A stretch of 56,802 nucleotides of DNA from a virus (lineage: Duplodnaviria > Caudoviricetes). How positions within the stretch are numbered: the first letter of the stretch is position 1; every line of letters begins with the position of its first letter. The notes under the pieces are model-generated. The model had not been told where the DNA came from. It did not search any database and was given only the letters and a program-made list of their open reading frames with translations. The stretch covers positions 1 through 56,802 of the IMG/VR virus record IMGVR_UViG_3300049053_000110; one strand, written 5' to 3'. Shown here piece by piece: positions 1 to 56,802 of this stretch. Both the position numbers and the translations under genes were made by a program.

Positions 1-83
1 CAATACATAAATATTTGTAAGCTTTTCGGTGTCGTTTTACAATTCATACACATTTTACTTTGTGTACATCAATTAGTTAAGTG

Positions 84-141
84 TTTTTACATAGATTTTT
101 GTAAAAAGGTGCTTGTTGCTACAAAAATCTTTGTATGTTTG
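84..141 (+). promoter_or_regulatory. Early rightward promoter with operator-like inverted repeats
   Basis: TATGTTTG (134-141) matches the Bacteroidota -7 consensus TAnnTTTG, with TTG at 113-115. Perfect 11-bp IR AGATTTTTGTA (93-103) / TACAAAAATCT (120-130), and TTTTTACA..TGTAAAAA (84-107). Confidence 0.6.
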
Positions 142-173
142 TCATGTCAACGGTAAATCAACACGACAGCAAC

Positions 174-416
174 ATGAAAACAACGGATGAAAATAAAATA
201 AAAACACAACTTGACCAAGCAAACGAGCTTTTGAAGGAATTGGCTATCAATGTGACTTCAGAGGATAAGAAAGAAGCTGAAAAAAAATACTCCAGGTTTA
301 CCATAGCTACTTATCTCAAAGGTGAAGCTAAAGATTTAGACATCGCCGTTGATCTAATCGGAATATTCAAAAAGAGGATACAGGAAAGAGACAAGCTTTT
401 AAAAAAGGCGGTATAA
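174..416 (+). CDS. Cro-like small DNA-binding protein
   Basis: First gene after the early promoter; HTH-like segment YSRFTIATYLKG. ATG 174 is preferred because ATG 135 overlaps the -7 box. Confidence 0.55.
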   Translation: MKTTDENKIKTQLDQANELLKELAINVTSEDKKEAEKKYSRFTIATYLKGEAKDLDIAVDLIGIFKKRIQERDKLLKKAV

Positions 417-503
417 AGGAAAGTATTGTAAAACAAAAATTTTCATAAATCGGTGTTTTGTTAATGTGAATTAACGGTTACGCACACACTAAATCTAACT
501 GAC

Positions 504-764
504 ATGAGACAAAAAGCTCTTAATACGCTGTACTATTTGGTATGCAATTATGCAATGGTTGTTTTCTGCCTGGTTGCTTTTGTTAGCTTCTTTCTTCTGC
601 TATATAACATTTATGATTTAGCAGTAATGGAGTTGCAAAGAGTAGATAAGTCCGAAGATGTAACGGTTGAAAAAGTAGTCATCTGTGTTGCTGGTGGCAG
701 ATACATACAAGTGCAGGTTGTAAGGAAGATGAAGCGGGTAAAAAACAAAATCGCTGGACTTTGA
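504..764 (+). CDS. Hypothetical protein (start uncertain; 628 possible)
   Basis: ORF track. Confidence 0.4.
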   Translation: MRQKALNTLYYLVCNYAMVVFCLVAFVSFFLLLYNIYDLAVMELQRVDKSEDVTVEKVVICVAGGRYIQVQVVRKMKRVKNKIAGL

Positions 765-922
765 AAGTAGTGGTAAACAATATTAGTGATCGTGAAAAGC
801 AAGTAAAACGCTTATCGGAAATGCTTGTTGAAAAATGGAATGCACAACCGGTAAGGCGCCGCATAAAAAAAGCGAACACGGGAAATGTTCGCTCTAATTC
901 TTAACTGACAAATTAAAAAGAC

Positions 923-1252
923 ATGGCAAAGGTAAACGTTTTTGAAATCACTTACTACAAAGACGACTTGGCATATCTCTCCAAGTATGCTCTTAAATAC
1001 GAAATCATTGAAACCATAGATGAAAAAATTGGCTTCCTGCGCATTCGCATAGAGCTCAATTCTAACTATGATCTTACCTGCTTTGCAGTGGCTAACAGCG
1101 AATGTGGTTTTGATAAAGGCAAAGCGCAGTGGTTAAAAGGTCGCCTGGTTGTTGTTGATGCAAACCCCGCAATTGAGCAATCAATTGATGATAAAATTTT
1201 CAAAACAGATTTTCAAAACGAAATTTTTCAAAGGGAGGTTTCAAATGTATAA
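923..1252 (+). CDS. Hypothetical protein
   Basis: ORF with A-rich leader, overlapping the next gene. Confidence 0.65.
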   Translation: MAKVNVFEITYYKDDLAYLSKYALKYEIIETIDEKIGFLRIRIELNSNYDLTCFAVANSECGFDKGKAQWLKGRLVVVDANPAIEQSIDDKIFKTDFQNEIFQREVSNV

Positions 1253-1544
1253 CGAAGTAATAGCAATGATCGCTGAGATCAAGGGCAACGGAACACTTCT
1301 TTTTAATGAGCCCGTGACCGTTCGGGTATCAGATAATGCTTTTCCTCTTGAAATATACGGGCTTGGTGTGTCGCCTAAAAAAGAATTGCACATAATGACA
1401 TTGCGAGACGATGGCCGCGGTAAGCCTATGGAGTGGTGGGATAAGATGGAGCCTACGGATGCAAATATTGATAAGTTATTGCCCGCTATCAATAAGAGAG
1501 TGCAATTAATCTACGGACAGGCTGTAAAACCAATGGCTGTATGA
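1245..1544 (+). CDS. Hypothetical protein
   Basis: ATG 1245 coupled to the upstream stop. Confidence 0.65.
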   Translation: MYNEVIAMIAEIKGNGTLLFNEPVTVRVSDNAFPLEIYGLGVSPKKELHIMTLRDDGRGKPMEWWDKMEPTDANIDKLLPAINKRVQLIYGQAVKPMAV

Positions 1545-1673
1545 AAGTACATGCGATCCCATACATGCGACTGGTTAGGACTTGGGCAAAGGAAAGGCGG
1601 TTAAGGTTTTTAACATGGGAGCAAATGTGTATCGCTAGAAGACTTTACGAATGCGAAAGAAATAACTAAGTGT

Positions 1674-1973
1674 ATGACAGATCAAAAATTAAAAGCCATA
1701 ACCTGGTTAAGCATCACACTGATAACAATTGCTCTTTGGACTACTGTAGCTGTTTTGATTTTCGGTTGTGCAATATGTCCTCCTGGTAGTGACCCGAAAA
1801 ATATTCAGAGGTGGGAGCACAAACACAAATTCAGAGTTGAACGAATTAAAGAGAAGAAAGGTGTTTATGTGGTGAAGTTCAGAAAGAAAGTTGCACTGCA
1901 ACCAACATTTGAGAAGCGGGTTTACGAATGCCTTCCCGACTCTATCAAGGTTGGCAAAGAAGTTCTTTTATGA
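1674..1973 (+). CDS. Hypothetical membrane-anchored protein
   Basis: N-terminal hydrophobic helix. Confidence 0.6.
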   Translation: MTDQKLKAITWLSITLITIALWTTVAVLIFGCAICPPGSDPKNIQRWEHKHKFRVERIKEKKGVYVVKFRKKVALQPTFEKRVYECLPDSIKVGKEVLL

Positions 1974-2000
1974 TAGTGTTCATATTAATAATCGTAGGGC

Positions 2001-2315
2001 TTGCTTATGCAGTCCTATGGCCACCAAAAAACTGGTTTCCTTATGGGAAGGGTAAACATCGAACTAATACTAAATGCAGAAGAAAGAAAAATCTATCTGC
2101 TACTAAAAACCGTGAAGGGGCAAAGCCCGTATGCTATCAAGTGCAGAATGATAAAGACAAAAGAAGAGTTGTATCAAATGATCAACCATTTCTATCAGCA
2201 ATCAAAAACCAGTTTCTGGCTAACTGAGGAAATAATTGGCAAGACAGCCTTAGAGTCTGTGATTGCCTTTAAAGGAGCTATGGCCTTGGATGGCCAACCA
2301 GCGACAGTCAGTTAA
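2001..2315 (+). CDS. Hypothetical protein (start uncertain)
   Basis: ORF track; ends just before a terminator. Confidence 0.45.
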   Translation: MLMQSYGHQKTGFLMGRVNIELILNAEERKIYLLLKTVKGQSPYAIKCRMIKTKEELYQMINHFYQQSKTSFWLTEEIIGKTALESVIAFKGAMALDGQPATVS

Positions 2316-2325
2316 GATTTAGTAC

Positions 2326-2355
2326 GGCCTTGTATTTCTATACCGAGGCCTTTTT
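2326..2355 (+). terminator. Rho-independent terminator
   Basis: GGCCT..AGGCC stem followed by a T-tract. Confidence 0.55.
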
Positions 2356-2410
2356 AAAACAGTTCTTAAAGTTTCTCATATACCTCTTCTTACGTTGAGG
2401 TTAATAATGG

Positions 2411-2438
2411 AAAACCTCCTTGTTCTCAGGGAGGTTTT
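2411..2438 (+). terminator. Rho-independent terminator
   Basis: AAAACCTCCT..GGGAGGTTTT hairpin. Confidence 0.5.
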
Positions 2439-2451
2439 AAAAACAGAAAAA

Positions 2452-2467
2452 AGTTCTTTGAAATAAT
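2452..2467 (+). promoter_or_regulatory. boxA-like antitermination motif
   Basis: AGTTCTTTGAAATAAT; identical 16-mer at 17973-17988. Confidence 0.45.
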
Positions 2468-2587
2468 TGCGTGGCTACGGAGCAAGTAAATATGACGTAG
2501 CAAACCGGCCTTACCAACTAGAGAGAGTTTACAACAATTGTTTGGTGGAAAAATCATGCTTGTCATGCATAGGCCGGTTAAACTCTT

Positions 2588-2633
2588 TGACCGTTAGCCT
2601 TGGAGGTCACTAATATGACAAGGCTAACGGTCA
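2588..2633. repeat. 15-bp perfect inverted repeat
   Basis: TGACCGTTAGCCTTG / CAAGGCTAACGGTCA with a 16-nt loop. Confidence 0.85.
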
Positions 2634-2683
2634 CACAAAGTTTAAGGGAAACAGGAATGCACTTAGATGTGTGGCGGTTAAAC

Positions 2684-2778
2684 GATGGGGTGGCGAAATG
2701 GTAGCCGCTGCCGATGGCCTTCGGCGATAACAAAGAAAGGTATCACTGTTAATTCGGGTTCGAATCCTGACCCCATCA
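2684..2778 (+). tRNA. Atypical tRNA-like RNA (6-nt anticodon loop, long extra arm)
   Basis: Acceptor GATGGGG/CCCCATC plus A; D-arm TGGCGAAATGGTAG; T-arm TCGGG-TTCGAAT-CCTGA; stem GCCGA/TCGGC with loop TGGCCT; no encoded CCA. Confidence 0.55.
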
Positions 2779-2981
2779 CAACCTTTCAGAGAGTGGATCG
2801 ATTGCCCTTGTGAAATTCCTGGGCTCGTGTACAGACAAGACTCTGTACTAATCGCAATGCCAACAATAAGCAGTCTTGTGAGGCGTGCGAGGGTAAGGAT
2901 TCAAGATGCTATCCCTTGCCGGTGGAGGAGAAATAACGGGAACCGGCTTTTTAAAAGTTCTTACTAACCCAAGCATAAATC

Positions 2982-3014
2982 AAAGAGGCTGACAGTAAAG
3001 CCAGCCTCTTTTTT
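2982..3014 (+). terminator. Rho-independent terminator
   Basis: AGAGGCTG..CAGCCTCT followed by a T-tract. Confidence 0.65.
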
Positions 3015-3057
3015 CAATCAGGAAATTTTTTAATCGATAAATCAAAATTACAGCAAA

Positions 3058-4020
3058 ATGCCCATTTTAAAACAATCAGAACCGTTACCGAAAAGGCCGG
3101 TAATCATTTTAATTTATGGCGAACCTGGTATTGGTAAAACTTCTCTTGCCAATACATCTCATGAGCCTTTACTTATCGACTTCGACAGAGGTAAGGACCG
3201 TGCAATTTTCAGAAAGGACACCCTTGTAGTAAACAAGTGGGAAGATGTGGAAGTTGAAGAGAAAGCAGGAACATTCGCCGGTTACAAAACGATCATCATT
3301 GATACCGCAAAAGCGGCGCTCGATGATTTTTTAATGAGCTACGTGGTGAAGAAAGATTATAAGAATGCGAAAAACAAACTTGCTGCTTATGGTGCTATTG
3401 GTGACGACTTTAAAATATTTGTTTCCAACCGCAGGAGCGAAGATGCGGACATTGTTATTGTCGCACACTCCAAAGATGATAAAGACGGAGAGGTGATAAA
3501 AAAGATACCCGATGTAACGGGCGGCTCTTATCAATTGCTTTTACGCATTGCTGACCAGGTGGGCTATATGAGCATGAAGAACAATAAGCGCACTATCCAA
3601 TGGGAGCCTACGGATAACACCATTGGTAAAAATGTAGCTCGTTTGGGTGTGACAGAAATTCCAGGCGAATCAGATCCAGCAGTGAAAAGTTTAATGGCTA
3701 AAATTATCGACACGGTTAAAAATTCTATTTGCGCAATCTCTGAGGCGCAGAATGAAGCGATACAAAAGGGTGAAAAGATCACGGCTGAAATAGAGGCCTG
3801 CAAATCTCCTGATGATTTGACATTGATACTCCCTACAGTGAATGCGTTACCCAAGGTTCAGAAAGAACCACTCCGGTTGAAGATTGCTGCAAAACAAAAA
3901 GCGCAAGGGTGGGAGTGGAATAAAGAGGAGTCGAAATTTTTTGACCCGAAAGCGAAGCAAGCGTCACTCGTCGATCCAGAGCCAGCGGAAACCCAACAGG
4001 AAGAGGAGTTACAGTTCTAA
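3058..4020 (+). CDS. Sak4-like (AAA_24) single-strand annealing ATPase
   Basis: Walker A GEPGIGKT, LLIDFDRG, Walker B IIIDT; phage recombination context. Confidence 0.8.
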   Translation: MPILKQSEPLPKRPVIILIYGEPGIGKTSLANTSHEPLLIDFDRGKDRAIFRKDTLVVNKWEDVEVEEKAGTFAGYKTIIIDTAKAALDDFLMSYVVKKDYKNAKNKLAAYGAIGDDFKIFVSNRRSEDADIVIVAHSKDDKDGEVIKKIPDVTGGSYQLLLRIADQVGYMSMKNNKRTIQWEPTDNTIGKNVARLGVTEIPGESDPAVKSLMAKIIDTVKNSICAISEAQNEAIQKGEKITAEIEACKSPDDLTLILPTVNALPKVQKEPLRLKIAAKQKAQGWEWNKEESKFFDPKAKQASLVDPEPAETQQEEELQF

Positions 4021-4049
4021 ACAAAATCATTCACTGCAAAAAAATCAAA

Positions 4050-4907
4050 ATGGAAACAATTGAAAAAGCTGACCTGCTAGATGATGCCCCGCAGGTTATT
4101 AATGCAGACTTACGCAAGTTTAATCGCACGGAGCAAATGGTTACTAAGGCAGTAACCGAGCTCGCAAAATATACTGTCATTGTTGACATGCAAACATGCA
4201 ACGCAGCAATGGAAGCACTTAGAGAAGCAAAGGAGGTAGAGAAGGCAATTGAAAAAAAACGTGAGGAGTTGGGCAAACCTTTTTTTGATGCAAAGAAAAA
4301 AATTGATGCCAAGGCAAAGGAAATTGTTGCCAAACTTCCTGATGCTATTGTAACAACCAAACAAGCCGTTCTCGCATTTCAGCAGGCAGAAATTAAAAAG
4401 GCTTTGGAAGCCCGAAAGAAAGCCAGGGAAGAGCAATTAGCAGCGCTTGGATTTACTCAGCAACAAGGAGGTTTTGTTTATCCTCATTCATCCGTTGGGA
4501 ATGTAAGCAACTATACCATTGAACATTTTAGCGATGATCAGTGGAGCGGATTAATGACAAGCGTGGTGATGGATATAAAAGCTGCCAATGAATCAAAGAA
4601 GCTGGAATTACAAGACAAATTGGAAGATGTTGAAATGTTTGGCAGTGATGAAGAGGCGCAGGAACTAATCGACACTATTCAAAACATGGAGTTGGAAACA
4701 TCGGTTATTCAAACTACAATCGTTGCCGCTCCTGCTAAAGTAAAAGGCATTACAAAGCGGTGGGTGTTTGAGCTTGTGAATCTTAAAGAGGTTCCGGTGG
4801 AATACCTGCAGGTTAATGAAACTGCTATCCGTGAAGCAATTGCAAAAGGCACTCGCTTAATTCCAGGTATCAAAATTTTTCAACAGGAAAGTTTAAGTAT
4901 TAGATAA
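4050..4907 (+). CDS. Coiled-coil protein with Gp157/Gam-like C-terminus
   Basis: Coiled-coil N-terminus; C-terminal VPVEYLQVNETAIREAI..IPG motif. Confidence 0.55.
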   Translation: METIEKADLLDDAPQVINADLRKFNRTEQMVTKAVTELAKYTVIVDMQTCNAAMEALREAKEVEKAIEKKREELGKPFFDAKKKIDAKAKEIVAKLPDAIVTTKQAVLAFQQAEIKKALEARKKAREEQLAALGFTQQQGGFVYPHSSVGNVSNYTIEHFSDDQWSGLMTSVVMDIKAANESKKLELQDKLEDVEMFGSDEEAQELIDTIQNMELETSVIQTTIVAAPAKVKGITKRWVFELVNLKEVPVEYLQVNETAIREAIAKGTRLIPGIKIFQQESLSIR

Positions 4908-5281
4908 TGGAACTAAAAGATTATCTGCATTTGTATTTAGGATGTGACGGCGAGTTGTTGTCTAAGAAACCCTATGGTTCGCCAAAGAGAACTATTATTA
5001 AGTTAAGCGCCGAACTGTTGGATAGGCTTGAAAAATTGCCTTCCATGCACTCGTTCAGGCCTATCCTTCGTCCATTAAGTGATATGACAGAGGTGGAGGC
5101 AACTGAGTTAGAAGCCATTCGCGGAATAGACAAAAAAATTCCATGTCCACACTTCAACAACATTCACCAAACAAAGCATGGTGAGCAATTAAGGTATCTA
5201 CTATCAAAGCGCTTTGATTTGTTTGGCCTTATTGAATCTGGCCTTGCCATTGATAAAACAAAGGAGGCTACTCATGTATAG
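4907..5281 (+). CDS. Hypothetical phage protein
   Basis: Coupled ORF; LRPLSDMT motif. Confidence 0.7.
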   Translation: MELKDYLHLYLGCDGELLSKKPYGSPKRTIIKLSAELLDRLEKLPSMHSFRPILRPLSDMTEVEATELEAIRGIDKKIPCPHFNNIHQTKHGEQLRYLLSKRFDLFGLIESGLAIDKTKEATHV

Positions 5282-5966
5282 AGTATCAGTAACCACAATT
5301 GAAAAATTTCGTCGTTTCATGGTGGGCCTTACCTCATTCGATACAGAGGAGGCTTTGCTTGAATGCATAAAGGGTGTGTTCAAAGGCACGCCCAAAACTT
5401 CTTTCGGTGGAGCATATCACATAATCATTGAAGGGCAAAGTAAGCCATGCGTTTTAACTAAAAGCCAATACGCCGGTGATTATGTATTTACAGAAAAACA
5501 GGCAGCGCCGGCGCTCGAATATCGCAAGGCTCATCCAAGCATGGTGCATGAAATGAATGTGCGCAAGGTGTATGAAACTACATACATGCCCATCCAGGTA
5601 ACGGGTAGGGTAGATGCAGTGGAAGGCCTTTCGGTGCGTGATGCTAAATGTAAGTTCCGTGCGCCTGATTGGGAGGAGTATATCGATAGCTGTCAATGGA
5701 AGTTTTATCTCGACATGCTGGATGCAGAAATTTTCTGTTACGATGTGTTTGAAATAAAAGGGTTCAAGGAAGATGATTATTGTAAAAATCATTTGTTCCC
5801 TGATGTTCAGGTTTTAGGTCCTGAAACACTCGAATGCATTCGCTTCGCAGGCATGGAGCATCAACTTACAAATCTGCTTAACCTGTTTATGGGTTATGTC
5901 GTTAACCGTGACCTCTTCCAATATTTAAAACCGGCGATTGATGCCAACAAACTACCATTTGACTAA
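5274..5966 (+). CDS. PD-(D/E)XK exonuclease-like protein
   Basis: GRVD..RDAK..QWKFY motif order; near the Sak4-like gene. Confidence 0.7.
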   Translation: MYRVSVTTIEKFRRFMVGLTSFDTEEALLECIKGVFKGTPKTSFGGAYHIIIEGQSKPCVLTKSQYAGDYVFTEKQAAPALEYRKAHPSMVHEMNVRKVYETTYMPIQVTGRVDAVEGLSVRDAKCKFRAPDWEEYIDSCQWKFYLDMLDAEIFCYDVFEIKGFKEDDYCKNHLFPDVQVLGPETLECIRFAGMEHQLTNLLNLFMGYVVNRDLFQYLKPAIDANKLPFD

Positions 5967-6181
5967 TGGCATTAGTGGATTTGCAAAATAGAGTGATTTG
6001 GCAAAAGGCAGAACGTTCGGAATATCCGACTACCGAGTATGGGCATGTGAGAGAAGAGTTGAAGTATAAAATTCATCACAACGGTTTCTTTTATTTCTTA
6101 TATGAGTGGAGTGAAGCAAGGTGGAAGTATCGTGACCTTTTTGTTACTGTAAAGGATTTGAAAGAAAGATATCGTTATTAA
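5966..6181 (+). CDS. Hypothetical protein
   Basis: Coupled ORF. Confidence 0.6.
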   Translation: MALVDLQNRVIWQKAERSEYPTTEYGHVREELKYKIHHNGFFYFLYEWSEARWKYRDLFVTVKDLKERYRY

Positions 6182-6191
6182 ATCGTGAGCT

Positions 6192-6644
6192 ATGACACAA
6201 TTCCTATGCACAAAAACTGCCGGTAGCATTAAGGTTCTTTTCGGCCAAAAGTTCCGGCAGGAGCTTATGCAAATGAAAGACGGTGAGTACTGGCTTGTAC
6301 TGAAACGTAAAGGCAAAAGAAGCTCTCAGCAAAATAGATATATGTGGGGTGTTGTCATATCCATGATCACAAGCCACCTGATACACTTAGGCAATGATGT
6401 GAACGACGAAGTGGTACACGAATGGTTAAAGCTAAAATTCAATCCGCAATACCTGTATGGTGAGAATGGCGAAGTGCTCGACACGCTGCCCGGTTCTACC
6501 GCTGATATGAATTTAGAACAGATGATTGCCTACTTGGATAAAATCATTGCATGGGCATGGCATCAATTCAAATTACATATACCGCCACCTGATGAAATAC
6601 AGATGGCAGAGATACGGGAAATGACTCAAAAGAATGTGGCGTGA
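6192..6644 (+). CDS. NinB-like recombination protein
   Basis: RSSQQNRYMWG and STADMN..M..YLDKI..WA motifs. Confidence 0.65.
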   Translation: MTQFLCTKTAGSIKVLFGQKFRQELMQMKDGEYWLVLKRKGKRSSQQNRYMWGVVISMITSHLIHLGNDVNDEVVHEWLKLKFNPQYLYGENGEVLDTLPGSTADMNLEQMIAYLDKIIAWAWHQFKLHIPPPDEIQMAEIREMTQKNVA

Positions 6645-6931
6645 CACCTGGAGGCGAATATTTCCTGAGCCAAGATGTTATCGGACCATACAGCGGTAAA
6701 GAGTGGGGCAAGCAGGGTGAAAAAGTAAGGCTCATTTCAATAAGTGGAACAATGGCAATAGTGAAAAGAGACAAGGATAAAGAAGGCTTTCTGATGTGAG
6801 CTGAGTGGTTGACAAGCAACAAACCGGCGATAGTGAAAGCGGTGGAGGAAATAAAAGAAGAAACTACAGAGCGCACATTGCTCTATAGTGAAAGAGGGAA
6901 AAAGAAACCAACAAATTCAAAACTTTTTTAA
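6641..6931 (+). pseudogene. Small ORF interrupted by an in-frame TGA (6797-6799)
   Basis: GTG start coupled to the upstream stop; the same frame stays open for 43 codons after the TGA, to TAA 6929-6931. Confidence 0.45.
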
Positions 6932-6952
6932 AACCTAAACAATACAATTTTT

Positions 6953-7633
6953 ATGGAAGAAGTATCTAAAAACGATGTGCTCAAGGTGCTGCAAAATTGC
7001 ACCGTCGATGGATCACGCATTGTTCTACCAAGCGAACCAATGGACGGCGTGATGTACGATGCAATGAAAAAACTTTTTAAAGAAAATGGTGCCTCGCCTG
7101 TTCGCGGCAAGAAAGGAACTTTTGAGTTCGAGGTCGGCAGTGTTGGCGCTCAATCCACGCTGGAGGTTTTGATTGATCAGTACAGCGAAGCAGGCGACGA
7201 AAATTTGCATGCGCACGAGGAGCAAGAGGAAGAGCAACCAAAAGAAAAAAAGCTATTGCCTAAAAAAGAGAAGCGCACCCTCAAGTATGAATTTACCGAG
7301 CATGAAAAACACGACCTCTCCAGCCAACTTGCACAAGCATGTAAAAAATTGCAGGCTATCGAAGATGAAAAGTCCTCCGTTACTTCTCAGTACACCGCCC
7401 GCATTAAAGAGGTTCGTGCATCGCTGAACAAAATTTCTGAACTGGTTGCTAATGGCTTTGAGTACAGAGACACCGAGACAGAAGTTATGTATCACTCGCC
7501 TTCGCAGTTTATGAAAACCATTAAGCGCCTGGACACCGATTATGTGTGGACTGAGAAAATGGACCCGTGGGAGCACAACTTGTTTAATCAGCCGGAAGAA
7601 GAGGAAGAGGAATTAGTGGAGGAGGAGGCGTAA
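6953..7633 (+). CDS. Hypothetical two-domain phage protein
   Basis: 226-aa ORF with acidic linker and coiled-coil C-terminal part. Confidence 0.7.
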   Translation: MEEVSKNDVLKVLQNCTVDGSRIVLPSEPMDGVMYDAMKKLFKENGASPVRGKKGTFEFEVGSVGAQSTLEVLIDQYSEAGDENLHAHEEQEEEQPKEKKLLPKKEKRTLKYEFTEHEKHDLSSQLAQACKKLQAIEDEKSSVTSQYTARIKEVRASLNKISELVANGFEYRDTETEVMYHSPSQFMKTIKRLDTDYVWTEKMDPWEHNLFNQPEEEEEELVEEEA

Positions 7634-7636
7634 GCG

Positions 7637-8772
7637 ATGGATCTGAATAAAATTCACCATATCGATGCAAGTAAAGGGGTGTATGATCTGCAACACGGTT
7701 CAATAAATTGCTGCGTATCATCCATCCCTTATTATGGCTTGCGTGATTATGGTGTGCCTAAAACTATGTGGCCGGAAATAACTTATTCTCTTTTTGGTTT
7801 TGATATTACTATTCCTGAAATGGAATGCTGCCTTGGCTTGGAAAAAACGCCAAAGGAATTTGTTGCACACATCGTTCATATCTATAGGGGCATTTGGAAT
7901 GCCTTGGCCGACGATGGCACCAACTGGTTGAATATTGGTGATAGTTATGCAGCAGCTGGCAAAAATCGAACGGAGGAACAAGCTTGTAGAAAATCAAATT
8001 TATCAGGTTCAAAAGGCACTCAGATTTCTTGTTCAAAACAGCCCAACAAAATAGTTGGTGGAGTTAAGGCAAAAGATATGTTAGGCATTCCATGGATGGT
8101 TGCTTTTGCTCTTCGTTCAGCAGGATGGTATTTAAGGCAGGATATTATTTGGCACAAACCCAATCCGATGCCCGAAAGTGTAACAGATCGTTGCACAAAA
8201 GCTCATGAATACATTTTCTTACTAACCAAAAGCAATAAATATTTCTTTGATCAGAAAGCTATCCTGCAGCCATTAGCAGATACAACTGAAATCCGTTTGG
8301 CACAAAATCTATCCGGCCAAAGGCCGGATCAGATCGAGTGCCAGGAAAAACAAATGGACCTATGAAAGCAGTAAGTCGCAAGCATACTGCAAACCCTAAT
8401 CCTAAAGGCAATCAGCAGTCGTTTCACAAAACTGGTCATTCTGGATATGTAGATAATAATGGAAGGGTTTTGGTTAACCTGGATGGCAGCAATAAAAGAA
8501 GTGTGTGGAGTGTTACCGCCAAACCTTTTTCTGAAGCTCACTTCGCAACCTATCCACCTGATTTAATTATTGATTGTATTAAAGCCGGCTGTCCTGTTAA
8601 TGGCGTTGTGCTTGATCCTTTCATGGGCGCCGGCACTACAGCATTAGTTGCTGCGAAGCTCAATAGAAATTTTATCGGCTTCGAACTTAATGCTGATTAC
8701 ATCAAAATAGCAAACAAAAGATTGAAGAAAGAATTAGGCATGTTCCATCCAGATAATACAAAAATTACGTGA
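7637..8772 (+). pseudogene. DNA N4-C/N6-A methyltransferase split by a -1 frameshift (7637-8365 and 8338-8772)
   Basis: N-half: SSIPYYGLRDY (SPPY-like), WHKPNPMPESV. C-half: HFATYP, VLDPFMGAGTT. Confidence 0.8.
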
Positions 8773-11411
8773 GTATATCATTACGACCATATCAAACACT
8801 CGGCATCGACAAGCTGGCAACGAAGTTCAGTAAGGGAATTAGCAGGATGATTTTTCAGCTTGCAACCGGAGGCGGCAAGTGTTTAGGAAATGGCACCCCT
8901 GTTCTTATGTATGACGGCACCATTAAAGAAGTGCAGGATATAAAAAGGGGTGAGTTTTTGATGGGTCCTGATTCAAGGCCAAGAAAGGTTTTAAGCACAT
9001 GTACCGGCAAGGAAATGATGTATAGGGTCAATCCCATTAAAGGAGAGCCATACGTTGTGAACGAAAGCCATGTTCTTTCTCTTCGGATTACAAACACCGG
9101 AGCAAAGAACGTAACTGCTCCAAACGGAAAGAAATATTGTAGCGGCGATATAGTAAATATTTCTGTAAGCGATTATTTGAAAGGCTCTAAAACTTTTAAG
9201 CATGTTGCAAAGGGCTATCAGTCTTGCGCAATTGATTTTAACTCTAATTCGGAATTATTAATTCCTCCTTACATTTTGGGGTTATGGCTTGGTGATGGAA
9301 ATAGCAAAACACCAGGATTTTCAACCAAAGACGCAGAAATAGTTTCCGCTCTTCGATCTTATGCAAAAGGAATAGGCTGCACAATTAGAGAGGAGTTGGC
9401 AGAAGGCAAATGTCCAATATATTATGTTGTTGGCGGGCCAAGTAAAGGAATGAAAGGTGGTAGCAATCCTATTGTTAATCATTTAAAAACTTACAGCCTT
9501 CGCAACAATAAGCACATACCGATTGCTTATTTAACGGCATCGTTTTCTGACCGATTAGAATTGCTGGCAGGATTGGTTGACACCGATGGCTATGTTCATC
9601 ATGCAGGTTTTGATTTTGTTTTCAAGGTTGAAAGGCTTGCGAATGATTTATGTTTTCTGGCAAGGTCGCTGGGGCTAAGAGCAATAAAAAAAGAGTGCGA
9701 AAAAACCTGTTGTAACAATGGCGTAACTGGCACTTATTACCGAGTTCATATTAATGGCGACTGTTCCAAAATCCCAACACGCATAAAAAGAAAGCAAGCT
9801 CCAAAAAGAAGGCAAATAAAATCTCATTTGATTACCGGAATTTCTGTCGAGAAAATTGGTCTTGGTGAATATTATGGTTTTGAATTAGATGGAGACGGCT
9901 TGTTTTTACTTGGCGATTTTACTGTAACCCATAACACCGTAATGTTTGCAGGGCTCATTAAGCGGTATTTAATGAAGCAACAAAAGAGGGTGCTTATCCT
10001 GGTGCACCGAGAGGAGTTGCTCTTGCAGGCATACAGAACATTATTTCACGGCTTTGATATTACTGCAGCTCCCGTAACTGCCGGAACAACTTACCTCCCT
10101 AACGTTATGGTGTACGTGGCCATGGTGGAAACAGCTAACAACAGGCTCAAGAAAAACCCGAACTATTTTGGAAGCATTGGTCTTGTAATAGTCGATGAGG
10201 CGCATATTGGAAATTTCAAGAAACTATACGATCAGTTTTCCGATTCGCTCATTATCGGCTTTACTGCTACTCCTATAAGCGGAAGCAAAAAGGATCCTCT
10301 CAAAAATTACTTTCAGGACATAGTAACGGGCATCGATATTCCTGACCTAATTGACTTATGGAAGAAAGATAATAGCACCGGCCTTGTACCAAACAGGACC
10401 TACCACATAAAGAATGTGGATAGAAAGGCACTTAGCATTAAGAACGGCGAGTTTGATGAGGAGGAAATGGGTAAAGTGTTTTCATCTACCAAGCATGTAC
10501 AAAACTGCCTGGCAGCTTATAACAACTATTGCAAAAAGGAGAAAACAATAATCTTCAATTGCAACATCGAGCACTCAAAGAAGGTCCGTGATGCATTCCT
10601 TTCCTTCGGATATCCTGTTAGGCATTTGGATGGAGAGACAGATAAGAAAGTACGGAAAGAAATATTGCACTGGTTTAAAGAGACCCCTAATGCTGTCCTC
10701 TGCAACGTGGGTGTGCTCACCGCTGGTTTTGATGAGCCGAGTATCATGCATGTAATAGTTAACCGTGCTACTATGTCACTCCCTTTATGGCTTCAAATGA
10801 CAGGGAGGGGGGCAAGGCCTTATCCTGGTAAGCAAGCGTTCCAGATTATCGACATGGGAGGTAATGCGTATGCGCACGGAGATTGGTGCGATTCGAGAGA
10901 CTGGAGCGATATGTTCCATAATCCACCAAAGCCAAAAGAGGGCGGTGAGGCGCCCGTTAAAGAGTGTGTAGGCTGCGCTGTGCTCATTCATGCATCGTAC
11001 AAGCTTTGCCCGCACTGCGGCGCTCTGAATGCCTCTAAACCGAAGTATGATGATGGCATAATAACCTTTGAGCTTCTTACCAAAAAGAGTCCGATTGAAA
11101 TTAATGTGCCTGCCTTGGTTGCTGAATATACAGGCAAGGTAAAAGCTGATGGTACGCCATACAAGGAACTTGCTGCAGTGCATGAAATGAAGCGTCAGAT
11201 AATTACGCATGTTAAGTACAAATGGAGGTTAAGGGTTTTGGATGATAAGACAGCCAATGCACTCGTCGCTATGTACCATGATGCAATTAACCATTGGTGT
11301 AGAGTAAAGAACAAGCCGTTTAGCTCCTGGTTACAAATGAACAGCCGTGAGTGGTTACTTGTGGAGTTAAAAAGGGTATTTAATTACGAAAGTCAAAAAC
11401 AGGTTGCATGA
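8769..11411 (+). CDS. SF2 DEAH helicase containing an intein
   Basis: LRPYQ, TGGGK/T, DEAH, TAT, QMTGRGAR motifs; C-terminal CxxC..CPHC zinc finger. Confidence 0.9.
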   Translation: MSISLRPYQTLGIDKLATKFSKGISRMIFQLATGGGKCLGNGTPVLMYDGTIKEVQDIKRGEFLMGPDSRPRKVLSTCTGKEMMYRVNPIKGEPYVVNESHVLSLRITNTGAKNVTAPNGKKYCSGDIVNISVSDYLKGSKTFKHVAKGYQSCAIDFNSNSELLIPPYILGLWLGDGNSKTPGFSTKDAEIVSALRSYAKGIGCTIREELAEGKCPIYYVVGGPSKGMKGGSNPIVNHLKTYSLRNNKHIPIAYLTASFSDRLELLAGLVDTDGYVHHAGFDFVFKVERLANDLCFLARSLGLRAIKKECEKTCCNNGVTGTYYRVHINGDCSKIPTRIKRKQAPKRRQIKSHLITGISVEKIGLGEYYGFELDGDGLFLLGDFTVTHNTVMFAGLIKRYLMKQQKRVLILVHREELLLQAYRTLFHGFDITAAPVTAGTTYLPNVMVYVAMVETANNRLKKNPNYFGSIGLVIVDEAHIGNFKKLYDQFSDSLIIGFTATPISGSKKDPLKNYFQDIVTGIDIPDLIDLWKKDNSTGLVPNRTYHIKNVDRKALSIKNGEFDEEEMGKVFSSTKHVQNCLAAYNNYCKKEKTIIFNCNIEHSKKVRDAFLSFGYPVRHLDGETDKKVRKEILHWFKETPNAVLCNVGVLTAGFDEPSIMHVIVNRATMSLPLWLQMTGRGARPYPGKQAFQIIDMGGNAYAHGDWCDSRDWSDMFHNPPKPKEGGEAPVKECVGCAVLIHASYKLCPHCGALNASKPKYDDGIITFELLTKKSPIEINVPALVAEYTGKVKADGTPYKELAAVHEMKRQIITHVKYKWRLRVLDDKTANALVAMYHDAINHWCRVKNKPFSSWLQMNSREWLLVELKRVFNYESQKQVA
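8880..9935 (+). mobile_element. Intein with LAGLIDADG homing endonuclease (352 aa)
   Basis: Starts CLGNGTPV, block B NESH, LGLWLGDG and LAGLVDTDG motifs, ends VTHN followed by Thr+1; splits Walker A GK|T. Confidence 0.92.
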
Positions 11412-11572
11412 GATATATAACACCTATTATTATTTGCTTGGGATTTTATACTCTGATTGGTTTTTTGTGTTGGAATTTTAATCATTGGTGGCCTTCTCTT
11501 TTGCTATTAGTACAACCAACTTGGTCATCCGAAACATCTGAAAACAAATTTAGAATTAATAAGAAGGAGTGA
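11408..11572 (+). CDS. Small membrane protein (54 aa)
   Basis: ATGA coupling to the helicase stop; hydrophobic MRYITPIIICLGFYTLIGFLCW. Confidence 0.45.
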   Translation: MRYITPIIICLGFYTLIGFLCWNFNHWWPSLLLLVQPTWSSETSENKFRINKKE

Positions 11573-11650
11573 TTTTTTTAAAAGCTCAGGTTACGAGGTT
11601 AGACGTTTCTTATAATAAAACAATTAACAATCCACCAATAGTAGTATCCA

Positions 11651-12523
11651 GTGAATTACATACAAGAGATAAAGTCCTTCAACGATTGGCTCGTCATAAA
11701 CCCATCTGTCACATCCGACGATATCGTATTGTGGTATGCCCTTATGAACCTCAATAATATTAATGGATGGCATAAAGAGTTTACAGTAGCCATATCAACC
11801 ATAATGGATCGGACTCGGCTTTCACGCTCAGCGATCTATAGGTCAAGGAATCGCCTTGTACAAATGAACCGATTGATTGCAAAAGAAAGAACGGGCAATC
11901 AGTGTGCAGTGTATCAAATTATTTCATTCTATGCGTCTCAATATGGCACACACAATGGAACACAAGTAAAAACTGTGTCCCCTAATGGAACGCAACCTGA
12001 CACACAACTTGGAACGCAATCTGGAACACAAACTGGAACGGAACCTGGGACTATTAATAAAACTAAACTAGATGAAACTAAACAAAACAATGTTGGCGCA
12101 CCTGTCGGTGCTCCTGAAATTAAGCCGGTAAAAAAAATTGATAAGAAAAAAAATAAAGAACCGGCCACGCCTTTTTGGGAAGCCCTCGTAAAAGTTTGGT
12201 TTGATTACAACAAGCAAAAATTTGGCGACGATCCAAGTTTTGCTCAACGCGACCCTAGTTATTTCCGCAGCATCGTTCAAAGGTTGCGAAAGCGGGCAGA
12301 AAAGCAAAATGTTGAGTGGACAGAACCGGAGGCATGCAAACGGTTAAAAAGTTTTCTTGACAAGTGCTATAGCGACAAATGGCTAAGCACGAATTTCCTA
12401 CTAAACAATATTCTTAATCAATTTGACAAACTACAACTGAATCAAAAAAATGGAACCTATAAGCAAACTAATGCAAAACCAATTCCCGAAGCGGTCAGCT
12501 CGGGAGGCTTTGGAAACTTATAA
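11651..12523 (+). CDS. Phage replication initiator
   Basis: N-terminal winged-HTH-like region, internal repeats, upstream of a DnaC-like gene. Confidence 0.75.
   Translation: MNYIQEIKSFNDWLVINPSVTSDDIVLWYALMNLNNINGWHKEFTVAISTIMDRTRLSRSAIYRSRNRLVQMNRLIAKERTGNQCAVYQIISFYASQYGTHNGTQVKTVSPNGTQPDTQLGTQSGTQTGTEPGTINKTKLDETKQNNVGAPVGAPEIKPVKKIDKKKNKEPATPFWEALVKVWFDYNKQKFGDDPSFAQRDPSYFRSIVQRLRKRAEKQNVEWTEPEACKRLKSFLDKCYSDKWLSTNFLLNNILNQFDKLQLNQKNGTYKQTNAKPIPEAVSSGGFGNL
11944..12090 (+). repeat. Iteron-like 12-bp repeats plus A-rich tract (probable origin)
   Basis: TGGAAC(A/G)CAA-like units at 11956, 11986, 11998, 12010, 12022 and 12034, followed by an A-rich tract. Confidence 0.6.
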
Positions 12524-13289
12524 GCACATTGATCTTACTCCGGAGGAAGAAGCCGAAGCAATCCTTTGGGGTAAACAAAAAAAAGAACGGTTGCTCGAAA
12601 GCCAGGAGCTTGAACGCAGGGCTGCAGAGAACCGAAGGAAGCTCGTAGGAACCAAGTGGAGTTATGAGCAAACAAAAGGCTTCATGGAGTATCGGGCAAA
12701 GCAAATATTTCCAGAAAAAGGCTTTACTGTGGACCAAGGTAATCGACTCGTTTACGACCTGCTTTGCTACTATTTTTCTCGAGATGAAACATTTGTTTCT
12801 ATAGCGCAGAATGCAGGAGTGCAAAACCCTTCGATGGATAAAGGCATTATGCTTGCCGGTGTGTTTGGTACCGGTAAGACAACGGTAATGAAGTTGTTTC
12901 AAAAAAATCAAAGGCAAGTTTATTTTATGCGCAGTGCAAAACAACTTGCGGACGAATATCAGGCCAACGGCGTGGAAGCGGCAGAGATATATCAAAACAA
13001 ATTCAAGAATGCTGTAGGTGATGGAGCGATGTTTTTTCAGCCGTTTAGCGCTCTTTGTATCGATGATATAGGCAGTGAAGATGTTAAGAAGCACTTTGGT
13101 AATGAACGTAATGTTATTGGCGACATAATCGAGAACCGATATTCCAGGGGCAACGTTGGTATTTGGCTACACGCTACTACGAACTTAACCGGCGATCAGA
13201 TTGAGCAATATTACGGCGGCAGGGTACGCAGCCGGATGAGAGAGATTTTCAACTTTATTGAATTAGGAGGAGGCGACAGGAGAAAATGA
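12450..13289 (+). CDS. DnaC/IstB-like helicase loader ATPase
   Basis: GVFGTGKT, CIDDIG, TTNL, RVRSRMRE motifs. Confidence 0.85.
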   Translation: MEPISKLMQNQFPKRSAREALETYKHIDLTPEEEAEAILWGKQKKERLLESQELERRAAENRRKLVGTKWSYEQTKGFMEYRAKQIFPEKGFTVDQGNRLVYDLLCYYFSRDETFVSIAQNAGVQNPSMDKGIMLAGVFGTGKTTVMKLFQKNQRQVYFMRSAKQLADEYQANGVEAAEIYQNKFKNAVGDGAMFFQPFSALCIDDIGSEDVKKHFGNERNVIGDIIENRYSRGNVGIWLHATTNLTGDQIEQYYGGRVRSRMREIFNFIELGGGDRRK

Positions 13290-13672
13290 AAAACTTTTCA
13301 TTCGACGATATAAAAAAATCTGCATGCGCTCACTTGAATCCGCACTTATTTGAGGAGGATGCACGTGAAACAAAAAAGAGCAAGTATAATAACAAAAAAA
13401 CAGTTCTCGACGGACATGAGTTTGACAGCAAGAAAGAAGCAACCAGGTACTTTAATTTGAAATTAAAATTTCTTGGTGGGCACATTACAGATCTACAGGT
13501 ACAGGTAGAGTTTCAATTATCCACCTGTAAATACATAGCTGATTTTACCTACTATGAAAACGGTGAGTACGTGGTTGAAGATGTGAAAAGCAAGGCAACC
13601 ATGACGGCGATATACAGGCTGAAAAAGAAAATTATGTTGGAGGAGAAAGGAGTTGAGATTAAAGAAGTGTAG
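13286..13672 (+). CDS. DUF1064-family nuclease-like protein
   Basis: SKYNNKKT..FDSKKEA..YIADF..VVEDVK. Confidence 0.8.
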   Translation: MKNFSFDDIKKSACAHLNPHLFEEDARETKKSKYNNKKTVLDGHEFDSKKEATRYFNLKLKFLGGHITDLQVQVEFQLSTCKYIADFTYYENGEYVVEDVKSKATMTAIYRLKKKIMLEEKGVEIKEV

Positions 13673-13808
13673 CCGGTTGATAAGTATTCCAGCAGATGAA
13701 GACGGCGACGAGCAGGAAGATGATGAATAGAATTACTGAACGATAAACCGAGCGTGGCAACAGAAGCCTCATAGTAGCACCATAGCTCACAACCAAAAAT
13801 AAAAAACC

Positions 13809-14030
13809 ATGAACAATAAAATTTTAAACTTTTTAAAAACTCTTCCCGAGCCTTACAATAGACAAGCCATAAAAAACTACAACCCTTCTTTTTATGTAGA
13901 AGGAGCGCCAATAGAAAACAATAATGACGCTTTGGGATGGGCTTTTGATTGGAGCTTATCTCCTGAAGGAGAAGAGTATTGGATGAAATTAAGGAGACAC
14001 CTAGAGCAAGGCGAACCATTACCAAAATAG
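13809..14030 (+). CDS. Hypothetical protein
   Basis: ORF track. Confidence 0.65.
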   Translation: MNNKILNFLKTLPEPYNRQAIKNYNPSFYVEGAPIENNNDALGWAFDWSLSPEGEEYWMKLRRHLEQGEPLPK

Positions 14031-14072
14031 CTCAAAACCAAAGCCTCTATAAAAAGAACTAAAAAAGATTGT

Positions 14073-14657
14073 ATGGAAAACGAACAAGACTTTACAGACG
14101 ATTTTGATATTCATGTTCCCTTACAAAAAAAGATATTAGCTGGTATGGAAAATAAAGAAGTATATGTATGGGTAAAAGCAAGTGAACCTCCAAAAGAAGA
14201 CGGTATTTATGTTTGTAGGCTAGAAAAAAAGGAGCATGGAGTAAGAACTGAAATAGCCTCCTTTATGGAATATAGAACCGTTTATGGTGCTTTCCATGAT
14301 AACAACGATGGTTTTAAGGTAATTGAATGGCTAGAAGCACAAACCCTTCCCCTACAAGAGTGTTATGTGCCTGTTTCTAAAGACGAATGGTTTGCTTTGA
14401 ATCAAGAACAAAGGCATCAATTATGGGCAGGTAGAGACTTGAATACTGGCGAACCTGTATGGCTTAAAAAACTATCCCTTCCCTTAAAGGAGCAGGAAGA
14501 TGTAGAGGCTTTGGCGAAGGATTTTGTTAATGAAAAGTATGAGCAAATGAAACATCTTCTTTATATGACCCCAATTGAACTACAACAATGGAAAGAATTT
14601 GCAATGAGAAATTTCATCTCAGGCTACAGAGCAGCCCAAAAAGAAATTAACCAGTAA
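14073..14657 (+). CDS. Hypothetical protein
   Basis: ORF track. Confidence 0.65.
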   Translation: MENEQDFTDDFDIHVPLQKKILAGMENKEVYVWVKASEPPKEDGIYVCRLEKKEHGVRTEIASFMEYRTVYGAFHDNNDGFKVIEWLEAQTLPLQECYVPVSKDEWFALNQEQRHQLWAGRDLNTGEPVWLKKLSLPLKEQEDVEALAKDFVNEKYEQMKHLLYMTPIELQQWKEFAMRNFISGYRAAQKEINQ

Positions 14658-14668
14658 ATGATAAGGTA

Positions 14669-14914
14669 ATGGAGCAGTATTATTTTAAAACCAGAGGCGA
14701 TGAAATAGATGTTGATTGCATTGAACCATGTATGGTAAGAAGTGGAGTTATGATAGGTAGTGTTGTTTGTCAAGAGTGCAAGCATTGTACACATTCAAAT
14801 GCTACAGACATCTTTGGATGTAGTTGGATTGCTTGCGAAAGGATAAATGAAGCTACGGCATTGCCGAATAGCGATAAAGGCGTACAAAAGTGCGACGCAA
14901 CAAAAGCTAAATAG
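14669..14914 (+). CDS. Cys-rich hypothetical protein
   Basis: CQECKHC motif. Confidence 0.55.
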   Translation: MEQYYFKTRGDEIDVDCIEPCMVRSGVMIGSVVCQECKHCTHSNATDIFGCSWIACERINEATALPNSDKGVQKCDATKAK

Positions 14915-14952
14915 CATTACAAATGTTTGGTAACCAATAAACAAAGAAAACA

Positions 14953-15312
14953 ATGGAAGCAAAAGATATAGCTACAGGGGATAGAATAATAGCAGAATTT
15001 GTCTCATTAAGAGTTGATTCTTTGAATGGTGATACTTGGATTGTGGGCCATAATGGAAATGAAGTATGGCACAATGAAAGTTCTGAAAATTGGGCTTTCC
15101 ACACTTCATTCGATTGGCTTATGCCTGTAGTAGGAAAGATAAAAAAGTCAGGGGATTATTATTATAGTAAGCATTTTTTAAGCAGACATGGGGCAGAAGC
15201 TTCTGAAATATTAGATCGCATTGATTTGGCTTTAACTTCTGTTGATATTGAAGCCGTTTGGCAAGCAGTAGTAGCTTTTCTTGAATACTATAATCAACAA
15301 TCTAAACCATGA
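14953..15312 (+). CDS. Hypothetical phage protein
   Basis: FHTSFDWLMPVV motif. Confidence 0.65.
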   Translation: MEAKDIATGDRIIAEFVSLRVDSLNGDTWIVGHNGNEVWHNESSENWAFHTSFDWLMPVVGKIKKSGDYYYSKHFLSRHGAEASEILDRIDLALTSVDIEAVWQAVVAFLEYYNQQSKP

Positions 15313-15494
15313 GTAAAGACATAGCAGAGTTAACGAGAAATAAAATAGTTATCACTACTACCAGAGATGGCGAGGTGCAGACCGATGAATATTTAGTATC
15401 TGATAAGGTAATAGCTAAAATTCAAAAATTCTTTTCTGATATAGAAATGAAGAAGGAAGAGGTTAAACGACGCATAATCAATTCAAAGCCATGA
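15309..15494 (+). CDS. Hypothetical protein
   Basis: Coupled ORF. Confidence 0.55.
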   Translation: MSKDIAELTRNKIVITTTRDGEVQTDEYLVSDKVIAKIQKFFSDIEMKKEEVKRRIINSKP

Positions 15495-16600
15495 ACAAAG
15501 AACCCCGCATCTATCTAGAAGAACTAGGTAAGCTATTGCCTTTGCCGGAAAAGTTTAAGCCTATTAAAAAGGTTGATGAAACAATCTTAGACCGTCTTGA
15601 ATATGAAAATGACATGCACTTTTACAACTCATGGCTAAATTCAGGCATTACTGTAAGCCCTGAACTAAAAGAGATATTAAAGGATGGGGGAGTGTATGAT
15701 CTGAATGAGTTTGGTATTGAGGATTGCGAGACTTGCGGAGGTGATGGTAAAGAAACCTGCAATAATCCAGATCACGGACTTATAGGTGCAATGGGCTTTC
15801 ATGATATTGGGAGAATTGGATGCCCCGTCTGTGGGCATGACCCAAATTTTAAAGTTAAAAATGGTGGGGCTTGCGATCAATGTGATGGTAAGGGAAAGGT
15901 TGCTGTACCATTACCACAAGCCATAGAAGATAAGCCCCTGAGTGAACAAAGCGATATTGAAAATGAAGCTAATTCCCCAAAATTAACTCCGCAGGAATTT
16001 ATTCAGAAAACAAAAGCAATGTTGAAGCACATCTATGAAAGCTATTCTAAGTATGTAAAGCATGAGCAAATACCAGATAGTACTTGTAATCGGTGTGGAG
16101 GCTTTTTGTACATAGAACAAGGTGGAGTTGGTGATGTAGATTGCCCTTCATGCAGGGGAACCGGAATGGAGTACGAAAGCGGTTTTGATGCAGAAGGCTT
16201 TAGCGAATTCATTGAACATGGAATTATGTTTGGCAATCAACCATTCCTTGAATTAATGGACGCTCAAATAATCGAAGAACAGAACCCTACTGCCAGTAAT
16301 AGTGTATCTGCTGTTGATTGGGAGAAAGATTTTAGTAATTATTGCCTGGTTAATTTAAAAGTTGATGTTGAAGAAATATTTAAAATCATTGACTACATAA
16401 AGACTAACCTATTATCCACCACACAGCAGGAGTTACAACAGTTAAGACAATGGAAGAAAGAAGCACTTGAGGTAATGCAGGATTTTCAAGAGATAGGAAG
16501 ATTATTAAGAATACCATTAGGGCATAGCGTGAGTGAAAATATTATTACTTATATCAAAAAGCTATTATCCACCAAAGAAGAAGTAAAGGAAGTTTTATGA
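15491..16600 (+). CDS. Protein with DnaJ-type CxxCxGxG zinc-finger motifs
   Basis: CETCGGDG, CDQCDGKG, CPSCRGTG. Confidence 0.65.
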   Translation: MNKEPRIYLEELGKLLPLPEKFKPIKKVDETILDRLEYENDMHFYNSWLNSGITVSPELKEILKDGGVYDLNEFGIEDCETCGGDGKETCNNPDHGLIGAMGFHDIGRIGCPVCGHDPNFKVKNGGACDQCDGKGKVAVPLPQAIEDKPLSEQSDIENEANSPKLTPQEFIQKTKAMLKHIYESYSKYVKHEQIPDSTCNRCGGFLYIEQGGVGDVDCPSCRGTGMEYESGFDAEGFSEFIEHGIMFGNQPFLELMDAQIIEEQNPTASNSVSAVDWEKDFSNYCLVNLKVDVEEIFKIIDYIKTNLLSTTQQELQQLRQWKKEALEVMQDFQEIGRLLRIPLGHSVSENIITYIKKLLSTKEEVKEVL

Positions 16601-16824
16601 ACCACCGATCAGGAACCAAATACCAAATTGTAAAAGGCGAAGGAAAAGGAAAATATTGCCTTGCTCTCCCATCCGATCAGCGGGAGGATTATCTAAAGAG
16701 AGGAAAGTTGTTTGTTCGCCTGTATGATGATCAGGGTCTCCAACATCGGACCGTGGTGGAAGACAAAAAGGTTTGTGCACTCATCCACCTGGAGAAAGTA
16801 AAATATTGCGGAATGCAAGATTAA
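16597..16824 (+). CDS. Hypothetical protein
   Basis: Coupled ORF. Confidence 0.55.
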   Translation: MNHRSGTKYQIVKGEGKGKYCLALPSDQREDYLKRGKLFVRLYDDQGLQHRTVVEDKKVCALIHLEKVKYCGMQD

Positions 16825-16835
16825 CAATTATACCA

Positions 16836-17054
16836 ATGAACCCTGAACTAAAAAACACACTGAAGCAAAAGTCAAAAGAAATGTACCGGTGCCTCACCAT
16901 GCTCGATGCGGCACTTCTTATGAATAGTATTGAAAAAGCGGAAGAGCAATTAACCAAACTAAATGTATTAATCGCTTCTACCATGGAGGCAATAAAATCT
17001 AATCCCAATGCAATCGACATTCTCACAGAACGTGAAAAAAGGCCGCAAGCTTAA
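16836..17054 (+). CDS. Hypothetical protein
   Basis: ATG 16836 in the ORF-track frame. Confidence 0.55.
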   Translation: MNPELKNTLKQKSKEMYRCLTMLDAALLMNSIEKAEEQLTKLNVLIASTMEAIKSNPNAIDILTEREKRPQA

Positions 17055-17346
17055 AGGCTGGACACAAGAGCGGGCAGCATTCATGGCCGGCATGAAGCGG
17101 GCAACCTGGGGCTCGTATGAAGATAGCAGAGCGTTCCCCTCTGCCGATAACCTTTCTAAAATTGCAGATGCATTAAGCGTGGATGATGATCTTTACAACT
17201 TTATTAACTGCGATGATTTTTACACGGCCACGGGCAGGCGAAGAAAATACAACAGGAAAAACAAAGTCTCTCCTATAGAGAAAAAATACAACTCACTCCC
17301 CGCACCCATCCGGCACACAATTGATACACTTTTGGGGCTCTGCTAA
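17008..17346 (+). CDS. XRE-family HTH transcriptional regulator
   Basis: GWTQERAA..GMKRATWGSYEDSRAFP..L.KIADAL. Confidence 0.85.
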   Translation: MQSTFSQNVKKGRKLKGWTQERAAFMAGMKRATWGSYEDSRAFPSADNLSKIADALSVDDDLYNFINCDDFYTATGRRRKYNRKNKVSPIEKKYNSLPAPIRHTIDTLLGLC

Positions 17347-17417
17347 ATAGTTTAACAAGAGGCGCAAGCACATTGTTGAGGTAGTATTGTATAACGCCAT
17401 CCACCACCACCTAAAAC

Positions 17418-17861
17418 ATGCTTGTAGTCACTAACCCACTTAAACGAGAGCATGCCCTTATAGGCAAGGCACTCGAAAAAGATTCGCCGGAAATCTACGA
17501 ACGGCTGAAATCTCTTTTTTGCGACACACCGCAGGAAATAAAATTCAAAAAAGTTCCAGCTTACTTTCTTCTTTACTGCGAAGTGTACAACATAAGCGCC
17601 GATGCTAACCTGAACACCCCAGAAGATCGCCGTGTATTTGTTGGTGCGATGGTTCGCCTGTTAAGGACGGACCTGCTTAGGCCGTCACTGATCAAAGTGA
17701 GGGTGCGTTCCGGCTTCAATAAAATCCTTTACGAAACATTAGGTGTAACCGAAAGGCTGATGAATTACTACATAGGACAGGTGGCTATGTGGCTCCGTAC
17801 TGATGAAAATTTTAAAGCAAGAGTTTCCCAGGTGGTTGAAGAATTAACCAGGGAAGATTGA
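17418..17861 (+). CDS. Hypothetical protein, possible regulator
   Basis: 147-aa ORF ending 8 nt before the tRNA. Confidence 0.6.
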   Translation: MLVVTNPLKREHALIGKALEKDSPEIYERLKSLFCDTPQEIKFKKVPAYFLLYCEVYNISADANLNTPEDRRVFVGAMVRLLRTDLLRPSLIKVRVRSGFNKILYETLGVTERLMNYYIGQVAMWLRTDENFKARVSQVVEELTRED

Positions 17862-17869
17862 ATATAAAC

Positions 17870-17944
17870 CGCGGGGTGGAGGAGTGGTTCCTTGCCTCTT
17901 TGACTTGGAGGAGACCGGTAGTTCGATTCTACCCCCCGCAACCA
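17870..17944 (+). tRNA. tRNA with GAC (Val) anticodon on an initiator-type body
   Basis: Acceptor CGCGGGG/CCCCGCA with C1xA72; D-stem GAGG/CCTT; anticodon stem CCTCT/GGAGG with loop TTGACTT; T-arm GGTAG-TTCGATT-CTACC; encoded ACCA end. Confidence 0.88.
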
Positions 17945-17945
17945 G

Positions 17946-17972
17946 AAAAAGGAGCTTTAAACGGCTCTTTTT
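17946..17972 (+). terminator. Terminator after the tRNA
   Basis: AAAAGGAGC..GCTCTTTTT. Confidence 0.5.
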
Positions 17973-18134
17973 AGTTCTTTGAAATAATGGGTAAAAAGGC
18001 AAAAGAAAGCTGAAAATAGCTTTGAAAATCAATTATTTACAAAATAATTTGATTATTTGCTACTTTTTCAAAAATAGTTGTATATTTACGGTGTCATTCA
18101 ATTACATCATTTAAACACTTTAAAAACTACAATT

Positions 18135-19067
18135 ATGAAACAAGCTTCAAATTTTGCAGACTCTTTGATTGGTTCAGCAATAGAAAATGTTCAAGCGGAT
18201 GCGGTTAACGAAATGCTCGATAAATACGGACTTAATTGGAACGTGAAAAAGGAAGGGCTTTATTTGCCTGGCAATATCGAAACTTCATTTTTTGGCATTG
18301 TTCGCGAGGATACAAATAATTGCTTTCAAACTTGCAAAGGTTCTTATGTGCCTTATCAGAATAAAGAGCTTGCGGAGTTGGTTTACAGAATAGGGGAAAA
18401 AACGGGCTATGAAATTCACAAGGGCGGCATGTTCAATGGCGGTGCAAAAGTTTACATACAACTGGAAACGGGCATCGTTAATGGCATAGGAGAAAACAAG
18501 GATAGTATTAAAAAGTACGTGACGGCAATCAATTCGCATGACGGCTCAACTTCTTTACGTTGGGGGCATACAAATATTACTATTTCGTGTCTCAACACTT
18601 TCAACGCCGCATACCGTGATGTTAAGAATAGCGCCAGGCATACGCAATCTATTCAACGCATAGTTGAACAATCATTAATGGAACTGGAAGCACTCGAAAA
18701 AGTTGAAAAGTCAATTTTTGATACTTATTTCAAGCTCGCTGAAACGCCTGTTAAAAAGGTGCATATTGAAGATATTGTTTTGCAAACTATTGACGTGGAT
18801 ATTTCGGTTACTAAGGACGTTTTAGAAAAGGAATACAGCACCTATAGGCTCAATCAAATGCATGAATTACTCGCATGCATTCAAAAGGAGATGAAGCAAA
18901 AGGGTGAGACGTTATGGGGGCTATTTTCGGGCGTTACCAACTACACTACGCATAAAATGAGTGCGCCAAAAAGAGACAACGGGCGCTTAGAAAGCAAATA
19001 TGTAGGCGAAGGCTTTCGGGTTGACAATGATGTTTTTGATGTAATAACGACAAAGTTTTTAAGCTAA
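18135..19067 (+). CDS. DUF932-family protein
   Basis: LNWNV, Y.PYQN, NSHDGS, C.NT and TLWGLFSGVT.Y motifs; promoter-like TATATTTA at 18081. Confidence 0.8.
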   Translation: MKQASNFADSLIGSAIENVQADAVNEMLDKYGLNWNVKKEGLYLPGNIETSFFGIVREDTNNCFQTCKGSYVPYQNKELAELVYRIGEKTGYEIHKGGMFNGGAKVYIQLETGIVNGIGENKDSIKKYVTAINSHDGSTSLRWGHTNITISCLNTFNAAYRDVKNSARHTQSIQRIVEQSLMELEALEKVEKSIFDTYFKLAETPVKKVHIEDIVLQTIDVDISVTKDVLEKEYSTYRLNQMHELLACIQKEMKQKGETLWGLFSGVTNYTTHKMSAPKRDNGRLESKYVGEGFRVDNDVFDVITTKFLS

Positions 19068-19075
19068 AGCCAGGC

Positions 19076-19098
19076 AAGGGGCTTCGGCCCCTTCTTTT
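19076..19098 (+). terminator. Rho-independent terminator
   Basis: AAGGGGC-TTCG-GCCCCTT followed by CTTTT. Confidence 0.75.
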
Positions 19099-19132
19099 CA
19101 TCAATCATTTATTCAACTTCAAAACTCATTTT

Positions 19133-19555
19133 ATGTTTATTCTAAAATTATATGATCGCAAAGGCAGAGAGTTGAACACGGGCGACATAGTAAAAATATC
19201 GAACGGCAAGTATTTTACTTTTTGGGCAGAGGTAAAGTATCTGCAAAAAGAAAAGGTTATCACTCCGTTCCATACGTTCAGTTTCCATTCCTTCGAAAAA
19301 GTTGACAAGGTTCCTGAAAATGCTACAAAGAGCACTGAGGATCGTTACAATATTTGGTATGTGTATCAGGACGAAGCAGAGGAAGATAAAGAAGCAAATA
19401 AATTCGAACAGTATTTGATGGATTGGCGCATATGCGAGCATTTGTTAGACGATAAGTGTTTTAGGATTGCTTTAATCGAAGGGAAAAATGTCGGCACTGG
19501 TTTTCCTCCAGGTGGTCCAAACGACGAGGCTGCGATGATAGCAGCACACGGTTAA
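19133..19555 (+). CDS. Hypothetical protein with YopX-like motif
   Basis: LYDRKGRELNTGDIV. Confidence 0.55.
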   Translation: MFILKLYDRKGRELNTGDIVKISNGKYFTFWAEVKYLQKEKVITPFHTFSFHSFEKVDKVPENATKSTEDRYNIWYVYQDEAEEDKEANKFEQYLMDWRICEHLLDDKCFRIALIEGKNVGTGFPPGGPNDEAAMIAAHG

Positions 19556-19644
19556 CGGCAAAGGGAGCACGAATGCTCCCCTTACTTGTCATTCAATTGC
19601 AAACACTTAAAAGCATCTACAAATGAGGTGCAAAGGTAGATTTT

Positions 19645-20340
19645 ATGGAACTAATAATAAATTTTTCTGGCGGCAAGGATAGTTCGGCAATGCTTGCTTA
19701 TCTGTGTGAAAAATATCCAGAAATTAAAAAGCATGTTGTTTTTGCTGACACCGGATGGGAACATAAAGACGCCGAGGCCTGGTGCCGACAAATAGTTTCA
19801 TCCTTTGGATTGGAATTGCATGTTGTTCGAAATAAGAATAAGACATTGTTGACTATGGCGGAACAGCGAGGCAAGTTTCCAGGCATGCAGCAAAGACAAT
19901 GCACCAGCGATTTAAAACGCGATCCGATTGCCAGTTGGATTCGAAACAATGTAAAAGATAAATTGATCATTAATTGCTTGGGCATTCGTTCTGAAGAAAG
20001 CAGCGGGAGGAAAAAACAAAGAAAGCTAAAGCGGAATAATCGGGAAACAAATTCAATGCGCACTATTTGGGATTGGGCGCCAATTAAAGATTGGACAGAA
20101 AAACAGGTCTTGGAATATCTTGAACAAAAGGGCATACCACTGCATCCCGTGTACAAATACCTGCATCGATTTTCTTGTCGTGTGTGTATTTTCATGCAAG
20201 AGCATGAGATAAAGGCTGTAAGCGAAAATGATCCCGAGGCAATTGATATTATTTCAAACGTGGAGAGGAGAATCAATTTTCACATGACACAAAGCGGCTT
20301 TATTGATGAAATTATCAAACGTCAAGCAATCGTTGCATAA
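19645..20340 (+). CDS. PAPS-reductase-family (adenine nucleotide alpha-hydrolase) protein
   Basis: PP-loop SGGKDS, FADTGWE, CT..LK, GIR.EES..R, PI.DWT, RFSCRVC. Confidence 0.85.
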   Translation: MELIINFSGGKDSSAMLAYLCEKYPEIKKHVVFADTGWEHKDAEAWCRQIVSSFGLELHVVRNKNKTLLTMAEQRGKFPGMQQRQCTSDLKRDPIASWIRNNVKDKLIINCLGIRSEESSGRKKQRKLKRNNRETNSMRTIWDWAPIKDWTEKQVLEYLEQKGIPLHPVYKYLHRFSCRVCIFMQEHEIKAVSENDPEAIDIISNVERRINFHMTQSGFIDEIIKRQAIVA

Positions 20341-20341
20341 A

Positions 20342-20551
20342 ATGAAGAAAAGAAGAAAAAAAGGAAGTGGCGGCTACCGGCCAGGAGCCAAGAGGCCTTT
20401 AAAATACGGAGAGCCTACAGAGATTGTTCGCTTCAGTATTCCCATTTCAAAGACAGATCAAGCTAAAGAGATTATGAAAAAATGGCTAAAACAATTCGAG
20501 GCGCCAAAGGTATCAGGTAAGCCTGACGGCTCTCAACATTATTCTTTATGA
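20342..20551 (+). CDS. Small basic DNA-binding-like protein
   Basis: GGYRPGAKRP..GEPT..RFSIP (RHH-like). Confidence 0.55.
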   Translation: MKKRRKKGSGGYRPGAKRPLKYGEPTEIVRFSIPISKTDQAKEIMKKWLKQFEAPKVSGKPDGSQHYSL

Positions 20552-21252
20552 CAGTATCGAGCGAATATAAAGACAGCACGGAGCTAATGCAGAAAATGGC
20601 AGCACGGACAAATGGAACGTGCTTGCTTGCTTTCAGCACAGGTAAAGATGCTCTTTGCGCATGGGTAGAGCTTAGAAAATACTTTCACACTATTATTCCT
20701 GTTTACTATTATCTGATTCCAAAGCTTTCATTTATTGAGCGGTCGTTGTCATACTACGAGGAGTTTTTTAAAACTAAGATCATAAGGCTTCCCAACACAA
20801 ACTTGTATAAAATGCTCAATTATCAGGTTTATCAAACGCCCTCGACCATAAAAATTATTAATGCATTCGCCCTGCCAATGGTCAACAGAGAGCAATTACT
20901 AGGGTATTTAAAAGAAGATTTAGGATTAGATAAGGAATGCTTTGTTGCCATTGGAAACAGAATGTATGACAACCTTGCCAGATACAGGTCAATAACAAAG
21001 TTTGGCCCTGTTAATCAAAAGAATAAAACATTTTACCCAGTGTATGATTACAAAATAGCAGATGTTCTAAGCTCTATAAAACAAGCAGGGGTGCAATTAC
21101 CTGTGGATTACAGGCTATTTGGAAAAACGTTCGACGGCTTGGATTATCGGTTTTTAAAGCCAATAAAAGAGCAATACCCCGAAGATTTTGAAAAGATCAA
21201 ACAATTTTTCCCATTGGTTCACCTGGAAATTATGCGCTATGAGCAACTTTAA
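20548..21252 (+). CDS. Divergent PP-loop/PAPS-reductase-like protein
   Basis: LLAFSTGKDA PP-loop; LPVDY.LFGKTFDG motif. Confidence 0.65.
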   Translation: MTVSSEYKDSTELMQKMAARTNGTCLLAFSTGKDALCAWVELRKYFHTIIPVYYYLIPKLSFIERSLSYYEEFFKTKIIRLPNTNLYKMLNYQVYQTPSTIKIINAFALPMVNREQLLGYLKEDLGLDKECFVAIGNRMYDNLARYRSITKFGPVNQKNKTFYPVYDYKIADVLSSIKQAGVQLPVDYRLFGKTFDGLDYRFLKPIKEQYPEDFEKIKQFFPLVHLEIMRYEQL

Positions 21253-21646
21253 AATTAAATACGGCAGTCAGGGCGGCAAGAAAAGCATTTTCGTTAAGCA
21301 GCCAAAGACTACCAAAATAGATTACCCTGGCGAGCCAAACTTAGAGGTTGATACAGAGGTTGAGTTAAATGAACTTCAAAAGCAGTTCAGGGAAAAGGCT
21401 AAAAAAGAAGCAGAGTTAAAGGAGAAAAACACGTCTTCCGAGTATTGGTCATGTATCATTTTTGAAAACCAAGAACAGCGGGACAGTCTTTACGAGCTTT
21501 TAGGGTTACGGGAGTCAGATAATCAGTATATAAACGGCAAAAAGCTTATAAGGGCACTAGAATTGAAAATTGCAGAAATAAATGAAAAGGCTCCAGGGAA
21601 ATTCAAGTGCAATAAAGAGTTGCTGGAGCTTTCAATGAAACCATAG
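21239..21646 (+). CDS. Hypothetical protein coupled to the PP-loop gene
   Basis: ATG 21239; SEYW.CIIF...QRD motif. Confidence 0.65.
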   Translation: MSNFKIKYGSQGGKKSIFVKQPKTTKIDYPGEPNLEVDTEVELNELQKQFREKAKKEAELKEKNTSSEYWSCIIFENQEQRDSLYELLGLRESDNQYINGKKLIRALELKIAEINEKAPGKFKCNKELLELSMKP

Positions 21647-21682
21647 TATTTTTATTTTTTAACCATTAAAAATTAAAGTTGA

Positions 21683-21772
21683 GTCAGAAGAAGAATTGAT
21701 TCTACGCTACGCCAACTTTCTGGGTTGAGCGGGCTGTCTTTAACAGGCAGGAGAGGCGTTACAGGTTCTTAA
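21683..21772 (+). CDS. 29-aa Arg/Gly/Ser-rich peptide with proposed GTC start (VRRRIDSTLRQLSGLSGLSLTGRRGVTGS)
   Basis: A-rich leader, then in-frame TGA directly followed by GTC; no ATG in frame. Confidence 0.55.
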   Translation, partial: VRRRIDSTLRQLSGLSGLSLTGRRGVTGS

Positions 21773-21824
21773 TCATTAGCAAGGCTCCACCATAACCGGT
21801 GCGAGCCTTTTCCAATTTACCACC

Positions 21825-22436
21825 ATGAAAAAGAAAGCCACCAGGAAAACCCCACCTAAAGCAAAGCCAAAAAGCTCTGCCAGGGGAAAACATGTGAAAA
21901 AACCTAAGCCGAAATCCACAAAACCAAAACCTCAGCATGTGGATAACGGCAGGAACGAGAAAGGGCAATTCGTTGCGGGCAACGCCGAGGGTCACCGTTT
22001 TGAAGAGGGGCATAAAGATTCTGAAAAGTGGACTCCCGAAACAGTAATACCCGTTATGGAAAAAATGCTCAAGCATCTTACTACTGATCCCATGGCAGAA
22101 GATGAAGGTGACAGTAAACCCATCAACGTGGTTAGAGCCAACGATATAAAGCTCGCCGGAGAAATAAGGTTGATGTTCGGGGTAACAAAACAAAGGTGGG
22201 CTGAATGGATGCAAAAGTTTAAGGATCATGCCGTTATTTCCGACCTCAGTGCGCAAATTATGGAAATCCTTGAGTGCCGTTTGATGTATTCAGGCACTTC
22301 AATGGACACATTTATACTTAAGAATCACTACGATTATACGGACAAGATCGATACTACTTCAAAGGGTAAAGAAGTGGGCACAGCATCATCTTTCCTTGAC
22401 CTATTAAAAGCAGCTTCCCAACAACCGAGTCAATAA
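21825..22436 (+). CDS. terS: Terminase small subunit
   Basis: Directly upstream of TerL; RNEKGQFVAGN and FILKNHYDYTDK motifs. Confidence 0.75.
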   Translation: MKKKATRKTPPKAKPKSSARGKHVKKPKPKSTKPKPQHVDNGRNEKGQFVAGNAEGHRFEEGHKDSEKWTPETVIPVMEKMLKHLTTDPMAEDEGDSKPINVVRANDIKLAGEIRLMFGVTKQRWAEWMQKFKDHAVISDLSAQIMEILECRLMYSGTSMDTFILKNHYDYTDKIDTTSKGKEVGTASSFLDLLKAASQQPSQ

Positions 22437-24057
22437 ACAACAGGCTATACAACAATTGGCCGAATGGCGCAAACCTGGTGGATGGAAACATTTCGCAAGG
22501 ATAGTGCTTGGCGTGAACCTCGATCCTGAACAGGAAGAGATACTCGATGCCGTTCAAATGCATAGCGCTGTGTCGGTTGCTTCCGGTACCGGTAGGGGCA
22601 AAGACTTCGTGGCCGCAGTTGCGGCAATGTGTTTTTTATACCTCACTCCAAAATGGAATGAGAAAGGCGAGCTGGTAGAAAACACCAAGGTAGCCATGAC
22701 AGCACCAACAGGCAGGCAGGTTAAGAACATCATGTTTGCCGAAATCTCACGCATGTTCAACCGGGCCAAGTTCTTACCAGGCAGGCTTACTGGCAATGAT
22801 ATAAGAACAGAAGATGCAGAATGGTTCTTAACAGGCTTCAAGGCCGATGATCATAATACAGAGGCATGGACCGGCTTCCACGCAGTAAATACATTCTTTG
22901 TAGTTACCGAGGCGAGCGGTATGCCCGAACTAATCTTCAATGCCATTGAAGGAAACCTGCAAGGCAATTCACGGATATTGATTGTGTTTAACCCCAACGT
23001 TTCCACCGGCTATGCCGCAGCTTCACAAAGGTCAAAGCATTGGAGGCATTTTAGGCTCGACTCACTCACGGCGCCAAACGTGGTGTATCACAAAGAGATT
23101 GCGGCAGGTACCTACAAAGCTATTCCCGCCCAGGTGGACCACAAATGGGTAAAGGATAGGGTTGAAAAATGGTGCATGCCCATTGCCCAAAGCGATTATA
23201 ATGAAGGCAAGGGAGATTTTTATTTTGAGATTGACGGCATAAACAGGCTATGGAGGCCAAACGATTTGTTCCGCGTGAAAGTCCGGGGCATGTTCCCCGA
23301 AGTCGGCGAAGATGTGCTCGTACCGCTCCACTGGATAGAGCTTGCCAATGACAATTGGCGGGAACACATGGAACAAGGATGGTCACACAAACACAAAGCC
23401 CTTCGCCTTGGCTCTGATATCGCCGGAATGGGAACAGATTCTACTTGTCACTGCTACCGGTTTGGAAGTTTTGTAAAAGAGTTTCGTTCTATCCACTCAG
23501 GAGGCACGGCAAACCACATGCAATCGGCAGGGCATATAGTTTCTGAATTACGTGCAAACACCTCAGAAACAATGCTTGCCCAGTCGTTCATAGATACAAT
23601 TGGCGAAGGTGCCGGCGCTTACTCCCGGGTGCTGGAAGTGTTGGAAGATGATGATATACTTGAAGTAGATAACCAGGTGCACAGCGTAAAGGCGGGAGAG
23701 CGGGCAGAGTATGAAGGCTCAGAGCTTACAGACTCCACCGGCCAATACTATTTTAAAAACATGCGAGCCTTCCTTTATTGGGCAATCCGCGAATGGCTCA
23801 ACCCTGTAAACAAGCACAAGCCATGCCTTCCACCCGATGATGAACTTGCTCAGGAACTAACAGAAACAAAGTGGAAGCTACTTAGTAACGGTATGATTCA
23901 GATTGAGCCGAAGGAAGAACTTAAAGCAAGGATTTCCCGCTCACCGGACAAAGCAGATTCTCTTTCACTCACATTTTACCCATCCGAGGACATACACCGC
24001 AAGGCAAGTCTATCGGGCAATAAAAAAGAAACATCTATTTGGAACAACTTTCAATAA
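22429..24057 (+). CDS. terL: Terminase large subunit (proposed GTC start at 22429; TTG alternative at 22456)
   Basis: Walker A SGTGRGKD, VVTEASG, nuclease motifs GSDIAGMGTD and SPDKADSL. Confidence 0.9.
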   Translation, partial: VNKQQAIQQLAEWRKPGGWKHFARIVLGVNLDPEQEEILDAVQMHSAVSVASGTGRGKDFVAAVAAMCFLYLTPKWNEKGELVENTKVAMTAPTGRQVKNIMFAEISRMFNRAKFLPGRLTGNDIRTEDAEWFLTGFKADDHNTEAWTGFHAVNTFFVVTEASGMPELIFNAIEGNLQGNSRILIVFNPNVSTGYAAASQRSKHWRHFRLDSLTAPNVVYHKEIAAGTYKAIPAQVDHKWVKDRVEKWCMPIAQSDYNEGKGDFYFEIDGINRLWRPNDLFRVKVRGMFPEVGEDVLVPLHWIELANDNWREHMEQGWSHKHKALRLGSDIAGMGTDSTCHCYRFGSFVKEFRSIHSGGTANHMQSAGHIVSELRANTSETMLAQSFIDTIGEGAGAYSRVLEVLEDDDILEVDNQVHSVKAGERAEYEGSELTDSTGQYYFKNMRAFLYWAIREWLNPVNKHKPCLPPDDELAQELTETKWKLLSNGMIQIEPKEELKARISRSPDKADSLSLTFYPSEDIHRKASLSGNKKETSIWNNFQ

Positions 24058-24063
24058 ACCACC

Positions 24064-25461
24064 ATGAACAAACTCGAACTGGACCAACTCATTAAAGCAG
24101 GCGACTTTAATAAAGTAAAACAGGCGCTGGAAAACGAAAAGCCGGAAGATAACGGACTTGCTGATGCAAAAAAGCAGTACGATGTTAACGAACACGAAGT
24201 AATGAAGCGAGAGGATAAGATGATAACCACTAATTCAGGAAAAAAATTAGTGAAGCTGAATAAGATCGGCCTCGACTTCCAAGTACTTATTTCTTTCCGT
24301 CACGCAGCTATATTGTGTGCAAATAAAATACAGCTTCTCGCCACTCCGAAAGATGAAGCCGAAACTAATTACTTGCAGGTTATACAAAAGTCGTGGGATG
24401 ATAATAAGCTCGATTACAAAACCATGCAGTTGGCCGAAATGATGCTCAGCGAAACCGAGTGCGCAGAGCTATGGTATTTGGAAGATATCAAAGAAGATAA
24501 AACTTATTGGGCCAACACTCCAAATGAGGGAAGGCCATGGCGCATGCGTTCCGCTATCCTTGCATCATCAAGAGGCGACGAGCTTCTTCCATCCTATGAT
24601 GATAAAGACAACCTTATTGCTTTTGGCCGTGGCTTTAAAATAAAAGTGCAGGGAAAAGATGAGGAGCATTTTGATTTATATACCGACAAGACAATTTACA
24701 AATGCGTTGTTGGTGTTGGAGGCAAGTTGGAAGCAAAGCAAGAGAATAACCTTATTCAAAAAATACCGATTATTTATTTCAAGCAGGCAAAGACAGCATG
24801 GGCAAATGTTCAAACACTTATCAGCCGGCTTGAGTTGCTGCTATCAAAATGGGGTGACATTAACGACTATAACGGATCTCCGATATTGGTAGGTCAGGGA
24901 AAAATAAAAGGCTTGGCCGAGAAGGGAGAGGATGGTAAAGTGTTCGAGATTGAAAAAGGCGGCAAGCTCGAATACCTGTCATGGGATCACGCACCGGAAA
25001 GTATTAAGAATGAGATTGAAACGCTAATTCGTTTGATCTATGTGCTGAGCAATACACCGGACGTTTCATTTGAAAACATGAAAGGGCTTGGTGCCACTTC
25101 CGGCTTTGCACTGGAAATGATGTTTATGGATGCTCACATGAAAGCCGCAAAGACTGAGGGCACATTTGGCGAAGGAATACAGCGCCGTATCAATTTCCTG
25201 AAACACTCAATGGCTCACATCAATGTAAAGTTTGGCAAGAACACGGCGCTAAGCATTAAGCCAAAATTTGAATACTTCATGCCGAAGAACATTAGTGAAA
25301 TGATTGACATACTCACTACTGCAGTACAGGGGGGCATCATGAGTAAAGAGACAGCTGTTTCGCAAAACCCATTGGTGAAAGAACCGGCGAAAGAGCTGGA
25401 AAGAATCAAAGCCGAGCAACCCACCGATGCAGAGAAATTGAATAATGATTTAAACGATTAG
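24064..25461 (+). CDS. Portal protein (SPP1 gp6-like)
   Basis: 465 aa after TerL; IPIIYF, SGFAL and MSKETA motifs. Confidence 0.85.
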   Translation: MNKLELDQLIKAGDFNKVKQALENEKPEDNGLADAKKQYDVNEHEVMKREDKMITTNSGKKLVKLNKIGLDFQVLISFRHAAILCANKIQLLATPKDEAETNYLQVIQKSWDDNKLDYKTMQLAEMMLSETECAELWYLEDIKEDKTYWANTPNEGRPWRMRSAILASSRGDELLPSYDDKDNLIAFGRGFKIKVQGKDEEHFDLYTDKTIYKCVVGVGGKLEAKQENNLIQKIPIIYFKQAKTAWANVQTLISRLELLLSKWGDINDYNGSPILVGQGKIKGLAEKGEDGKVFEIEKGGKLEYLSWDHAPESIKNEIETLIRLIYVLSNTPDVSFENMKGLGATSGFALEMMFMDAHMKAAKTEGTFGEGIQRRINFLKHSMAHINVKFGKNTALSIKPKFEYFMPKNISEMIDILTTAVQGGIMSKETAVSQNPLVKEPAKELERIKAEQPTDAEKLNNDLND

Positions 25462-25462
25462 T

Positions 25463-25705
25463 ATGAAGTATAAACTTGTCATAGGCTATTTAGTGGGGCA
25501 GAAGCGAACGGGAACAACAAGGGAATTTGTTCCTTCCACAACCGAGGAGCTAACGGAGCCTGAAGCAATAAAAAGAATGTCTGCTTTATTCTCATCAAGC
25601 CCCACGCTGAACTTTAAGATAGAAAGCTTTTTATCTACAGAAGATAAACCCAAAACTGTGTTGCTTGGTGAAAATCAGGGATGGCGCATTTATAAACTCA
25701 ATTAA
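25463..25705 (+). CDS. Hypothetical protein
   Basis: ORF track. Confidence 0.55.
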   Translation: MKYKLVIGYLVGQKRTGTTREFVPSTTEELTEPEAIKRMSALFSSSPTLNFKIESFLSTEDKPKTVLLGENQGWRIYKLN

Positions 25706-25710
25706 TTTTT

Positions 25711-26124
25711 ATGCTACCAGTAGATTTTAAACATAGAAACCTTGTACTCGGAAAGCCTCAGAGCATGACCGATGAAGAGTGTATGTCTCTTCCTGTGTGG
25801 TTCGATGGGAAAGGAAGGTTTATAAGCAAATGGGTATTGAATAAGGAAGAGCGGGAGTTAATTGCCAAGACAGGCGAAATATATTTTTCAATTGCAAGTT
25901 GTGCCCACCCACCAATTGAGCCAATGGTTGAAAGCCCATTCGATGAAAGTTTAGAAACTGCTAAACCAAGCGACAGGGTCCGTGCAACAATCCGGTTGCC
26001 AAAAGAGCAGACCGCCGAAGTGGAGGGAACCATTCAGGACCGCAACGGGTTAATCGTTCTTGTTACTGATGAAGATAAAATTGAAGTTCCTTTTTACGCA
26101 TGCATTGAAGCCTATTTCATCTGA
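25711..26124 (+). CDS. Hypothetical phage protein
   Basis: ORF track. Confidence 0.65.
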   Translation: MLPVDFKHRNLVLGKPQSMTDEECMSLPVWFDGKGRFISKWVLNKEERELIAKTGEIYFSIASCAHPPIEPMVESPFDESLETAKPSDRVRATIRLPKEQTAEVEGTIQDRNGLIVLVTDEDKIEVPFYACIEAYFI

Positions 26125-26321
26125 TGTGCGCCAAAGTACCATATCGCACAAAGCAGGAAGCCCGTGAAGTTGCACAAGGCATGGGTAGGAATGGCAGGGG
26201 AAAAATGAATGTGTATTGGTGTGAAGTCTGTGAATGCTGGCATATACACACCGCTGGTAAGTGTAAGGTGAAGCGGAGTAGTTATAAAGACAAGTATCCT
26301 TTCAAGTTTAAAAATAAATAA
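26124..26321 (+). CDS. Small zinc-finger-like protein
   Basis: VYWCEVCECWH. Confidence 0.6.
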   Translation: MCAKVPYRTKQEAREVAQGMGRNGRGKMNVYWCEVCECWHIHTAGKCKVKRSSYKDKYPFKFKNK

Positions 26322-26539
26322 TGACAAACTATTACTGCACTTGCCAACGTAGAGTTTTAAGTCACGGTGCAAAGTGCCGATGCATCCTTGTTCAATTTGC
26401 TTCATCATATATGACTGTATGGCGCGGCATAGATGCTTTTGGGGTGCCAGAGAGAAGCGAAATACTTTGTGTGAATGGATTAAACGAACCTGTTGCCGCA
26501 ATCAAAAACCCAATTATAAAAAATCAACCTCCTTACTAA
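26321..26539 (+). CDS. Hypothetical protein
   Basis: Coupled ORF. Confidence 0.45.
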   Translation: MTNYYCTCQRRVLSHGAKCRCILVQFASSYMTVWRGIDAFGVPERSEILCVNGLNEPVAAIKNPIIKNQPPY

Positions 26540-26820
26540 TGCAAAAACAATCAGTCGCTCACGTTCTATCCGGAATGACAGAAGAGCAACACGCAGAACT
26601 ATTTGCCACAGCAAAAAAGACATTGGGCATTGCCGAAACCAATGCGAAGTATGAAATACCTACGGACAAAGTGGATGAGATCGGCAAGTATCTTTTGAAA
26701 ACACAAAAGAATCATCCTGACTGGAAAAAAGATAAGGTGATGCGCAAAGCGGCTGAACATTTCAAACTCAAAAAGAAAATTCCGGTTATACCCGATGATG
26801 GGAATATTAGTAATCAGTAA
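26539..26820 (+). CDS. Hypothetical protein
   Basis: ATG 26539 coupled to the upstream stop. Confidence 0.6.
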   Translation: MQKQSVAHVLSGMTEEQHAELFATAKKTLGIAETNAKYEIPTDKVDEIGKYLLKTQKNHPDWKKDKVMRKAAEHFKLKKKIPVIPDDGNISNQ

Positions 26821-26831
26821 AACTTTATATC

Positions 26832-27236
26832 ATGCTAACAACAATTATTTGCACAACGAGCATTTTGCTCAACCTATTGCTTGTATTCGCAATCCGATAC
26901 TTGTTTAAAAACTATTATCCCAAAAAAGTAAATAATTCCGCTATGCATCTTCGTAGGGCATGTTACATGGTGCTTCAAGATGGGAGGTGGTCAGCCTACA
27001 CGGATAAGGGAGAACCCGTGCCGGGAATTAAGAAAGGGTCGGTGTGGATTTCTCAAGGCAAGGAAACTCTGAATGTTTGTTCACTTGAATTTTATGTAAA
27101 CATTTGCGGAAGTAAGGAGGAAATGTATCTCAGAATAAAACAAAGGGAAGAAAAGGAAAACGAGCGATTAAATATTACTAATCCCTTTTTACCCGGTTCT
27201 TACCAAGCAAACGAAATATCACCTAAGCAACATTGA
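26832..27236 (+). CDS. Membrane-anchored hypothetical protein
   Basis: N-terminal TM helix. Confidence 0.6.
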   Translation: MLTTIICTTSILLNLLLVFAIRYLFKNYYPKKVNNSAMHLRRACYMVLQDGRWSAYTDKGEPVPGIKKGSVWISQGKETLNVCSLEFYVNICGSKEEMYLRIKQREEKENERLNITNPFLPGSYQANEISPKQH

Positions 27237-28276
27237 TCGACTACAAAAAATATGAAGAGCGACTTATCCGCAATATCCTCAAGCAACATGAGGCTGTCCG
27301 TGCTATATACGGGGAAGCCATCAATGAAATAACTTTCACCGCAGCTAAGTACACCTATAAAGGCAAGGTGTTCGACCTCAATAAATACCCTGCACTGAAA
27401 ATAAAAGTAGATACTGCATTAAAGCAAATGCATGGTAGTATCTACTCCGTTTCTGTCAATGGTATAAAAGAGTCGTGGGATTTAGGCAACGAGAAAAATA
27501 ATGTGCTGATCGATCAACGGCTCAAAGGCCGCTCTGTTACTCCAAAGGCAAAGCAAATCCTTTACGACCCGAACACCAGTGCATTAAAATCATTCACCAA
27601 TAGAAGGCGTGACGGCCTCGGCTTAAGCGATAGGGTATGGAAAGGCCTGAAGCCATTTAACAATGAGCTGGAGCATGGCCTTGCTCTCGGTATTGGCAAA
27701 GGTCAGTCAGCAAAAGAAATGGCGAGGGAATTACAGAAGCATCTTAAAAATCCAGATGAATTATTTCGCAAGGTCCGCAATGCAAAAGGCGAACTGGAAT
27801 TATCGCAAAGGGCAAAGAACTTCCACCCTGGCCGCGGTGTGTACCGTTCATCTTATCAAAATGCTTTGCGGCTCACAGCAAGCGAAACAAATATAGCATA
27901 TAGAACGAGCGATCATGAGCGGTGGAAAGTGTCGCCAACGGTTTCAGCTATTGAAGTAAAGCTCTCGGACGCTCACCCGACGAGAGATATTTGCGATCAC
28001 TTAGTTGGTAAGTATCCAAAGGACTATAAGCATGTAGGGTTCCACACAAGGTGTTTATGTTATGCTATTCCAATCCTTACTAGCGATGCAGATTTTGACA
28101 GGCAGTTAGATGCAATCTTTAATGATGAAGAGCCGGGCAATCCAATGAGTGTAAAGAAGGTGCCAGGCAATGCGACCAAGTGGATGAAGGCGAATGCAGA
28201 GAAGTTGCAAGGATATAAATCACTTCCTTATTTTATTCGTGATAATCCGCAGTATTATGGAAAGTATTTTGATTAA
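27233..28276 (+). CDS. Minor head morphogenesis protein (SPP1 gp7/Mu gpF-like)
   Basis: RL..SETNIAY, DICD, FHTRCLC motifs. Confidence 0.8.
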   Translation: MIDYKKYEERLIRNILKQHEAVRAIYGEAINEITFTAAKYTYKGKVFDLNKYPALKIKVDTALKQMHGSIYSVSVNGIKESWDLGNEKNNVLIDQRLKGRSVTPKAKQILYDPNTSALKSFTNRRRDGLGLSDRVWKGLKPFNNELEHGLALGIGKGQSAKEMARELQKHLKNPDELFRKVRNAKGELELSQRAKNFHPGRGVYRSSYQNALRLTASETNIAYRTSDHERWKVSPTVSAIEVKLSDAHPTRDICDHLVGKYPKDYKHVGFHTRCLCYAIPILTSDADFDRQLDAIFNDEEPGNPMSVKKVPGNATKWMKANAEKLQGYKSLPYFIRDNPQYYGKYFD

Positions 28277-28285
28277 GTTTGCTAT

Positions 28286-28690
28286 ATGAAATATACCAGA
28301 GAACAGGTGTCAAAGTTTAATGGCTATATTCCTAAAATGGAACCCATGCAAGAAGAAAAATTATCCACAGAAACACAATTGAACTGGAATGATATAAGAC
28401 TTAATAATCTTATTCAAAAGTATAATAGCGAAATAGTAAAAGCTGAATTGTGGATGTGGTTCGAGGATGGGTTTTCACCAATTCCTTTAACTCCTGAAAT
28501 ATTGGAGAAGGCGGGGTTTAAGAAACAAAGCAGCGGTTACAGAAGGCTAAATAACATCATACTTATGTATGATAATGATGATAATTGTTGGCTTCTAAAA
28601 GGTCATCCGTTTTTTAAATTTCAATCCCTACACCAACTCCAAAACCTTTATCATTCACTCACCGGCAAAGAGCTGGAAATTAACCTATAA
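28286..28690 (+). CDS. Hypothetical phage protein
   Basis: PIPLTPEILEKAGF..HQLQNLY motif. Confidence 0.65.
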   Translation: MKYTREQVSKFNGYIPKMEPMQEEKLSTETQLNWNDIRLNNLIQKYNSEIVKAELWMWFEDGFSPIPLTPEILEKAGFKKQSSGYRRLNNIILMYDNDDNCWLLKGHPFFKFQSLHQLQNLYHSLTGKELEINL

Positions 28691-28699
28691 GTTAAGTTT

Positions 28700-28993
28700 A
28701 TGGTTGTAAGCGCGGAAATAAAAAAACTGATAAAGGCAATTGTCAATTTTGATATATCTACATTAACAGCCATTAAACACGAGGCTGAGTTGAACTATAT
28801 AGCCGAATGCCTGAATACAGATAGGGAGAGCGTGACAAAATTTGTTCAAGAAAATAAAATCGGGTACGATGGCCTGAAACATTTTGCCGCAGCCATAGGT
28901 CGCTTTCCAACACAAGAAGAAATTAAGTTTATTCAAGCGGGCGTTACTCCATGGATGATTGATAGACTGATGCACGGTAAGCCTATAAGTTGA
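28700..28993 (+). CDS. Hypothetical protein
   Basis: ORF track. Confidence 0.55.
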   Translation: MVVSAEIKKLIKAIVNFDISTLTAIKHEAELNYIAECLNTDRESVTKFVQENKIGYDGLKHFAAAIGRFPTQEEIKFIQAGVTPWMIDRLMHGKPIS

Positions 28994-28996
28994 TCC

Positions 28997-29206
28997 ATGA
29001 CCTACCAACAAGCAAAAAATAATTTACCGGAGTACATTACAGAGCAGGTGTTCAATAAACTGGTGGCTATGTTTTCAAAGCATGGCATTAACAGCTATTC
29101 AATAGAGAGGGGAGTGCTTTTGTTTCATGTCGGGAATGGAAATATTTTCAACGTGTCATTTGATTCGGTAAAAAAGAATGAGAGCTTTATTCTATCCTAC
29201 ACCTGA
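28997..29206 (+). CDS. Hypothetical protein
   Basis: ORF track. Confidence 0.5.
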   Translation: MTYQQAKNNLPEYITEQVFNKLVAMFSKHGINSYSIERGVLLFHVGNGNIFNVSFDSVKKNESFILSYT

Positions 29207-29437
29207 ATCCTGACTATTATCAGCATACACCCACCCTACAGCTTCCACGTACACAAACTTCACATGCTTCTCTGATTGCGTTGGCACATCACGGTAAGGA
29301 ATGTAACACACCGTATCGCCAGGCTTTGCATATAGTTCGATATAGTCCTTAGCTCTCTCAGCTAGTTCCCATTCTTCAAATTCTCCCATACGGTGCAGCA
29401 TATCGTCAAAGTAAGCCTTTGTTTGTAAGTATCGCAC
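29192..29437 (-). CDS. Hypothetical protein, antisense to the late genes
   Basis: Fills an otherwise ORF-free gap; start may be an internal ATG. Confidence 0.5.
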   Translation of the reverse strand: MRYLQTKAYFDDMLHRMGEFEEWELAERAKDYIELYAKPGDTVCYIPYRDVPTQSEKHVKFVYVEAVGWVYADNSQDSGVG

Positions 29438-29445
29438 TACTTACA
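29424..29445. promoter_or_regulatory. Dyad site TGTAAGTA-N6-TACTTACA (copy 1)
   Basis: Perfect 8-bp IR upstream of the head operon; second copy at 41541. Confidence 0.6.
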
Positions 29446-29513
29446 CGGTTAAATTTTCTGCAAACAATCCCACACTATAGGTTTACAATCAAACTTAAAA
29501 GTTCTTTCCATTT

Positions 29514-30218
29514 ATGGCATTACTAGACAAGGTAAAGGCGCGACTGAAGGCTAAATACCCAGGCGTTGACTTATCCAAAAAAAGGCAAACCGCAATCGCG
29601 GCAAGACTTGCAAAAAAACTAAATGATGATTCAGAAGACAGCGAAGTCGATGAAGCGTTAGAGACTATTAATGAAATCACTCCTTTTATTGAAATAAAAA
29701 AGGATGATGACAGAGAGGCGTACTATAAGAAAAAACTTGAGGCCGCTTCTAAAAAAGGCTCTGATGAAATCGACGAGGAGGAAGAGGAACTTGAAGAAGG
29801 TTCTCCCACTTCGAAAGCTAAAAAACCAAAAACAAAGGATGACACTCCGGCATGGGCAAAAGCTCTTATGGAACGCTTGGAATCTGTTGAAAAGAAAAAC
29901 ACAGCAGCATCCATAGCAGAAAAGATAAATGCTCATCCAAAGCTTCAAGGCATTCCGGAAGCACGTCGAAAGATATTGCTGAAAGGGAAGTCTCAACCCG
30001 AAAAAGATGAAGATATTGATGCCTTCGTCGATGGAATTGAAGCGGACTACCTGGAGTTTAAACAATCCTTTGTTGACGAAGGCCTCGGCCAATCTTCTGC
30101 CACCATTTTAGGCCAGCAACAAAACAAAGAAGGCGTTTCGCTTGAGACAGCGCAATACATCGCTGCTAAAACCGATGCCTCTAAAGCTAGTGACTTAGGC
30201 GGGAAGAGACTTGAATAA
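29514..30218 (+). CDS. Capsid scaffolding protein
   Basis: Charged protein with PAWAKAL motif, upstream of the capsid genes. Confidence 0.7.
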   Translation: MALLDKVKARLKAKYPGVDLSKKRQTAIAARLAKKLNDDSEDSEVDEALETINEITPFIEIKKDDDREAYYKKKLEAASKKGSDEIDEEEEELEEGSPTSKAKKPKTKDDTPAWAKALMERLESVEKKNTAASIAEKINAHPKLQGIPEARRKILLKGKSQPEKDEDIDAFVDGIEADYLEFKQSFVDEGLGQSSATILGQQQNKEGVSLETAQYIAAKTDASKASDLGGKRLE

Positions 30219-30244
30219 TTCCTCACCACAAAAAAGCATGTTCC

Positions 30245-30820
30245 ATGCAAAATTATAAATCAACCGAGAGTGAAGTAGTTCTCGCGTTTACGAAGATTTT
30301 GGAAGATAGACCAGGTGGTATGACCGTTGCCGCGGCTAATCTTACGGCTGGTGATACAGTGAAGGCCGGCGCTATTGTCCGCAAAGACAGTAACGGGCTT
30401 TTTCATGTTATGAAAACTGCGGAACTGTATGCAAATGCTACTAACTCCGCGACAACGTACCAGGTAAAGAAAGGCCATCTATTTAAAGTAGGTGAATTTA
30501 TTGGCATCATCGGTGGTGTTTCCAAAACCATTACGGCAATAGATAGTACAACTAACACAACTCACGATGTGATTACTGTAGATGCTACTATCGGAACGGC
30601 CCTTACTGCCGGTGACGTGTTGGAGCAGGCTTCGTCTGCTTCAGCCACAAGCGCCCGCACGGGTACTCCTGTAGGTATGGTGGGAACTTCTTTGCTGATA
30701 ACAGCAAGTGATAACCACACCTCGCAGCTTGTGCTAAAAGGTACTGCCATCGCTGGCAATATACCTCCGGCAACAGCTACGCTGAAAGCATTGCTGCCTC
30801 AAATCACTTATGCTGTATAA
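30245..30820 (+). CDS. Head decoration protein
   Basis: Position between scaffold and MCP; Thr/Ala-rich beta protein. Confidence 0.6.
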   Translation: MQNYKSTESEVVLAFTKILEDRPGGMTVAAANLTAGDTVKAGAIVRKDSNGLFHVMKTAELYANATNSATTYQVKKGHLFKVGEFIGIIGGVSKTITAIDSTTNTTHDVITVDATIGTALTAGDVLEQASSASATSARTGTPVGMVGTSLLITASDNHTSQLVLKGTAIAGNIPPATATLKALLPQITYAV

Positions 30821-30879
30821 GCTTGAGTGTTTAAGGCATTAGTTGGAAACCAAAAATCTTAAAGCAAAAATCGTTCGTA

Positions 30880-31962
30880 ATGAAAAATTCATTAGTACAG
30901 GGGTTGAAAGAAAAGGACATGCAGGCGGTAGTTAATACCTACAACCTGAATGACTTCTTTTATCCTTCGATCTTCCCTTTGAAATTTACGCCTACCCTCA
31001 CGTGGAAATCACTTGAGGCTGACTTAGGCCTTCCCATTGCGGCAGATGTAGTTTCTTATGATGCTACAGCTCCCCGTAAAACCCGCAGGGTGATCAATCG
31101 CCTTTCCGGTGATATTCCCAAAATTGAAATTGCCCGCGATAAAAAAGAAAGCGAGCTCAATGAGTATTATGAGCTTTTGAACTATGCAAAAACCACCGAT
31201 GGCGCTCAAGCTATACTTGATTGGATTTATGAAGATGTGGAGTTTTGCTTCAAAGGTGTAAATGCCCGTTTGGAGTGGTTAGCTCTCCGTGCCCTTTCTA
31301 CTGGTAAAGTGACTTTGGATAAAGACAACAACAATGGTGTTGTTACCGAAACTGCAATTGACTTCATGGTGCCAACTGCTCAAAAGAGCGGCGTTACAAC
31401 CATTTGGTCAACGGCCGCAAGTGCTGATCCTGTTGCCAACATCAAAGCCAAACAAAAGCTTGCGAAAGCTGCCGGTTGGAGATTGGGTGTTGCCTACATG
31501 GACCAGGACACTTTTGACTACATGGTTGCCACCGAAAAGGTGCAAAAGGCCATGGCTTCATGGGCCATTGTTGCAGTGAGCGGACAAAGCGCACCTGATC
31601 TGGAAACGGTAAACAAATACATGGCTAAAAATGGTTTGCCCCGCATTATCATTATCGATAGCCAAATGCAGATTGAAAAGCAAGATGGTACTAAAACTAC
31701 TGTTACGCCTTTCCAGGCTGGTGTTGTTGCCCTCGTTCCTGAAGCAGTTTGCGGTAATACTTACCATGGTCCTTTGGCCGATGAGAAAGTAGAAAGCAGC
31801 ACTGCGCTTAAGGTTAAGCGTGGTCACGTGATGATCAAAAGATTTTCTCAGGAAGAGCCTTTGGTGGAAAGCACCAAGGCGATGGCTAATGCATTCCCTG
31901 TGTTTGCATCTGCCAAACGTGCGTACCTGATGGATGCGCTCAACACTTCCTGGACTTATTAA
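30880..31962 (+). CDS. Major capsid protein (lambda gpE-like)
   Basis: 360 aa; AADVVSYD, GDIPKI, RLEW..L.AL.TG, W..A.SADP motifs. Confidence 0.85.
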   Translation: MKNSLVQGLKEKDMQAVVNTYNLNDFFYPSIFPLKFTPTLTWKSLEADLGLPIAADVVSYDATAPRKTRRVINRLSGDIPKIEIARDKKESELNEYYELLNYAKTTDGAQAILDWIYEDVEFCFKGVNARLEWLALRALSTGKVTLDKDNNNGVVTETAIDFMVPTAQKSGVTTIWSTAASADPVANIKAKQKLAKAAGWRLGVAYMDQDTFDYMVATEKVQKAMASWAIVAVSGQSAPDLETVNKYMAKNGLPRIIIIDSQMQIEKQDGTKTTVTPFQAGVVALVPEAVCGNTYHGPLADEKVESSTALKVKRGHVMIKRFSQEEPLVESTKAMANAFPVFASAKRAYLMDALNTSWTY

Positions 31963-31987
31963 TATCGTTCCATTAGTTCTTTGAACT

Positions 31988-32296
31988 ATGACCAATAAAG
32001 AAGCTTTAGTTAGAGGCGTGTTATCGGGGTTTTCCGTTGATAGTTTCCAGGCAGATAAAGTCCTACTTGATGCCGGCGTTAATGGGGGAACCGAATATAT
32101 CGCCTCTAACGAAAAAGCCATTGATGAATGCGCTGTTAGGCTTTTATATAGTCATTGCATAAGTAGTGTTTCCGAGGGTGGTTATTCTATTTCTTACAGC
32201 AGGGAAGCAGTAGAAAATTTGATTAACAGGCTTTGCAACAAATGGGGTTTAGATAACCCGTTGCAGCCCACAATCAAAGCTATCAACCTATGGTAA
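31988..32296 (+). CDS. Head-tail connector
   Basis: Position; SVSEGGYSISY motif. Confidence 0.65.
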   Translation: MTNKEALVRGVLSGFSVDSFQADKVLLDAGVNGGTEYIASNEKAIDECAVRLLYSHCISSVSEGGYSISYSREAVENLINRLCNKWGLDNPLQPTIKAINLW

Positions 32297-32607
32297 GACA
32301 ATACCCAGATAGTATGAGTGTTACCACAAACCCAAACTCCACAAGAGACGGTGGCGGTAACTGGCAAAGTGGCGGTGCTCCAACTACAAAAACGTATGAA
32401 TGTAGGTACGAGCCCAACACTGGCAACAGGGTACTAATAGGCGAAGGAGGAAAAAAAATTGACTACTCGGGAACGGTGTACTTCAAATCATCCGATGTGC
32501 TCATTATCGGCCAACAGGTTACGGTTACGCTTCACAGTGGTTCCGTAATTAAAGGCTCGGTAAAAGGTTTTCATCCAGGGCAATTAAACTCTAGGTTATG
32601 GCTATAG
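32290..32607 (+). CDS. Head closure/adaptor protein
   Basis: Position and size. Confidence 0.55.
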   Translation: MVRQYPDSMSVTTNPNSTRDGGGNWQSGGAPTTKTYECRYEPNTGNRVLIGEGGKKIDYSGTVYFKSSDVLIIGQQVTVTLHSGSVIKGSVKGFHPGQLNSRLWL

Positions 32608-33050
32608 CAGTTGTACCAAAGTTTAATAAGGCCTATCTGGATAAGATCGCAAAAGAACACCTGGAGAAAATTGAAAAGGCCGTGTTGCTTGTGCTTCGAA
32701 GGGTTGGAGAGCAGTTTATACGGGATGCCCGAAATACGAAAACGTATAAGGACCAAACCGGAAACCTCCGCTCTTCCATCGGCTATGTAATTCTTAAAAA
32801 CGGTAAGCAGGTAGAGGGCTCTTTTGGTAGCAAATCAGTAGGGAAGCAAGCGGCAAAAGCAGCAATCGCAGAAGTGGCCAAGCAATACCCGAAAGGGTTT
32901 GCGCTCATTGGAGTGGCCGGTATGAGTTACGCTGCAGCAGTTGAGGCAAGGGGTTACGATGTAATTACAAATGCCTCTGATGCAGCCGCGGAACTTCTTA
33001 AAGAGCTAATGTCAAAAGTTGGTAAACGGGCGAGCAGATTACAGTTATGA
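32598..33050 (+). CDS. HK97 gp10-like neck protein
   Basis: DQTGNLRSSI and YAAAVE motifs. Confidence 0.75.
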   Translation: MAIAVVPKFNKAYLDKIAKEHLEKIEKAVLLVLRRVGEQFIRDARNTKTYKDQTGNLRSSIGYVILKNGKQVEGSFGSKSVGKQAAKAAIAEVAKQYPKGFALIGVAGMSYAAAVEARGYDVITNASDAAAELLKELMSKVGKRASRLQL

Positions 33051-33466
33051 GAACCACAATTGATGCAATAAATCTTCTTTACACACGGATTGCGGCAAGC
33101 GATCTGAAACTCGCCCTTACTGGTGATGTGTACAAAGAAGATGCGCCGATCAATATGAATGTTGAAAAGGAAAATGTTGTTATCAATGGGCTTGGGATAA
33201 ATAACGAGCAACTGCAAAAAGGAACATTCAATGTAAACATTTTTGTTCCCGACCTGGATATAACGGTTGAGGGCATAAGTCAGAAAGCGAGGAATGATGA
33301 ACGGTTCAAAGAATTAACCGACATAGCAATAGAAGTGGTAGATGAGTATTGGATGAGTGATTGCTATTTCACCGTACAGCAACATAACCTATTGTTTGAT
33401 GAAACACTCAAGCAGTGGTTTAGCAACATAAGAGTTGAATTTTATTCAGAAAATTTTAAAAATTAA
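33047..33466 (+). CDS. Tail terminator protein
   Basis: Position before the major tail gene. Confidence 0.6.
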   Translation: MRTTIDAINLLYTRIAASDLKLALTGDVYKEDAPINMNVEKENVVINGLGINNEQLQKGTFNVNIFVPDLDITVEGISQKARNDERFKELTDIAIEVVDEYWMSDCYFTVQQHNLLFDETLKQWFSNIRVEFYSENFKN

Positions 33467-33469
33467 ATC

Positions 33470-34234
33470 ATGGGCAAAAGAATACTTGGATTAGTAAGTA
33501 TCGAACTTGCTCCCATCGCAAGCGATGGCGGCATAGGCTCAAATTGGGAAGCACTCGGACTGACTGTTAAAGACTCTTGTGTATTTAATGAGTCAGACCC
33601 AACAAAGACAGAGTTTTTTGTTGAAGAAAACGAGGATCCTATTGAGTCGTTTGTATCGCAAAAAGGAGTTGATAGTATTAGCTGGTCAACCAACAATACA
33701 ACAGGTAGAGCAATGTACCTGCTTTTCGGAGGCACATTTACTGCCTATAAAACCATTGCAACTTTCGGCTCAATCACGGCAGGTTCCGGTTATACCAGCG
33801 CTGCTTATAAATCAGTTCCTTTAACTGGTGGTACTGGTACCGGCGCACTCGCTGATATCACTGTTGCCGGCGGGCTTGTTACCGTGGTAACGCTGGTGTA
33901 TGGCGGTGAAGGATATACTGTGTCTGATTCACTGAGCGCATCTACAGCTTACTTAGGTGCTGGTACTGGCTTTGCGATTCCTGTTGCTACCCTTAGCAAT
34001 GGCAGTGCAACGAAATCCACGTATGAGCCACCAAGCACACAGCCGGAAGTAGAAAAATCGCTGAAGATCACTGATAAGAAGGGGAACATCTTTGAATTTG
34101 TGCGTGTAAAATTCGCAGCAAAGAAAAACTTCTCTTTCCAGGGTACAAGGCTTGGAGCAATTGACATTGTAGCAACGGTTCTTACTCCGACAAAATCAGG
34201 AGTATCCAACTGGAAGGCTACCTATGCGAATTAA
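33470..34234 (+). CDS. Major tail tube protein with an inserted Gly/Thr-rich domain
   Basis: Position; EENEDP motif; central GSGYT repeats. Confidence 0.7.
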   Translation: MGKRILGLVSIELAPIASDGGIGSNWEALGLTVKDSCVFNESDPTKTEFFVEENEDPIESFVSQKGVDSISWSTNNTTGRAMYLLFGGTFTAYKTIATFGSITAGSGYTSAAYKSVPLTGGTGTGALADITVAGGLVTVVTLVYGGEGYTVSDSLSASTAYLGAGTGFAIPVATLSNGSATKSTYEPPSTQPEVEKSLKITDKKGNIFEFVRVKFAAKKNFSFQGTRLGAIDIVATVLTPTKSGVSNWKATYAN

Positions 34235-34260
34235 TCCATCTTCCTCCATAAAAATTCCAG

Positions 34261-34286
34261 GCGCCCCGATAACAAGGGGCGTTTTT
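34261..34286 (+). terminator. Terminator after the major tail gene
   Basis: CGCCCC..GGGGCG followed by TTTTT. Confidence 0.6.
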
Positions 34287-34302
34287 GCAAAAACGATTCT
34301 AC

Positions 34303-34863
34303 ATGCAGAAAGAAGAAATTTCCAAAGAAGAAATTCTCGAAAATGTTGCCAGTGCCATCACTGAGGAAACAATAAATTTTGATGTTGATGTCCGGGCGGA
34401 TGAAGAGGCTGGTTTTATTAAAAAGCTACTCAGAAAAAACAAAGCAACAAAGAGGTTTTTTGTTATCCGTCCGCTTACCATGGGCACGGCAATGCGTATT
34501 TCAAGGCTTATGATGAGGGTGAAGCCTGGACGGTTTGATTATAACGGCCTCATGGATGAAATGGGCAAGAGCAATGATAAAATGGCTGAGATACTTGCCC
34601 TTGCTGTTACCAACAAAAAGAAACTCCCTTCTCCAAAGATGATAGAGTTTTTTTTATTCAATGTGACAGCCGGAGAAATGCAGGCCCTTTGCTCCATGGT
34701 TATTAAACAAATGGGAGTCGAGGCTTTTTTGAATACTATCGTCTTAATGAGAGGCATCAACGCATTAGAGATAAGCAAGAAAGAAGCGGAGGAGCCGAAA
34801 GAAGAGACGAGCCCACAAGTCCCTGGGAATACGTTGGAGGTCTTGCAAAATCTTTTCGAGTAA
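34303..34863 (+). CDS. Tail assembly chaperone (gpG-like)
   Basis: Lies between the major tail and tape measure genes. Confidence 0.75.
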   Translation: MQKEEISKEEILENVASAITEETINFDVDVRADEEAGFIKKLLRKNKATKRFFVIRPLTMGTAMRISRLMMRVKPGRFDYNGLMDEMGKSNDKMAEILALAVTNKKKLPSPKMIEFFLFNVTAGEMQALCSMVIKQMGVEAFLNTIVLMRGINALEISKKEAEEPKEETSPQVPGNTLEVLQNLFE

Positions 34864-35024
34864 GCCCCGACTTTGTTCTTTGGAAAATGAGTTTTATAAA
34901 TGTCTGCATGTATGGTGCAACCATACCGATTCCAGAAATGCCGGAACCTGGCGAAGACAAAAAGGATAAAGATCAAGAGGTTGAAGGCCTTGGCGGGCTG
35001 AAGGACATTTTCGGAGGCGGTTAA
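34725..35024 (+). CDS. -1 frameshift extension of the tail chaperone (gpGT-like)
   Basis: Slippery T TTT TTG at 34725-34731; -1 frame open to TAA 35022-35024 (..SPWEYVGGLAKSFRVSPDFVLWKMSF..). Confidence 0.7.
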   Translation, partial: FFEYYRLNERHQRIRDKQERSGGAERRDEPTSPWEYVGGLAKSFRVSPDFVLWKMSFINVCMYGATIPIPEMPEPGEDKKDKDQEVEGLGGLKDIFGGG

Positions 35025-35036
35025 AAATTATAAACA

Positions 35037-38000
35037 ATGGGTGTAAACGTTCAAGGTAGTCCACTCGAATTTGAAGCGTACATAAAAAGCGATTCATACG
35101 AGGCACATATAAGAAGGCTGATTGCACAAACTTCGCAACTAACCGATGCAGCACAGAAGGAAGCCAATGTTATTGACAGCATTGTTAAGCGAACTACTTC
35201 CGCAATCGGCCTATATGCTTCTTTTGCTGTAGGCTCAAACTTTGTTGGCGAGGTGGCACGGGTGCGTGGCGAATTCCAGCAATTGGAAGTTGCTTTTACA
35301 ACCATGCTTGGTTCAAAGGAAAAGGCAGATAAGTTACTTGCAGAAGTAACAGAGTTTGCCGCAAAGACTCCTTTTGAACTTTCAGAAGTTGCCGCAGCCA
35401 CAAAACAATTACTTGCTTTCGGGATCTCCGCAGACAAAATAAAAACTACACTAAAAAGCCTGGGTGATATTTCCGCAGGTATTGGCGCTCCCATTGGAGA
35501 AATTGCTTACCTGTTCGGAACGATCAAAACGCAAGGTGTTGCACTTACTCAAGATGTAAGGCAGTTTGCTACCCGCGGTATTCCAATTTATGAGGAGCTG
35601 GCAAAAATATTAGGTGTTGCTGTTGAAAAAGTTGGCGACTTCATTACTGCCGGAAAAGTTGGTTTCCCTGAAATAGAAAAAGTATTTCAGAACCTTACGG
35701 CCAACGGTTCCAAGTTTGGCGGGCTGATGGAGGCGCAGGCAAAAACTATTACCGGCCTTCAATCGAATTTCCGTGATGCTGTGGATAGGATGCTTAATGA
35801 TATTGGCAAAAGCCAGGAAGGAATAATTGCCAGCGCCATAAAAACCGCCACGGCTTTCGTTGAGAATTATGAAAAGGTGCTCGACATTTTGAAAGTGTTA
35901 GTGATTACGTACGGTGCCTACAAAGCAGCTATCATTGCCCACAATGCCGTTACTGCTATTTCTACCGCACTAACTAAAGGATGGACAATTGCAGAAATAT
36001 TGCGCTTCAACGCAATGAGAGCAAGTGCGGGGGCCATGCGGTTACTAAATGCTACTATGCTTGCTAATCCTGCCGTTGCTGTTGCGACCGGCGTGGCCTT
36101 ATTAGTTAGCGCACTGGTAGTTTTTGGGCGTACTGCAGATAGCGTGAAAAGCAAAGCCGAATTATTGGCTGATGCGCAAAAAAATGTTGGCGATAAGTTC
36201 GAAGAGCAGCAGGTTAAGATTAAGGCTTATGTAGAAACCCTTAAAGCGGGTAACACTACAGAAGATCAGCGTTTAAATATTTACAATAAGCTAAAAGAAA
36301 TTAATCCTGAGATTGTAAAAGGCTACGATGCTAAAACCAACTCCGTTCAAATCCTTACCGCCAATGTAAACAAATATCTGGAGGCTCTAAGAAAACAAAT
36401 TGCACTTGAGGCAAACGATGAAGCATTGCAAGCTTCCATTAAGCAGGAGAATGCATTAAAGAAAAGGATTAAAGGGTTGAATGACGCTGTAAAAGACTTG
36501 GCTGCTAATAAAGGTAAGTTCGACAAATCCGATCCGTATGGGCTAACTCAATTATTAGCGCCCGGACAAACAAAGTCTGCTATTTCTCAATTGGAGCAAC
36601 AGTTGAAGGGTCAGCAAAAAGTAACACAGGAGCTTGCCCAGGAAGGAGCTGCCACGGCTGCGCAAGGCGAAACAACAAAGCAGGAAGCAAAAAAACGCAC
36701 CATTGCCGTTATTGATGAAGAAATTTCTGCATTAAAAAAGCAACAGAAAGAAGAGTCCGATACTAAGGAAAAAAGAATTGCCTTTGATAAAAAAATTGCA
36801 GCACTAGAAGCAGAGAGGGCAAAGATTGTCGGCGAGTCGAAAAGGGAAATTGCAGCAGCCAACGCGCTTGAAAGCAAAACCAACGCACTTCTCGAACAGC
36901 GAAAAAATTTATTGGAAAAAATTGCAGGACTGAAGCGGGGCTCTGATCAATCCGGATTGATTAAAGAACAATCGGAGCTGGATAAGATCAATGAAAAATA
37001 CGATGCTGCCATCCAAAATGTTGTTGACTACAACCAAAAGGTTGCCGAGTTCAATAAGAAAAATAAAACCAGTGTGCAGGGTGTTGGCCAAGTAGATATT
37101 AATGCACTCAATGAAGCCCGCAACCGTGAACTTCAAAACACAAGGCTTAAAGATGATGCTGACAGATACCTTAAAAATCTTGATAACCAAAAGCGGATTT
37201 TCGAACAATTCGAAGAGGCTAAAAAGCAAATCGGCATTGAGAAAGCAAATGAGCTGTTTAATGAGCAAACCAAAAATTTGCAATCCTACGGCGAGTTTTT
37301 GCAAAACGAACTTGCTAAGATCACACCAAAGATTGTATTAGGCATTGCAAACATTGGCGACCTGCAACGGTTGAAAGGATTGTCCGATGCACTGAAAAAA
37401 TTTAATGAGGAGCGGGCGCAGGAAGAGCTTAAAAACATATCAAACCTTGTTTCAGCAACCCTTTCTTATAATTCTCAGCGAACCCTTATTAATGAGCGAT
37501 ACAATCAGCTTGAGTTGCAGTTGGACAAGGCTAAGGGGAAGGGGATCATTAAGAATCATGAAGCAGTAAAAGAAGCTTTGAAAAAAGGAAGGGCCGACGA
37601 GCTGGAGGCTCTTGAAAATTCTCTTATAAGGCAATCTGACCTTTATAAAAAACTAGGCACTGATATAATTGGATTTTCCAGGGAAAGACTGAAGCAGCAA
37701 ATAAAAGATTTGAGAGAGCAACTTAGGTCCGGCATTTTTACTGATGCGGAAGGTAAACAGCAGTCTCTTAGCCCGGAGCTCATAAAAGCAGTAGAGGCCG
37801 AGATTGAAAGGTTAAACAGTTTGCTTCAAAGCACTTCTGAAATTTTAGGCCTTTCTGTTACTGAATTAAATAAAATAGCTGCCGATGCCGCAAAACTATC
37901 AGGAGTTTTTTCAACGCTGGCTGAGTCGGTAGAACCTTTAAACAAAAATTTATCTACCACTCTTTCACAAATCGGCCAGGTGGTGAACCTGGCGGGCACT

Positions 38001-39173
38001 GCCGCATCCGGCCTCGCTTCGTTTGCAAGCGGTGATTATATTGGAGCGGCTTCAGCCGGAGCAAGTTTTGTAACACAGGTAATCAACCTTTTTTCATCTG
38101 CTAAAAAATCAGCAGCAGAAGCGCAAAGGCAAATAGAGTCGTTTAACGCCGCTGTTCTTCGTGGAGAGATAGAATATGGAATAGCATTAAGAAACCGGCT
38201 ATTGCTGCAAGCAGAAGGCAACAAGCTTACATTGGAAGGCCTCAAGGCACAGAAGGAAACTTTAGAAATAAGTAAACGGCAAAACCAGGAAGAGTTTAAC
38301 CGCATCCTACAGCTTCTGCAGCAAGAGCAATTTATTGCAGGGCAGAGCACTAAAAAGAAAAAGAACGGTTTTTTAAATTTTATAGGTGCAGCAGGTGCGA
38401 TTGCCTCTCTTTTTGGTGCAGGTGATACAACCCAGGTTCAAAATCAACTTGGAGGGCTGGCAGGATTAACCTTTGAAAAGTTAGAAGAGCTTTTTGCAAA
38501 GGGACAGTTGACTGATAAAGCAAAAGAGCTTTTCCAACAATTACAAAAACTAAAACAGGAAGGCGTTGATATTGACGAACAGTTATCCGATTTGAGGGAG
38601 AGAGCCCAAGAGGTTTTCACCGGTACCACCGCAAGCAATATACTTGACGGCATTGTTGACGGTTTTAAAAACGGACTTCGTTCTGCAAAAGACTTTGCCG
38701 GAAACTTCGAGGAGCTCATGCGAAATGCGCTTCTTAATGCTTTGAAGTTCCGCTACCTGGAAGGACCTATAAATGAAATTTTTGAACAGTTTGCCACTTT
38801 CTCGGAAGATGGGCTTACTGAAGCCGAAGTAAACCAATTGAGAGAAGCCTACAATGCGGCAATCACTTCCGCAGGCGAGAAGTTGGAGGATTTGCAGAAG
38901 ATTGCAGGTATTAACATTAGCGATGCCAGTACTCAAAATTCTATTGCAGGCCAGTTCAAGGCAATGACTGAAGACACCGGAAATCTTTTGGCTGGCCAAT
39001 TCGGAGGCGTGCGCTTAACGCTGATCGATGTTTTGAAAATAGCAACCGACCAACTTAAAGTGCAACAGAACATTGAGGCAAATACAGGAAGAACCGTGGC
39101 AAGACTGGACACAATCATTCGCAAGTTTGATTCTTACGAAGGCGGTACATCATCAATAAAAGTGGCAATTTAA
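35037..39173 (+). CDS. Tape measure protein
   Basis: 1378-aa helical protein; FAAKTPF and QFATRGIPI motifs. Confidence 0.9.
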   Translation: MGVNVQGSPLEFEAYIKSDSYEAHIRRLIAQTSQLTDAAQKEANVIDSIVKRTTSAIGLYASFAVGSNFVGEVARVRGEFQQLEVAFTTMLGSKEKADKLLAEVTEFAAKTPFELSEVAAATKQLLAFGISADKIKTTLKSLGDISAGIGAPIGEIAYLFGTIKTQGVALTQDVRQFATRGIPIYEELAKILGVAVEKVGDFITAGKVGFPEIEKVFQNLTANGSKFGGLMEAQAKTITGLQSNFRDAVDRMLNDIGKSQEGIIASAIKTATAFVENYEKVLDILKVLVITYGAYKAAIIAHNAVTAISTALTKGWTIAEILRFNAMRASAGAMRLLNATMLANPAVAVATGVALLVSALVVFGRTADSVKSKAELLADAQKNVGDKFEEQQVKIKAYVETLKAGNTTEDQRLNIYNKLKEINPEIVKGYDAKTNSVQILTANVNKYLEALRKQIALEANDEALQASIKQENALKKRIKGLNDAVKDLAANKGKFDKSDPYGLTQLLAPGQTKSAISQLEQQLKGQQKVTQELAQEGAATAAQGETTKQEAKKRTIAVIDEEISALKKQQKEESDTKEKRIAFDKKIAALEAERAKIVGESKREIAAANALESKTNALLEQRKNLLEKIAGLKRGSDQSGLIKEQSELDKINEKYDAAIQNVVDYNQKVAEFNKKNKTSVQGVGQVDINALNEARNRELQNTRLKDDADRYLKNLDNQKRIFEQFEEAKKQIGIEKANELFNEQTKNLQSYGEFLQNELAKITPKIVLGIANIGDLQRLKGLSDALKKFNEERAQEELKNISNLVSATLSYNSQRTLINERYNQLELQLDKAKGKGIIKNHEAVKEALKKGRADELEALENSLIRQSDLYKKLGTDIIGFSRERLKQQIKDLREQLRSGIFTDAEGKQQSLSPELIKAVEAEIERLNSLLQSTSEILGLSVTELNKIAADAAKLSGVFSTLAESVEPLNKNLSTTLSQIGQVVNLAGTAASGLASFASGDYIGAASAGASFVTQVINLFSSAKKSAAEAQRQIESFNAAVLRGEIEYGIALRNRLLLQAEGNKLTLEGLKAQKETLEISKRQNQEEFNRILQLLQQEQFIAGQSTKKKKNGFLNFIGAAGAIASLFGAGDTTQVQNQLGGLAGLTFEKLEELFAKGQLTDKAKELFQQLQKLKQEGVDIDEQLSDLRERAQEVFTGTTASNILDGIVDGFKNGLRSAKDFAGNFEELMRNALLNALKFRYLEGPINEIFEQFATFSEDGLTEAEVNQLREAYNAAITSAGEKLEDLQKIAGINISDASTQNSIAGQFKAMTEDTGNLLAGQFGGVRLTLIDVLKIATDQLKVQQNIEANTGRTVARLDTIIRKFDSYEGGTSSIKVAI

Positions 39174-39183
39174 AAACAGTACA

Positions 39184-39681
39184 ATGCTAGACCTTACAAA
39201 CTATTTTTATATCGACGGCATTGACCTTTGGGCTAATTACAATTTGGGCATTTTAAAGGGAGGCAGCGAGTTTTTGAAATACCCGAAAATAAAGCCACAC
39301 ATAGAATATGATTGGCCCGACCAACACGGAATTGATGTTGACCTGCAAACAACGTTTTTCCAACAGCGTGATATAAGCCTGCAAATGGCCATAGTAACAG
39401 AGAGCGAAGAGGATTTTTGGATAAAAAGAAATGCATTCATTGATATGCTCACAAGAACTGGAGAGAGAAGATTGTCCATTACTTCCCACGGAGCGCGGAG
39501 CTATTTCATTTATTATAAAGACTGTTCACAGATACAGAAAGTAAAAGCATTAACCGGTCTCAATGATCACCGGATTGCATACACTTTTACCTTGGTTGTT
39601 TGTGAGCCCAGGCCAAAGGGAGGCGAAGGAAATGCAAACCTTCCGCTATTAGCAGACGACAGAACGCCAATACTAACTTAA
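39184..39681 (+). CDS. Distal tail protein
   Basis: Follows the tape measure gene; YIDGIDL..DWPDQHGIDVDL. Confidence 0.65.
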   Translation: MLDLTNYFYIDGIDLWANYNLGILKGGSEFLKYPKIKPHIEYDWPDQHGIDVDLQTTFFQQRDISLQMAIVTESEEDFWIKRNAFIDMLTRTGERRLSITSHGARSYFIYYKDCSQIQKVKALTGLNDHRIAYTFTLVVCEPRPKGGEGNANLPLLADDRTPILT

Positions 39682-39682
39682 C

Positions 39683-41536
39683 ATGAACTCAGTAGATATA
39701 TACAGAGGAGCGGAAAAACTAATTACGGTAAAGCCTGAAAAAACAAGCGCCCAAACAAAAATTGTTATGGGTGATAATGTTGTGCAGTTGACTTTTTTGC
39801 TCAATGTAGCTGTTGATTTTCGCCTTTCCGATTGGTGCACCATATTTGGGGAAGAGTACCATTTGAACAAAACCCCTGATGTACAAAAGCTATCTACTTT
39901 AGATTTTAAATACAACCTCACTTTCCAGGCAGAGGGCTTTGATATAAGCAAGGTGTATTTTTTAGGCCTCGGTCCTGACAATGAGCTCACGCAGCCTTTC
40001 TTTTCATTTGTTGGCGATGCAAGCCAGTACATGGAGTTACTCTTAATGAACATTGATAGAATTTACAGCGGCTTTAGTATCGGCGAAGTGATTCCAACGG
40101 CGGCAAAGCATTTGGATTTTAATGCTGAAAACTGTTATAATGTTTTATCCCGATTAGCAGAGGAGTTTGAGACAGAGTTTTGGATTGAAGGAAAAGTTTT
40201 GCATCTAACCAAACGGTCCACTGATACCAGCATAACACTTAAGTATGGAAGCGGCAAAGGCCTTTATGATATTTCAAGAAAAGATTTAGGCAATGCTCTT
40301 GCTACAAGGCTTTGGGCCGTTGGTGCAGAAAGAAACTTGCCTGCTGATTACAGAGGCTTTGAAAAGCGGTTATTGCTTCCTGACTTTCAGCCAGGCATCA
40401 TAAGCAACTTAAATATTGTTGCCACTGCATCGGGAGTAAGCAACACGGAATTTTCCTTTACTTACGACCCTCCAAATATTTCCGGCCTGACATGGGTAAA
40501 AGTAGCTTACCGGTTGCAAGGATCTGATACGTGGGCATACAAAAACATTCCTCCTGCCGGCACCGGCTCAACGCAGTTCGTAATTGCGCCAAATGGTACT
40601 TATGAAATGCGTTTCATAACGATAACCTCAAGTCTTGAGTTATCAACGGAAACAATTATTGTTACCGGAACCTCGGGACCATTCTTTACAGAAGCTCCTA
40701 GATATATAGAACGCAATGTTGATCTGCATGGCATTATAGAGCATACGCAAATCTTTGATGATGTTTACCCGCACAGAACGGGAAAGGTGACAGCCGTTGA
40801 TGCAACAAACGAATTTGTATTTACTGATGCAGCACTAGACTTTAATGTTGCTGATTATTTTTTACCAGGCAAAGAACCAAAGATTGTTTTCCTTTCGGGA
40901 GAGCTCTCAAATTATCAGTTTAAAATTTATGCTTATGATAATGCGATAAAGAAGTTCACCATTTTAAAAAATGAAGAAGAGCGAAACTTAACCGTTCCTT
41001 CTCCAACGCTAAAGCCTTCTATTGGCGACACATATACGATCATCGATATTAAAATGCCTCAGTCTTATATTGATGCAGCAGAAGAGGAGTTATTAAACAG
41101 GGCAGAGCAGTTTTTGAATGAAGCAAGCGAACCGCAATTGCAATATGTGGTAAACATTGACTCTGTTGTAATAAGAAAAAAGAATTTAACCCTTGCTATA
41201 GGGCAATTGGTTTGGCTGATAGATGCGCAGTTAGGAGTAAATAAAAAAATCAGGATTACCCGAACCGTCCGTAACCTGGTGGAAGAAACAAAGTATGTAA
41301 TTGATCTTTCCGATATCGTACCACCGGCAAATAAAATAGAGCGCTCGCTTTCTGCTTCTGCATCCAATAGCAGGGGCCTTACGTCTGTTGAAAGAGGCTT
41401 ACAAAACAATGCAATACTGAATGGTGAAGTAGTGGGCACACTCAGGTTTTCCTCCATGCCGCAAACCGGCACATTGACCGGCTTTTTACCTGTTTATTTA
41501 GAAGTTGCTACAGGAAAATTATTCGTAAAAGTGTAA
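39683..41536 (+). CDS. Tail tip/baseplate hub protein
   Basis: Position; ATRLWAVG, FDDVYPHRTG motifs; FN3-like insert. Confidence 0.7.
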   Translation: MNSVDIYRGAEKLITVKPEKTSAQTKIVMGDNVVQLTFLLNVAVDFRLSDWCTIFGEEYHLNKTPDVQKLSTLDFKYNLTFQAEGFDISKVYFLGLGPDNELTQPFFSFVGDASQYMELLLMNIDRIYSGFSIGEVIPTAAKHLDFNAENCYNVLSRLAEEFETEFWIEGKVLHLTKRSTDTSITLKYGSGKGLYDISRKDLGNALATRLWAVGAERNLPADYRGFEKRLLLPDFQPGIISNLNIVATASGVSNTEFSFTYDPPNISGLTWVKVAYRLQGSDTWAYKNIPPAGTGSTQFVIAPNGTYEMRFITITSSLELSTETIIVTGTSGPFFTEAPRYIERNVDLHGIIEHTQIFDDVYPHRTGKVTAVDATNEFVFTDAALDFNVADYFLPGKEPKIVFLSGELSNYQFKIYAYDNAIKKFTILKNEEERNLTVPSPTLKPSIGDTYTIIDIKMPQSYIDAAEEELLNRAEQFLNEASEPQLQYVVNIDSVVIRKKNLTLAIGQLVWLIDAQLGVNKKIRITRTVRNLVEETKYVIDLSDIVPPANKIERSLSASASNSRGLTSVERGLQNNAILNGEVVGTLRFSSMPQTGTLTGFLPVYLEVATGKLFVKV

Positions 41537-41540
41537 AGGT

Positions 41541-41562
41541 TGTAAGTAGTCCAATACTTACA
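41541..41562. promoter_or_regulatory. Dyad site TGTAAGTA-N6-TACTTACA (copy 2)
   Basis: Intergenic, upstream of the fibre/lysis operon. Confidence 0.6.
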
Positions 41563-41625
41563 CGAATAATCAATCACACAAAAATTGTTACTGATATTTT
41601 GCGGCTAACTAAAAAGCCCGTGTAA

Positions 41626-42957
41626 ATGCCTGCTGATGGTTATAGGATTAATGAACTTCCTTCTTATTTGGTTTACACATCAACTCTTGCTAACGATGAT
41701 AAGTTTCCTTATTACTTAGCAGAGTTCGATAAAACCGTTTGGATGAATGTTTCCACTTTCAGAACCTGGGTTTTGAGTGGAGGCGGTGGCACAATTACAC
41801 CTATTATTTCAGGAAATAAAATAATCCATGATGTAACCCTTGCCGAGCATGGAGGCACTACGGTTAATCTTCCCGATCTCGCAGGTAAACTTTTCAATTT
41901 AGAAATTGATGGCCGTGATTTTATTCCTGCCGAATACAGCATATTAAGCGGCGGCGGTTTTCAGATAACAATACCTGATTATGCATTAGCAGAAGGGCAG
42001 CGTTGCACACTTGAATTATACGAGTTCGCAGTAACGGGAGGCACAACAACTCCATCAAGCGGTGGCAGTTTATTCAGAGGCTCTTTGCCCATTACTGCTA
42101 ACTACACAATGAGCGCCCTCAACGATGCAGGGAAGCTGTTGCAGTTCAGAGGACTTTCAAGTTCCTATAAATTAACCCTTGCATTGGTTGAAGAGTTACC
42201 GGTAAATTCTGTTGTAGTAATTGAGGCATCGATTCAAAATACAAAGCAACATGAGATTGCTACACAGTCCGGCCAGTTGATTTACATGAACGGTACGAGC
42301 TGGACGAGTGTATATATTGGCCCTGGCGAAGTTGTATGGCTATTTGTTGGTGAAGACGGCTATTATGTGATTAATGATTTTGCCAAAATCTACAGAGAAC
42401 TTCTTACTCCGTTTATTTCTCTTGATCCTACAGAGCAAATAGGCGAGGCGTTTCTTGACGGCTCGGAGGATTTAAGAGCAACCTATCCGAGAGCATTCCA
42501 AAAAATACAAGCGCTCGGTGCTGGATATATCACAGAAGCTAATTGGCAATTAGCAGCCGTTTACCGTCAAGGCAATACTTATACAACATCGGTTCCGGGA
42601 TCCGGCAGTTATGAAACAATTCCTTTCCCGAACAGAGGTAAATTTTCTGCCGGCACTGATACCACTACAAATACAAAATTCAGGTGGCCAAAATGGGAAG
42701 GAATGACAGTGAGGGGCTTGATCAGTGGAACGGACAATGAGCGGTATTCGAATACAGCAGGTAATTATCAAAAGTTCATGACCGAATTGCACGACCACGG
42801 ACAGCCTATAGAAAGTGGCGGTGGTACAAACAGGCAGTCGCTTGTTACAAACGCAAATTCTGATGAAGGCATAAGTGAAACGGACCGGACAGGAACCTTT
42901 GGCGGCGCTGAAACCCGTATGGATAACATAGGTATTTACTGGAAAATAAAAGTGTAA
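41626..42957 (+). CDS. Tail fibre/collar-domain protein
   Basis: Collar-like C-terminus: RATYP..F, FRWP, HDH, GGAETRMDNI. Confidence 0.65.
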   Translation: MPADGYRINELPSYLVYTSTLANDDKFPYYLAEFDKTVWMNVSTFRTWVLSGGGGTITPIISGNKIIHDVTLAEHGGTTVNLPDLAGKLFNLEIDGRDFIPAEYSILSGGGFQITIPDYALAEGQRCTLELYEFAVTGGTTTPSSGGSLFRGSLPITANYTMSALNDAGKLLQFRGLSSSYKLTLALVEELPVNSVVVIEASIQNTKQHEIATQSGQLIYMNGTSWTSVYIGPGEVVWLFVGEDGYYVINDFAKIYRELLTPFISLDPTEQIGEAFLDGSEDLRATYPRAFQKIQALGAGYITEANWQLAAVYRQGNTYTTSVPGSGSYETIPFPNRGKFSAGTDTTTNTKFRWPKWEGMTVRGLISGTDNERYSNTAGNYQKFMTELHDHGQPIESGGGTNRQSLVTNANSDEGISETDRTGTFGGAETRMDNIGIYWKIKV

Positions 42958-45900
42958 TGAAGAAAATATTAATCATACTGTTTTTGCTGGCTGGGTATTT
43001 TGCAAATGCTCAAACCGAGCAATTTATTGGTAGCAACGTTAATACCGTTGTTGTTAGAAATGATTTTCGGGTTGATAGCGCCTTTATTCTTCCAGATACT
43101 TTAGCAAGCGCACCCAATGGCTCTTTTGGTAAAAAGAACGGAACTCTGTTTTTTAAATGGAGTAACGTTTGGGGTGTGGCTATGGGTGGCGGTAGTGGTG
43201 TTACTTCTGTGTTTGGCAGAACCGGTGCAGTTGTTGGGGAATTAGGCGATTACAGCGCATTCTACCCGTCACTAGCTGGCAGCTATGCAAATCCTTCATG
43301 GATTACTTCATTTCCGTGGAGCAAGATAACAGGTACGCCAACTACAAGGGCCGGTTATGGCATTACTGATGCAGCTGCTTTATCGCACACCCACTTATCT
43401 TCTCAAATTACAGACCTTACCACCGCAGTAAGGAATATGTTTTCCCAAGGAACTAACATTACTTACAACCCGCTTACGGGTGTAATTGCGGCCACTCTGA
43501 GCGGAGGCGTTGTTGGTAATGCCGATTCCTTGGACGGAGAAGACAGCCCTTTTTACCTAGATAGAACCAACCACAATGGTACACAACTTTCTTCTACTAT
43601 CAGCGATTTTACTTCAGCAGTACATACTCTTGGAGATGCACGTTACCCGCAATTAAGCGGCACCTATAATAACCCATCATGGTTAAACCAACTTGCATGG
43701 AGTAAGATTACGGGTGCGCCAAGTTTTCTCACGTCTGAGACAGATCCCACAGTAGATGCTATCATAAAAGCAATGCCCATCACAGCCGATGCAACCACAA
43801 ACAAATATTATTACTGGAACAATGGCAGTATAGGAAGAAAACAAATTTCTTATTCTGATTTGAGTGGTACTCCTGATTTAAGCGGTTATGAACTACTGAC
43901 TAACAAAGCAATCGACTTTACAACCCTTAATAATACCAAGTATCCAACCACGCAGGCGGTGGCTGATTACTTCGAGGACAATAATCAGCGATTTGGCGAG
44001 GGAGATAATCTATTTACAGACAACAGATATGTTAATGCGAAAGGCCATAGGTTCAAATTGGACTCGGCTACTAATATTTATATCTACGATTTCGATGGCG
44101 AATTTGTCGTATCCAACAATTCAACTTTTTCGGGGCAATATAATTACTTACAGATTGACCAGTCCTCTACCAGCCTTTCCAGCTACGCAGTTGGTTCGGA
44201 TGCAGTTTTTTTTACTGGTATAGATGCAGGTAAGGCTTATGGTGATTTCAACGCTGCTACAGGAGCTACAAAAACACTTCGCTGGCAATTGTGGGGGGAT
44301 TCAACAAGGCTGCGATTCAGCCTTAGCGGAACGCCTTATGATCTAATAAAATCTTTTAATCGAAAACTTACCTTAAATGGGGACTCGCTTTTTATTACAT
44401 CATTACCTACGGGTTCCTCTTCCGATAATATATTGCTTCGAACAGCAGGAGGGCAGATAAAAGAAATTGCTTCATCATCCTTTGCCTCTACAGGCGATCT
44501 TTCTGGTTATGTTCTTAAAACAACAACAGTAAACGGACAGGCTTTAAGCAGCAATATAAATCTTGACTTGCAAGACGTGACCGATGTAGATTCAGTAACA
44601 ACACACCAAATTATTGCACCATCTTTTACTAATGCTACTGGAAAGTTTTTATTAACTGAACTAGCTGGTATTGGTGCTCTTTATTTATCTAATACTTCTG
44701 CCCCTGATATTATAAGACCGCAAGCAGCTTCTTTAGGAGGTGCTTTTAGATTACCGAATACAGGAAATGTAGGTGATACGATTTCAACTCTATTTGATAT
44801 AAGAGCGGCGGTTGCGGGTCTTGGAAGTGGCGGTTACACAAACCTTACACAATTCGTAGCACAAAACAATTGGAAGTTATTTTACTCTAATGGTTCAGGC
44901 GATGTGCAGGAATTAGCATTGGGCGCTAGTGGAACAGTATTACAATCAAACGGCGCAACGTCTGCTCCTTCTTTTGCTACACCAACAACATATACAGCAA
45001 GCGGTGGTTTAACAATGTCTGGAAACGATATCAGATTAGGTGGTACAACTTTATCAGGTGGACACAATATATACAGCACATCTACTTCCAATGTCGTAAG
45101 ATTTTATGACAATACTGCCTCTGGCATGAGCAGCTCTAATGTTGCTTTAACGGTTGGTAGGTTTGTATCGTCCGGTACGCCTACTACTGGTTTCGGTGGG
45201 CACATAAAATTTGAAGGTAGTAATGCATCTCTTATTAATAAGGATATGGGTAGCGTTGGAATTATTTATAATGATGCCACCAATAATACAGAGCAAACAC
45301 AGTTTCAGGTATATCTATATAACGCCGGCAGCTCTAGTCGGAAATTATATTTAAGTGGCACCGGACAACTAAACCTTTCAGCCTATACAACCAGTACTGC
45401 ATTTACAGGAACTCCTGTTGGAACATTACAGGTTGATGCAAGTGGTAATGTGATTGTGAATAGCACTACCTCGTTAAGTGGCGGCGGTGGTTCGGGTACA
45501 GTAAGTTCAGGAAGTACAGGAGATATGCCTTACTACACAGGCGCTACTACAGTAGGCCCAATGACAGGCGCAGCATGGAACAACACTGATGCAGTATTTA
45601 CATTAACAGGCAACGGCTCACAATCACCTAATGTACATTTTTTCGATAGTGGTAATGATGTTCTGCATATTGGATGGAATAATGCCAATGGTGCAAGTGA
45701 AATAAATGCTAATGGGTGGCCACTAGAAATTTCAGGAGATGTAAAATTTCTGACAGTAAATACAGATAATACCGCTACAAGTGTATATGCAGAAGATGCA
45801 AGCGGGAACCTTGTTTTAAGAACAGTAGCAAGTTTGGGAGGTGGGAGTATTACAGCAGCCAATCCAACAGCAGCAGTAGGGCTTACCGCAACAAACGGAG

Positions 45901-46253
45901 TTGCATCTACCTATATGCGTAGCGATGCTGCACCGGCATTAAGTACAGTCATTACCAATAAAGCAGCCTTCCAATTAACTACAGCCACGGATGCCAATAT
46001 AACCGCAGTTGCAGGCACAGCGTATCATCTTCCTGCAACTACGCTTTCAGCAAATAGAACAATCGATGTAAGTGGATTAAACACCAATGGCGATTATGTG
46101 GAATTCTATAACAACGAAGAAGGATTCACCTGGTCATTCACCGGTGCAACCGTATATGATAGCGATGGAGCAACAGCAGTAACAGAATTATTGTTAAACA
46201 CCAACTCTGTCATTCGCAGAGTGAACGGAAAATTAATGATCTCAAAACTTTAG
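42957..46253 (+). CDS. Large fibre-like protein with a Sec signal peptide
   Basis: MKKILIILFLLAGYFANA|Q; VTSVFGRTGAV; repeated NPSW..WSKITG.P; HTH motif. Confidence 0.7.
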   Translation: MKKILIILFLLAGYFANAQTEQFIGSNVNTVVVRNDFRVDSAFILPDTLASAPNGSFGKKNGTLFFKWSNVWGVAMGGGSGVTSVFGRTGAVVGELGDYSAFYPSLAGSYANPSWITSFPWSKITGTPTTRAGYGITDAAALSHTHLSSQITDLTTAVRNMFSQGTNITYNPLTGVIAATLSGGVVGNADSLDGEDSPFYLDRTNHNGTQLSSTISDFTSAVHTLGDARYPQLSGTYNNPSWLNQLAWSKITGAPSFLTSETDPTVDAIIKAMPITADATTNKYYYWNNGSIGRKQISYSDLSGTPDLSGYELLTNKAIDFTTLNNTKYPTTQAVADYFEDNNQRFGEGDNLFTDNRYVNAKGHRFKLDSATNIYIYDFDGEFVVSNNSTFSGQYNYLQIDQSSTSLSSYAVGSDAVFFTGIDAGKAYGDFNAATGATKTLRWQLWGDSTRLRFSLSGTPYDLIKSFNRKLTLNGDSLFITSLPTGSSSDNILLRTAGGQIKEIASSSFASTGDLSGYVLKTTTVNGQALSSNINLDLQDVTDVDSVTTHQIIAPSFTNATGKFLLTELAGIGALYLSNTSAPDIIRPQAASLGGAFRLPNTGNVGDTISTLFDIRAAVAGLGSGGYTNLTQFVAQNNWKLFYSNGSGDVQELALGASGTVLQSNGATSAPSFATPTTYTASGGLTMSGNDIRLGGTTLSGGHNIYSTSTSNVVRFYDNTASGMSSSNVALTVGRFVSSGTPTTGFGGHIKFEGSNASLINKDMGSVGIIYNDATNNTEQTQFQVYLYNAGSSSRKLYLSGTGQLNLSAYTTSTAFTGTPVGTLQVDASGNVIVNSTTSLSGGGGSGTVSSGSTGDMPYYTGATTVGPMTGAAWNNTDAVFTLTGNGSQSPNVHFFDSGNDVLHIGWNNANGASEINANGWPLEISGDVKFLTVNTDNTATSVYAEDASGNLVLRTVASLGGGSITAANPTAAVGLTATNGVASTYMRSDAAPALSTVITNKAAFQLTTATDANITAVAGTAYHLPATTLSANRTIDVSGLNTNGDYVEFYNNEEGFTWSFTGATVYDSDGATAVTELLLNTNSVIRRVNGKLMISKL

Positions 46254-46254
46254 T

Positions 46255-47340
46255 ATGAAACAGCTTTTAATATTGATTGTTTTTTTTATCTGCATCAAAT
46301 CGAATGCACAGACTTATGGAAATGAAATTCAGGCAAGGAACAATTCGGGTACAATAGGTAAAATATACCGCAATAACGATGGGTTAAAGATTTGGGACAG
46401 CGTTGTAATCGCAAGATTAAACACAATTATTGCATCAGGAATACCTATTACGAATAGTTCCTTAGCAGTTACAGGAACTTTCTGGCAAGCAACACAGCCG
46501 GTAAGCTTGGCATCGTTACCAGCATTACCAGCCGGAACAAATAATATTGGCGATGTAGATGTGCTCACCGTACCATCAGATCCTTTCGGTGCGAATGCTG
46601 ATGCTGCCAGTGCCACTGGTTCTATATCTGCAAAACTTCGATTCATAGCAGGTACAGGAATCCCTATTACATCGCTACCAAATGTTACTATAACAACATT
46701 TCCGGATAACGAACCATTTAACGTTGCACAGATAAATGGAATAACACCACTAATGGGAGCAGGCAATACCGGTACAGGGTCATTACGTGTAACTATCGCA
46801 TCTGACCAGGTAGCAATACCAGTTAGTGGCACATTCTGGCAGGCAACACAGCCGGTCTCTATTGCATCAACGATTGGCATTAATACAGCTCAAGTGAATG
46901 GAAATACGGTGAACACTGGCAATGGAACTTCAGGAACGGGAACACAAAGAGTAGTAATCGCATCCGACCAAACAGCATTCAGCGTAAATGCGACTAACAT
47001 AGTTGGAACATCAGGAGGTTATAGTGCAGACAGCAGAACAGCATTAACCAATACGGTTGTTTCTGCAAAGGCTTCTGCCGGCCAGTTATATGGTTACTTC
47101 TGGTATAATCCAAATGCTACAGCAGCTTACATACAAGTATTTAATACTGCTTCTGGTTCTGTTACTCTTGGCACAACAACACCTGTATATGTAATCACTA
47201 TACCTGCTACCAGTGGCGCAAATGTGGAGTTCAGTAATGGCATTGCACATTCAACAGCAATCACATACGCGGCCACTACAACTGCAACGGGTAACACCGC
47301 ACCATCATCGTCATTAACCGGATTTATGCTTTACAAATGA
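46255..47340 (+). CDS. Exported Thr/Gly-rich protein with internal repeats
   Basis: Signal ..SNA|Q; GTFWQATQPVS occurs twice and IASDQ twice. Confidence 0.7.
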   Translation: MKQLLILIVFFICIKSNAQTYGNEIQARNNSGTIGKIYRNNDGLKIWDSVVIARLNTIIASGIPITNSSLAVTGTFWQATQPVSLASLPALPAGTNNIGDVDVLTVPSDPFGANADAASATGSISAKLRFIAGTGIPITSLPNVTITTFPDNEPFNVAQINGITPLMGAGNTGTGSLRVTIASDQVAIPVSGTFWQATQPVSIASTIGINTAQVNGNTVNTGNGTSGTGTQRVVIASDQTAFSVNATNIVGTSGGYSADSRTALTNTVVSAKASAGQLYGYFWYNPNATAAYIQVFNTASGSVTLGTTTPVYVITIPATSGANVEFSNGIAHSTAITYAATTTATGNTAPSSSLTGFMLYK

Positions 47341-48146
47341 GAAGATTATTTTTCATAGCAGGTATCATTTTTTTGGTTAAATGCGCAAACGCACAAATAA
47401 CTTATTTCGGCTCGGCATCAACTCCTACAGACAATAGTACCAATACAGCAACAACAACTTCTGTTGCGCCTCCAGCCTCAATGGTCGCCGGTGATTTGGT
47501 AATTATAATAGCTTATCAAAGAGGCACCGGCACCACATACAGTGTTTCCAATAGCGGAGGCCAGTCATGGTCAAATCCATATACTTTAAGCGCTAATGCG
47601 GCAACGCTCTCTGCTTCTGTTTTTTGGTGTAGGTATAATGGATCATGGAGTGCAGATCCATCTATATTATTTAGTGCAGGAACGAACACCAATGTCATTA
47701 TGCATGTCTTTCGTCCCACAAACACATCAAAGGTTTGGGATGTCGATCCAGAGGCGGTAGGAACCTCTTCAAGAGGCCTTGCGTTTATGGCCGTGCCGGG
47801 GTCACCTTGTAATGTAGGCGGCTTCACCTTCGGTAATACAAATGCCTCTGCAGTTCTTGTATTTGGAGCCATAACAGATGATGATAATACGTGGACTTTA
47901 AGCACTGCCAATAGTAGCTCAGTACTGGGAAGCGCTCAATATCGAAACACTGCGGGAAGTGACGCTTCATCAATGTCTGCATACAGAATATTTACCTCGG
48001 TCAATGCAAGTTATACCGGCCCTGTTATAACGCAGGCTACGCTGGGTTGCGATGGCGGGTTAACATACAGGCTGGCATTTTTCGAATCTGATCCCCCGGC
48101 TGCTGTACCGTCAAAACCAATGACATTATTGGGAGTTGGAGGATAA
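47337..48146 (+). CDS. Exported beta-rich protein
   Basis: Signal ..ANA|Q. Confidence 0.65.
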   Translation: MRRLFFIAGIIFLVKCANAQITYFGSASTPTDNSTNTATTTSVAPPASMVAGDLVIIIAYQRGTGTTYSVSNSGGQSWSNPYTLSANAATLSASVFWCRYNGSWSADPSILFSAGTNTNVIMHVFRPTNTSKVWDVDPEAVGTSSRGLAFMAVPGSPCNVGGFTFGNTNASAVLVFGAITDDDNTWTLSTANSSSVLGSAQYRNTAGSDASSMSAYRIFTSVNASYTGPVITQATLGCDGGLTYRLAFFESDPPAAVPSKPMTLLGVGG

Positions 48147-48165
48147 TCAAATTAAAACACACAAT

Positions 48166-48477
48166 ATGAAAAGAACATTTTTATCGATCGCTTTTTCAGT
48201 AGTAACAATGATTGCTTTTGCACAGGATAGCACAGCAAAAAAAGACACTGTGTACAAAGACAAGGTTGTACCTGTATATGTATTTGAAATAACAGACACA
48301 GTGCAAGTGGCAACACTTTTATACCAGGGAGAAAAAAACAAGGTTAAGTATTCCGCACCTGGCTATTACATCCGCAAAGGCCAAGCCGTGAAAACAGAAA
48401 AAGGTGCACAGTATGTAAAAGAGCCTGCCATCATTGGTGCGCTTGATGATAAGAAGCGACCAGTAAAACCGATATAA
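48166..48477 (+). CDS. Small exported protein
   Basis: Signal ..AFA|Q. Confidence 0.65.
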   Translation: MKRTFLSIAFSVVTMIAFAQDSTAKKDTVYKDKVVPVYVFEITDTVQVATLLYQGEKNKVKYSAPGYYIRKGQAVKTEKGAQYVKEPAIIGALDDKKRPVKPI

Positions 48478-48494
48478 AAAAAACACAAGCCATC

Positions 48495-49298
48495 ATGAAA
48501 AAACTAGCCACCATCGTTTTTATTTCCATCACTCTTTTTGCCTGTCAAAAGGAAACAATTAAGCCTTTATCATTTCAGCATAAAGAGCTGAACCACGACA
48601 GCCTTAAATACTTCTTTAAAGATTATCTCAGCGCAAAGAGAATAGTGAGAAGTGGAAAGTTTGCAAGCCTATCTACTGCAAGAACAAAAATTCCACGGGG
48701 TGCAAACGTTATCCTTGTTGATTTTGATGGTGGCGTATGTTCAGGTACTTCGTGGAATGTAAGCGGTGATATTAATTATGCACCGGCCAATCTTACAACC
48801 GATGAACAGCAAAGGGTTTTAGATAGTATGCAGATTGATTATGCGCCGTTCAATATCTACATAACGACAAGCGAACAGGCTTATAATAACGCTAACCAGT
48901 ACAAGCGTAGGCGTCTGATATTCACTACTACTTATGAATGGTATGGTAACAGTGCCGGTGGAGTTGCTTATACCGGTTCCTTTACATGGGGCGACGAATC
49001 GCCATGCTGGGTGTTTACTTCTCTTTTAAACTACAATGTCAAAAGCATTCTTGAAGCAGGGAGTCACGAAGCAGGCCATACTCTTGGTTTGAGGCATCAG
49101 GCCGTTTGGGACGACAGTTGTAATCTGGTAAGCTCATACAATTACGGATACGATGACGGTGTCACAAGTTGGGCTCCTATTATGGGTGTTGGGTATGATA
49201 GAAGATTAACTACCTGGCATATTGGCCCGACATCATTAGGCTGCAACAATATTCAGGACGATAAACAAATAATCGCCTCAGTAGTGGGGTATAAATAA
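48495..49298 (+). CDS. Lipoprotein metzincin zinc protease
   Basis: Lipobox LFAC; HEAGHTLGLRH; Met-turn PIMG. Confidence 0.8.
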   Translation: MKKLATIVFISITLFACQKETIKPLSFQHKELNHDSLKYFFKDYLSAKRIVRSGKFASLSTARTKIPRGANVILVDFDGGVCSGTSWNVSGDINYAPANLTTDEQQRVLDSMQIDYAPFNIYITTSEQAYNNANQYKRRRLIFTTTYEWYGNSAGGVAYTGSFTWGDESPCWVFTSLLNYNVKSILEAGSHEAGHTLGLRHQAVWDDSCNLVSSYNYGYDDGVTSWAPIMGVGYDRRLTTWHIGPTSLGCNNIQDDKQIIASVVGYK

Positions 49299-49304
49299 AA
49301 CGCC

Positions 49305-50114
49305 ATGAAAAAACTCTTTTACATTTTAACTCTCCTGACATTCTTCTTCTCTTGCACAAAAGAGGCAGCGAAAAATCAAATAAAAGAACCGTCAACAAAA
49401 CATCTTTCTTACACGGAAAGACCAAAGACAATAGTATTTAAAGTTGTTGATGGGAAGGAGGACAAATCAGCTAGATTATCCACACTAGCAAGCATCGGTC
49501 AGGTTTGGATGGAACATTGTTATAATCTTGACACGGTTAAGGAAATAAGAACCACGGTAAATATTATTGGGCTTGGCGGCGGGCAATCTACAAAATCAGC
49601 ATGGGAAGCTTCTACTACTAATAACGATTACTGGTCACAATTTGGCTGGCAGACATTTGGAGGAAGAAATGTCTGGGCTTGGATGGCTCTTACAAATGGA
49701 CAGCCAAATGTCCCTTCATACACGCACCTTAATTATGCGCCTCCCTGCACCAAAGGCATTCATGTTCTTTCTCAAAAAATTACAGACACAGGAAGCGTGG
49801 TTTTAGGTATTGATGGTATAGAGATAATCGCCCTGAATCTAGGTGCCAAATATTTCAGACAAACAGAAGTTGCAACGGAGGCATCTTATTCAGTTGATGC
49901 CCCAAACTTTCCAACAGTTGATTGGGTAAAGACTTTTGAAAAGAAAGAAAACGGGGTATGGAAAGATTTCGATTATGCTCTTTATGCTGGTTCGGGCGGA
50001 TGGGGAACGGCGGGTAATAGCCAAGATATCAAGTTGGCTAAAGGAAGAGTGCTTATGAGTAGTAAGGTAAAGTCAAGGCCAAGTACCGGCGATTATCTGT
50101 ACAAAAGAGTTTAA
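49305..50114 (+). CDS. Lipoprotein of unknown function
   Basis: Lipobox FFSC. Confidence 0.7.
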   Translation: MKKLFYILTLLTFFFSCTKEAAKNQIKEPSTKHLSYTERPKTIVFKVVDGKEDKSARLSTLASIGQVWMEHCYNLDTVKEIRTTVNIIGLGGGQSTKSAWEASTTNNDYWSQFGWQTFGGRNVWAWMALTNGQPNVPSYTHLNYAPPCTKGIHVLSQKITDTGSVVLGIDGIEIIALNLGAKYFRQTEVATEASYSVDAPNFPTVDWVKTFEKKENGVWKDFDYALYAGSGGWGTAGNSQDIKLAKGRVLMSSKVKSRPSTGDYLYKRV

Positions 50115-50232
50115 ATAAAAACCGGCTGTCCACTATACAGCCGGCATGCATGTAAAACATTTTATAAACAAGCCACCACTCATCCACCTAATGAGTAAGG
50201 GTAGTGAGTGGCAACAAAAATTAGACCGCCTT

Positions 50233-50526
50233 ATGGAATTAACTATGATAATGCAATTGCTTTCGGCTGGGTTTGTAGCTGGCATTACATGGCTTTTGAG
50301 TAGATCAAAAAGCAAAGCCGAAATAGCCAAAATGAAGGAGCAGACGGCTCATGTGTATTTGCAGAATGTGGAAGATGCCGTTAGCCTGTGGAAGGGTATT
50401 GCAAAAGATTTGGAATTGCAGGTAATCAATTTAACCAAAGAGGTTAAGATGCTTCGTGAAGAAAACCATGAGTTGAAAATTGCTTATGAGAAACTAGAAA
50501 AGGCGATTGAAAAAAATGTGAATTAA
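50233..50526 (+). CDS. TM plus coiled-coil protein (lysis-module, holin-associated)
   Basis: N-terminal TM helix and coiled coil; ATG 50233 preferred. Confidence 0.55.
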   Translation: MELTMIMQLLSAGFVAGITWLLSRSKSKAEIAKMKEQTAHVYLQNVEDAVSLWKGIAKDLELQVINLTKEVKMLREENHELKIAYEKLEKAIEKNVN

Positions 50527-50545
50527 ACCACCTAAAACAAAGTAT

Positions 50546-50917
50546 ATGAACTTAGATTATTTGCTCCCTGGATTTCTTGGACTGTTACTTCAGGTATTTG
50601 CAATAAAGCTGCCCTACGCAAAAAAGAAGGCCACTGTTGCCAATTATCCTTTCTCTTTTAAATGCTGGATATTGGATGAGTGGACTGTTATTGTCGGGAA
50701 TATCGTTTCTGTTTTATTGCTGCTCGTATTGATTGACAACCTCATCGCATTAAAGCCCGGGTTAAAGAATTACATAGAATTTCTATTTGCTTTCGTCGGC
50801 TTTACTGGTAGTTCCATTTTCATGGCTGCGTTCAGTGCTTTTGATAAAAAAGTAATGAAGGTAATAGATGAAAAAACAAATATCGCGGACGGCATTACTC
50901 CACCTGGAAAAAATTAA
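50546..50917 (+). CDS. Putative holin
   Basis: Three TM segments and a charged C-terminus, in the lysis region. Confidence 0.55.
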   Translation: MNLDYLLPGFLGLLLQVFAIKLPYAKKKATVANYPFSFKCWILDEWTVIVGNIVSVLLLLVLIDNLIALKPGLKNYIEFLFAFVGFTGSSIFMAAFSAFDKKVMKVIDEKTNIADGITPPGKN

Positions 50918-50919
50918 TC

Positions 50920-51576
50920 ATGAAACCTATCCACCTGTTTTTTTGTGCTTTCTTTTTTATCCTTGGATTACTATTGGGATGCAATGGTTGTGGCAACTCT
51001 GGATCGATTGAAGTGAAAAAAACTACAAGCGACAGCAATGTTATTATACTTCCTCCTGAACGATCTGAAATAACACAGCCGGAAATTGCTGATAAGAAAA
51101 AGGATAAATCGTTTCCTTTTGTTACAATGCCAGTGCCGGTGATTCCGGTACCATCTGGCAATTATGACTCATTGTTAAACGAATTCAATGCACTCGCTGC
51201 AGCGTTAAAAGAAGTATGGCGCCAGTTCGATGAGCAAAAGAATTACACGCAATCATTCCGATTTAAAAACGGCGTAGTTGGCTTTTCCGGTAGTGTGTAT
51301 CAAAATAATTTATTCAACCTCCAAGCAACTCTCGACAGCGTAAAGGAAACTACCATTACCAACACAGTTTATGAGAGGGAGAAAAAGAGAAACCAATTCT
51401 CTTTGGGGCTGGGCGGTATTTACAATAATGACACTAGGATTTTAAGTGTGGGCGGTAGTGTTTTGTTGAAAACAAAAAATGGTCGCATGTACAACGCTGG
51501 AGCTTATGTAGGAACCGACAGAACCATAAGTTACAAGGTAGAGGCATACTTCCCAATATCATTTCGTAAACAATAA
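50920..51576 (+). CDS. Putative spanin-like membrane/lipoprotein
   Basis: N-terminal hydrophobic segment with Cys, coiled coil, beta-rich C-terminus. Confidence 0.4.
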   Translation: MKPIHLFFCAFFFILGLLLGCNGCGNSGSIEVKKTTSDSNVIILPPERSEITQPEIADKKKDKSFPFVTMPVPVIPVPSGNYDSLLNEFNALAAALKEVWRQFDEQKNYTQSFRFKNGVVGFSGSVYQNNLFNLQATLDSVKETTITNTVYEREKKRNQFSLGLGGIYNNDTRILSVGGSVLLKTKNGRMYNAGAYVGTDRTISYKVEAYFPISFRKQ

Positions 51577-51601
51577 TTTTTAATAATCAAATTTTCAGAT
51601 C

Positions 51602-51991
51602 ATGAAAAAACATTTCTTCAGCGGATTAGTAAGCTGGTTTAGCAGGTTAACAGACGGCCAAAAGTTAGTAGGTATAGTGAGCGCTATCCTGCTGTTTTCT
51701 TTACTCTATTGGGGCCTCAATGGTGACGGTGGTATTACCGGTTTTCAGGTATTAGCTAGGCAAAAAGGCGGATTTTGGCTTGGGTTAATCATCTCTGTTA
51801 TTGCTATTGGCGTTCTTGTGTATTTTATGATACGTCATTACAGCAAGACACAGGATGGAAGTTCTACTACTGCATTCTTAATTGCCATTGCCATTTTTAT
51901 GGGCATCGCATTTGGTAAAGGTTGCACGGATAAGGCAAATGGCGGTACAACAGCAGGTAAAGGCCGACCATCAACAGAACAAACGAAGTAA
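51602..51991 (+). CDS. Membrane protein
   Basis: Three TM segments. Confidence 0.6.
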   Translation: MKKHFFSGLVSWFSRLTDGQKLVGIVSAILLFSLLYWGLNGDGGITGFQVLARQKGGFWLGLIISVIAIGVLVYFMIRHYSKTQDGSSTTAFLIAIAIFMGIAFGKGCTDKANGGTTAGKGRPSTEQTK

Positions 51992-52443
51992 TGCAAACTG
52001 TACTTTTTATCACCACTTGGTTTGTTAGCCTCTTAGCCTTCTGGCTATTCATCCGGTTCCTGGTTGGTCAGCAAACCGCGTGGTTGTTGTACATGCGTGA
52101 GAACATAGGCAGGCCAAACAAGATTGAAAAGCCCTTGCATGATGGTAACCTTAAGCTGGCAATAGTAATCGCTGGAGTGCTATCATTAGTGCAATGGATA
52201 ACTGGAGCCTGGTACTATGCTTTAATGTTCGGTGTACAATGCATTCCTTTTTGGAGTTTGGTTTTTGATCGCATGATCAATGATGCTATGGGTAACGATA
52301 AGGATTATGTCGGTACTGGTGCTAAAACAGATTTATGGGTTAGCGAGACATTCACCGGCGAAAAGAAGAACCTGTATTGTATGATCGCTATTATTTTGAT
52401 CAATGCATCAGCAATTACCATTCTTATTTTTCGAACCTATTAA
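51991..52443 (+). CDS. Membrane protein
   Basis: Several TM segments. Confidence 0.6.
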   Translation: MQTVLFITTWFVSLLAFWLFIRFLVGQQTAWLLYMRENIGRPNKIEKPLHDGNLKLAIVIAGVLSLVQWITGAWYYALMFGVQCIPFWSLVFDRMINDAMGNDKDYVGTGAKTDLWVSETFTGEKKNLYCMIAIILINASAITILIFRTY

Positions 52444-52452
52444 AACCGTCCA

Positions 52453-53148
52453 ATGATTGCCACCACCACTAAAAATAAAATCCTCTCTATCGTATCAGTA
52501 TTTGAGACATCAAGCCTAAATCCCCGATATGATATTCTTGTCGTGCTCAATGATGGACCTCATAGGAAACCCCAAATCACGTTTGGTAAGCACCAGACGA
52601 CGGAGTACGGCAATTTGAAAGTATTGCTGCAGATGTATGATGCAGTAGGTGGACTTTATGCAAAAGAGTTCAAGCAATATCTGCCACTGATAGGAATAAA
52701 GCCGTTATCAAACAACGAAACTTTTAAATACTGGTTGAAACAAGCCGGCAAGGATCCTGTTATGATAAGAGTCCAGGACAAGTTCTTTGATCAAATGTAT
52801 TGGGCGCCTGCCGAGAAGTTTTTTAATGATAATAAATTCACTCTCCCCCTTTCAATGGCGGTTATCTATGACAGCTATATCCATTCCGGTAGTATTCCGG
52901 CCTGGCTGCGTGATGATTTCTCGGAAGTGCCGCCTGCAAAAGGCGGTGATGAAAAAGCCTGGATAACTGCTTATGTAAATACCCGTGATTACTGGCTGGA
53001 GCATCATTCAAATAAAATACTAAACAACACCGATTACAGAACCGACACCTGGAAGGATTGCATTGCTGCAAATGACTGGCAGTTATTAAAGCCGGTAGTT
53101 TGTAAGTTCAATTCTTCTGTTCCTTCCAAGTGGATCACAATACCATAG
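52453..53148 (+). CDS. GH46 chitosanase-like endolysin
   Basis: VSVFETS, DG..ITFG, QD.FF..Y..PA, YDSYIHSG motifs. Confidence 0.7.
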   Translation: MIATTTKNKILSIVSVFETSSLNPRYDILVVLNDGPHRKPQITFGKHQTTEYGNLKVLLQMYDAVGGLYAKEFKQYLPLIGIKPLSNNETFKYWLKQAGKDPVMIRVQDKFFDQMYWAPAEKFFNDNKFTLPLSMAVIYDSYIHSGSIPAWLRDDFSEVPPAKGGDEKAWITAYVNTRDYWLEHHSNKILNNTDYRTDTWKDCIAANDWQLLKPVVCKFNSSVPSKWITIP

Positions 53149-53151
53149 TTT

Positions 53152-55341
53152 ATGAAGAAACTAACCACCATTCTTTTAATTTTCTTGTCAATTTTCACCA
53201 CCACCGTTAACTCACAAACTAAAATTCCTATTTACCCTCAATATCTATGGGAAATCAATAATGGAAATCCTGAAGGTTTGTGGATGCTTTTTGACGGCAT
53301 AACTAACCATTGGGTAGAAGATGGTTGGGGAAAAATATTTAAAGATTATGACGTGTATTATGAGTTTCCGGAGGCCCAGGGTGTGACGCTTACAAAAATG
53401 CGTGCCCATGACTTTGAGGCTTCGACAACTACACCAACAAAATTTTATTACTCCACCGTCGATAAACCTTTTGAGTTTGTAAAATTCTATGAGTTTTACG
53501 GACCCGATTATTTGTTCTGGCATGATATACCAATGCTTAATGTAAAAGTGAAGTATATAAAGATTGAATGTATCAATGGATTTCTTCCCACTGAACTCGA
53601 GTTCTTTGGTTCATATAATGCCTCATTTGTTGTACCTGCATTAAAGACGCCAAGGCGATATCCTTTCAAAAACATGGTAGGTGTGAACGGTAAGGTGTGG
53701 AGTGTTGGCGGTCCAAAATCAAATGGTGTGTATTTGAATGGTGAAGTAGATTTCAATAAAGTAGCACTGATCAAAAAGACATTTAAAACCTTCCGATTCT
53801 ATGCAGAAAAAAGCATGTATGAAATCGATAAAGACCGATATGCTTTTGCTCCAACTCCTAATGGTGGGTGGAACTATGATAAAGTGCTCACAGCATTAAA
53901 AGATGCCGGCGTTGAAGTGTTGTTTGATATCAAAGAATTACCTCTATGGCAGATGCAAACCTATCCGGTTGCTGAGCAACGTGGCGAACTGGCACCGGTG
54001 AATTATGGTGCAAGTAAAGAACTGGTTGAATCATATAGAAGTGATGGACAAACCTTTTTCCAGGTAACAGCAAGGTATGGCCGCTCACAGGTAAATTCTT
54101 CACTGTTAAAAACCGATGATAAAAAAACAGGCCTTGACCTAATACATAAAATTGAAGTCAATAATGAGACCAATGCATATTGGGGTGGTCTGCTTCGCTA
54201 TCAAACACCTTATGAATACGTGATGAATCTTTCTGTTGTTTACGATGGCCACAAAGGAACGATGGGTCCGGGAGTAGGTGTAAAGACAGCTGATCCTACA
54301 ATGAAAGTAATCATGGGTGGAAGTGCCGGCGCCGATGCATTTTATTTAAGAGGCATTATCATGGCCTGTGAACAAATCAGAGGTCGCAAAGCTGACGGTA
54401 CAATTGATGTTCCTTTTGATGGAATAAATTACCATTGCTATCAGTCAAATGCCAACATGCCTCCTTATCCAACCATTTATAGCTGTAAGGCAGGAAGTCC
54501 GGAAAGCACCAACTTAAAAAAGCTGCAGGAAGACATTGAATGGTTGAAGCAACAGTATATGACTGAAAATATTGAGGTATGGCAGACCGAGACGGGTTAT
54601 GATATTCATCCGGAAAGCAATGGAGCGCCGGTACCTCTACCTGGCATGGATGTAGAGCATACTGTTGCTGCTTTCGACGTGCGCACTTCTTTGCTTTATG
54701 CTGCTACAGGACTTTATGCGTTGGATTATTATATGATGGAAGATGTTCGATGGAGTAGTGAACTGTACACAACCAGCGGAATGGTGGATGCTAATTACAT
54801 GGCAAGGCTTCATACACAATACCTGCATCAAGCAGTAAAGTTTTTAGGAGAATACACCTTTAGCAGATGGATAAGTGAGAGCCCTCGCATTGCTGAATTT
54901 GATAGTGCTGGCGTTAAAAGGTATGCAGCCTGGCATGAAACAAGCAATGGCAAAACATCTGTTTACTCACTGCCCAATACCACGTTTAAAGTGTACGGAT
55001 TGGATGGAAGCATCGTTCCCAAAGATGTGGTTACAATTACTGAGACACCAGTGTTTTTTGATAAAATCAATTTAACTGCACTACCAATTAACAACCCGCC
55101 AAAAGGTAAAGGCCCACGTAAAAAAGATGAGCCGATAATATTAGCCTATCCAAACCCTGCACCGGATTATATTATTTATGAAAAAATGAAAAACGAAGTA
55201 GTGCACATCTATCACATGAGCGGCCAATTGGTGCGTGTAACAAAGGCAGATGCAAAAGGGAAAATCAATACTCAAAATCTTACACTTGGTATTTATACTG
55301 CATTAAGTCAAACTAATGTGATGCAGTTTAAAAAGCAGTAA
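53152..55341 (+). CDS. Secreted clan-A-like glycoside hydrolase with a T9SS C-terminal domain
   Basis: Signal peptide; VNNET acid/base, INYHCY, WQTETG nucleophile; C-terminal AYPNPA..IY.MSGQLV..GIY. Confidence 0.7.
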   Translation: MKKLTTILLIFLSIFTTTVNSQTKIPIYPQYLWEINNGNPEGLWMLFDGITNHWVEDGWGKIFKDYDVYYEFPEAQGVTLTKMRAHDFEASTTTPTKFYYSTVDKPFEFVKFYEFYGPDYLFWHDIPMLNVKVKYIKIECINGFLPTELEFFGSYNASFVVPALKTPRRYPFKNMVGVNGKVWSVGGPKSNGVYLNGEVDFNKVALIKKTFKTFRFYAEKSMYEIDKDRYAFAPTPNGGWNYDKVLTALKDAGVEVLFDIKELPLWQMQTYPVAEQRGELAPVNYGASKELVESYRSDGQTFFQVTARYGRSQVNSSLLKTDDKKTGLDLIHKIEVNNETNAYWGGLLRYQTPYEYVMNLSVVYDGHKGTMGPGVGVKTADPTMKVIMGGSAGADAFYLRGIIMACEQIRGRKADGTIDVPFDGINYHCYQSNANMPPYPTIYSCKAGSPESTNLKKLQEDIEWLKQQYMTENIEVWQTETGYDIHPESNGAPVPLPGMDVEHTVAAFDVRTSLLYAATGLYALDYYMMEDVRWSSELYTTSGMVDANYMARLHTQYLHQAVKFLGEYTFSRWISESPRIAEFDSAGVKRYAAWHETSNGKTSVYSLPNTTFKVYGLDGSIVPKDVVTITETPVFFDKINLTALPINNPPKGKGPRKKDEPIILAYPNPAPDYIIYEKMKNEVVHIYHMSGQLVRVTKADAKGKINTQNLTLGIYTALSQTNVMQFKKQ

Positions 55342-55376
55342 CATTCTTTCTCATCGGCAAGCAATCGTTAGCAAAC

Positions 55377-55405
55377 GGCCTGTAGTTTCTACTACGGGCT
55401 TTTTT
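55377..55405 (+). terminator. Rho-independent terminator
   Basis: GCCTGTAGT-TTCT-ACTACGGGC followed by a T-tract. Confidence 0.65.
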
Positions 55406-55623
55406 ATGTGGAATATTTTTTGCTGCAATTCTTTTATGGTCAACTTCATTCAGCAATACATACAGGACCAACTATCTCCGCACATTAACTACAATACCAA
55501 GCTGTCAAAAGCGGACCTGATTAATATTTTATACACCGCAGGAAAGAAAAAGCTTTTACGCATTGTTTTTCCTGTTGGCTTCAATTGGGTAAAGAAGGAT
55601 TCGAGCGGTGATGTTACTTTCGG

Positions 55624-56802
55624 CTAAATCTTTTTTGTTTTACTATGAAGTTCTTTTAGATCAATGTCAACTCCAAGGTCACGCACATACTTTGCTGTAG
55701 TGGCAATATCAGTGTGACGCATTAGCCGCATTATTTCAATCAACTTTACACCTTCTCTAAGCAAGTGGACGGCTCGAGTGTGCTTGAAGCCATATAGGGT
55801 GTAATCTTCACTCAACCCCATTTCCTTTCTGACATTTTGAAAGCGGCGGGCAAAGAAGTTTTTTCCGCATGGCCTTGGGCTCGGATTTAAAACAGGCGAA
55901 AAAATATAATGGTTTTTGTTTGCTTCAAGCAATCCCATTTCCTGCATTACATTTTTTAAATGCGGGTCTATTGGCACCAGGTCGTCACGGTCCGACTTGG
56001 TTACTTCTGCCCGAAATAAAAAGTTTTCTCCCTCATCGAGTATGTCACCCACCTTAATTGCCATGAGCTCTTTTTCTGACCGGACACATAAGTAATAAAC
56101 AAACTGCACGGCATACCATAGGTAAGGCTGATTGGTTTTTATTACATGGGTTACTTTGGGGAATAGTTGCTTGTCGTAATACTTGTGTTTTTTGGACCTG
56201 GTTTTTAAGCTCTCGATATCTTCCACCGGATTTTTTTCAATGAGCTCTTTTTTACGCAGGAATTCAAACACGGTATAGATAACACTTTTCAGATTGTTGT
56301 ATTGCCGGTTGCCCCATTTCTTTTCTTCCTTATTTTGCTCTAGCAGGTTTTCAATGTGCTGCTTTCTTACTTTGTTAATTGGTTGTGCGAGCAATCCTTT
56401 TGAAGAAAAGTATTCCCTGATCAATTCAACTGCGTATCGACACTTCTGCATGGTACCTTGCTCAAGGCCTCGCTTACCATACTTATCCAAGAAAAACTCG
56501 AGCGCCGATTTTATTGTTATAATGCCAGGGTTGGGCGCAACGCCTTCCATGGCCAATTGCATCTGTTCTTTATTGAAAGGATTGAATCCATTTTTAAGTG
56601 CTTCGTTTACGGCATCTAATAACAATGCTGCATGCTCTTCATCTTTATAGCGGTTAACATCTTCATTCACTTTGAAGCGCTCCCATTCCTTATTATCATG
56701 TAAAGGGCGCAGTTCTGCAGGTATCCGGTAGTAATATTCGATGTACCAGCGCTTGCCTTTTACCAGCTTTGCCGGTCGGTAATCAATGTACTTCATTGGC
56801 AC
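55624..56802 (-). CDS. int: Tyrosine integrase (5' end at the window edge)
   Basis: Catalytic R (CVRS), K (VTKS), Y..KHT (variant of HxxR), H (MRHT), Y (AKYV). Confidence 0.9.
   Translation of the reverse strand: MPMKYIDYRPAKLVKGKRWYIEYYYRIPAELRPLHDNKEWERFKVNEDVNRYKDEEHAALLLDAVNEALKNGFNPFNKEQMQLAMEGVAPNPGIITIKSALEFFLDKYGKRGLEQGTMQKCRYAVELIREYFSSKGLLAQPINKVRKQHIENLLEQNKEEKKWGNRQYNNLKSVIYTVFEFLRKKELIEKNPVEDIESLKTRSKKHKYYDKQLFPKVTHVIKTNQPYLWYAVQFVYYLCVRSEKELMAIKVGDILDEGENFLFRAEVTKSDRDDLVPIDPHLKNVMQEMGLLEANKNHYIFSPVLNPSPRPCGKNFFARRFQNVRKEMGLSEDYTLYGFKHTRAVHLLREGVKLIEIMRLMRHTDIATTAKYVRDLGVDIDLKELHSKTKKI

What the first reader, a model, noticed from the sequence alone, without database searches (positions are those of the whole stretch)
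17870..24057. Candidate phage-private initiation code: an initiator-type tRNA(GAC) and GTC-start genes gating DNA packaging
Seen in sequence: the phage encodes a tRNA with initiator identity elements and anticodon loop 5'-UUGACUU-3'. Two downstream ORFs lack a usable ATG and have an in-frame GTC in a shared context: TTGA-GTC-AGA (21679-21688, 29-aa peptide) and CCGA-GTC-AAT (22425-22434, large terminase). Both contexts pair antiparallel with all 7 loop bases and with G39/G40 (9-10 bp including G-U), which would explain the abnormal U37 as pairing with the A at -1. Established: E. coli tRNA-fMet engineered to anticodon GAC is valylated, formylated and initiates at GUC. Inference: a tRNA made at the end of the early/middle transcript licenses translation of TerL, giving a translational early-to-late switch or a start mechanism independent of host tRNA-fMet (for example, evading anticodon nucleases). 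I know of no described natural case, but could not check the literature.
Basis: partly seen in the sequence, partly recalled or inferred. Interest (0 to 1): 0.95.

Follow-up and report, generated by a model that had tools for sequence, protein, structure and literature searches.

The report
Phage initiator tRNA reading GUC starts
This phage, like many Bacteroides gut phages, carries a copy of the host's start-of-translation tRNA whose anticodon now reads valine codons GUC/GUU, and certain phage genes begin with those codons instead of AUG, which looks like a natural private start code.

Summary

**The tRNA.** Window 17870-17944 encodes a tRNA with the body of a Bacteroidales initiator tRNA. 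It keeps C1xA72, G2:C71, C3:G70, G4:C69 and A11:U24. Its anticodon arm is replaced: loop UUGACUU, anticodon GAC, U37, and no three G:C pairs.

**The family.** I found at least 50 sequence variants in IMG/VR phages, metagenomes and five Bacteroidales genomes. Stems covary, and the initiator marks never change (in 25 aligned sequences).

**Co-occurrence with GTY starts.** Every tRNA-bearing locus with enough downstream DNA has a nearby gene that starts GA-GTC or GA-GTT and has no canonical start: 123/123, 5/5 and 95/95.
- Most of these genes are small arginine-rich proteins (VRRK...GLSNG).
- First codons are GTC 69, GTT 38, GTA 1 (unchecked), GTG/ATG/TTG 0. GTC and GTT are the codons a GAC anticodon reads.
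- Syntenic relatives without the tRNA (3/3) start the same genes with ATG (MARRK...).

**In the window.**
- The 29-aa ORF at 21683 belongs to this family.
- The putative TerL has GTC 22429 exactly where homologues have Met. From TTG 22456 its N-terminus would be shorter than in all 78 relatives examined.
- Two other phages start a PAPS-reductase-like gene the same way.

**Limits.** All evidence is computational. The proposed role as a packaging switch is inference. I found no natural precedent in print.

The parts
17870..17944 (+). Initiator-derived tRNA, anticodon GAC. Loop UUGACUU with U37/U38; C1xA72, A73, A11:U24; CCA encoded at 17942-17944.
   Evidence: ARAGORN; sequence. The cloverleaf is supported by covariation in 9 sequences (98.9% of cells paired, 7 compensatory pairs) and in 25 sequences (13 compensatory pairs, 1:72 never paired). 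The body aligns with host Bacteroidales initiator tRNAs except in the anticodon arm.
17947..17972 (+). Terminator-like hairpin with a T-run directly after the tRNA.
   Evidence: Consensus scan. The count of such sites in the region is not above the shuffles, so only its position is suggestive.
19645..21252 (+). Two PAPS-reductase-like genes (19645-20340 and 20548-21252, both ATG) with a small ORF between them. The same module type follows the tRNA in gut phages.
   Evidence: Pfam PAPS_reduct E 1.7e-23; PHROG 2302 E 1.6e-15; alignment A3.
21658..21682 (+). Upstream context of the small ORF, TTTAACCATTAAAAATTAAAGTTGA. It resembles the context before small ORF 1 of gut phages (..GTTTAAC..TAAAATT....YGA).
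   Evidence: Contexts compared by eye. No statistic was computed.
21683..21772 (+). 29-codon ORF starting at GTC straight after an in-frame TGA: VRRRIDSTLRQLSGLSGLSLTGRRGVTGS. A short member of the GTY-start arginine-rich small-protein family. It sits just upstream of the TerS-like gene, as small ORF 3 does in gut phages.
21825..22436 (+). 203-aa ORF (ATG), placed like a small terminase subunit. Its stop TAA 22434-22436 lies 2 nt after the TerL GTC codon.
   Evidence: No Pfam or PHROG hit. The small-terminase role is inferred from position only.
22429..22431 (+). GTC, proposed start codon of TerL, in context CCGA-GTC-AAT.
   Evidence: It aligns with the modal Met of 120 homologues. It lies 51 residues before the Walker-A motif SGTGRGKD, against 49-86 in 78 of 78 relatives.
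22429..24057 (+). Putative large terminase, 542 aa from GTC. The alternative start TTG 22456 gives 533 aa.
   Evidence: Walker A motif; the next gene is an SPP1-type portal; homologues are named Terminase by UniRef. There is no Pfam hit, and PHROG 5902 is 'unknown function', so 'TerL' rests on these indirect grounds.
24064..25461 (+). Portal protein (SPP1 Gp6-like), ATG start.
   Evidence: Pfam PF05133, E 3.2e-51.

Best explanation
The tRNA at 17870-17944 is a phage-borne derivative of the host (Bacteroidota) initiator tRNA. Its anticodon arm has been exchanged so that it reads GUC and, by G34.U wobble, GUU.

**Proposed mechanism.**
- Its anticodon (A35, C36) and A73 should make it a ValRS substrate.
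- Its retained C1xA72, G2:C71, C3:G70, G4:C69 and A11:U24 should make it a substrate for the formyltransferase and keep it off EF-Tu.
- It would therefore deliver (f)Val to the P site and start translation at GUY codons that the host initiator cannot read.
- The start sites carry an invariant G(-2)A(-1), complementary to U38/U37. Usually there are pyrimidines at -4/-3 (opposite G40/G39) and a purine at +4 (opposite U33). Codon-anticodon pairing is therefore probably extended by at least two pairs.

**Clients.** In the gut phages these are one to five small arginine-rich proteins interleaved with the ASCH, PAPS-reductase-like, ParB-like, TerS and TerL genes. In some phages the PAPS-reductase-like gene is also a client. 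In this window the clients are the 29-aa ORF at 21683 and, most likely, TerL at 22429.

**Consequence.** Expression of these proteins depends on the phage's own tRNA.

**Shown versus inferred.** Shown by comparison only: the family, its initiator marks, the GTY-only first codons, and the tRNA/start-codon co-variation. Inferred: valylation, formylation, P-site use, extended pairing and any regulatory purpose.
For: 1. **The tRNA is a real, conserved family.**
   - One search lists 50 unique variants.
   - In 25 aligned sequences (23 phage, 2 host), 13 of 21 pairs show compensatory change. 1:72 is C/A in 25/25, A11:U24 in 25/25, and pairs 2:71 to 5:68 are invariant, while 6:67 and 7:66 covary.
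   - The body matches host initiators of Bacteroides mediterraneensis and Dysgonomonas. Only the anticodon arm differs.
   - The loop context CUUUGACUUGG is also intact in variants reached through protein homology rather than a tRNA pattern.
   - A scan that left the anticodon free found only GAC: 31 tRNAs plus 14 non-tRNA chance hits.

2. **GTY-start genes accompany the tRNA.**
   - With one criterion (GA-GTY, at least 30 codons, no upstream canonical start, 300-1100 nt downstream), positives were 123/123 IMG/VR loci, 5/5 genomes and 95/95 metagenome loci. A further 17 and 20 loci were too short to judge.
   - Controls with a looser criterion: 47/276 and 26/516 windows in other phages, 0/45 upstream and 7/230 on the opposite strand.
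   - The family's C-terminal motif ends 76 unique small ORFs on the tRNA strand. It ends 0 of 12577 ORFs on the opposite strand, and 0 of 7280 and 0 of 3912 in CAU-initiator phages.

3. **Only the codons a GAC anticodon reads are used.**
   - First codons are GTC 33 and GTT 9 among 42 real unique contexts. None is GTA, GTG, ATG or TTG.
   - Over 109 unique ORFs (108 with a first codon assigned): first codon GTC 69, GTT 38, GTA 1. Internal Val codons: GTA 91, GTT 73, GTC 40, GTG 19. Fisher p = 4e-23; the sequences are related, so p is indicative only.

4. **The ORFs need this start.**
   - An in-frame TGA directly precedes GTY in many.
   - The first canonical codon lies at variable places, from codon 5 to 62.
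   - The ORFs fill the gaps between ATG genes exactly.

5. **Natural control.**
   - Homologues exist that start MARRK...
   - The three syntenic IMG/VR loci that encode them (L343-345) have no such tRNA, and all their small ORFs start with ATG. The 74 assessable GTY-type loci from the same search all have the tRNA.

6. **Large genes.**
   - In L543 and L339 (a Dysgonomonas prophage) the PAPS-reductase-like gene has GA-GTC aligned to the Met of its homologues. The first canonical codon is 22 and 33 codons downstream.
   - In the window, GTC 22429 aligns with the modal Met of 120 TerL homologues.
   - 78/78 relatives have a canonical start 49-86 residues before SGT[AS]RGKD, and none of the 80 loci has the tRNA. 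The window gives 42 residues from TTG and 51 from GTC.

7. **Feasibility.** Passages of PMC2268962 state that the engineered E. coli initiator with anticodon GAC is valylated, formylated and initiates at GUC. The same holds in mammalian cells and Halobacterium.
Against:
- **Missing G:C pairs.** The three consecutive G:C pairs that license bacterial initiators for the P site are absent. 30:40 is C:G and 31:39 is U.G in all 23 aligned phage tRNAs, and 29:41 varies. By its search-listing abstract, PMC6393288 reports that an E. coli initiator with these pairs changed to UA/CG/AU is formylated but non-functional.
- **Weak tRNA score.** Rfam's tRNA model does not pass its threshold.
- **Divergent variant.** The L415 type has a T loop GGCGGAG and a D loop without GG, so it may not fold as a normal tRNA.
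- **TerL in the window is a single case.**
  - TTG 22456 is a canonical start 19 nt after the upstream stop, in an A-rich context.
  - This phage uses TTG at 27233.
  - The closest TerL relatives are at most 64% identical, so codon-level conservation upstream of TTG could not be tested.
- **Limited independence.** Many loci are near-identical gut-phage copies; 113 shared one tRNA sequence.
- **By-construction constraints.**
  - Most tRNA patterns I scanned with required the loop, so loop invariance is partly by construction.
  - The GA at -2/-1 was required by the filters. It was not required.
- **Confounded positions.** Conservation at +4 to +7 may reflect the Arg codon AGA rather than pairing.
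- **Unknown contexts.** The DNA around the ATG-start homologues P0123, P0124 and P0126 could not be seen.
Confidence: 0.78

Rival explanations
1. In this window TerL starts at the canonical TTG 22456. The GTC nine codons upstream is a relic or a coincidence. The tRNA serves only the small ORF, or nothing here.
For: - TTG 22456 is the first canonical codon of the frame.
- It sits 19 nt after the upstream stop, behind an A-rich stretch typical of Bacteroidota start regions (that it is typical is recalled).
- The phage uses TTG for the head-morphogenesis gene at 27233, and GTG is the first canonical codon of the frames at 8769 and 11651.
- TerL of the BS-TP2 type starts with ATG although the tRNA is present.
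- A GTC-start TerL was found in no other locus.
Against: - From TTG the N-terminus would be 42 residues before Walker A, shorter than in 78 of 78 relatives (minimum 49).
- The nine residues between GTC and TTG resemble homologue N-termini, for example NKQQAIQQL against NDNQVIQKF. GTC falls in the same alignment column as the modal Met.
- The site has the family context YYGA-GTC-A.
- Two other tRNA-bearing phages replace the ATG of a 227-228-aa gene by GA-GTC at the homologous position.
Confidence: 0.25
2. The GTY-start ORFs are initiated at low level by the host initiator tRNA through near-cognate pairing, as at the GTC start of Streptomyces sigR. The phage tRNA does something unrelated, such as elongation supply or a decoy for a tRNA-targeting defence.
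For: - A natural GTC start read without a dedicated tRNA is on record (PMC5472188, title and abstract in the listing).
- The phage tRNA lacks the three G:C pairs.
- Other phage initiator-like tRNAs with a CAU anticodon also carry U37 (L198, L213), so U37 need not be tied to GUC reading.
Against: - GUY differs from AUG at two of three positions.
- If the host initiator were used, GTG or TTG should appear among the starts. They are 0 of 42 real contexts and 0 of 108 assigned first codons.
- The tRNA is present in every assessable GTY locus and absent from the 3 ATG-type syntenic loci.
- An elongator role conflicts with the invariant C1xA72 and with U37.
- GTC is not enriched inside the genes: its share among Val codons is 0.17-0.18.
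Confidence: 0.07
3. The tRNA-like RNA acts off the ribosome as an antisense regulator. Its loop and adjacent stem bases pair with the 9-10-nt motif YYGAGUYRGA at the 5' ends of the target ORFs to control their translation or stability. It would not donate the first amino acid.
For: - The motif around the start is conserved beyond the codon: -4 is Y in 50/50, -3 is Y in 45/50, +4 is R in 50/50, +6 is A in 50/50.
- It is complementary to tRNA positions 40 to 31.
- The U31.G39 pair next to the loop is weak and invariant in the phage tRNAs.
Against: - It leaves the ORFs with no start codon at all.
- It does not explain why the acceptor-end and D-stem initiator and formylation marks are kept invariant while neighbouring pairs covary.
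- It does not explain why position +3 is only C or T, which is wobble logic.
Confidence: 0.05

Closest known systems
Engineered G34C36 (anticodon GAC) mutant of E. coli initiator tRNA2-fMet
   Same: An initiator tRNA body with anticodon GAC. By the passages read in PMC2268962, that mutant is charged by ValRS, formylated, and starts translation at GUC in E. coli, mammalian cells and Halobacterium. The phage tRNA is its natural counterpart, and its client genes resemble the GUC-start reporters.
   Different: The phage tRNA is natural, conserved and phage-encoded. Its whole anticodon arm is exchanged, not two bases. It has no three G:C pairs and carries U37/U38 in place of A37/A38. The client start sites have a conserved GA at -2/-1.
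Phage suppressor tRNAs with stop-codon recoding of late genes
   Same: A phage-encoded tRNA changes the reading of a codon in a subset of the phage's own genes, so those genes depend on the phage tRNA.
   Different: There the change concerns termination and elongation at TAG or TGA. Here it concerns initiation: a sense codon becomes a start codon and the tRNA is of initiator type.
Host bacterial initiator tRNA-fMet (Bacteroidales)
   Same: Same acceptor stem features, D arm, variable loop and T arm (alignment A4). C1xA72 and A11:U24 are shared.
   Different: Anticodon CAU, loop CUCAUAA and three G:C pairs in the host. Anticodon GAC, loop UUGACUU and stem 29-31 as N:N, C:G, U.G in the phage.
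Near-cognate non-AUG initiation, e.g. the GTC start of Streptomyces sigR (PMC5472188; listing abstract only)
   Same: A natural gene that begins with GTC.
   Different: By its listing abstract, sigR's GTC start is repressed by IF3; that it is read by the ordinary initiator is my inference. Here a dedicated tRNA with the matching anticodon co-occurs with the starts.
Phage-encoded canonical initiator tRNAs (CAU)
   Same: Phage copies of initiator tRNA with the same acceptor stem and T loop UUCGAUU. 79 identical copies turned up in 78-160 kb IMG/VR phages.
   Different: They keep CAU and so read AUG. No GTY-start small-ORF family was found in those loci (0 of 7280 and 0 of 3912 small ORFs).

Membership tests
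Bacterial initiator tRNA | Mismatch at 1:72 (C1xA72). | tested here: met
   C/A in 25 of 25 aligned sequences (23 phage, 2 host), while 6:67 and 7:66 covary. Window: C17870 and A17941.
Bacterial initiator tRNA | Formyltransferase determinants G2:C71, C3:G70, G4:C69 and A11:U24. This list is recalled from E. coli work. | tested here: met
   All are invariant in 25 of 25 sequences.
Bacterial initiator tRNA | Three consecutive G:C pairs, 29-31 with 39-41, in the anticodon stem. | tested here: not met
   In the phage tRNAs 30:40 is C:G, 31:39 is U.G, and 29:41 is A:U, G:C or U:A. The two host initiators have G:C three times.
Bacterial initiator tRNA | Anticodon CAU reading AUG. | tested here: not met
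   The anticodon is GAC in all variants.
Bacterial initiator tRNA | Formylated aminoacyl-tRNA is used in the P site with IF2. | not testable with these tools
   Needs biochemistry.
Elongator tRNA-Val(GAC) | Anticodon GAC with A35/C36, and discriminator A73. | tested here: met
   A73 is invariant.
Elongator tRNA-Val(GAC) | A Watson-Crick 1:72 pair (needed for EF-Tu; recalled) and a purine at position 37. | tested here: not met
   C1xA72 in 25 of 25 sequences. U37 in all 23 aligned phage tRNAs.
Orthogonal initiator tRNA / start-codon pair (known only as engineered systems) | Client genes begin with the codon complementary to the altered anticodon and lack canonical starts. | tested here: met
   First codon is GTC or GTT only in 42 real contexts; 107 of 108, the other being one unchecked GTA call. 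An in-frame stop precedes many of them.
Orthogonal initiator tRNA / start-codon pair (known only as engineered systems) | tRNA and special starts occur together, and relatives without the tRNA use AUG. | tested here: met
   123/123, 5/5 and 95/95 loci. 74 GTY loci with the tRNA against 3 ATG loci without it.
Orthogonal initiator tRNA / start-codon pair (known only as engineered systems) | Translation of the client depends on the tRNA. | not testable with these tools
   Needs reporters or a deletion.
Phage stop-codon recoding by suppressor tRNA | The tRNA reads a stop codon, and in-frame stops occur in late genes. | tested here: not met
   The anticodon is GAC. The window's genes are open under table 11.
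Large terminase (for the ORF 22429-24057) | Match to a curated terminase family. | tested here: not met
   No Pfam hit at E 0.01. PHROG 5902 is 'unknown function'.
Large terminase (for the ORF 22429-24057) | Walker-A ATPase motif, position next to the portal gene, homologues named terminase. | tested here: met
   SGTGRGKD; portal at 24064; UniRef names 'Terminase' for P0059 and P0064.

The most novel reading that the evidence does not exclude
A natural orthogonal initiation code. The phage initiator tRNA selects its start sites through an extended 9-10-nt duplex between its anticodon loop plus G39/G40 and the mRNA motif YYGA-GUY-RGA. In Bacteroidota ribosomes this duplex would stand in for the missing three G:C pairs.

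Because the clients use no codon that the host initiator can read, the tRNA would act as a translational switch. It would keep the small packaging-module proteins (and TerL or the PAPS-reductase-like gene in some phages) silent until the tRNA is made. It would also give them (f)Val N-termini.
Probability: 0.3. Interest if true: 0.97.

Novelty: categorically new. Interest (0 to 1): 0.93.

Why it matters
In bacteria and their viruses, initiation has been taken to run through a single initiator tRNA reading AUG and its near-cognates. Dedicated non-AUG initiators are known only as laboratory constructs.

A conserved, phage-encoded initiator that reads GUC/GUU for its own set of genes would be the first natural second start code.
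- It would show that initiation, like termination in recoded phages, can be made private by a virus.
- It would explain why gene callers truncate or miss these genes. BS-TP2 gp53 is annotated from an internal ATG, and a database entry starts at an internal TTG.
- It would offer a ready-made orthogonal initiation pair for Bacteroides engineering.
- It would open the question of how a tRNA without the three G:C pairs passes P-site checks.

The system is common in human-gut Bacteroidales phages. A cultured phage-host pair exists (BS-TP2 on Bacteroides salyersiae BG8), so it is directly testable.

Tried and rejected
**Ideas rejected.**
- *Integration-site remnant (attP).* The tRNA lies in mid-genome between replication and packaging genes, with stem covariation over 50 variants.
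- *The RAGTCA hexamer as the signal.* In BS-TP2 no RAGTCA site opens a long ORF without an upstream canonical start. The conserved part is GA-GTY with Y at -4/-3.
- *TerL as the general client.* BS-TP2-type TerL starts with ATG.

**Searches that led nowhere.**
- Function of the small proteins:
  - Pfam gave no hits, and PHROGs gave only hits with E > 0.03.
  - The ESM Atlas gave no usable hit.
  - AlphaFold gave a two-helix hairpin, mean pLDDT 74.6.
  - Foldseek against PDB gave 0 matches.
  - Function stays unknown.
- GenBank phages hold the tRNA in only 2 records: BS-TP2, where it is unannotated, and a 5-kb fragment.
- Closer relatives of the window's TerL were not found; the best identity was 62-64% (21).

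**Literature.** I ran eight full-text searches.
- None found a natural phage or cellular initiator tRNA with anticodon GAC, or a dedicated non-AUG initiator.
- I read only listings and abstracts, plus passages of PMC2268962.
- Supplements are closed and subscription journals are not covered, so absence in print is not proven.

**Weak points in my own counts.**
- The first detector missed 19 of 95 metagenome loci because its C-terminal motif was too narrow. Searches showed GA-GTC ORFs in all 19.
- The regex failed and was corrected. The regex was corrected.
- One of the 108 first codons was GTA, and I did not inspect it.
- Two GTT rows (VQLLK) are false starts upstream of the true GTC, and I dropped them from the count.

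Full report
**What is in the window.**

The contig is a 56.8-kb phage genome, and it is all the 'genome' that is held. Nearly all genes are on the + strand.

ARAGORN finds tRNA-Val(gac) at 17870-17944. Read, the cloverleaf is:
- CGCGGGG UG GAGG AGUGGUU CCUU G CCUCU UUGACUU GGAGG AGACC GGUAG UUCGAUU CUACC CCCCGCA A CCA.

It has C1xA72, A73, A11:U24, U37 and U38. The anticodon stem has no run of three G:C pairs. Rfam's tRNA model stays below its gathering score. A terminator-like hairpin follows at 17947-17972.

Downstream lie:
- a DUF932 gene;
- two PAPS-reductase-like genes;
- a 178-nt gap holding the 29-codon frame that opens at GTC 21683, directly after an in-frame TGA;
- a 203-aa ORF placed like TerS;
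- the putative TerL;
- an SPP1-type portal.

The TerL frame is open from 22408. It has GTC at 22429, its first canonical codon is TTG 22456, and its first ATG is at 22558.

**The tRNA is a conserved, initiator-derived family.**

A blastn search found the same tRNA, unannotated, in Bacteroides phage BS-TP2. It sits just upstream of ASCH, PAPS reductase, ParB-like, DUF5681, TerL and portal.

Pattern scans then gave:
- 111 IMG/VR loci with the BS-TP2 variant;
- 31 loci with seven further variants;
- five Bacteroidales genomes (Bacteroides sp. OM05-12, B. mediterraneensis, a B. ovatus MAG, a Bacteroidales MAG and Dysgonomonas macrotermitis), plus four chance hits;
- 119 metagenome loci.

One search lists 50 unique sequences.

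A scan with the anticodon left free, inside the context CUUU NNN UUGG, returned only GAC tRNAs. The other 14 hits are not tRNAs.

Variants reached through the small protein rather than through a tRNA pattern have different acceptor stems (CGCGGGU.., CGCGGAA..) but the same CUUUGACUUGG.

I aligned 23 phage tRNAs with the initiators of B. mediterraneensis and Dysgonomonas.
- The bodies match; only the anticodon arm differs.
- 13 of 21 pairs show compensatory change.
- 1:72 is unpaired in 25/25, A11:U24 holds in 25/25, and pairs 2:71 to 5:68 are invariant.
- 30:40 is C:G and 31:39 is U.G in all phage members.

So the marks that in E. coli direct formylation and keep the tRNA out of elongation (recalled knowledge) are under selection. 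The P-site mark (three G:C pairs) is gone.

**Genes that start with GUC or GUU.**

On the tRNA strand, downstream of the tRNA, small ORFs of 47-85 codons (one of 118) recur.
- They begin V-R-(R/K)-(R/K) or VARRINR.
- They end in G-[LMAF]-[STNA]-[NGT]-G.
- There are one to five per locus.

They fill the gaps between the ATG genes exactly. The order is tRNA, ASCH, small ORF 1, PAPS-reductase-like, small ORF 2, ParB-like, small ORF 3, TerS-like, TerL.

The C-terminal motif ends 76 unique small ORFs on the tRNA strand. It ends none of 12577 ORFs on the opposite strand, and none of 7280 + 3912 in 89 phage loci that carry a CAU initiator.

*First codons.*
- GTC in 33 and GTT in 9 real unique contexts, always preceded by GA. 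Two listed GTT rows are false.
- Over 109 unique ORFs (108 with a first codon assigned), first codons are GTC 69, GTT 38 and GTA 1 (not inspected).
- Internal Val codons of the same ORFs are GTA 91, GTT 73, GTC 40 and GTG 19.
- ATG, GTG and TTG never occupy the first position.

GUC and GUU are the two codons a G34-A35-C36 anticodon reads.

*Why the ORFs need this start.* Many sites have TGA in frame immediately before GTY. The first canonical codon inside the ORFs lies anywhere from codon 5 to 62.

*Context* (50 unique contexts, GA required by the filter):
- -5 is G in 47;
- -4 is a pyrimidine in 50;
- -3 is T 29, C 16, A 5;
- +4 is A 42, G 8;
- +5 is G in 42;
- +6 is A in 50;
- an AGGAGG-like element lies 5-16 nt upstream in 32.

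**Co-occurrence and the natural control.**

I applied one criterion throughout: GA-GTY, at least 30 codons, no upstream canonical start, 300-1100 nt after the tRNA.

| Set | Loci with >= 1 kb downstream that have such an ORF | Loci too short to judge |
|---|---|---|
| IMG/VR | 123/123 | 17 |
| Genomes | 5/5 | 0 |
| Metagenome | 95/95 | 20 |

Controls with a looser detector gave 47/276 and 26/516 windows in other phages, 0/45 upstream and 7/230 on the opposite strand.

A protein search with one GTC-start ORF found homologues that begin MARRK.. One cluster is named from Prevotella pallens. It also found a database entry truncated to an internal TTG.

A search with the ATG-type protein returned 80 IMG/VR loci.
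- Three (L343-345) encode the ATG form. They have the same gene order, and all of their small ORFs start with ATG (MARRNAQ.., MARRKSV.., MARKTLRQ..).
- In all eight of those small ORFs the start is preceded by 'tt'. Seven of the eight lack an AGGAGG-like element (L344's first has 'aggag'), and no such tRNA is present.
- 74 have GTC or GTT starts and all carry the tRNA.
- Three are too short upstream to judge.

**Large genes.**

In L543 and in the Dysgonomonas prophage L339, the PAPS-reductase-like gene has GA-GTC aligned with the Met of its homologues. The first canonical codon is 22 and 33 codons further on. In L543, small ORF 1 itself uses ATG.

For the window's TerL:
- the modal Met of 120 homologues falls in the same alignment column as GTC 22429, and the residues up to TTG resemble theirs;
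- 78 of 78 IMG/VR relatives with the Walker-A motif have a canonical start 49-86 residues before it (two of 80 lacked the motif);
- none of the 80 loci carries the tRNA;
- the window gives 42 residues from TTG and 51 from GTC, which is 49 plus a PGG insertion.

TTG cannot be excluded. This phage uses TTG at 27233. No close relative exists to test codon-level conservation.

**Mechanism.**

The best reading is a phage-private initiator. ValRS would charge the tRNA (A35, C36, A73). The formyltransferase would accept it, EF-Tu would not, and it would start translation at GUY.

Passages of PMC2268962 state that the engineered E. coli initiator with anticodon GAC does exactly this.

The conserved G(-2)A(-1) opposite U38/U37 suggests a lengthened codon-anticodon helix. 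The 'UU' before ATG in the tRNA-less relatives lies opposite A38/A37 of the host initiator and points the same way. This is two states only, so it is a hint and not covariation in the strict sense.

The lack of three G:C pairs is the main mechanistic objection (listing abstracts of PMC6393288 and PMC5389676).

Why a phage would do this is not shown. One option is to make the packaging-module proteins depend on a phage-made tRNA. Another is an N-terminal Val next to Arg where a retained Met would otherwise sit. Escape from attack on the host initiator is also conceivable.

**Comparison and novelty.**

The closest things known are:
- engineered orthogonal initiators;
- phage suppressor tRNAs that recode stops (recalled);
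- near-cognate GTC initiation at Streptomyces sigR (PMC5472188, listing abstract);
- ordinary phage-borne CAU initiators.

Eight full-text searches found no natural dedicated non-AUG initiator. I therefore rate it categorically new. The caveats are that all evidence is comparative and that my literature view is partial.

**Verdict.**
- The private start code is well supported, at about 0.8.
- A GTC start of TerL in this window is likely, at about 0.7.
- The packaging-switch role is open.

Noticed in passing
window 2684-2779 (+): ARAGORN calls a 96-nt tRNA-Arg(tcg) with a long insertion after the anticodon arm. Rfam does not confirm it. It may hold an intron, be a degenerate tRNA, or be a false call.
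   Followed up: no
L283:2804-2874, L289:2549-2619, L304:5146-5216 and about 40 further TerL-relative loci: Gut-phage relatives of this TerL carry a 71-nt tRNA that ARAGORN cannot name ('tRNA-???', anticodon 'tc'). Its anticodon loop is the 6-nt AUUCCA, between stems UUGGY/GCCAA. It often sits next to a tRNA-Phe.
   Followed up: partly
GTY-start small ORFs 2 and 3 in gut-phage loci, e.g. L096, L089, L119: A strong Shine-Dalgarno-like AGGAGG lies 5-16 nt before the GTY start in 32 of 50 contexts. It is absent before seven of the eight ATG starts of the tRNA-less relatives. Bacteroidia ribosomes are reported not to use such sequences (PMC9976891, listing abstract).
   Followed up: partly
L415:3610-3684 and seven sister loci (L416-L422): A variant of the GAC tRNA has T loop GGCGGAG and a D loop without GG, so the usual elbow contacts are missing. 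ARAGORN misses it. In these loci the small ORF used as the query starts with GTT.
   Followed up: partly
L165-L253 (IMG/VR phages of 78-160 kb); L198, L209, L251, L213: Many large phages encode a CAU initiator tRNA with only two G:C pairs in the anticodon stem (79 identical copies). A few phage CAU initiators have U37 (loops UUCAUUC, CUCAUUC).
   Followed up: no
PQ571275.1 (BS-TP2) 30718-30912; protein P0125: Gene callers truncate the GTY-start genes. BS-TP2 gp53 is annotated from the internal ATG 30751, and a Caudoviricetes database entry starts at an internal TTG read as Met. The tRNA itself is not annotated in BS-TP2.
   Followed up: yes
window 27233-28276 (+): The head-morphogenesis gene starts with TTG overlapping the upstream stop (TTGA). 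The first ATG is 65 codons later.
   Followed up: yes
Small-protein family, e.g. L096:4125-4313:-: The GTY-start proteins are predicted two-helix hairpins (mean pLDDT 74.6) with a conserved C-terminal Gly-Leu-Ser-Asn-Gly-type end. They have no Pfam, PHROG or PDB relative. Their function is unknown.
   Followed up: partly
window 4008 (+): GA-GTT with an upstream GGAAGAGGA lies 14 codons before the ATG 4050 of a 285-aa gene and overlaps the end of the previous gene. It could be another GTY start or chance.
   Followed up: no

Follow-up and report, generated by a model that had tools for sequence, protein, structure and literature searches.

Can a temperate phage carry a tRNA of its own that starts translation at a valine codon, together with genes that are made only through it? 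The question is raised by a tRNA gene in the window, the term used here for the whole stretch of DNA that was analyzed, an entire viral record of 56.8 kb that is classed as a provirus and belongs to a temperate siphovirus-like phage of gut Bacteroidales. To our knowledge, every natural initiator tRNA has a CAU anticodon and carries methionine, initiators for other codons being laboratory constructs. Upstream of the tRNA gene lie an annealing protein, a helicase, a resolvase and a repressor-like gene; downstream of it lie DUF932, PAPS-reductase-like genes, terminase, portal, capsid, tape measure and integrase. The tRNA and its immediate surroundings comprise the following features:

17870-17944, + strand: tRNA with a valine anticodon, an initiator-type body, a valine-type anticodon arm and an encoded CCA (ARAGORN; 87.7 bits with the family covariance model R1; covariation over 24 distinct homologues)
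17902-17904, + strand: anticodon GAC (G34, A35, C36), which reads GUC, and GUU by G.U wobble; the same in all family members
17905-17906, + strand: U37 and U38, with U37 (17905) in place of the near-universal purine
17947-17972, + strand: terminator-like hairpin with a T run directly 3' of the tRNA (10 pairs, then a T-rich tail)

ARAGORN reports two tRNAs in the window, and labels the one on the + strand at 17870-17944 tRNA-Val(gac). In its cloverleaf, C1 stands unpaired opposite A72 and is followed in the acceptor stem by G2:C71, C3:G70 and four further G:C pairs; the D stem consists of G10.U25, A11:U24, G12:C23 and G13:C22, and the anticodon stem of C27:G43, C28:G42, U29:A41, C30:G40 and U31.G39. 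The anticodon loop reads UUGACUU, the discriminator base is A73, and a CCA is encoded directly after it at 17942-17944. The cloverleaf that had originally been predicted from the sequence (C1xA72, G2:C71, C3:G70, A11:U24, A73, GAC and U37) is thus right base for base, and the three G:C pairs that mark the anticodon stem of initiators are indeed absent, their places being taken by U29:A41, C30:G40 and U31.G39. We take G2:C71, C3:G70 and A73 to be determinants for the formyltransferase, as they are in E. coli, and A35, C36 and A73 are presumably identity elements for valyl-tRNA synthetase (ValRS), following rules from E. coli work. The pyrimidine at position 37, which the same prediction had singled out as an oddity, is truly abnormal, since 56 of 57 distinct tRNAs of a host genome have a purine there.

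The expectation that standard tools would label the gene a plain tRNA-Val holds for ARAGORN but not beyond it. The Rfam tRNA model (RF00005) left the tRNA unreported when run on the window, both at its gathering score (29 bits) and at E<=10, and in one Rfam scan the only model that matched it was tRNA-Sec, at 18.2 bits. Likewise, the copy in the Bacteroides genome G001 is missing from the 85 Rfam tRNA matches at E<=0.01 in that genome, and Bacteroides phage BS-TP2 carries a copy 81% identical to that of the window at a place where its GenBank record has no feature. The minimum free energy fold of the tRNA sequence alone is not a cloverleaf and is unremarkable (z -1.12).

To trace the two halves of the molecule, we compared the family with the 85 tRNAs of G001, which bears a prophage copy. 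In all 20 variants compared, the host initiator is the nearest tRNA outside the anticodon arm, at 0.73-0.88 identity; the runner-up reaches about 0.59-0.76. Scores with R1 tell the same groups apart: family members reach 83-94.5 bits, and the true initiators of 150 other Bacteroidales genomes, which are the next-best match everywhere, reach 63-75. The anticodon arm, by contrast with the body, equals that of E. coli valV/valW at 15 of 17 positions, with differences at 31 and 37 only, and the arm of the native Bacteroidales tRNA-Val(GAC) is also similar. Judged by sequence, the gene is therefore a valine anticodon arm set on an initiator body, and the chimera of initiator determinants and valine anticodon that was first proposed for it is borne out by both comparisons.

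The likeness to bacterial tRNA-fMet extends over the unpaired 1:72, G2:C71, C3:G70, A73 and A11:U24, and further over the D arm, the AGGUC variable loop and the T arm. It even includes the variation at the acceptor end: among 27 distinct Bacteroidales initiators, positions 1:72 are U.U in 20, C.A in four, U:A in two and C.C in one, and the U.U and C.A acceptor stems of the phage family are identical to those of real Bacteroidales initiators. Where tRNA-fMet has CAU, three G:C pairs and A37, however, the phage tRNA has GAC, C30:G40 with U31.G39, and U37; all 27 of the distinct Bacteroidales initiators carry GGG or AGG at 29-31. Bacterial tRNA-fMet is charged with methionine, whereas the phage tRNA would presumably be charged with valine. 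With the elongator tRNA-Val(GAC), whether valV/valW or the native Bacteroidales one, it has A35, C36 and A73 in common, and the end of the anticodon stem in the native Bacteroidales Val(GAC) shows C30:G40 and G39 as well. The elongator nevertheless has a paired 1:72, A37 and C:G at 31:39 against the open 1:72, U37 and U.G of the phage tRNA, and its body is valine-type, whereas everything outside the anticodon arm of the phage tRNA is initiator-type. The molecule thus falls outside the initiator family as it is defined (CAU and three G:C pairs) and also outside the elongator tRNA-Val (paired 1:72 and purine 37).

The same type of tRNA occurs on at least 109 viral contigs, as found with a pattern that fixes the acceptor stem and the loop, and the tRNA pattern was present in 13 of 185,579 species genomes, 11 of which are titled Bacteroidales, mostly in prophages. 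Most of these loci are closely related, so that locus counts overstate the number of independent events, and counts of distinct sequences are therefore given. The family comprises 26 distinct sequences, 24 of them aligned and two more added through the covariance model. The anticodon, U37 and the 11-nt core of the anticodon arm were fixed in all search patterns, and part of the acceptor stem in most of them; a second search was anchored on the anticodon arm with the acceptor left free, and it returned copies with U1.U72, A1.A72 and C1.U72. No relative of the window-type tRNA or of the window phage was found in the viral contigs or in the metagenome contigs searched, and the closest kin of the phage among 401 genomes are two with terminase DNA that is about 70% identical.

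Across the 24 distinct aligned homologues, 94.2% of the pair cells hold standard pairs, as against 43-53% when the partners are slid; both sides have changed at 9 of 21 pairs, and none of 500 shuffles reached the observed covariation score. Against this background of compensated change, particular elements stand still. Positions 1:72 never form a standard pair, being C.A in 22 distinct sequences, U.U in two, A.A in one and C.U in one. Pairs 2:71 to 5:68 and A73 are unchanged in 26 of 26 distinct sequences, although the acceptor was partly forced by the patterns; in the variants found by the covariance model, 6:67 and 7:66 have been swapped to A:U or U:A, with C1.A72, 2:71-5:68 and A73 kept. 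A11:U24, which no pattern forced, is found in 24 of 24 aligned sequences, and its neighbors 10:25 and 13:22 vary. C30:G40 and U31.G39 are invariant in all copies and 29:41 is variable; the 11-nt core C30-U31-UUGACUU-G39-G40 is invariant as well, its four flanking bases having been free in the scan with acceptor stem and loop. A version of the pattern with a purine at 37 had no match in 2.9 million viral contigs, and the C37 version matched a single, unrelated tRNA, against at least 109 contigs with U37. Both traits on which the original prediction had staked its case are therefore kept by the homologues, with the 1:72 mismatch in all 26 distinct sequences and no purine-37 copy among the viral contigs.

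That prediction had also argued for selection rather than decay, on the strength of intact stems and an encoded CCA. The stems do covary, but the second part of the argument falls away: the bases after A73 are C-U-A or C-U-G in 114 of 123 other copies and only the window copy encodes CCA, which, being peculiar to that copy, is no evidence of selection. With the tRNA conserved across diverged phages, it is nearly certain that we are dealing with a real chimera maintained by selection.

The genes that accompany the tRNA in its carriers indicate what it may be used for, through cognate GTC start codons that had no place in the original prediction. An ASCH-like gene with an ordinary, conserved ATG start, whose product belongs to phrog_625, a family with no assigned function, lies within about 30 nt downstream of the tRNA in 124 of 129 loci. 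Just after it, about 450 nt downstream of the tRNA, comes a small ORF encoding a very basic, glycine-rich protein, and in a peptide-motif search the conserved peptide of this ORF begins at GTC in all 41 distinct variants. Many variants have TGA directly before the GTC; the others have AGA or CGA there, with another stop a few codons upstream, and no reading can therefore enter the ORF from that side. Divergent small ORFs that had not been used to spot the pattern behave in the same way, one of them with GTT, and several contain no ATG, GTG or TTG within their first ~45 codons. When any GTN was allowed as the first codon, 48 distinct ORFs gave GTC 47 times, GTT once, and GTA or GTG never. This restriction coincides with the reading range of a GAC anticodon, which argues against a coincidental match between the tRNA and the GTC codons.

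Purifying selection acts on the stretch ahead of any canonical start. The first canonical start of these ORFs lies 11-45 codons into the frame, and the stretch from the GTC to that start, analyzed in five groups, has dN/dS values of 0.107, 0.083, 0.154, 0.162 and 0.088, on a par with the remainder of the ORF; shifted frames of the same stretch give values above 1 or contain stops. One group of three sequences has a dN/dS of 1.93, probably through misalignment. At 1.3 and 2.2 kb downstream lie two more sets of small ORFs like these, which open with TGA-GTC-AGA, and one homologue opens with CGA-GTT-AGA. A scan that defined its targets by their product recovered 80 distinct small basic ORFs, and in 77 of these a GTC (64) or GTT (13) occurs early, ahead of any canonical start. 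The codon preceding it is NGA in 77 of 77 (TGA 44, CGA 19 and AGA 14), NGA being no requirement of the script. One to three such ORFs are present in 86 of the 89 loci that have enough sequence. The small ORFs match no Pfam family and gave a single PHROG match (E 0.032), and one of the small proteins, BS-TP2 gp53, is annotated from an internal ATG.

The excess of GTC follows the tRNA. On the tRNA strand, GTC is the second commonest first codon of long stop-opened frames without an early canonical start (48 of 1027), as compared with 37 of 2143 on the opposite strand (Fisher P 5e-6) and with 20 of 2282 in tRNA-less phage loci (Fisher P 2e-11). Among loci sampled by way of the ASCH-like gene, the tRNA is present in 75 of 75 and a GTC-headed small ORF in 74 of 75, these loci being relatives with 96-100% identity and hence not diverse; presence of the tRNA was scored here with the covariance model, the exact pattern alone having missed 19.

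In two further gene families, GTC stands where relatives have a canonical start. The first is a PAPS-reductase-like gene in a Dysgonomonas-type prophage, which has TGA-GTC exactly 27 codons before its GKD motif and no canonical start. Of 48 distinct 5' regions of such genes, 47 have a canonical start, for the most part an ATG 27 codons before the GKD motif, and the prophage gene is the one exception.

The second is the large terminase gene of the window itself, which contains neither the ASCH-like gene (best tblastn E 0.44) nor a small GTC ORF (best E 1.1). The features concerned are these:

21825-22436, + strand: upstream gene, possibly the small terminase (weak PHROG match to terminase small subunit, E 0.084)
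22429-24057, + strand: large terminase gene, read from GTC (PHROG phrog_2, terminase large subunit; 2084 homologues at E<=1e-20)
22429-22431, + strand: proposed terminase start GTC, in the context CGA-GTC-AAT, 12 codons before a conserved Trp
22456-22458, + strand: rival start TTG, 27 nt downstream of the GTC and 3 codons before the conserved Trp, the only canonical start upstream of that Trp

The terminase frame is open from 22408, and its GTC overlaps the stop (22434-22436) of the gene upstream. The nearest relatives of this terminase (L221 and L226-L228) have GTG-AAC at the very position, 12 codons before the conserved Trp, that GTC-AAT occupies in the window, and in the protein alignment the first Met of four homologues (P0006, P0012, P0016 and P0098) falls in the column of the GTC-encoded Val, with three more starting one residue earlier. 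Among 80 loci with terminase homologues, 77 could be scored, and all 77 have a canonical start at least 8 codons (9-25) before the conserved Trp, which the window does not; as for the three unscored loci, L220, L298 and L256, each has an upstream ATG, 12 codons ahead of the Trp in the first and 19 in the second. At the position of the TTG of the window, 18 terminase homologues have an internal Met or Leu codon, their starts lying 9-25 codons further upstream. The 9 extra residues that a GTC start would add lie in a poorly conserved N-terminal segment. None of the 80 homologue loci contains the tRNA (best R1 score 52 bits). A scan of the window for genes without a canonical start yielded nothing convincing as long as the terminase TTG was counted as a start. 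From sequence context, then, the terminase is the single candidate client gene of the window, with the TTG as its alternative start.

The two bases ahead of the putative GTC and GTT starts are G (-2) and A (-1) in every case, a dinucleotide found at only 12 of 315 first-ATG control sites taken from the window and L100-L111. U37 and U38 of the phage tRNA are complementary to this GA, by A-U and G.U pairing. Quadruplet pairing between initiator and mRNA has been demonstrated experimentally for E. coli initiator variants: in the work of Hollerer & Jeschek 2023 (NAR, PMC10018350), initiators with A37, G37 and U37 are reported to raise translation when the -1 base of the mRNA complements position 37 of the tRNA. 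The A at -1 accordingly fits the phage tRNA and not the host initiator, since the former has U37 and the latter, in G001, A37, which would favor U at -1. By this reasoning, the odd U37 would be an expected feature of an initiator that reads GA-GUC. A start context complementary to the full loop was considered and dropped: AAGTCAA, its Watson-Crick complement, was found 12 times in the window against 11.7 expected and is thus not enriched, and AAGTYAA is depleted; the context actually found is GA-GTC-R.

What comparative genomics alone provides is the architecture and conservation of the tRNA, the presence in its carriers of conserved genes opened by GTC or GTT, and the occurrence of GTC at the site of an ATG or GTG in two gene families. 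We consider it probable, from sequence, that these observations reflect a phage-borne tRNA of initiator type that accepts valine and starts translation at GUC, and also at GUU. We further lean, with reserve, towards a fuller proposal, in which Bacteroidales phages possess a natural orthogonal initiation system composed of a valine-charged, formylatable initiator tRNA (GAC, U37) and of client genes with GA-GUC or GA-GUU starts. Small basic proteins, a PAPS-reductase-like enzyme and, here, the large terminase would be the clients, which could be made only with the phage tRNA, and through U37 the codon-anticodon helix would reach as far as the A at -1.

The mechanism may be pictured as follows. 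The tRNA would be cut from a phage transcript and charged by the host valyl-tRNA synthetase through A35, C36 and A73. Its open 1:72, combined with G2:C71, C3:G70 and A73, would make it a substrate of the host formyltransferase, and the same open acceptor end would keep it off EF-Tu. The Val-tRNA, possibly formylated, would then enter the P site of the 30S subunit on GUC codons preceded by GA, where U37 would pair with the A at -1. One to three small basic proteins would be the clients in most other carriers, one lineage adding the PAPS-reductase-like gene, and a plausible benefit is that production of the client proteins would depend on the tRNA that the phage itself supplies.

The main counterpoint to reading the molecule as an initiator is that the three G:C anticodon-stem pairs are absent from every copy, G30 having been reported as essential for initiator function in E. 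coli (Shetty et al., PMC5389676). Engineered initiators bear on the design itself. A modified E. coli initiator with an AAC anticodon is reported to start at GUU and to yield valine or formyl-valine N-termini (bioRxiv 10.1101/2021.05.25.445580). It embodies the same design principle as the phage tRNA, namely a valine anticodon placed in an initiator body, with initiation by Val or fVal at the cognate valine codon, but engineered initiators are laboratory point mutants that keep the three G:C pairs and A37, whereas the phage tRNA is natural and has a whole valine-type arm, U37 and conserved clients. A dedicated pair of initiator tRNA and start codon is known so far only as an engineered system. 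Mutants of tRNAfMet with a GAC anticodon were reportedly made in the 1990s. Our literature searches, supplements with possible tRNA predictions aside, brought up no description of a natural initiator-type tRNA with a non-CAU anticodon, and the main text of the paper on BS-TP2 (PMC12694917) never mentions tRNA.

Among the alternatives, the one that fares best would have the molecule work as an elongator tRNA-Val(GAC), supplying the decoding of GUU and GUC in hosts that have only Val(UAC), its initiator-like body being an accident of descent. The tRNA complement of the hosts lends it some substance: G001, the host surveyed in full, contains four genes for tRNA-Val(UAC) but none for Val(GAC), and in the genomes that carry the prophage the native Val(GAC) pattern is found in one of six, as opposed to six of six for the Val(UAC) control, against background frequencies of 96 of 201 and 174 of 201. 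This trend is weak (about P 0.13 by a binomial estimate) and confounded by phylogeny, and the broader notion that the Bacteroidales as a whole lack tRNA-Val(GAC) proved wrong, given that those 96 of 201 genomes have a native gene (with A37). Codon usage, for which the pooled count covered the window and L100-L111, points both ways, GUU being used 24.2 times per 1000 codons in the window and 10.8 times in host DNA, but GUC being rare in the window at 4.3 per 1000, which argues against a need for elongator supply. The structure of the tRNA argues against it as well: 1:72 is one substitution away from pairing, yet it stays open in 26 distinct sequences despite exchanges of its bases; A11:U24 and the acceptor end do not change, in contrast to other stems, which covary; and U37 is fixed although the native Bacteroidales Val(GAC) has A37. 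As the elongator role would in addition leave the GTC-headed ORFs unexplained, we regard it as unlikely.

Distinctly unlikely, in our assessment, is that the host's ordinary initiator starts the GTC genes weakly, that the role of the tRNA is unrelated and that its match to GTC is a coincidence. A precedent exists in print, for the Streptomyces sigR gene has a natural GTC start that has no dedicated tRNA and is repressed by IF3 (PMC5472188), and the lack in the phage tRNA of the three-G:C feature needed by E. coli initiators (PMC5389676) would sit well with a role apart from initiation. Like the phage clients, sigR is a conserved gene that begins at GTC. Its GTC is, however, read poorly by the ordinary initiator with no dedicated tRNA, whereas the GTC starts of the phages travel with a cognate initiator-like tRNA, which is present in 75 of 75 loci sampled independently of it. 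Initiation by the ordinary initiator is also at odds with first codons that are GTC or GTT and never GTA or GTG, and with an A at -1 that complements the U37 of the phage and not the A37 of the host, and it is hard to credit chance with placing an initiator body bearing a valine anticodon beside GTC starts.

We hold it to be very unlikely that the tRNA serves counter-defense, as a nuclease-resistant replacement or a decoy whose U37/U38 loop and foreign body evade or soak up a defense that targets tRNAs. An altered anticodon loop has been put forward as a means by which phage tRNAs escape the anticodon nucleases of the host (van den Berg et al., eLife 2023, PMC10264068), and the loop of the phage tRNA does differ from that of the native Bacteroidales Val(GAC) at 37 and 38. 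In the passages of that paper considered here, the targets named are, nonetheless, tRNA-fMet and tRNA-Lys, with a lone mention of tRNA-Val that concerns codon preference. The phage tRNA cannot take the place of tRNA-Val(UAC) at GUA and GUG, 54% of the valine codons of the window; a replacement elongator would need a paired 1:72; and neither the GTC-headed ORFs nor their GA context would be explained. Finally, a decaying or non-functional relic of a tRNA is scarcely credible in spite of the silence of the Rfam tRNA model and the unremarkable single-sequence fold, in view of the strong compensatory covariation shown by three stems, and by 6:67 and 7:66 as well, and of conservation across diverged phages, and a remnant of an attachment site is ruled out by a complete cloverleaf situated ~38 kb from the integrase gene (55624-56802).

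If the valine-initiator reading holds, it would represent a new kind of departure from standard decoding, a natural initiator for a valine codon with clients of its own. Phage suppressor tRNAs are known to recode stop codons in late genes of gut phages, and the system proposed here would be their counterpart in the recoding of start codons: suppressor tRNAs are likewise borne by the phage and alter the decoding of its own genes, but they act at stops during elongation, whereas the phage valine tRNA would act at starts. Phages that carry the tRNA are common in people, BS-TP2 being reported in 33.5% of 930 viromes (PMC12694917). The locus also exposes a blind spot of annotation, in that a covariance-model search for tRNAs misses the tRNA and gene callers cannot call GTC, with the result that small proteins are missed or truncated. 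It offers a natural test of how far position 37 and the three-G:C stem are needed for initiation, and it would hand synthetic biology in Bacteroides an orthogonal start signal ready for use. For the temperate phages of the gut, it would amount to a new way of gating late or accessory proteins.

The small open reading frames (ORFs) found near the family tRNA, which open at the proposed start codons GTC or GTT, number one to three per phage and encode very basic, glycine-rich products of 46-93 residues that fall into several families, end mostly in G-L-S-G-G or a similar C-terminus and match no known family. An example from one of the compared loci is:

L088:9948-10118, small ORF

In other loci they are located ~1.3 and ~2.2 kb 3′ of the family tRNA, and their surroundings include genes of DndC-like PAPS-reductase and ParB-like type. 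Of the 77 GTC/GTT starts, 22 follow a GAGG-like purine tract; in downstream small ORFs (L096, L102, L052, L169 and others) it is located 8-12 nt 5′ of the GTC. The presence of this tract is notable because Shine-Dalgarno sequences are generally missing from Bacteroidetes mRNAs, as stated in a published study (PMC6847099).

In the GenBank record of phage BS-TP2 (L001, PQ571275.1), the site of the family tRNA carries no feature, and the small ORF of this phage, gp53, is annotated from an internal ATG located 11 codons past the GTC. A frequent neighbor of the family tRNA is an ASCH-like gene, encountered on the same strand ~30 nt 3′ of the tRNA in 124 of 129 loci (L003-L124 and others). Its product, of ~129 aa, belongs to PHROG family phrog_625 and has no Pfam match; the gene was not found in the window. 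ASCH domains are proposed RNA binders.

The top non-family matches of the family covariance model (R1), at 52 and 44 bits, are two tRNAs in loci that have no family tRNA, located ~3.3-3.6 kb beyond the point at which the terminase match begins:

L268:12603-12674, tRNA-Asp(gtc) (ARAGORN)
L238:12302-12373, tRNA-Asp(gtc) (ARAGORN)

Beyond the family tRNA, the window itself contains the following unusual features:

2684-2779, + strand, odd tRNA of 96 nt, called Arg(tcg) by ARAGORN
7637-8365 and 8338-8772, + strand, two adjacent overlapping ORFs, DNA methyltransferase phrog_67
34285-34863 and 34707-35024, + strand, overlapping frames just 5′ of the tape-measure gene

The two methyltransferase ORFs cover successive parts of a single profile, phrog_67, and look like one gene, split or frameshifted. 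In the pair preceding the tape-measure gene, the second frame has 60 open codons ahead of its first start codon, an arrangement that follows the layout usual for a frameshifted tail-assembly chaperone. In the 96-nt tRNA the variable arm is long, the D arm resembles that of leucine tRNAs, and the anticodon stem underlying the ARAGORN call contains mismatches. This tRNA scores 34.2 bits with the Rfam tRNA model (RF00005); it may be a further remodelled tRNA, or a relic.

In Bacteroidales genomes (L179-L207), most initiator tRNAs (20 of 27 distinct) carry U1.U72 instead of the textbook C1.A72, and two have a U1:A72 pair. A 142 kb viral contig with seven tRNAs encodes among them one with an odd anticodon loop:

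L177:1596-1667, - strand, tRNA with four-base anticodon tttg (ARAGORN)

Its acceptor stem is of the same initiator type as that of the family tRNA, and this tRNA is possibly a second kind of remodelled initiator.

Follow-up and report, generated by a model that had tools for sequence, protein, structure and literature searches.

Small Arg-rich phage peptides encoded between a PP-loop/partner gene pair and the terminase genes, and a probable family member with GTC at the start position

Gene organization of the locus

The window, meaning the whole stretch of DNA that was analysed, was an IMG/VR provirus record of 56.8 kb rated 61% complete, and nearly all of its long open reading frames (ORFs) were on the plus strand, as were all features described here. 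The region of interest began with two genes related to PP-loop proteins. The first (19645–20340) was a canonical gene of the PAPS-reductase type with the motif FSGGKDS, assigned by Pfam PF01507 (E 1.7e-23), phrog_424 (E 5.7e-50), and alignment. The second, pp2 (20548–21252), encoded a PP-loop-like protein of 234 residues with the degenerate loop FSxGKD[AS], and was matched by phrog_2302 (E 1.6e-15). The gene of a 135-residue partner protein (21239–21646), recognized from its homologues and the gene order, came next; pp2 and the partner were the first and second genes of the module. A first-pass annotation had described the stretch 20548–21646 as a PP-loop gene pair. This description fitted its first gene, whereas the second gene encoded an unrelated partner, and the canonical PAPS-reductase gene was the separate one at 19645–20340.

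The peptide frame was located in the 178-nt gap between the partner gene and a small-terminase-like (terS-like) ORF. An A-rich leader without a Shine–Dalgarno sequence (21667–21682), read directly, ended at an in-frame TGA and was followed by a frame of 29 codons from GTC to TAA (21683–21772), which was placed in an Arg-rich "MR...SGS" family by a match to the viral contig L073, by composition, and by position. A strong terminator-like hairpin followed by TTTTCC (21781–21809; −17 kcal/mol, z −6.54) preceded the terS-like ORF (21825–22436). This ORF had no match in Pfam, PHROG, or NCBIfam and was named from its position directly before the gene of the terminase large subunit, terL (22456–24057; phrog_2, E 2.5e-25), behind which an SPP1-type portal gene was found. 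The gene order of the window was pp2, partner, peptide frame, hairpin, terS-like, and terL.

The terL relatives of the window, 55–60% identical, were Emticicia proviruses and environmental contigs, and these had neither the nucleotide sequence of the gap nor a peptide in common with the window. Single-query searches with terL, terS, pp2, and the partner gave no closer kin than these relatives. The window DNA was held by one DNA sequencing run, and no RNA runs were listed.

The peptide frame and its start codon

The A-rich sequence TTAAAAATTAAAG (21667–21679) was followed by TGA (21680–21682) and GTC (21683–21685), and the 29 codons from GTC read VRRRIDSTLRQLSGLSGLSLTGRRGVTGS, with a TAA stop at 21770–21772. 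The upstream 135-residue gene and the peptide frame were in one reading frame, with three stops between them (TAG 21644, TAA 21674, and TGA 21680). Within the frame, the only ATG, GTG, or TTG was a TTG at codon 15. The A-rich leader, the TGA-GTC junction, the 29 codons, and the lone TTG had been reported by the first-pass annotation, and direct reading and a second assembly bore them out. The second assembly was a Logan contig of the one run with this DNA, identical over 21400–22000 at a depth of about 43 with no variant in its consensus; the run is probably the source sample and hence no independent support. The identical letters indicate that GTC was no artefact of one assembler. Two other routes into the frame were considered and dropped: read-through from the partner gene, which would have to pass three different stops, and a +1 shift from the TTG at 21679, where no slippery site was present.

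A bare open frame of this length was not beyond chance. The chance of 29 stop-free codons at this composition was about 0.15 by our own arithmetic without a dedicated tool, and the codon usage of the frame lay at the 8.6th percentile of real-gene windows. The make-up of the peptide was more distinctive. It had 29 residues with six Arg, no Lys, one Asp, and Arg as residue 2, and a composition as family-like as this was observed in only 0.049% of the 36,365 28-residue windows in all six frames of the genome. The piece that contained the frame ranked fourth of 987 by family-like composition.

GTC differs from GTG by a single base and from ATG by two, and it is not known as an initiator codon. In E. 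coli, only trace initiation takes place at codons that differ from AUG by two bases. Bacteroidota depend on AUG even more strongly than E. coli, and initiation there takes place without Shine–Dalgarno pairing. In the viral contigs L073 and L037, an ATG aligned exactly with the GTC of the window, and all 59 relatives with a frame that matched a strict C-terminal motif had a canonical start (ATG, GTG, or TTG). Since none of the 59 was without a canonical start, the window appears as the exception and not the rule, and its copy is probably start-defective or weakly expressed. The GTC looks like a mutated start rather than an unusual start usage, which runs counter to the earlier proposal of GTC as the working start. 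Codon 5, an ATT preceded by AGAAGAAGA, had A at −3, −6, and −9 by direct reading, positions at which A before a start codon is significant for initiation, and could serve as a weak alternative start. As a natural allele with GTC at the start position, it lends itself to studying the stringency of start-codon selection in Bacteroidota.

Relationship of the frame to its relatives

L073 was a low-GC contig whose partner protein was 36% identical to that of the window. Its peptide (1770–1847) read ATG-MRRTQQIASQLSQLSGLSGAGVTSY and followed an A-rich leader that, as in the window, had no Shine–Dalgarno sequence. The two peptides were reciprocal best matches. With the L073 peptide as query, the window frame ranked first of 1693 six-frame pieces, and with the window peptide as query, the L073 peptide ranked first of 11,254 pieces from the best 80 of 146 loci. 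Their alignment score of 49 was reached by none of 5000 shuffles. Identical residues were found at 13 of the 23 aligned positions, eight of them through different codons. Of the 10 base differences, eight fell at codon position 3 and the other two at position 1, with position 2 unchanged throughout. This pattern shows selection on the protein. Conservation of the frame in relatives had been named beforehand by the first-pass annotation as the point on which its reading could fail, and the ATG-started L073 frame with its synonymous differences supplied that conservation; together with the reciprocal match, it supports the annotation of a previously unannotated basic peptide gene.

The support from sequence for membership came from this one relative, and the peptides are low in complexity. 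The contig with the closest pp2, L037 (54% identity), encoded ATG-MRRRRGQILTSRQIRARVRASRSTQGS after a similar A-rich leader, and no similarity to the window peptide was detected (4524 of 5000 shuffles scored as well). A profile of the first seven members placed the window frame at rank 129 of 1693 pieces, and profiles of 45–47 family peptides placed it at ranks 94–160 of 1693, with 1317–1755 of 2000 shuffles as good. The C-terminal ends were VTGS in the window, TQGS in L037, and VTSY in L073, compared with RSSGS/T in the main family. The window frame thus agreed with the family in position, strand, length, and composition, and differed from it in its start codon and in profile similarity. On these comparisons it is very probably a true member of the Arg-rich peptide family, and membership would account for the apparently empty 178-nt gap of the window. 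The terminal GS, pointed out in the first-pass annotation, would then be part of the C-terminal RSSGS/T hallmark of the family.

The peptide family in viral contigs

A profile of six pp2 orthologues (alignment A3) detected 146 relatives in IMG/VR, of which the best 80 were kept. Among these best 80 of 146 loci, the partner gene was directly 3′ of pp2 in 79, and the peptide was tied by position to this pp2–partner order. Most of the 79 partner-bearing loci carried an Arg-rich ORF of 25–50 residues with an ATG, GTG, or TTG start ahead of the terminase genes. An automatic procedure, which picked the most family-like small ORF 3′ of the partner, returned a candidate in 78 of the 79. Collapsed to unique sequences, these candidates numbered 52, of which 46 passed the composition cut-off. 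A few automatic picks were wrong, and the true ORFs of L073 and L037 were found by reading the frames. A scan for the strict C-terminal motif found a frame in 59 of the 79 loci, and its length limits missed several true cases.

Among the 46 picks from these best 80 of 146 loci, the peptides ended in SSGS (16), SSST (8), SSGT (4), or TSGS (2), with single cases such as RSGS, MSGT, TQGS, and ASAT. The same 46 began with MR in 22 cases, and their start codons were ATG (37), GTG (5), and TTG (4). A 13-row alignment gave the consensus MRxRxxRAxxAxRRxxxRxxSAxxGRSSGS with invariant M1, R2, R27, and S29. The peptides of the family were 25–50 residues long, very basic, rich in Arg, Gly, Ser, and Ala, and nearly free of Lys, Asp, and Glu. 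Among five same-length DNA variants of one subtype, 51 differences were at codon position 3, 10 at position 2, and four at position 1, and the codon differences were 47 synonymous against 10 non-synonymous. By this codon pattern, the family was demonstrated to be under protein-level (purifying) selection along the whole peptide.

The distance from the peptide to the next gene ranged from about 0 to 400 nt among the best 80 of 146 loci. A terL-like match was found downstream by tblastn with five terL queries in 35 of these 80. In all 10 other loci that were sampled, the next large gene was terL by PHROGs, with the families phrog_2, 38, 15, 9, and 3717. Since terL genes of five families stood beside it, the module appears to go with packaging genes of whatever type, which suggests a function connected with DNA packaging. 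As far as sequence and gene order can establish it, a widespread, unnamed family of Arg-rich phage peptides is encoded between the PP-loop/partner pair and the terminase genes. This wider family, beside phage "PAPS reductases" and the terminase, is a more interesting result than the frame of the window itself.

The module in isolated phages

Among isolated phages searched by tblastn, ORF52 of Pasteurella phage Pm86 was a homologue of the partner protein (31% identical, E 2e-5). The gene order of Pm86 was the PAPS-reductase-like ORF51, ORF52, an unannotated gap of 315 nt, a terS-like gene, and terL. The gap contained two ORFs, each with an ATG and a Shine–Dalgarno sequence. The first encoded 45 residues and had an internal ATG, from which its last 34 residues (MRRF...SSGS) could be read. 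The second encoded 32 residues and read MRGF...RSSGS. The module was also present in the Gordonia phages Morgana, Cafasso/Aleemily/ObLaDi, and VanLee, in Cutibacterium phage CA1NRNZ, and in Bifidobacterium phage BigBern1, all with an Arg/Gly/Ser/Ala-rich ORF of 33–48 residues at the same place. In the culturable phages of Gordonia, Bifidobacterium, and Cutibacterium, pp2, the partner, and the peptide thus form a gene trio open to experiment.

All seven phage peptide examples had an ATG with a Shine–Dalgarno sequence, and none of the eight phage peptides tested matched a Pfam or PHROG family. The second Pm86 peptide and that of VanLee had RAAGAVRN in common, encoded by different codons. When one lineage was left out of the profile at a time, the Pm86 peptides ranked first and second of 228 six-frame pieces, and four of seven family members scored above 95% of their own shuffles.

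The peptides of Morgana, Cafasso, and CA1NRNZ were annotated as hypothetical proteins of 35–48 residues, and those of BigBern1 and VanLee were unannotated; the case illustrates the extent to which conserved genes of fewer than 50 codons are overlooked by gene callers. The annotated small hypotheticals (Morgana gene 173; Cafasso gene 168, equivalent to Aleemily 164 and ObLaDi 166; CA1NRNZ XRX15531.1) resembled the window in their position, which was behind a PAPS-reductase-like gene with its partner and adjacent to either terS or the end of the genome, and resembled the family in their length, their Arg/Gly/Ser/Ala-rich make-up, and their M-R start. They differed from the window in having an ATG with a Shine–Dalgarno sequence in place of a GTC after an A-rich leader, and by the profile ranks no direct similarity of the isolate-phage peptides to the window peptide was demonstrable. 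A search of titles and the opening parts of abstracts returned no paper on these Arg-rich peptides.

The placement of the peptide gene varied among the isolates. In the Gordonia phages, 87–92 nt separated it from the right end of the genome. The partner gene and the peptides of Pm86 had a hairpin and T-run between them, and in CA1NRNZ the peptide was on the strand of terS, opposite to pp2 and the partner. From these two layouts, the link of the peptide could be to terS rather than to the enzyme.

The PP-loop-like protein and its partner

The pp2 protein of the window had no match in Pfam, including PAPS_reduct, and its profile had no significant sequence match in the PDB. Orthologues were found in Pm86, CA1NRNZ, BigBern1, and the Gordonia phages, in addition to the best 80 of 146 viral-contig relatives. 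In the loop FSxGKD[AS] of the family, the second Gly of the canonical SGGxDS pyrophosphate-binding loop was replaced by Thr, Cys, Leu, or Arg, while Ser, Gly, Lys, and Asp were invariant. The predicted structure of an orthologue from contig L079 had a pLDDT of 93 and adopted the PP-loop ATPase (adenine-nucleotide alpha-hydrolase) fold; this fold result refers to a protein 38% identical to the pp2 of the window (alignment A4). Foldseek matched the L079 model to TilS, TtuA including the TtuA–TtuB complex, CysH, NcsA, GMP synthetase, and LarE (E 2e-6 to 3e-4), with an E of about 1e-5 for the TtuA–TtuB complex (5gha) and a TM score of 0.57 for CysH. Enzymes of the PP-loop fold adenylate a carbonyl or carboxylate group, or bind such a nucleotide.

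The partner protein had 17 homologues with 54–100% identity, two of them named from Chitinophagaceae MAGs, and matched no protein family and no PDB sequence. The homologues P0004–P0019 fell in the range of 54–67% identity. Its predicted structure (pLDDT 64.8) gave no Foldseek match at E 0.001 or better. The partner alignment A1 had no match in the viral contigs and none in 401 Bacteroidia genomes, a sample that is no proof of absence. No RiPP enzyme family was found next to the partner gene, and a role of the peptide as a RiPP precursor would be a suggestion from gene order only. Both pp2 and the partner of the window were full length in comparison with their relatives. A predicted complex of the L079 pp2, partner, and peptide, calculated with alignments, had a score of 0.29 with the mark at 0.32.

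Hairpin and RNA features of the gap

The hairpin at 21781–21809 was more stable than all of 200 shuffles. It was located 8 nt 3′ of the peptide stop, 134 nt 3′ of the partner stop, and 15 nt 5′ of the terS start, and was followed by only four T, short of the scan rule of five T in eight. The other intergenic hairpins of this phage stood 5–36 nt after a gene end, the five nearest at 5–8 nt. The peptide stop was followed within 8–10 nt by a strong hairpin and a T-run in all three of the window, L037, and L073, and the 50 nt after the stop folded to −12 kcal/mol or lower in 37 of the 59 strict-motif loci. The hairpin after the peptide stop may end a small operon.

The 178-nt gap as a whole was more stable than its shuffles (z −2.88 to −2.96), the lowest value among the 15 gaps folded, and this signal was due to the one hairpin: the peptide stretch without it gave a z of −1.24, with 24 of 200 shuffles as stable. 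Rfam gave no match at the gathering threshold when the whole window was scanned; over 21500–21950, with E up to 10 allowed, its matches were at chance level. ARAGORN reported nothing on the plus strand with default or lax settings. No convincing promoter pattern of the sigma-70 or Bacteroidota type was found in the gap. The sequence TAAAGTTG (21674–21681) had one mismatch to the promoter motif TAnnTTTG. A 10-nt complementarity between 21584–21593 and 21803–21812 was at chance level and was rejected as a repeat.

Comparison with known systems

One likeness was to TtuA and TtuB, in which a small product with a near-invariant C-terminus likewise stands beside a PP-loop protein, and the model of the pp2 orthologue matched TtuA. 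TtuA, an enzyme of tRNA 2-thiouridine synthesis, is a PP-loop protein whose active site accommodates the C-terminal tail of a small protein. TtuB is folded and ubiquitin-like and ends in Gly-Gly, whereas the phage peptides have about 30 residues, are basic and probably disordered, and end in Ser or Thr. The near-invariant C-terminus beside an enzyme of the PP-loop fold suggests recognition of the tail by this enzyme; that the tail is the recognized element is possible, but on this analogy it can be held only tentatively.

A resemblance to microcin C was also considered. There, a very short ribosomal peptide that begins with M-R (MccA) is activated at its C-terminus with ATP by the neighbouring MccB. 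MccB belongs to the E1/ThiF-like enzymes and not to the PP-loop proteins, the last residue of MccA is Asn, and no export or immunity genes were seen in the window; the resemblance is a lead only.

With PAPS reductase, pp2 had its PHROG assignment in common (the relevant families are phrog_424 and phrog_2302, CysH-like), as well as CysH among its fold matches. It differed from PAPS reductase in having no match to PAPS_reduct in Pfam and a degenerate SxGKD[AS] loop, and from an auxiliary metabolic gene of this kind in a context on the packaging side instead of sulphur assimilation. In phages, "PAPS reductase" genes are as a matter of routine counted among the auxiliary genes of sulphur metabolism, and one large branch of them was locked to a partner and a mini-protein. 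A preprint (10.64898/2026.02.18.706556) treated a prophage PAPS reductase as a possible sulphur-metabolism gene and called its presence puzzling.

Proposed role of the peptide and alternative explanations

In the reading that we favour, the frame belongs to a family of ribosomally made, very basic peptides of about 25–50 residues, usually of the form M-R...R-R...(R)-S-S-G-S/T, whose genes come directly behind those of a PP-loop-like ATPase and its small partner and shortly before those of the terminase. The peptide may act with these two proteins at the start of DNA packaging, and would most likely be a substrate or cofactor of the enzyme, as had been suggested in the first-pass annotation. 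By analogy with the TtuB tail in TtuA, the near-invariant C-terminal tail may enter the nucleotide-binding site. The window copy would carry a damaged start, so that this allele would be silent or yield only traces of peptide within an otherwise intact module. Taken together, a true family member with a damaged GTC start, and a peptide that acts jointly with the PP-loop enzyme and the partner protein, are judged reasonably probable. A more detailed version is speculative and rather improbable as it stands: phages from three or more host phyla would have a packaging-side module of three genes, in which the PP-loop enzyme, miscounted as a "PAPS reductase" of sulphur metabolism, would activate the invariant peptide C-terminus with ATP, helped by the partner, and as packaging begins the activated peptide would be joined to a target such as DNA, a small molecule, or the terminase. 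If true, ATP activation of the peptide C-terminus would be a peptide-tagging or peptide-nucleotide chemistry new for phages.

Several other explanations were weighed, beginning with those in which the stretch encodes no peptide at all. The frame could have opened by chance in a regulatory spacer in which the upstream operon has nothing but its 3′ untranslated region and its terminator. Its length is expected by chance, it has no canonical start, and the family profiles failed to score its peptide; yet it has a reciprocal best match in the syntenic ATG-started peptide of L073, with synonymous codon differences and a score unmatched by shuffling, its composition has a p of about 5e-4 per window, and its hairpin stands close to the peptide stop and far from the partner stop, where the other hairpins of this phage follow their genes closely. 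The chance reading is largely refuted by these comparisons and very improbable. A structured RNA gene or tRNA-like element, suggested by the lowest fold z-score among the gaps and by a possible 75-nt cloverleaf-like folding of the stretch 21706–21780 ahead of a hairpin, is hardly credible. The cloverleaf itself had a z of only −1.36 (21 of 200 shuffles), the stretch without the hairpin was similarly unremarkable, neither Rfam nor ARAGORN gave a fitting match, and the substitutions against L073 tracked codon positions and not base pairs. A weightier alternative, to which we give somewhat less than an even chance, holds that the window copy is a recently inactivated pseudogene that lost its start and makes no peptide. 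The GTC at the place of ATG in L073 and L037, unparalleled among the 59 other loci, would agree with this, as would the off-consensus end VTGS and the origin of the sequence in an incomplete provirus. The frame is otherwise intact, however, and has kept the family composition; pp2 and the partner are full length, the consensus showed no variant, and the ATT at codon 5 could still act as a weak start.

The remaining alternative, the main rival to a role with the enzyme, concerns the family as a whole. The peptide could be a leader or arrest peptide without a role of its own, in which translation up to the C-terminal codons controls read-through of the hairpin into terS and terL, so that the supply of tRNAs (Arg, Ser, or Gly, for instance) gates packaging; the first-pass annotation had likewise offered a sensor of tRNA availability upstream of terS. 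Attenuator leaders such as the pyrBI leader and TnaC are similar in that the regulated genes are preceded by a terminator hairpin with the end of a short ORF immediately before it, and stalling peptides such as TnaC and SecM typically have their conserved C-terminus right at the stop codon. The window has its hairpin between the peptide stop and the terS ATG with no Bacteroidota-type promoter seen between them, L037 and L073 have the same layout, stable folds follow the stop in the majority of strict-motif loci, and the peptides of Pm86 and CA1NRNZ belong to the transcription unit of terS and not to that of pp2. Against a mere leader, the peptide is under purifying selection along its entire length and is conserved across host phyla; it accompanies the pp2/partner pair irrespective of the terL family, and its distance to the next gene varies widely. 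Moreover, the Gordonia gene near the right genome end has no gene downstream in the linear form, hairpins 5–8 nt after gene ends are a general habit of this phage, and the window copy has no start, yet terS must still be expressed. A leader function is accordingly considered unlikely, and a peptide acting with the PP-loop enzyme and its partner is preferred.

More distant PAPS-reductase genes were found in other arrangements. In phages RAP44 and LR1, they were followed by a ParB-like nuclease and a nuclease, respectively, and by the annotation tables the genes before terS were tightly packed with no room for such an ORF. In JNU_P7, where terS is not annotated, the ParB-like gene came after two small genes.

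Family peptides and the genes around the second PP-loop gene

The deposited annotations of Pasteurella phage Pm86 and of the phages BigBern1 and VanLee omit the Arg-rich family peptides, which carry an ATG start codon and a Shine-Dalgarno sequence. Two unannotated peptides were encoded in tandem in Pm86 (4344–4481 and 4494–4592 of locus L026), and one each in BigBern1 (2219–2320 of L029) and VanLee (3037–3147 of L033). Among the compared loci L063, L064, L068, L070, and L075, some members had Lys in place of Arg, or GKGGKGG-type repeats, and still ended in SSGS, SSGT, or ASAT. When the L052–L062 group was compared with L051, L057, L059, and L060, a 164-aa ORF was mapped over the peptide region in several near-identical contigs, whereas a 41-aa peptide was still found in the same region by the automatic pick of family-like small ORFs. 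Overlapping frames and mis-set starts are candidate explanations for this discrepancy.

The window contained two PP-loop genes in tandem, a canonical PAPS-reductase type (19645–20340), including the FSGGKDS motif, and the divergent pp2 gene (20548–21252), which were separated by an 82-aa ORF without a known family. The equivalent place in Pm86 was occupied by the pp2 type only. The 140-aa protein encoded at 19133–19555 gave a weak match to the KOW motif (residues 17–42), with an E value of 0.0097, a hit that fell short of the Pfam cut-off, and the NusG architecture was absent from this protein.

Hairpins, repeated motif, and tRNA calls

Terminator-like hairpins followed gene ends at a distance of 5–36 nt at sites throughout the phage (17950, 19076, 19562, 34259, 50122, and 55378). 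The hairpin at 50122–50144 was located so close to the following gene that the next ATG began 1 nt beyond its end. The end of the gene for the 135-aa partner of pp2 (21584–21593) was perfectly complementary over 10 nt to the 3′ arm of the hairpin at 21781–21809 (21803–21812), and the AAGGCTCCA of the 5′ arm of this hairpin had a second copy at 21587. For the stretch examined, this was no more than the chance level.

An AGTTCTT(T/A) motif was repeated on the + strand of the window (2361, 2452, 2956, 17973, 29500, 31975, and 52781), and its AGTTCTTTGAAATAAT form was present twice. The pattern AGTTCTTWNA gave 7 matches on this strand, compared with 1.6 expected. Several copies were located directly 3′ of terminator-like hairpins and close to both tRNA genes. 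The motif may be a phage promoter or a regulator site. The tRNA genes were called by ARAGORN as tRNA-Arg(tcg) (2684–2779) and tRNA-Val(gac) (17870–17944), although no tRNA reached the Rfam gathering score across the whole window. The length of the tRNA-Arg(tcg) (96 nt) may reflect an insertion, or the call itself may be false.

Emticicia proviruses lacking the module

The module of pp2, partner, and peptide was absent from the terL relatives L010 and L011, which are Emticicia proviruses. The stretch ahead of terS in these proviruses (3334–3486 in L010 and about 3300–3505 in L011) contained a hairpin, which was 21 bp in L010 and weaker in L011. A TATATTTG box, which is similar to the Bacteroidota -7 element, was common to both proviruses between the hairpin and terS.

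Follow-up and report, generated by a model that had tools for sequence, protein, structure and literature searches.

The large terminase (TerL) gene of the phage described here probably begins at a GTC codon, at position 22429, that would be read by the phage's own initiator-like tRNA, most likely as formyl-valine. A little less firmly, we think it likely that this is one case of a wider arrangement, in which a family of phage initiator tRNAs, with the valine anticodon GAC or, in one lineage, AAC, provides a private start codon. TerL here, and small arginine-rich proteins and a ParB-like gene in gut phages, would then begin with formyl-valine at GUC or GUU, at a site marked by a GA dinucleotide that pairs with U37 and U38 of the tRNA. 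The window is the whole stretch of DNA that was analysed, 56,802 nt from a virus of the Caudoviricetes (IMG/VR record IMGVR_UViG_3300049053_000110); the source record is classed as a provirus, with an estimated completeness of 61%.

The TerL frame and its candidate starts

The features around the start of TerL are as follows.

21825..22436, + strand: upstream ORF of 203 aa, presumed small terminase subunit, named by position only
22427..22431, + strand: proposed start site, GA followed by GTC; aligns with ATG or GTG of relatives
22429..24057, + strand: TerL as proposed, 542 codons from GTC; Walker A is SGTGRGKD
22456..22458, + strand: TTG, rival or additional start; sole nearby conventional start, 19 nt past the upstream stop
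22558..22560, + strand: first ATG of the frame; at nine codons ahead of Walker A it would leave the N terminus incomplete
24064..25461, + strand: portal protein, next gene of the packaging module (PF05133, E 3.2e-51; phrog_64, E 2.4e-68)

TerL matches the PHROG profile phrog_2, terminase large subunit (E 2.5e-25), whereas a Pfam search returned no family at E 0.01. Among 8000 candidates scored, 2073 are homologues at E<=0.001, and the Walker-A residues S59, G60, T61, R63, G64, K65 and D66 are invariant in the TerL alignment. The frame is closed upstream by an in-frame TAA (22405-22407, + strand), and the open stretch that follows translates as K Q L P N N R V N K Q Q A I Q Q L A E W R K. The valine of this stretch is the GTC at 22429-22431, which overlaps the end of the upstream ORF (TAA 22434-22436) by 8 nt, TerL being in the +1 frame relative to that ORF. 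The coordinates given in a preliminary description of this DNA for the TAA, the GTC, the TTG, the ATG and the upstream stop all hold on re-reading, as does its statement that TTG 22456 is the only conventional TerL start nearby; the next ones in frame are GTG 22504, GTG 22513 and ATG 22558. From position 17800 to 22700 the window shows 0 differences from a second assembly, of a soil-metagenome run, at a word depth of 42.9, though the window itself may derive from this run. A search for RNA runs containing the stretch gave none. An assembly error as the cause of the GTC was rejected because the second assembly agrees, with the same reservation about the run.

Start position in TerL relatives

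The comparison set comprised 123 distinct N-terminal sequences, the window and 122 relatives, drawn from 165 stretches bearing a Walker A motif. A conventional start stands at the GTC-equivalent position in 121 of the 122 distinct relatives. Throughout the set, a conventional start at least 26 codons before the LDxxQ anchor is missing from the window and L020 alone, and the exception of L020 is a 1-nt deletion adjoining its ATG; the start-less TerL of the window is for this reason more than chance. As a rule the starts of the relatives run into the end of the upstream gene, with an overlap of 1-26 nt (exactly 8 nt, as in the window, in 11 relatives), and the FLDLLK-like C-terminal stretch and stop of the upstream ORF overlap the TerL start in the window as in the relatives. 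In L009, GTG AAT AAG aligns with GTC AAT AAA of the window. The preliminary description had taken GTC 22429 for the real start of TerL, at a typical coupling position, and had called for an alignment of homologues. The alignment bears this out: the relatives begin at the GTC-equivalent site, where they have ATG or GTG (GTG in L009), and not at the TTG-equivalent one.

The support for a start at GTC 22429 is comparative, and TTG 22456 could serve as well or instead. An ordinary start at this TTG is the alternative that survives best, but we consider it unlikely. It would have an ancestral GTG decay to a dead GTC and ribosomes re-initiate 19 nt downstream, so that TerL loses nine residues; the tRNA described below would be otherwise employed, and its match to the codon would be a coincidence. 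The TTG is the first conventional start, lies in an A-rich context and is where the public gene call (P0001) begins. One G-to-C change would be enough, since several relatives (L008, L009, L012, L045, L051 and L094) have GTG at the site. The first ~ten residues are poorly conserved across homologues, some of which are called with N termini as short as the TTG form (P0076), and stop-coupled GTG and TTG starts occur elsewhere in the window, at GTG 8769 and TTG 27233. Against this, the window would be the sole substituted start among the 123 distinct sequences, and the TTG codon itself aligns to a conserved internal hydrophobic position, three residues before a conserved Trp.

An initiator-type tRNA with a valine anticodon

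The window carries a tRNA gene 4.5 kb upstream of TerL, followed by a possible terminator.

17870..17944, + strand: phage tRNA with anticodon GAC (ARAGORN call tRNA-Val(gac))
17947..17972, + strand: terminator-like hairpin and T run directly after the tRNA (consensus scan)

The terminator scan gave 1 site against 0.7 expected in shuffles and is weak on its own. The acceptor stem of the tRNA is of initiator type, sharing with tRNAfMet and its phage copies the C1xA72 mismatch, G2:C71, C3:G70, G4:C69 and A73, and the CCA end is encoded. The D-stem likewise has the A11:U24-type pair (purine 11 : pyrimidine 24), and the 5' part and D arm match those of phage initiator tRNA(CAU) genes (L287, L288 and L290-L293). 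Elongator tRNAs pair base 1 with base 72 and have a purine at 37, whereas here 1:72 is unpaired and position 37 is U.

There are also clear differences from tRNAfMet. E. coli initiators need three G:C pairs in a row where the anticodon stem meets its loop; these are absent here, and the stretch reads U:A, C:G, U.G. The anticodon loop is UUGACUU, with GAC in place of CAU and with U37 and U38, closed by U31.G39 and C30:G40, and CAT does not occur anywhere in the gene. On the Rfam tRNA model RF00005 the tRNA scores below 18.2 bits against a gathering score of 29, and it matches no family at gathering. The missing G:C pairs, the U at position 37 and the low Rfam score are points against a dedicated initiator reading. 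As a separate observation, the match between codon and anticodon is less improbable than 1 in 64, because an ancestral GTG would need just one substitution, G to C, to become GTC.

The five acceptor-stem features are the determinants of formylation (PMC9976931). The valine identity elements given in the same source are A35, C36 and A73, with G20 and G45 as minor elements; all but the minor G20 are present in the window tRNA.

The tRNA belongs to a widespread phage class

A first search pattern that included an encoded CCA had 0 matches in IMG/VR; within the class, the CCA end is encoded by the window tRNA only. With a pattern of the loop and T arm, an initiator acceptor was present in 107 of 109 tRNAs among the matches listed (at least 107 contigs), and three further tRNAs of the class were found in metagenomes. 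In an alignment of 13 members, 98.1% of stem cells are paired and 7 pairs are changed on both sides, while C1xA72 is invariant, the D-stem pair 11:24 is A:U in 13/13, and C30:G40 and U31.G39 are kept. Loci were also chosen by a small ORF, blind to the tRNA; in these, pairs 5:68 to 7:66 covary, and positions 1-4 with 69-72, A73 and the anticodon loop are fixed. Three other members (L416, L434 and L467) score 47.5-51.4 bits on RF00005, whereas L414, the commonest variant, gave no match to that model at E<=0.01. Initiator acceptors in IMG/VR otherwise go with the usual anticodon, CAU in 79 of 80 tRNAs sampled. L181 is a further candidate for a tRNA that combines a 1:72 mismatch with an anticodon other than CAU. 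By this comparison the window tRNA is a member of a widespread class and not a relic.

The TerL family of the window was absent from the tRNA-bearing phage records (0/5 and 0/21), where another terminase is used, and the class tRNA from the TerL-relative loci (0/166). A tblastn comparison of the neighbouring window genes with these loci gave one match only. A gene-by-gene reading of one complete provirus record (G005) showed ATG as the first codon of its putative TerL. A start-less ORF of 114 codons in the fetched phage records is an off-frame of a terminase gene, and the all-against-all comparison of ORFs from 11 fetched records and the window yielded mostly noise from off-frame ORFs.

GTC-first genes accompany the class

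Downstream of the class tRNA, a small ORF whose first codon is GTC lies 403-468 nt after the tRNA in 77 of the 80 loci with at least 1 kb of downstream sequence, and GTC is the first codon in all 71 motif-bearing ORFs (23 distinct); the link is drawn from related gut-phage lineages, and these counts are not independent events. Conversely, loci picked by the small ORF have GTC in 80/80 and show the class tRNA in 74/80, at least 5 of the other 6 having too little upstream sequence to show one. A stop directly precedes the GTC in 9 distinct variants, and codon changes between the GTC and the first ATG are synonymous; as judged from its codons, the stretch ahead of any ATG clearly codes for protein. 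Orthologues elsewhere start with ATG (MARR...), and the GTC forms are cut short by gene callers: on 609 contigs the protein appears as a 42-aa piece (P0148), under the name Bacteroidaceae hypothetical protein. A second small-ORF family is likewise GTC-first, with up to 62 codons ahead of any conventional start. The small arginine-rich ORF has no homologue in the window. A tally of the first codons of start-less ORFs was dropped as evidence: GTC came top (51 instances, 23 distinct), with AGC and TAT close behind because the loci are related.

A sister tRNA occurs in L633-L636, with U1xU72 and the loop UUAACUU, and thus the anticodon AAC. The ParB-like gene of these loci opens with GTT directly after a TGA, where L453 has ATG. 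This match of AAC to GTT rests on one lineage, and GTT also opens some ORFs of the second family in sets where the GAC tRNA predominates, which needs third-position wobble and weakens the covariation. L633-L636 are also the only loci with the ATG-type small ORF found in IMG/VR. Searches with the ATG type drew a blank among the GenBank phages, in 5 genomes and in 401 genomes of a single order; with so short and low-complexity a query, these negatives are uninformative.

The start codons of the class share a context. GA precedes the first GTC or GTT in 29/29 distinct contexts of class genes, compared with 17 of 1442 internal GTC codons (1.2%). TerL of the window reads CGA GTC and so has this context, which is found before 0/6 other early GTC codons in the window. 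In RNA the site is GAGUC, complementary to tRNA positions 34-38 (GACUU) if one G.U pair is counted. The proposed pairs beyond the codon, A(-1):U37 and G(-2).U38, are deduced from this conservation. For the E. coli initiator, quadruplet pairing has been reported, in which position 37 of the tRNA pairs with mRNA position -1 (PMC10018350); here both A(-1):U37 and G(-2).U38 are proposed.

These results bear on the start at TTG 22456 as well, which would leave the window with a tRNA of the very class tied to GTC-first genes, and with a GTC in a GA context that is seen before so few internal GTC codons.

A model for initiation at GUC

The analysis shows the anatomy, the correspondence of the GTC to the starts of relatives, and a tRNA class that exists, is conserved and goes with particular genes; charging, formylation, use in the ribosomal P site and any benefit are inferred. 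The host valyl-tRNA synthetase would charge the phage tRNA, as its main identity elements A35, C36 and A73 are present, and the host formyltransferase would formylate it, as all the determinants are present. Ribosomes ending the upstream gene at UAA 22434-22436 could then re-initiate a few bases back, at GUC, the choice of site being aided by five-base pairing of GAGUC with G34-A35-C36-U37-U38. TerL would begin (f)Val-Asn-Lys-Gln-Gln..., with an N terminus of the same length as in the relatives. Such a private start codon might benefit the phage by making these genes dependent on expression of its tRNA.

A natural and conserved GTC start, also in a translationally coupled gene pair, is known from sigR of Streptomyces (PMC5472188). 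It is described as using the normal initiation machinery with repression by IF3 and no dedicated tRNA. The TerL GTC might likewise be read inefficiently by the host's normal fMet initiator, keeping TerL low, with no need for the phage tRNA. A GTC at the ancestral start position fits this equally well, and sigR documents such an IF3-repressed start, but we judge it very unlikely here: it leaves unexplained the complementary-anticodon tRNA with an initiator acceptor 4.5 kb upstream, the class tRNA at all but a few GTC-first small-ORF loci, most of those few being short upstream, and a GA context that fits U37-U38 and not the loop found in ordinary initiators. That the phage has a dedicated tRNA argues against decoding of the sigR type.

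Less probable still, even taken together, are a start at the near-cognate in-frame ATA 22447 (ATA initiates at 0.1-1% in E. coli; PMC11744186), a frameshift fusion of the +1-frame TerL to the upstream ORF (by eye, no slippery site in 22408-22436), a dead TerL in a decaying prophage, as the incomplete provirus record might suggest (the frame is intact over 549 codons and keeps all family-invariant residues), and a consensus error (the second assembly agrees at depth 42.9).

Relation to known systems

Initiator tRNAs with mutated anticodons start translation at the cognate codons, and GAC is among the mutants discussed in PMC11744186. The principle is the same, an initiator body with a new anticodon directing a start at the complementary codon. 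Those laboratory initiators are engineered, whereas the phage tRNA is natural and conserved across many phages, with a remodelled anticodon arm and with matching genes and mRNA context.

Schulman's laboratory is said to have obtained initiation with valine at GUC in E. coli in vivo. Phage suppressor tRNAs recode stop codons and so alter the decoding of the phage's own genes; they act in elongation and at stop codons, whereas here a sense codon would gain a second meaning as a start. To our knowledge, every natural initiator tRNA has the anticodon CAU and reads AUG-type codons, and a full-text literature search found no description of a natural exception.

If the model is correct, the phage tRNA would be the first non-methionine initiator known from nature, and one of the basic rules of bacterial translation would be broken naturally, by a mechanism that is simple and testable. 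The arrangement would also be a reassignment of a start codon that gene callers systematically miss, so that current annotations, such as TerL from the TTG and the small protein as a 42-aa fragment, would be wrong. Packaging genes, among others, would need a phage RNA for their translation, possibly as a timing or safety switch for temperate phages, and the tRNA and its codon would be a ready-made orthogonal initiation pair for engineering.

Other genes of the window

The name terS given to the upstream ORF in the preliminary description agrees with its position but finds no backing from profiles, as the 203-aa protein matched 0 Pfam and 0 PHROG families. A search across the window for other GTC or GTT starts gave none that is convincing, leaving TerL as the sole GTC-start candidate there. 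By the rule of the first conventional start, TTG or GTG begins 16 of the 75 window ORFs; the clear cases other than ATG are GTG 8769 and TTG 27233, each in a 4-nt overlap with the upstream stop. All genes of the window are readable under table 11, and stop-codon recoding is not needed.

Organization of the TerL locus

The large terminase gene (TerL) of the window probably starts at GTC 22429, in a manner dependent on the phage's own initiator-like tRNA-Val(GAC), as judged from comparison of sequences. The provirus record (IMG/VR, 56,802 bases) holds nearly all of its genes on the + strand, with the following features:

Left part: recombination and replication module (gene content)
From ~21.8 kb: packaging and head module (gene content)
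Right end: integrase (gene content)
17870-17944, + (same strand as TerL): tRNA-Val(GAC), called by ARAGORN, 4.5 kb upstream of TerL
22405-22407, +: TAA closing the TerL frame upstream
22429, +: GTC (V of the TerL frame), candidate start
22434-22436, +: TAA, stop of an upstream 203-aa ORF, 8-nt overlap with GTC 22429
22456, +: TTG (L of the TerL frame), conventional start codon
22558, +: first in-frame TerL ATG, nine codons 5' of the Walker A motif

The identification of TerL is secure because the frame matches the profile phrog_2 (E 2.5e-25) and 2073 of the 8000 scored candidates are homologues at E<=0.001. Position is the sole basis for the name 'terS' given to the upstream ORF. Following the closing TAA, the frame translates as K Q L P N N R V N K Q Q A I Q Q L A E W R K, and the preliminary description was correct in reporting a TerL without an ATG near its N terminus and a GTC overlapping the upstream stop. 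Positions 17800-22700 show no differences from a second assembly (depth 42.9) from a soil-metagenome run, which may be the window's own source.

Elsewhere in the window, the overlapping ORFs 7637-8365 and 8338-8772 match adjoining segments of a single DNA methyltransferase family (121-252 and 254-348 of phrog_67), which suggests a split or frameshifted gene. A head-morphogenesis-like gene at 27233-28276, also matching a PHROG labelled Bxa ADP-ribosyl transferase, has TTG as its only early start, with a 4-nt overlap of the upstream stop.

Start position in TerL relatives

Loci with TerL relatives (166 loci, 51-64% identical, mostly Bacteroidota prophages) were aligned on a conserved LDxxQ anchor. 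With the window counted in, this gave 165 stretches bearing Walker A, representing 123 distinct N-terminal sequences. Of the 122 distinct relatives, 121 have their first conventional start at least 26 codons 5' of the anchor, at the place equivalent to GTC, and the overlap with the upstream stop is usually 1-26 nt. The sole exception, L020, has lost one G beside its ATG (ATGGAT to ATGAT at L020:10004), throwing the start out of frame, whether by a sequencing error or by a genuine frameshift.

The window GTC lies 30 codons 5' of the anchor, and its 8-nt stop overlap is the same as that of the starts of 11 relatives. GTC AAT AAA in the window corresponds to GTG AAT AAG in L009, and ATG AAT AAT stands at the aligned place in L010, L097, L102 and L144. 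TTG 22456 is usable as a start, but it lies 21 codons 5' of the anchor and 19 nt past the upstream stop, and aligns with a conserved hydrophobic position three residues 5' of a conserved Trp. This alignment and the starts of the relatives together argue that similarity extends upstream of the TTG, as the preliminary description had proposed to check, and that, by alignment, GTC occupies exactly the family's start-codon position. A start at TTG only is unlikely.

The tRNA-Val(GAC) and its class

The acceptor of the window tRNA has a C1xA72 mismatch, G2:C71, C3:G70, G4:C69, A73 and an encoded CCA. The tRNA has an A11:U24-type pair, all four stems are intact, and the anticodon loop UUGACUU is closed by U31.G39 and C30:G40. 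According to PMC9976931, these acceptor features are identity elements of methionyl-tRNA formyltransferase, and valine identity elements include A35, C36 and A73. Its first 23 bases are the same as in L292, an initiator tRNA(CAU) from a phage, and this type of D arm is present in six phage initiator genes, each with CAU. CAU is likewise the anticodon in 79 of 80 sampled IMG/VR tRNAs with the same acceptor. Initiators of E. coli have three G:C pairs in the anticodon stem, whereas the window tRNA lacks these and has U at position 37. Both differences, and an Rfam tRNA model score below 18.2 bits, count against a normal function.

At least 109 IMG/VR contigs match its loop and T-arm pattern; 107 of the 109 matches listed have the complete initiator acceptor and comprise ten distinct sequences, and a metagenome scan yielded three further members. 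In an alignment of 13 members, 98.1% of cells are paired (slid controls, 41-54%) and seven pairs have changed on both sides. Among 80 loci picked by a neighbouring gene, independently of the tRNA, ARAGORN called tRNA-Val(GAC) in 74, and at least five of the remaining six hold <450 nt upstream. Pairs 5:68 to 7:66 covary in these loci (GGAA/TTCC, GGGT/ACCC, GGAT/ATCC), and positions 1-4 with 69-72, A73 and the loop CUUUGACUUGG are invariant. Three of four members tested pass the Rfam tRNA threshold (47-51 bits), and the commonest variant, L414, has no Rfam tRNA match at E<=0.01. On these comparative grounds, the class tRNA is a selected RNA rather than a decaying copy. The window tRNA is the most deviant member of the class.

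GTC-first genes and their context

Of 80 loci that extend at least 1 kb downstream, 77 have a small arginine-rich ORF 403-468 nt 3' of the tRNA. This ORF has GTC within its opening codons and runs for 11-26 codons without a conventional start. In ORFs with the NMNGAG motif, GTC is at the same place in 71/71 (23 distinct), directly 3' of a stop in nine distinct variants; a diverged form (VRTNRS...) is also GTC-first, directly past a stop. From GTC to the first ATG, the A, G, P, R and N codons vary synonymously only, indicating that this stretch is translated. Orthologues that databases hold from other sources begin with ATG (MARR..., MPRQ...), and gene calls of the GTC forms are fragments of 42-53 aa. 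In a second small-ORF family, ~1.3 kb downstream, the opening codon is GTC or GTT and up to 62 codons pass without a conventional start.

In gut phages (L414-L522, L553-L698; protein cluster P0148), the small arginine- and glycine-rich proteins are 53-64 aa long, end in G-L-S-G-G or G-L-S-N-G and are encoded between the tRNA and terminase genes, where they are called short (42-53 aa). One shortened form, named Bacteroidaceae hypothetical protein, occurs in 609 contigs. The window has two PAPS-reductase-like genes between tRNA and terminase genes (19645-20340 and 20548-21252), and gut phages with the class tRNA have a similar gene at the same place.

GA directly precedes the first GTC or GTT in all distinct contexts of the first family (12/12), the diverged form (3/3) and the second family (14/14). 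One further context was set aside: in a long-open variant the GTT listed was too far upstream, and the true GTC follows AGA. Among in-frame GTC codons inside long ORFs of these phages, only 17 of 1442 have GA before them. The window TerL reads CGA GTC; GA precedes none of six other early GTC codons of the window. GAGUC could pair with the GACUU of tRNA positions 34-38, one of the pairs being G.U, and such pairing would account for the odd, conserved U37-U38.

Four loci (L633-L636) have an ATG form of the small ORF. Their tRNA, at the same upstream place (L633:1867-1941), has U1xU72, the loop UUAACUU and anticodon AAC, and their ParB-like gene (L633:3378) opens with GTT directly past a TGA, overlapping the upstream TAA; the orthologue in L453 starts with ATG. 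This match is supporting only, since it comes from a single lineage and some sets in which the GAC tRNA predominates have GTT as well.

Weighing of the start mechanism

The site was chosen beforehand for its missing start, and the chance estimates are conditional on that. The chance of a non-CAU initiator-type tRNA in the same phage is then small, roughly 1 in 80 of the sample, and the chance that its anticodon also matches the ancestral-start codon with GA context (1.2%) is smaller still; both are rough estimates, and the genomes behind the gut-phage counts are related to each other. Anticodon-changed initiator tRNAs start at cognate codons in laboratory work (PMC11744186), and re-initiation past an upstream ORF requires a formylated, P-site-competent initiator (PMC2268962). 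Counting against a tRNA-dependent GTC start are the usability of TTG 22456, the deviance of the window tRNA within its class, TerL being the only such GTC-start gene in this phage, and the natural GTC start of Streptomyces sigR, which has no special tRNA (PMC5472188). Reading of the window GTC by the host's ordinary machinery is very improbable. Other readings of the TerL start are slightly less probable again. In the full-text literature searched, with most subscription journals outside it, neither a phage GTC start nor a natural initiator tRNA whose anticodon is other than CAU is described.

Other tRNA-like genes

ARAGORN calls a 96-nt tRNA-Arg(TCG) at window 2684-2779, with a long insertion 3' of the anticodon arm and no Rfam match at gathering thresholds. 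A 77-nt match in IMG/VR contig L181 is a tRNA-like gene with the full initiator acceptor and no CAU; its anticodon loop is TTACTCA, where ACU may be the anticodon, and both the D arm and the T arm are aberrant. Some 5.4 kb upstream of TerL, many of the TerL-relative loci have a conserved tRNA-like gene of 71 nt (e.g. ~4550-4880 in 21-kb loci), called with a two-base anticodon by ARAGORN, 'tRNA-?(Glu|Gly)(tc)', and often adjoining tRNA-Phe or tRNA-Cys. Two relatives have an initiator-type tRNA-Met(CAU) about equally far upstream of TerL (L031:5117-5190 and L050:4674-4746), with anticodon stems likewise without the three G:C pairs.
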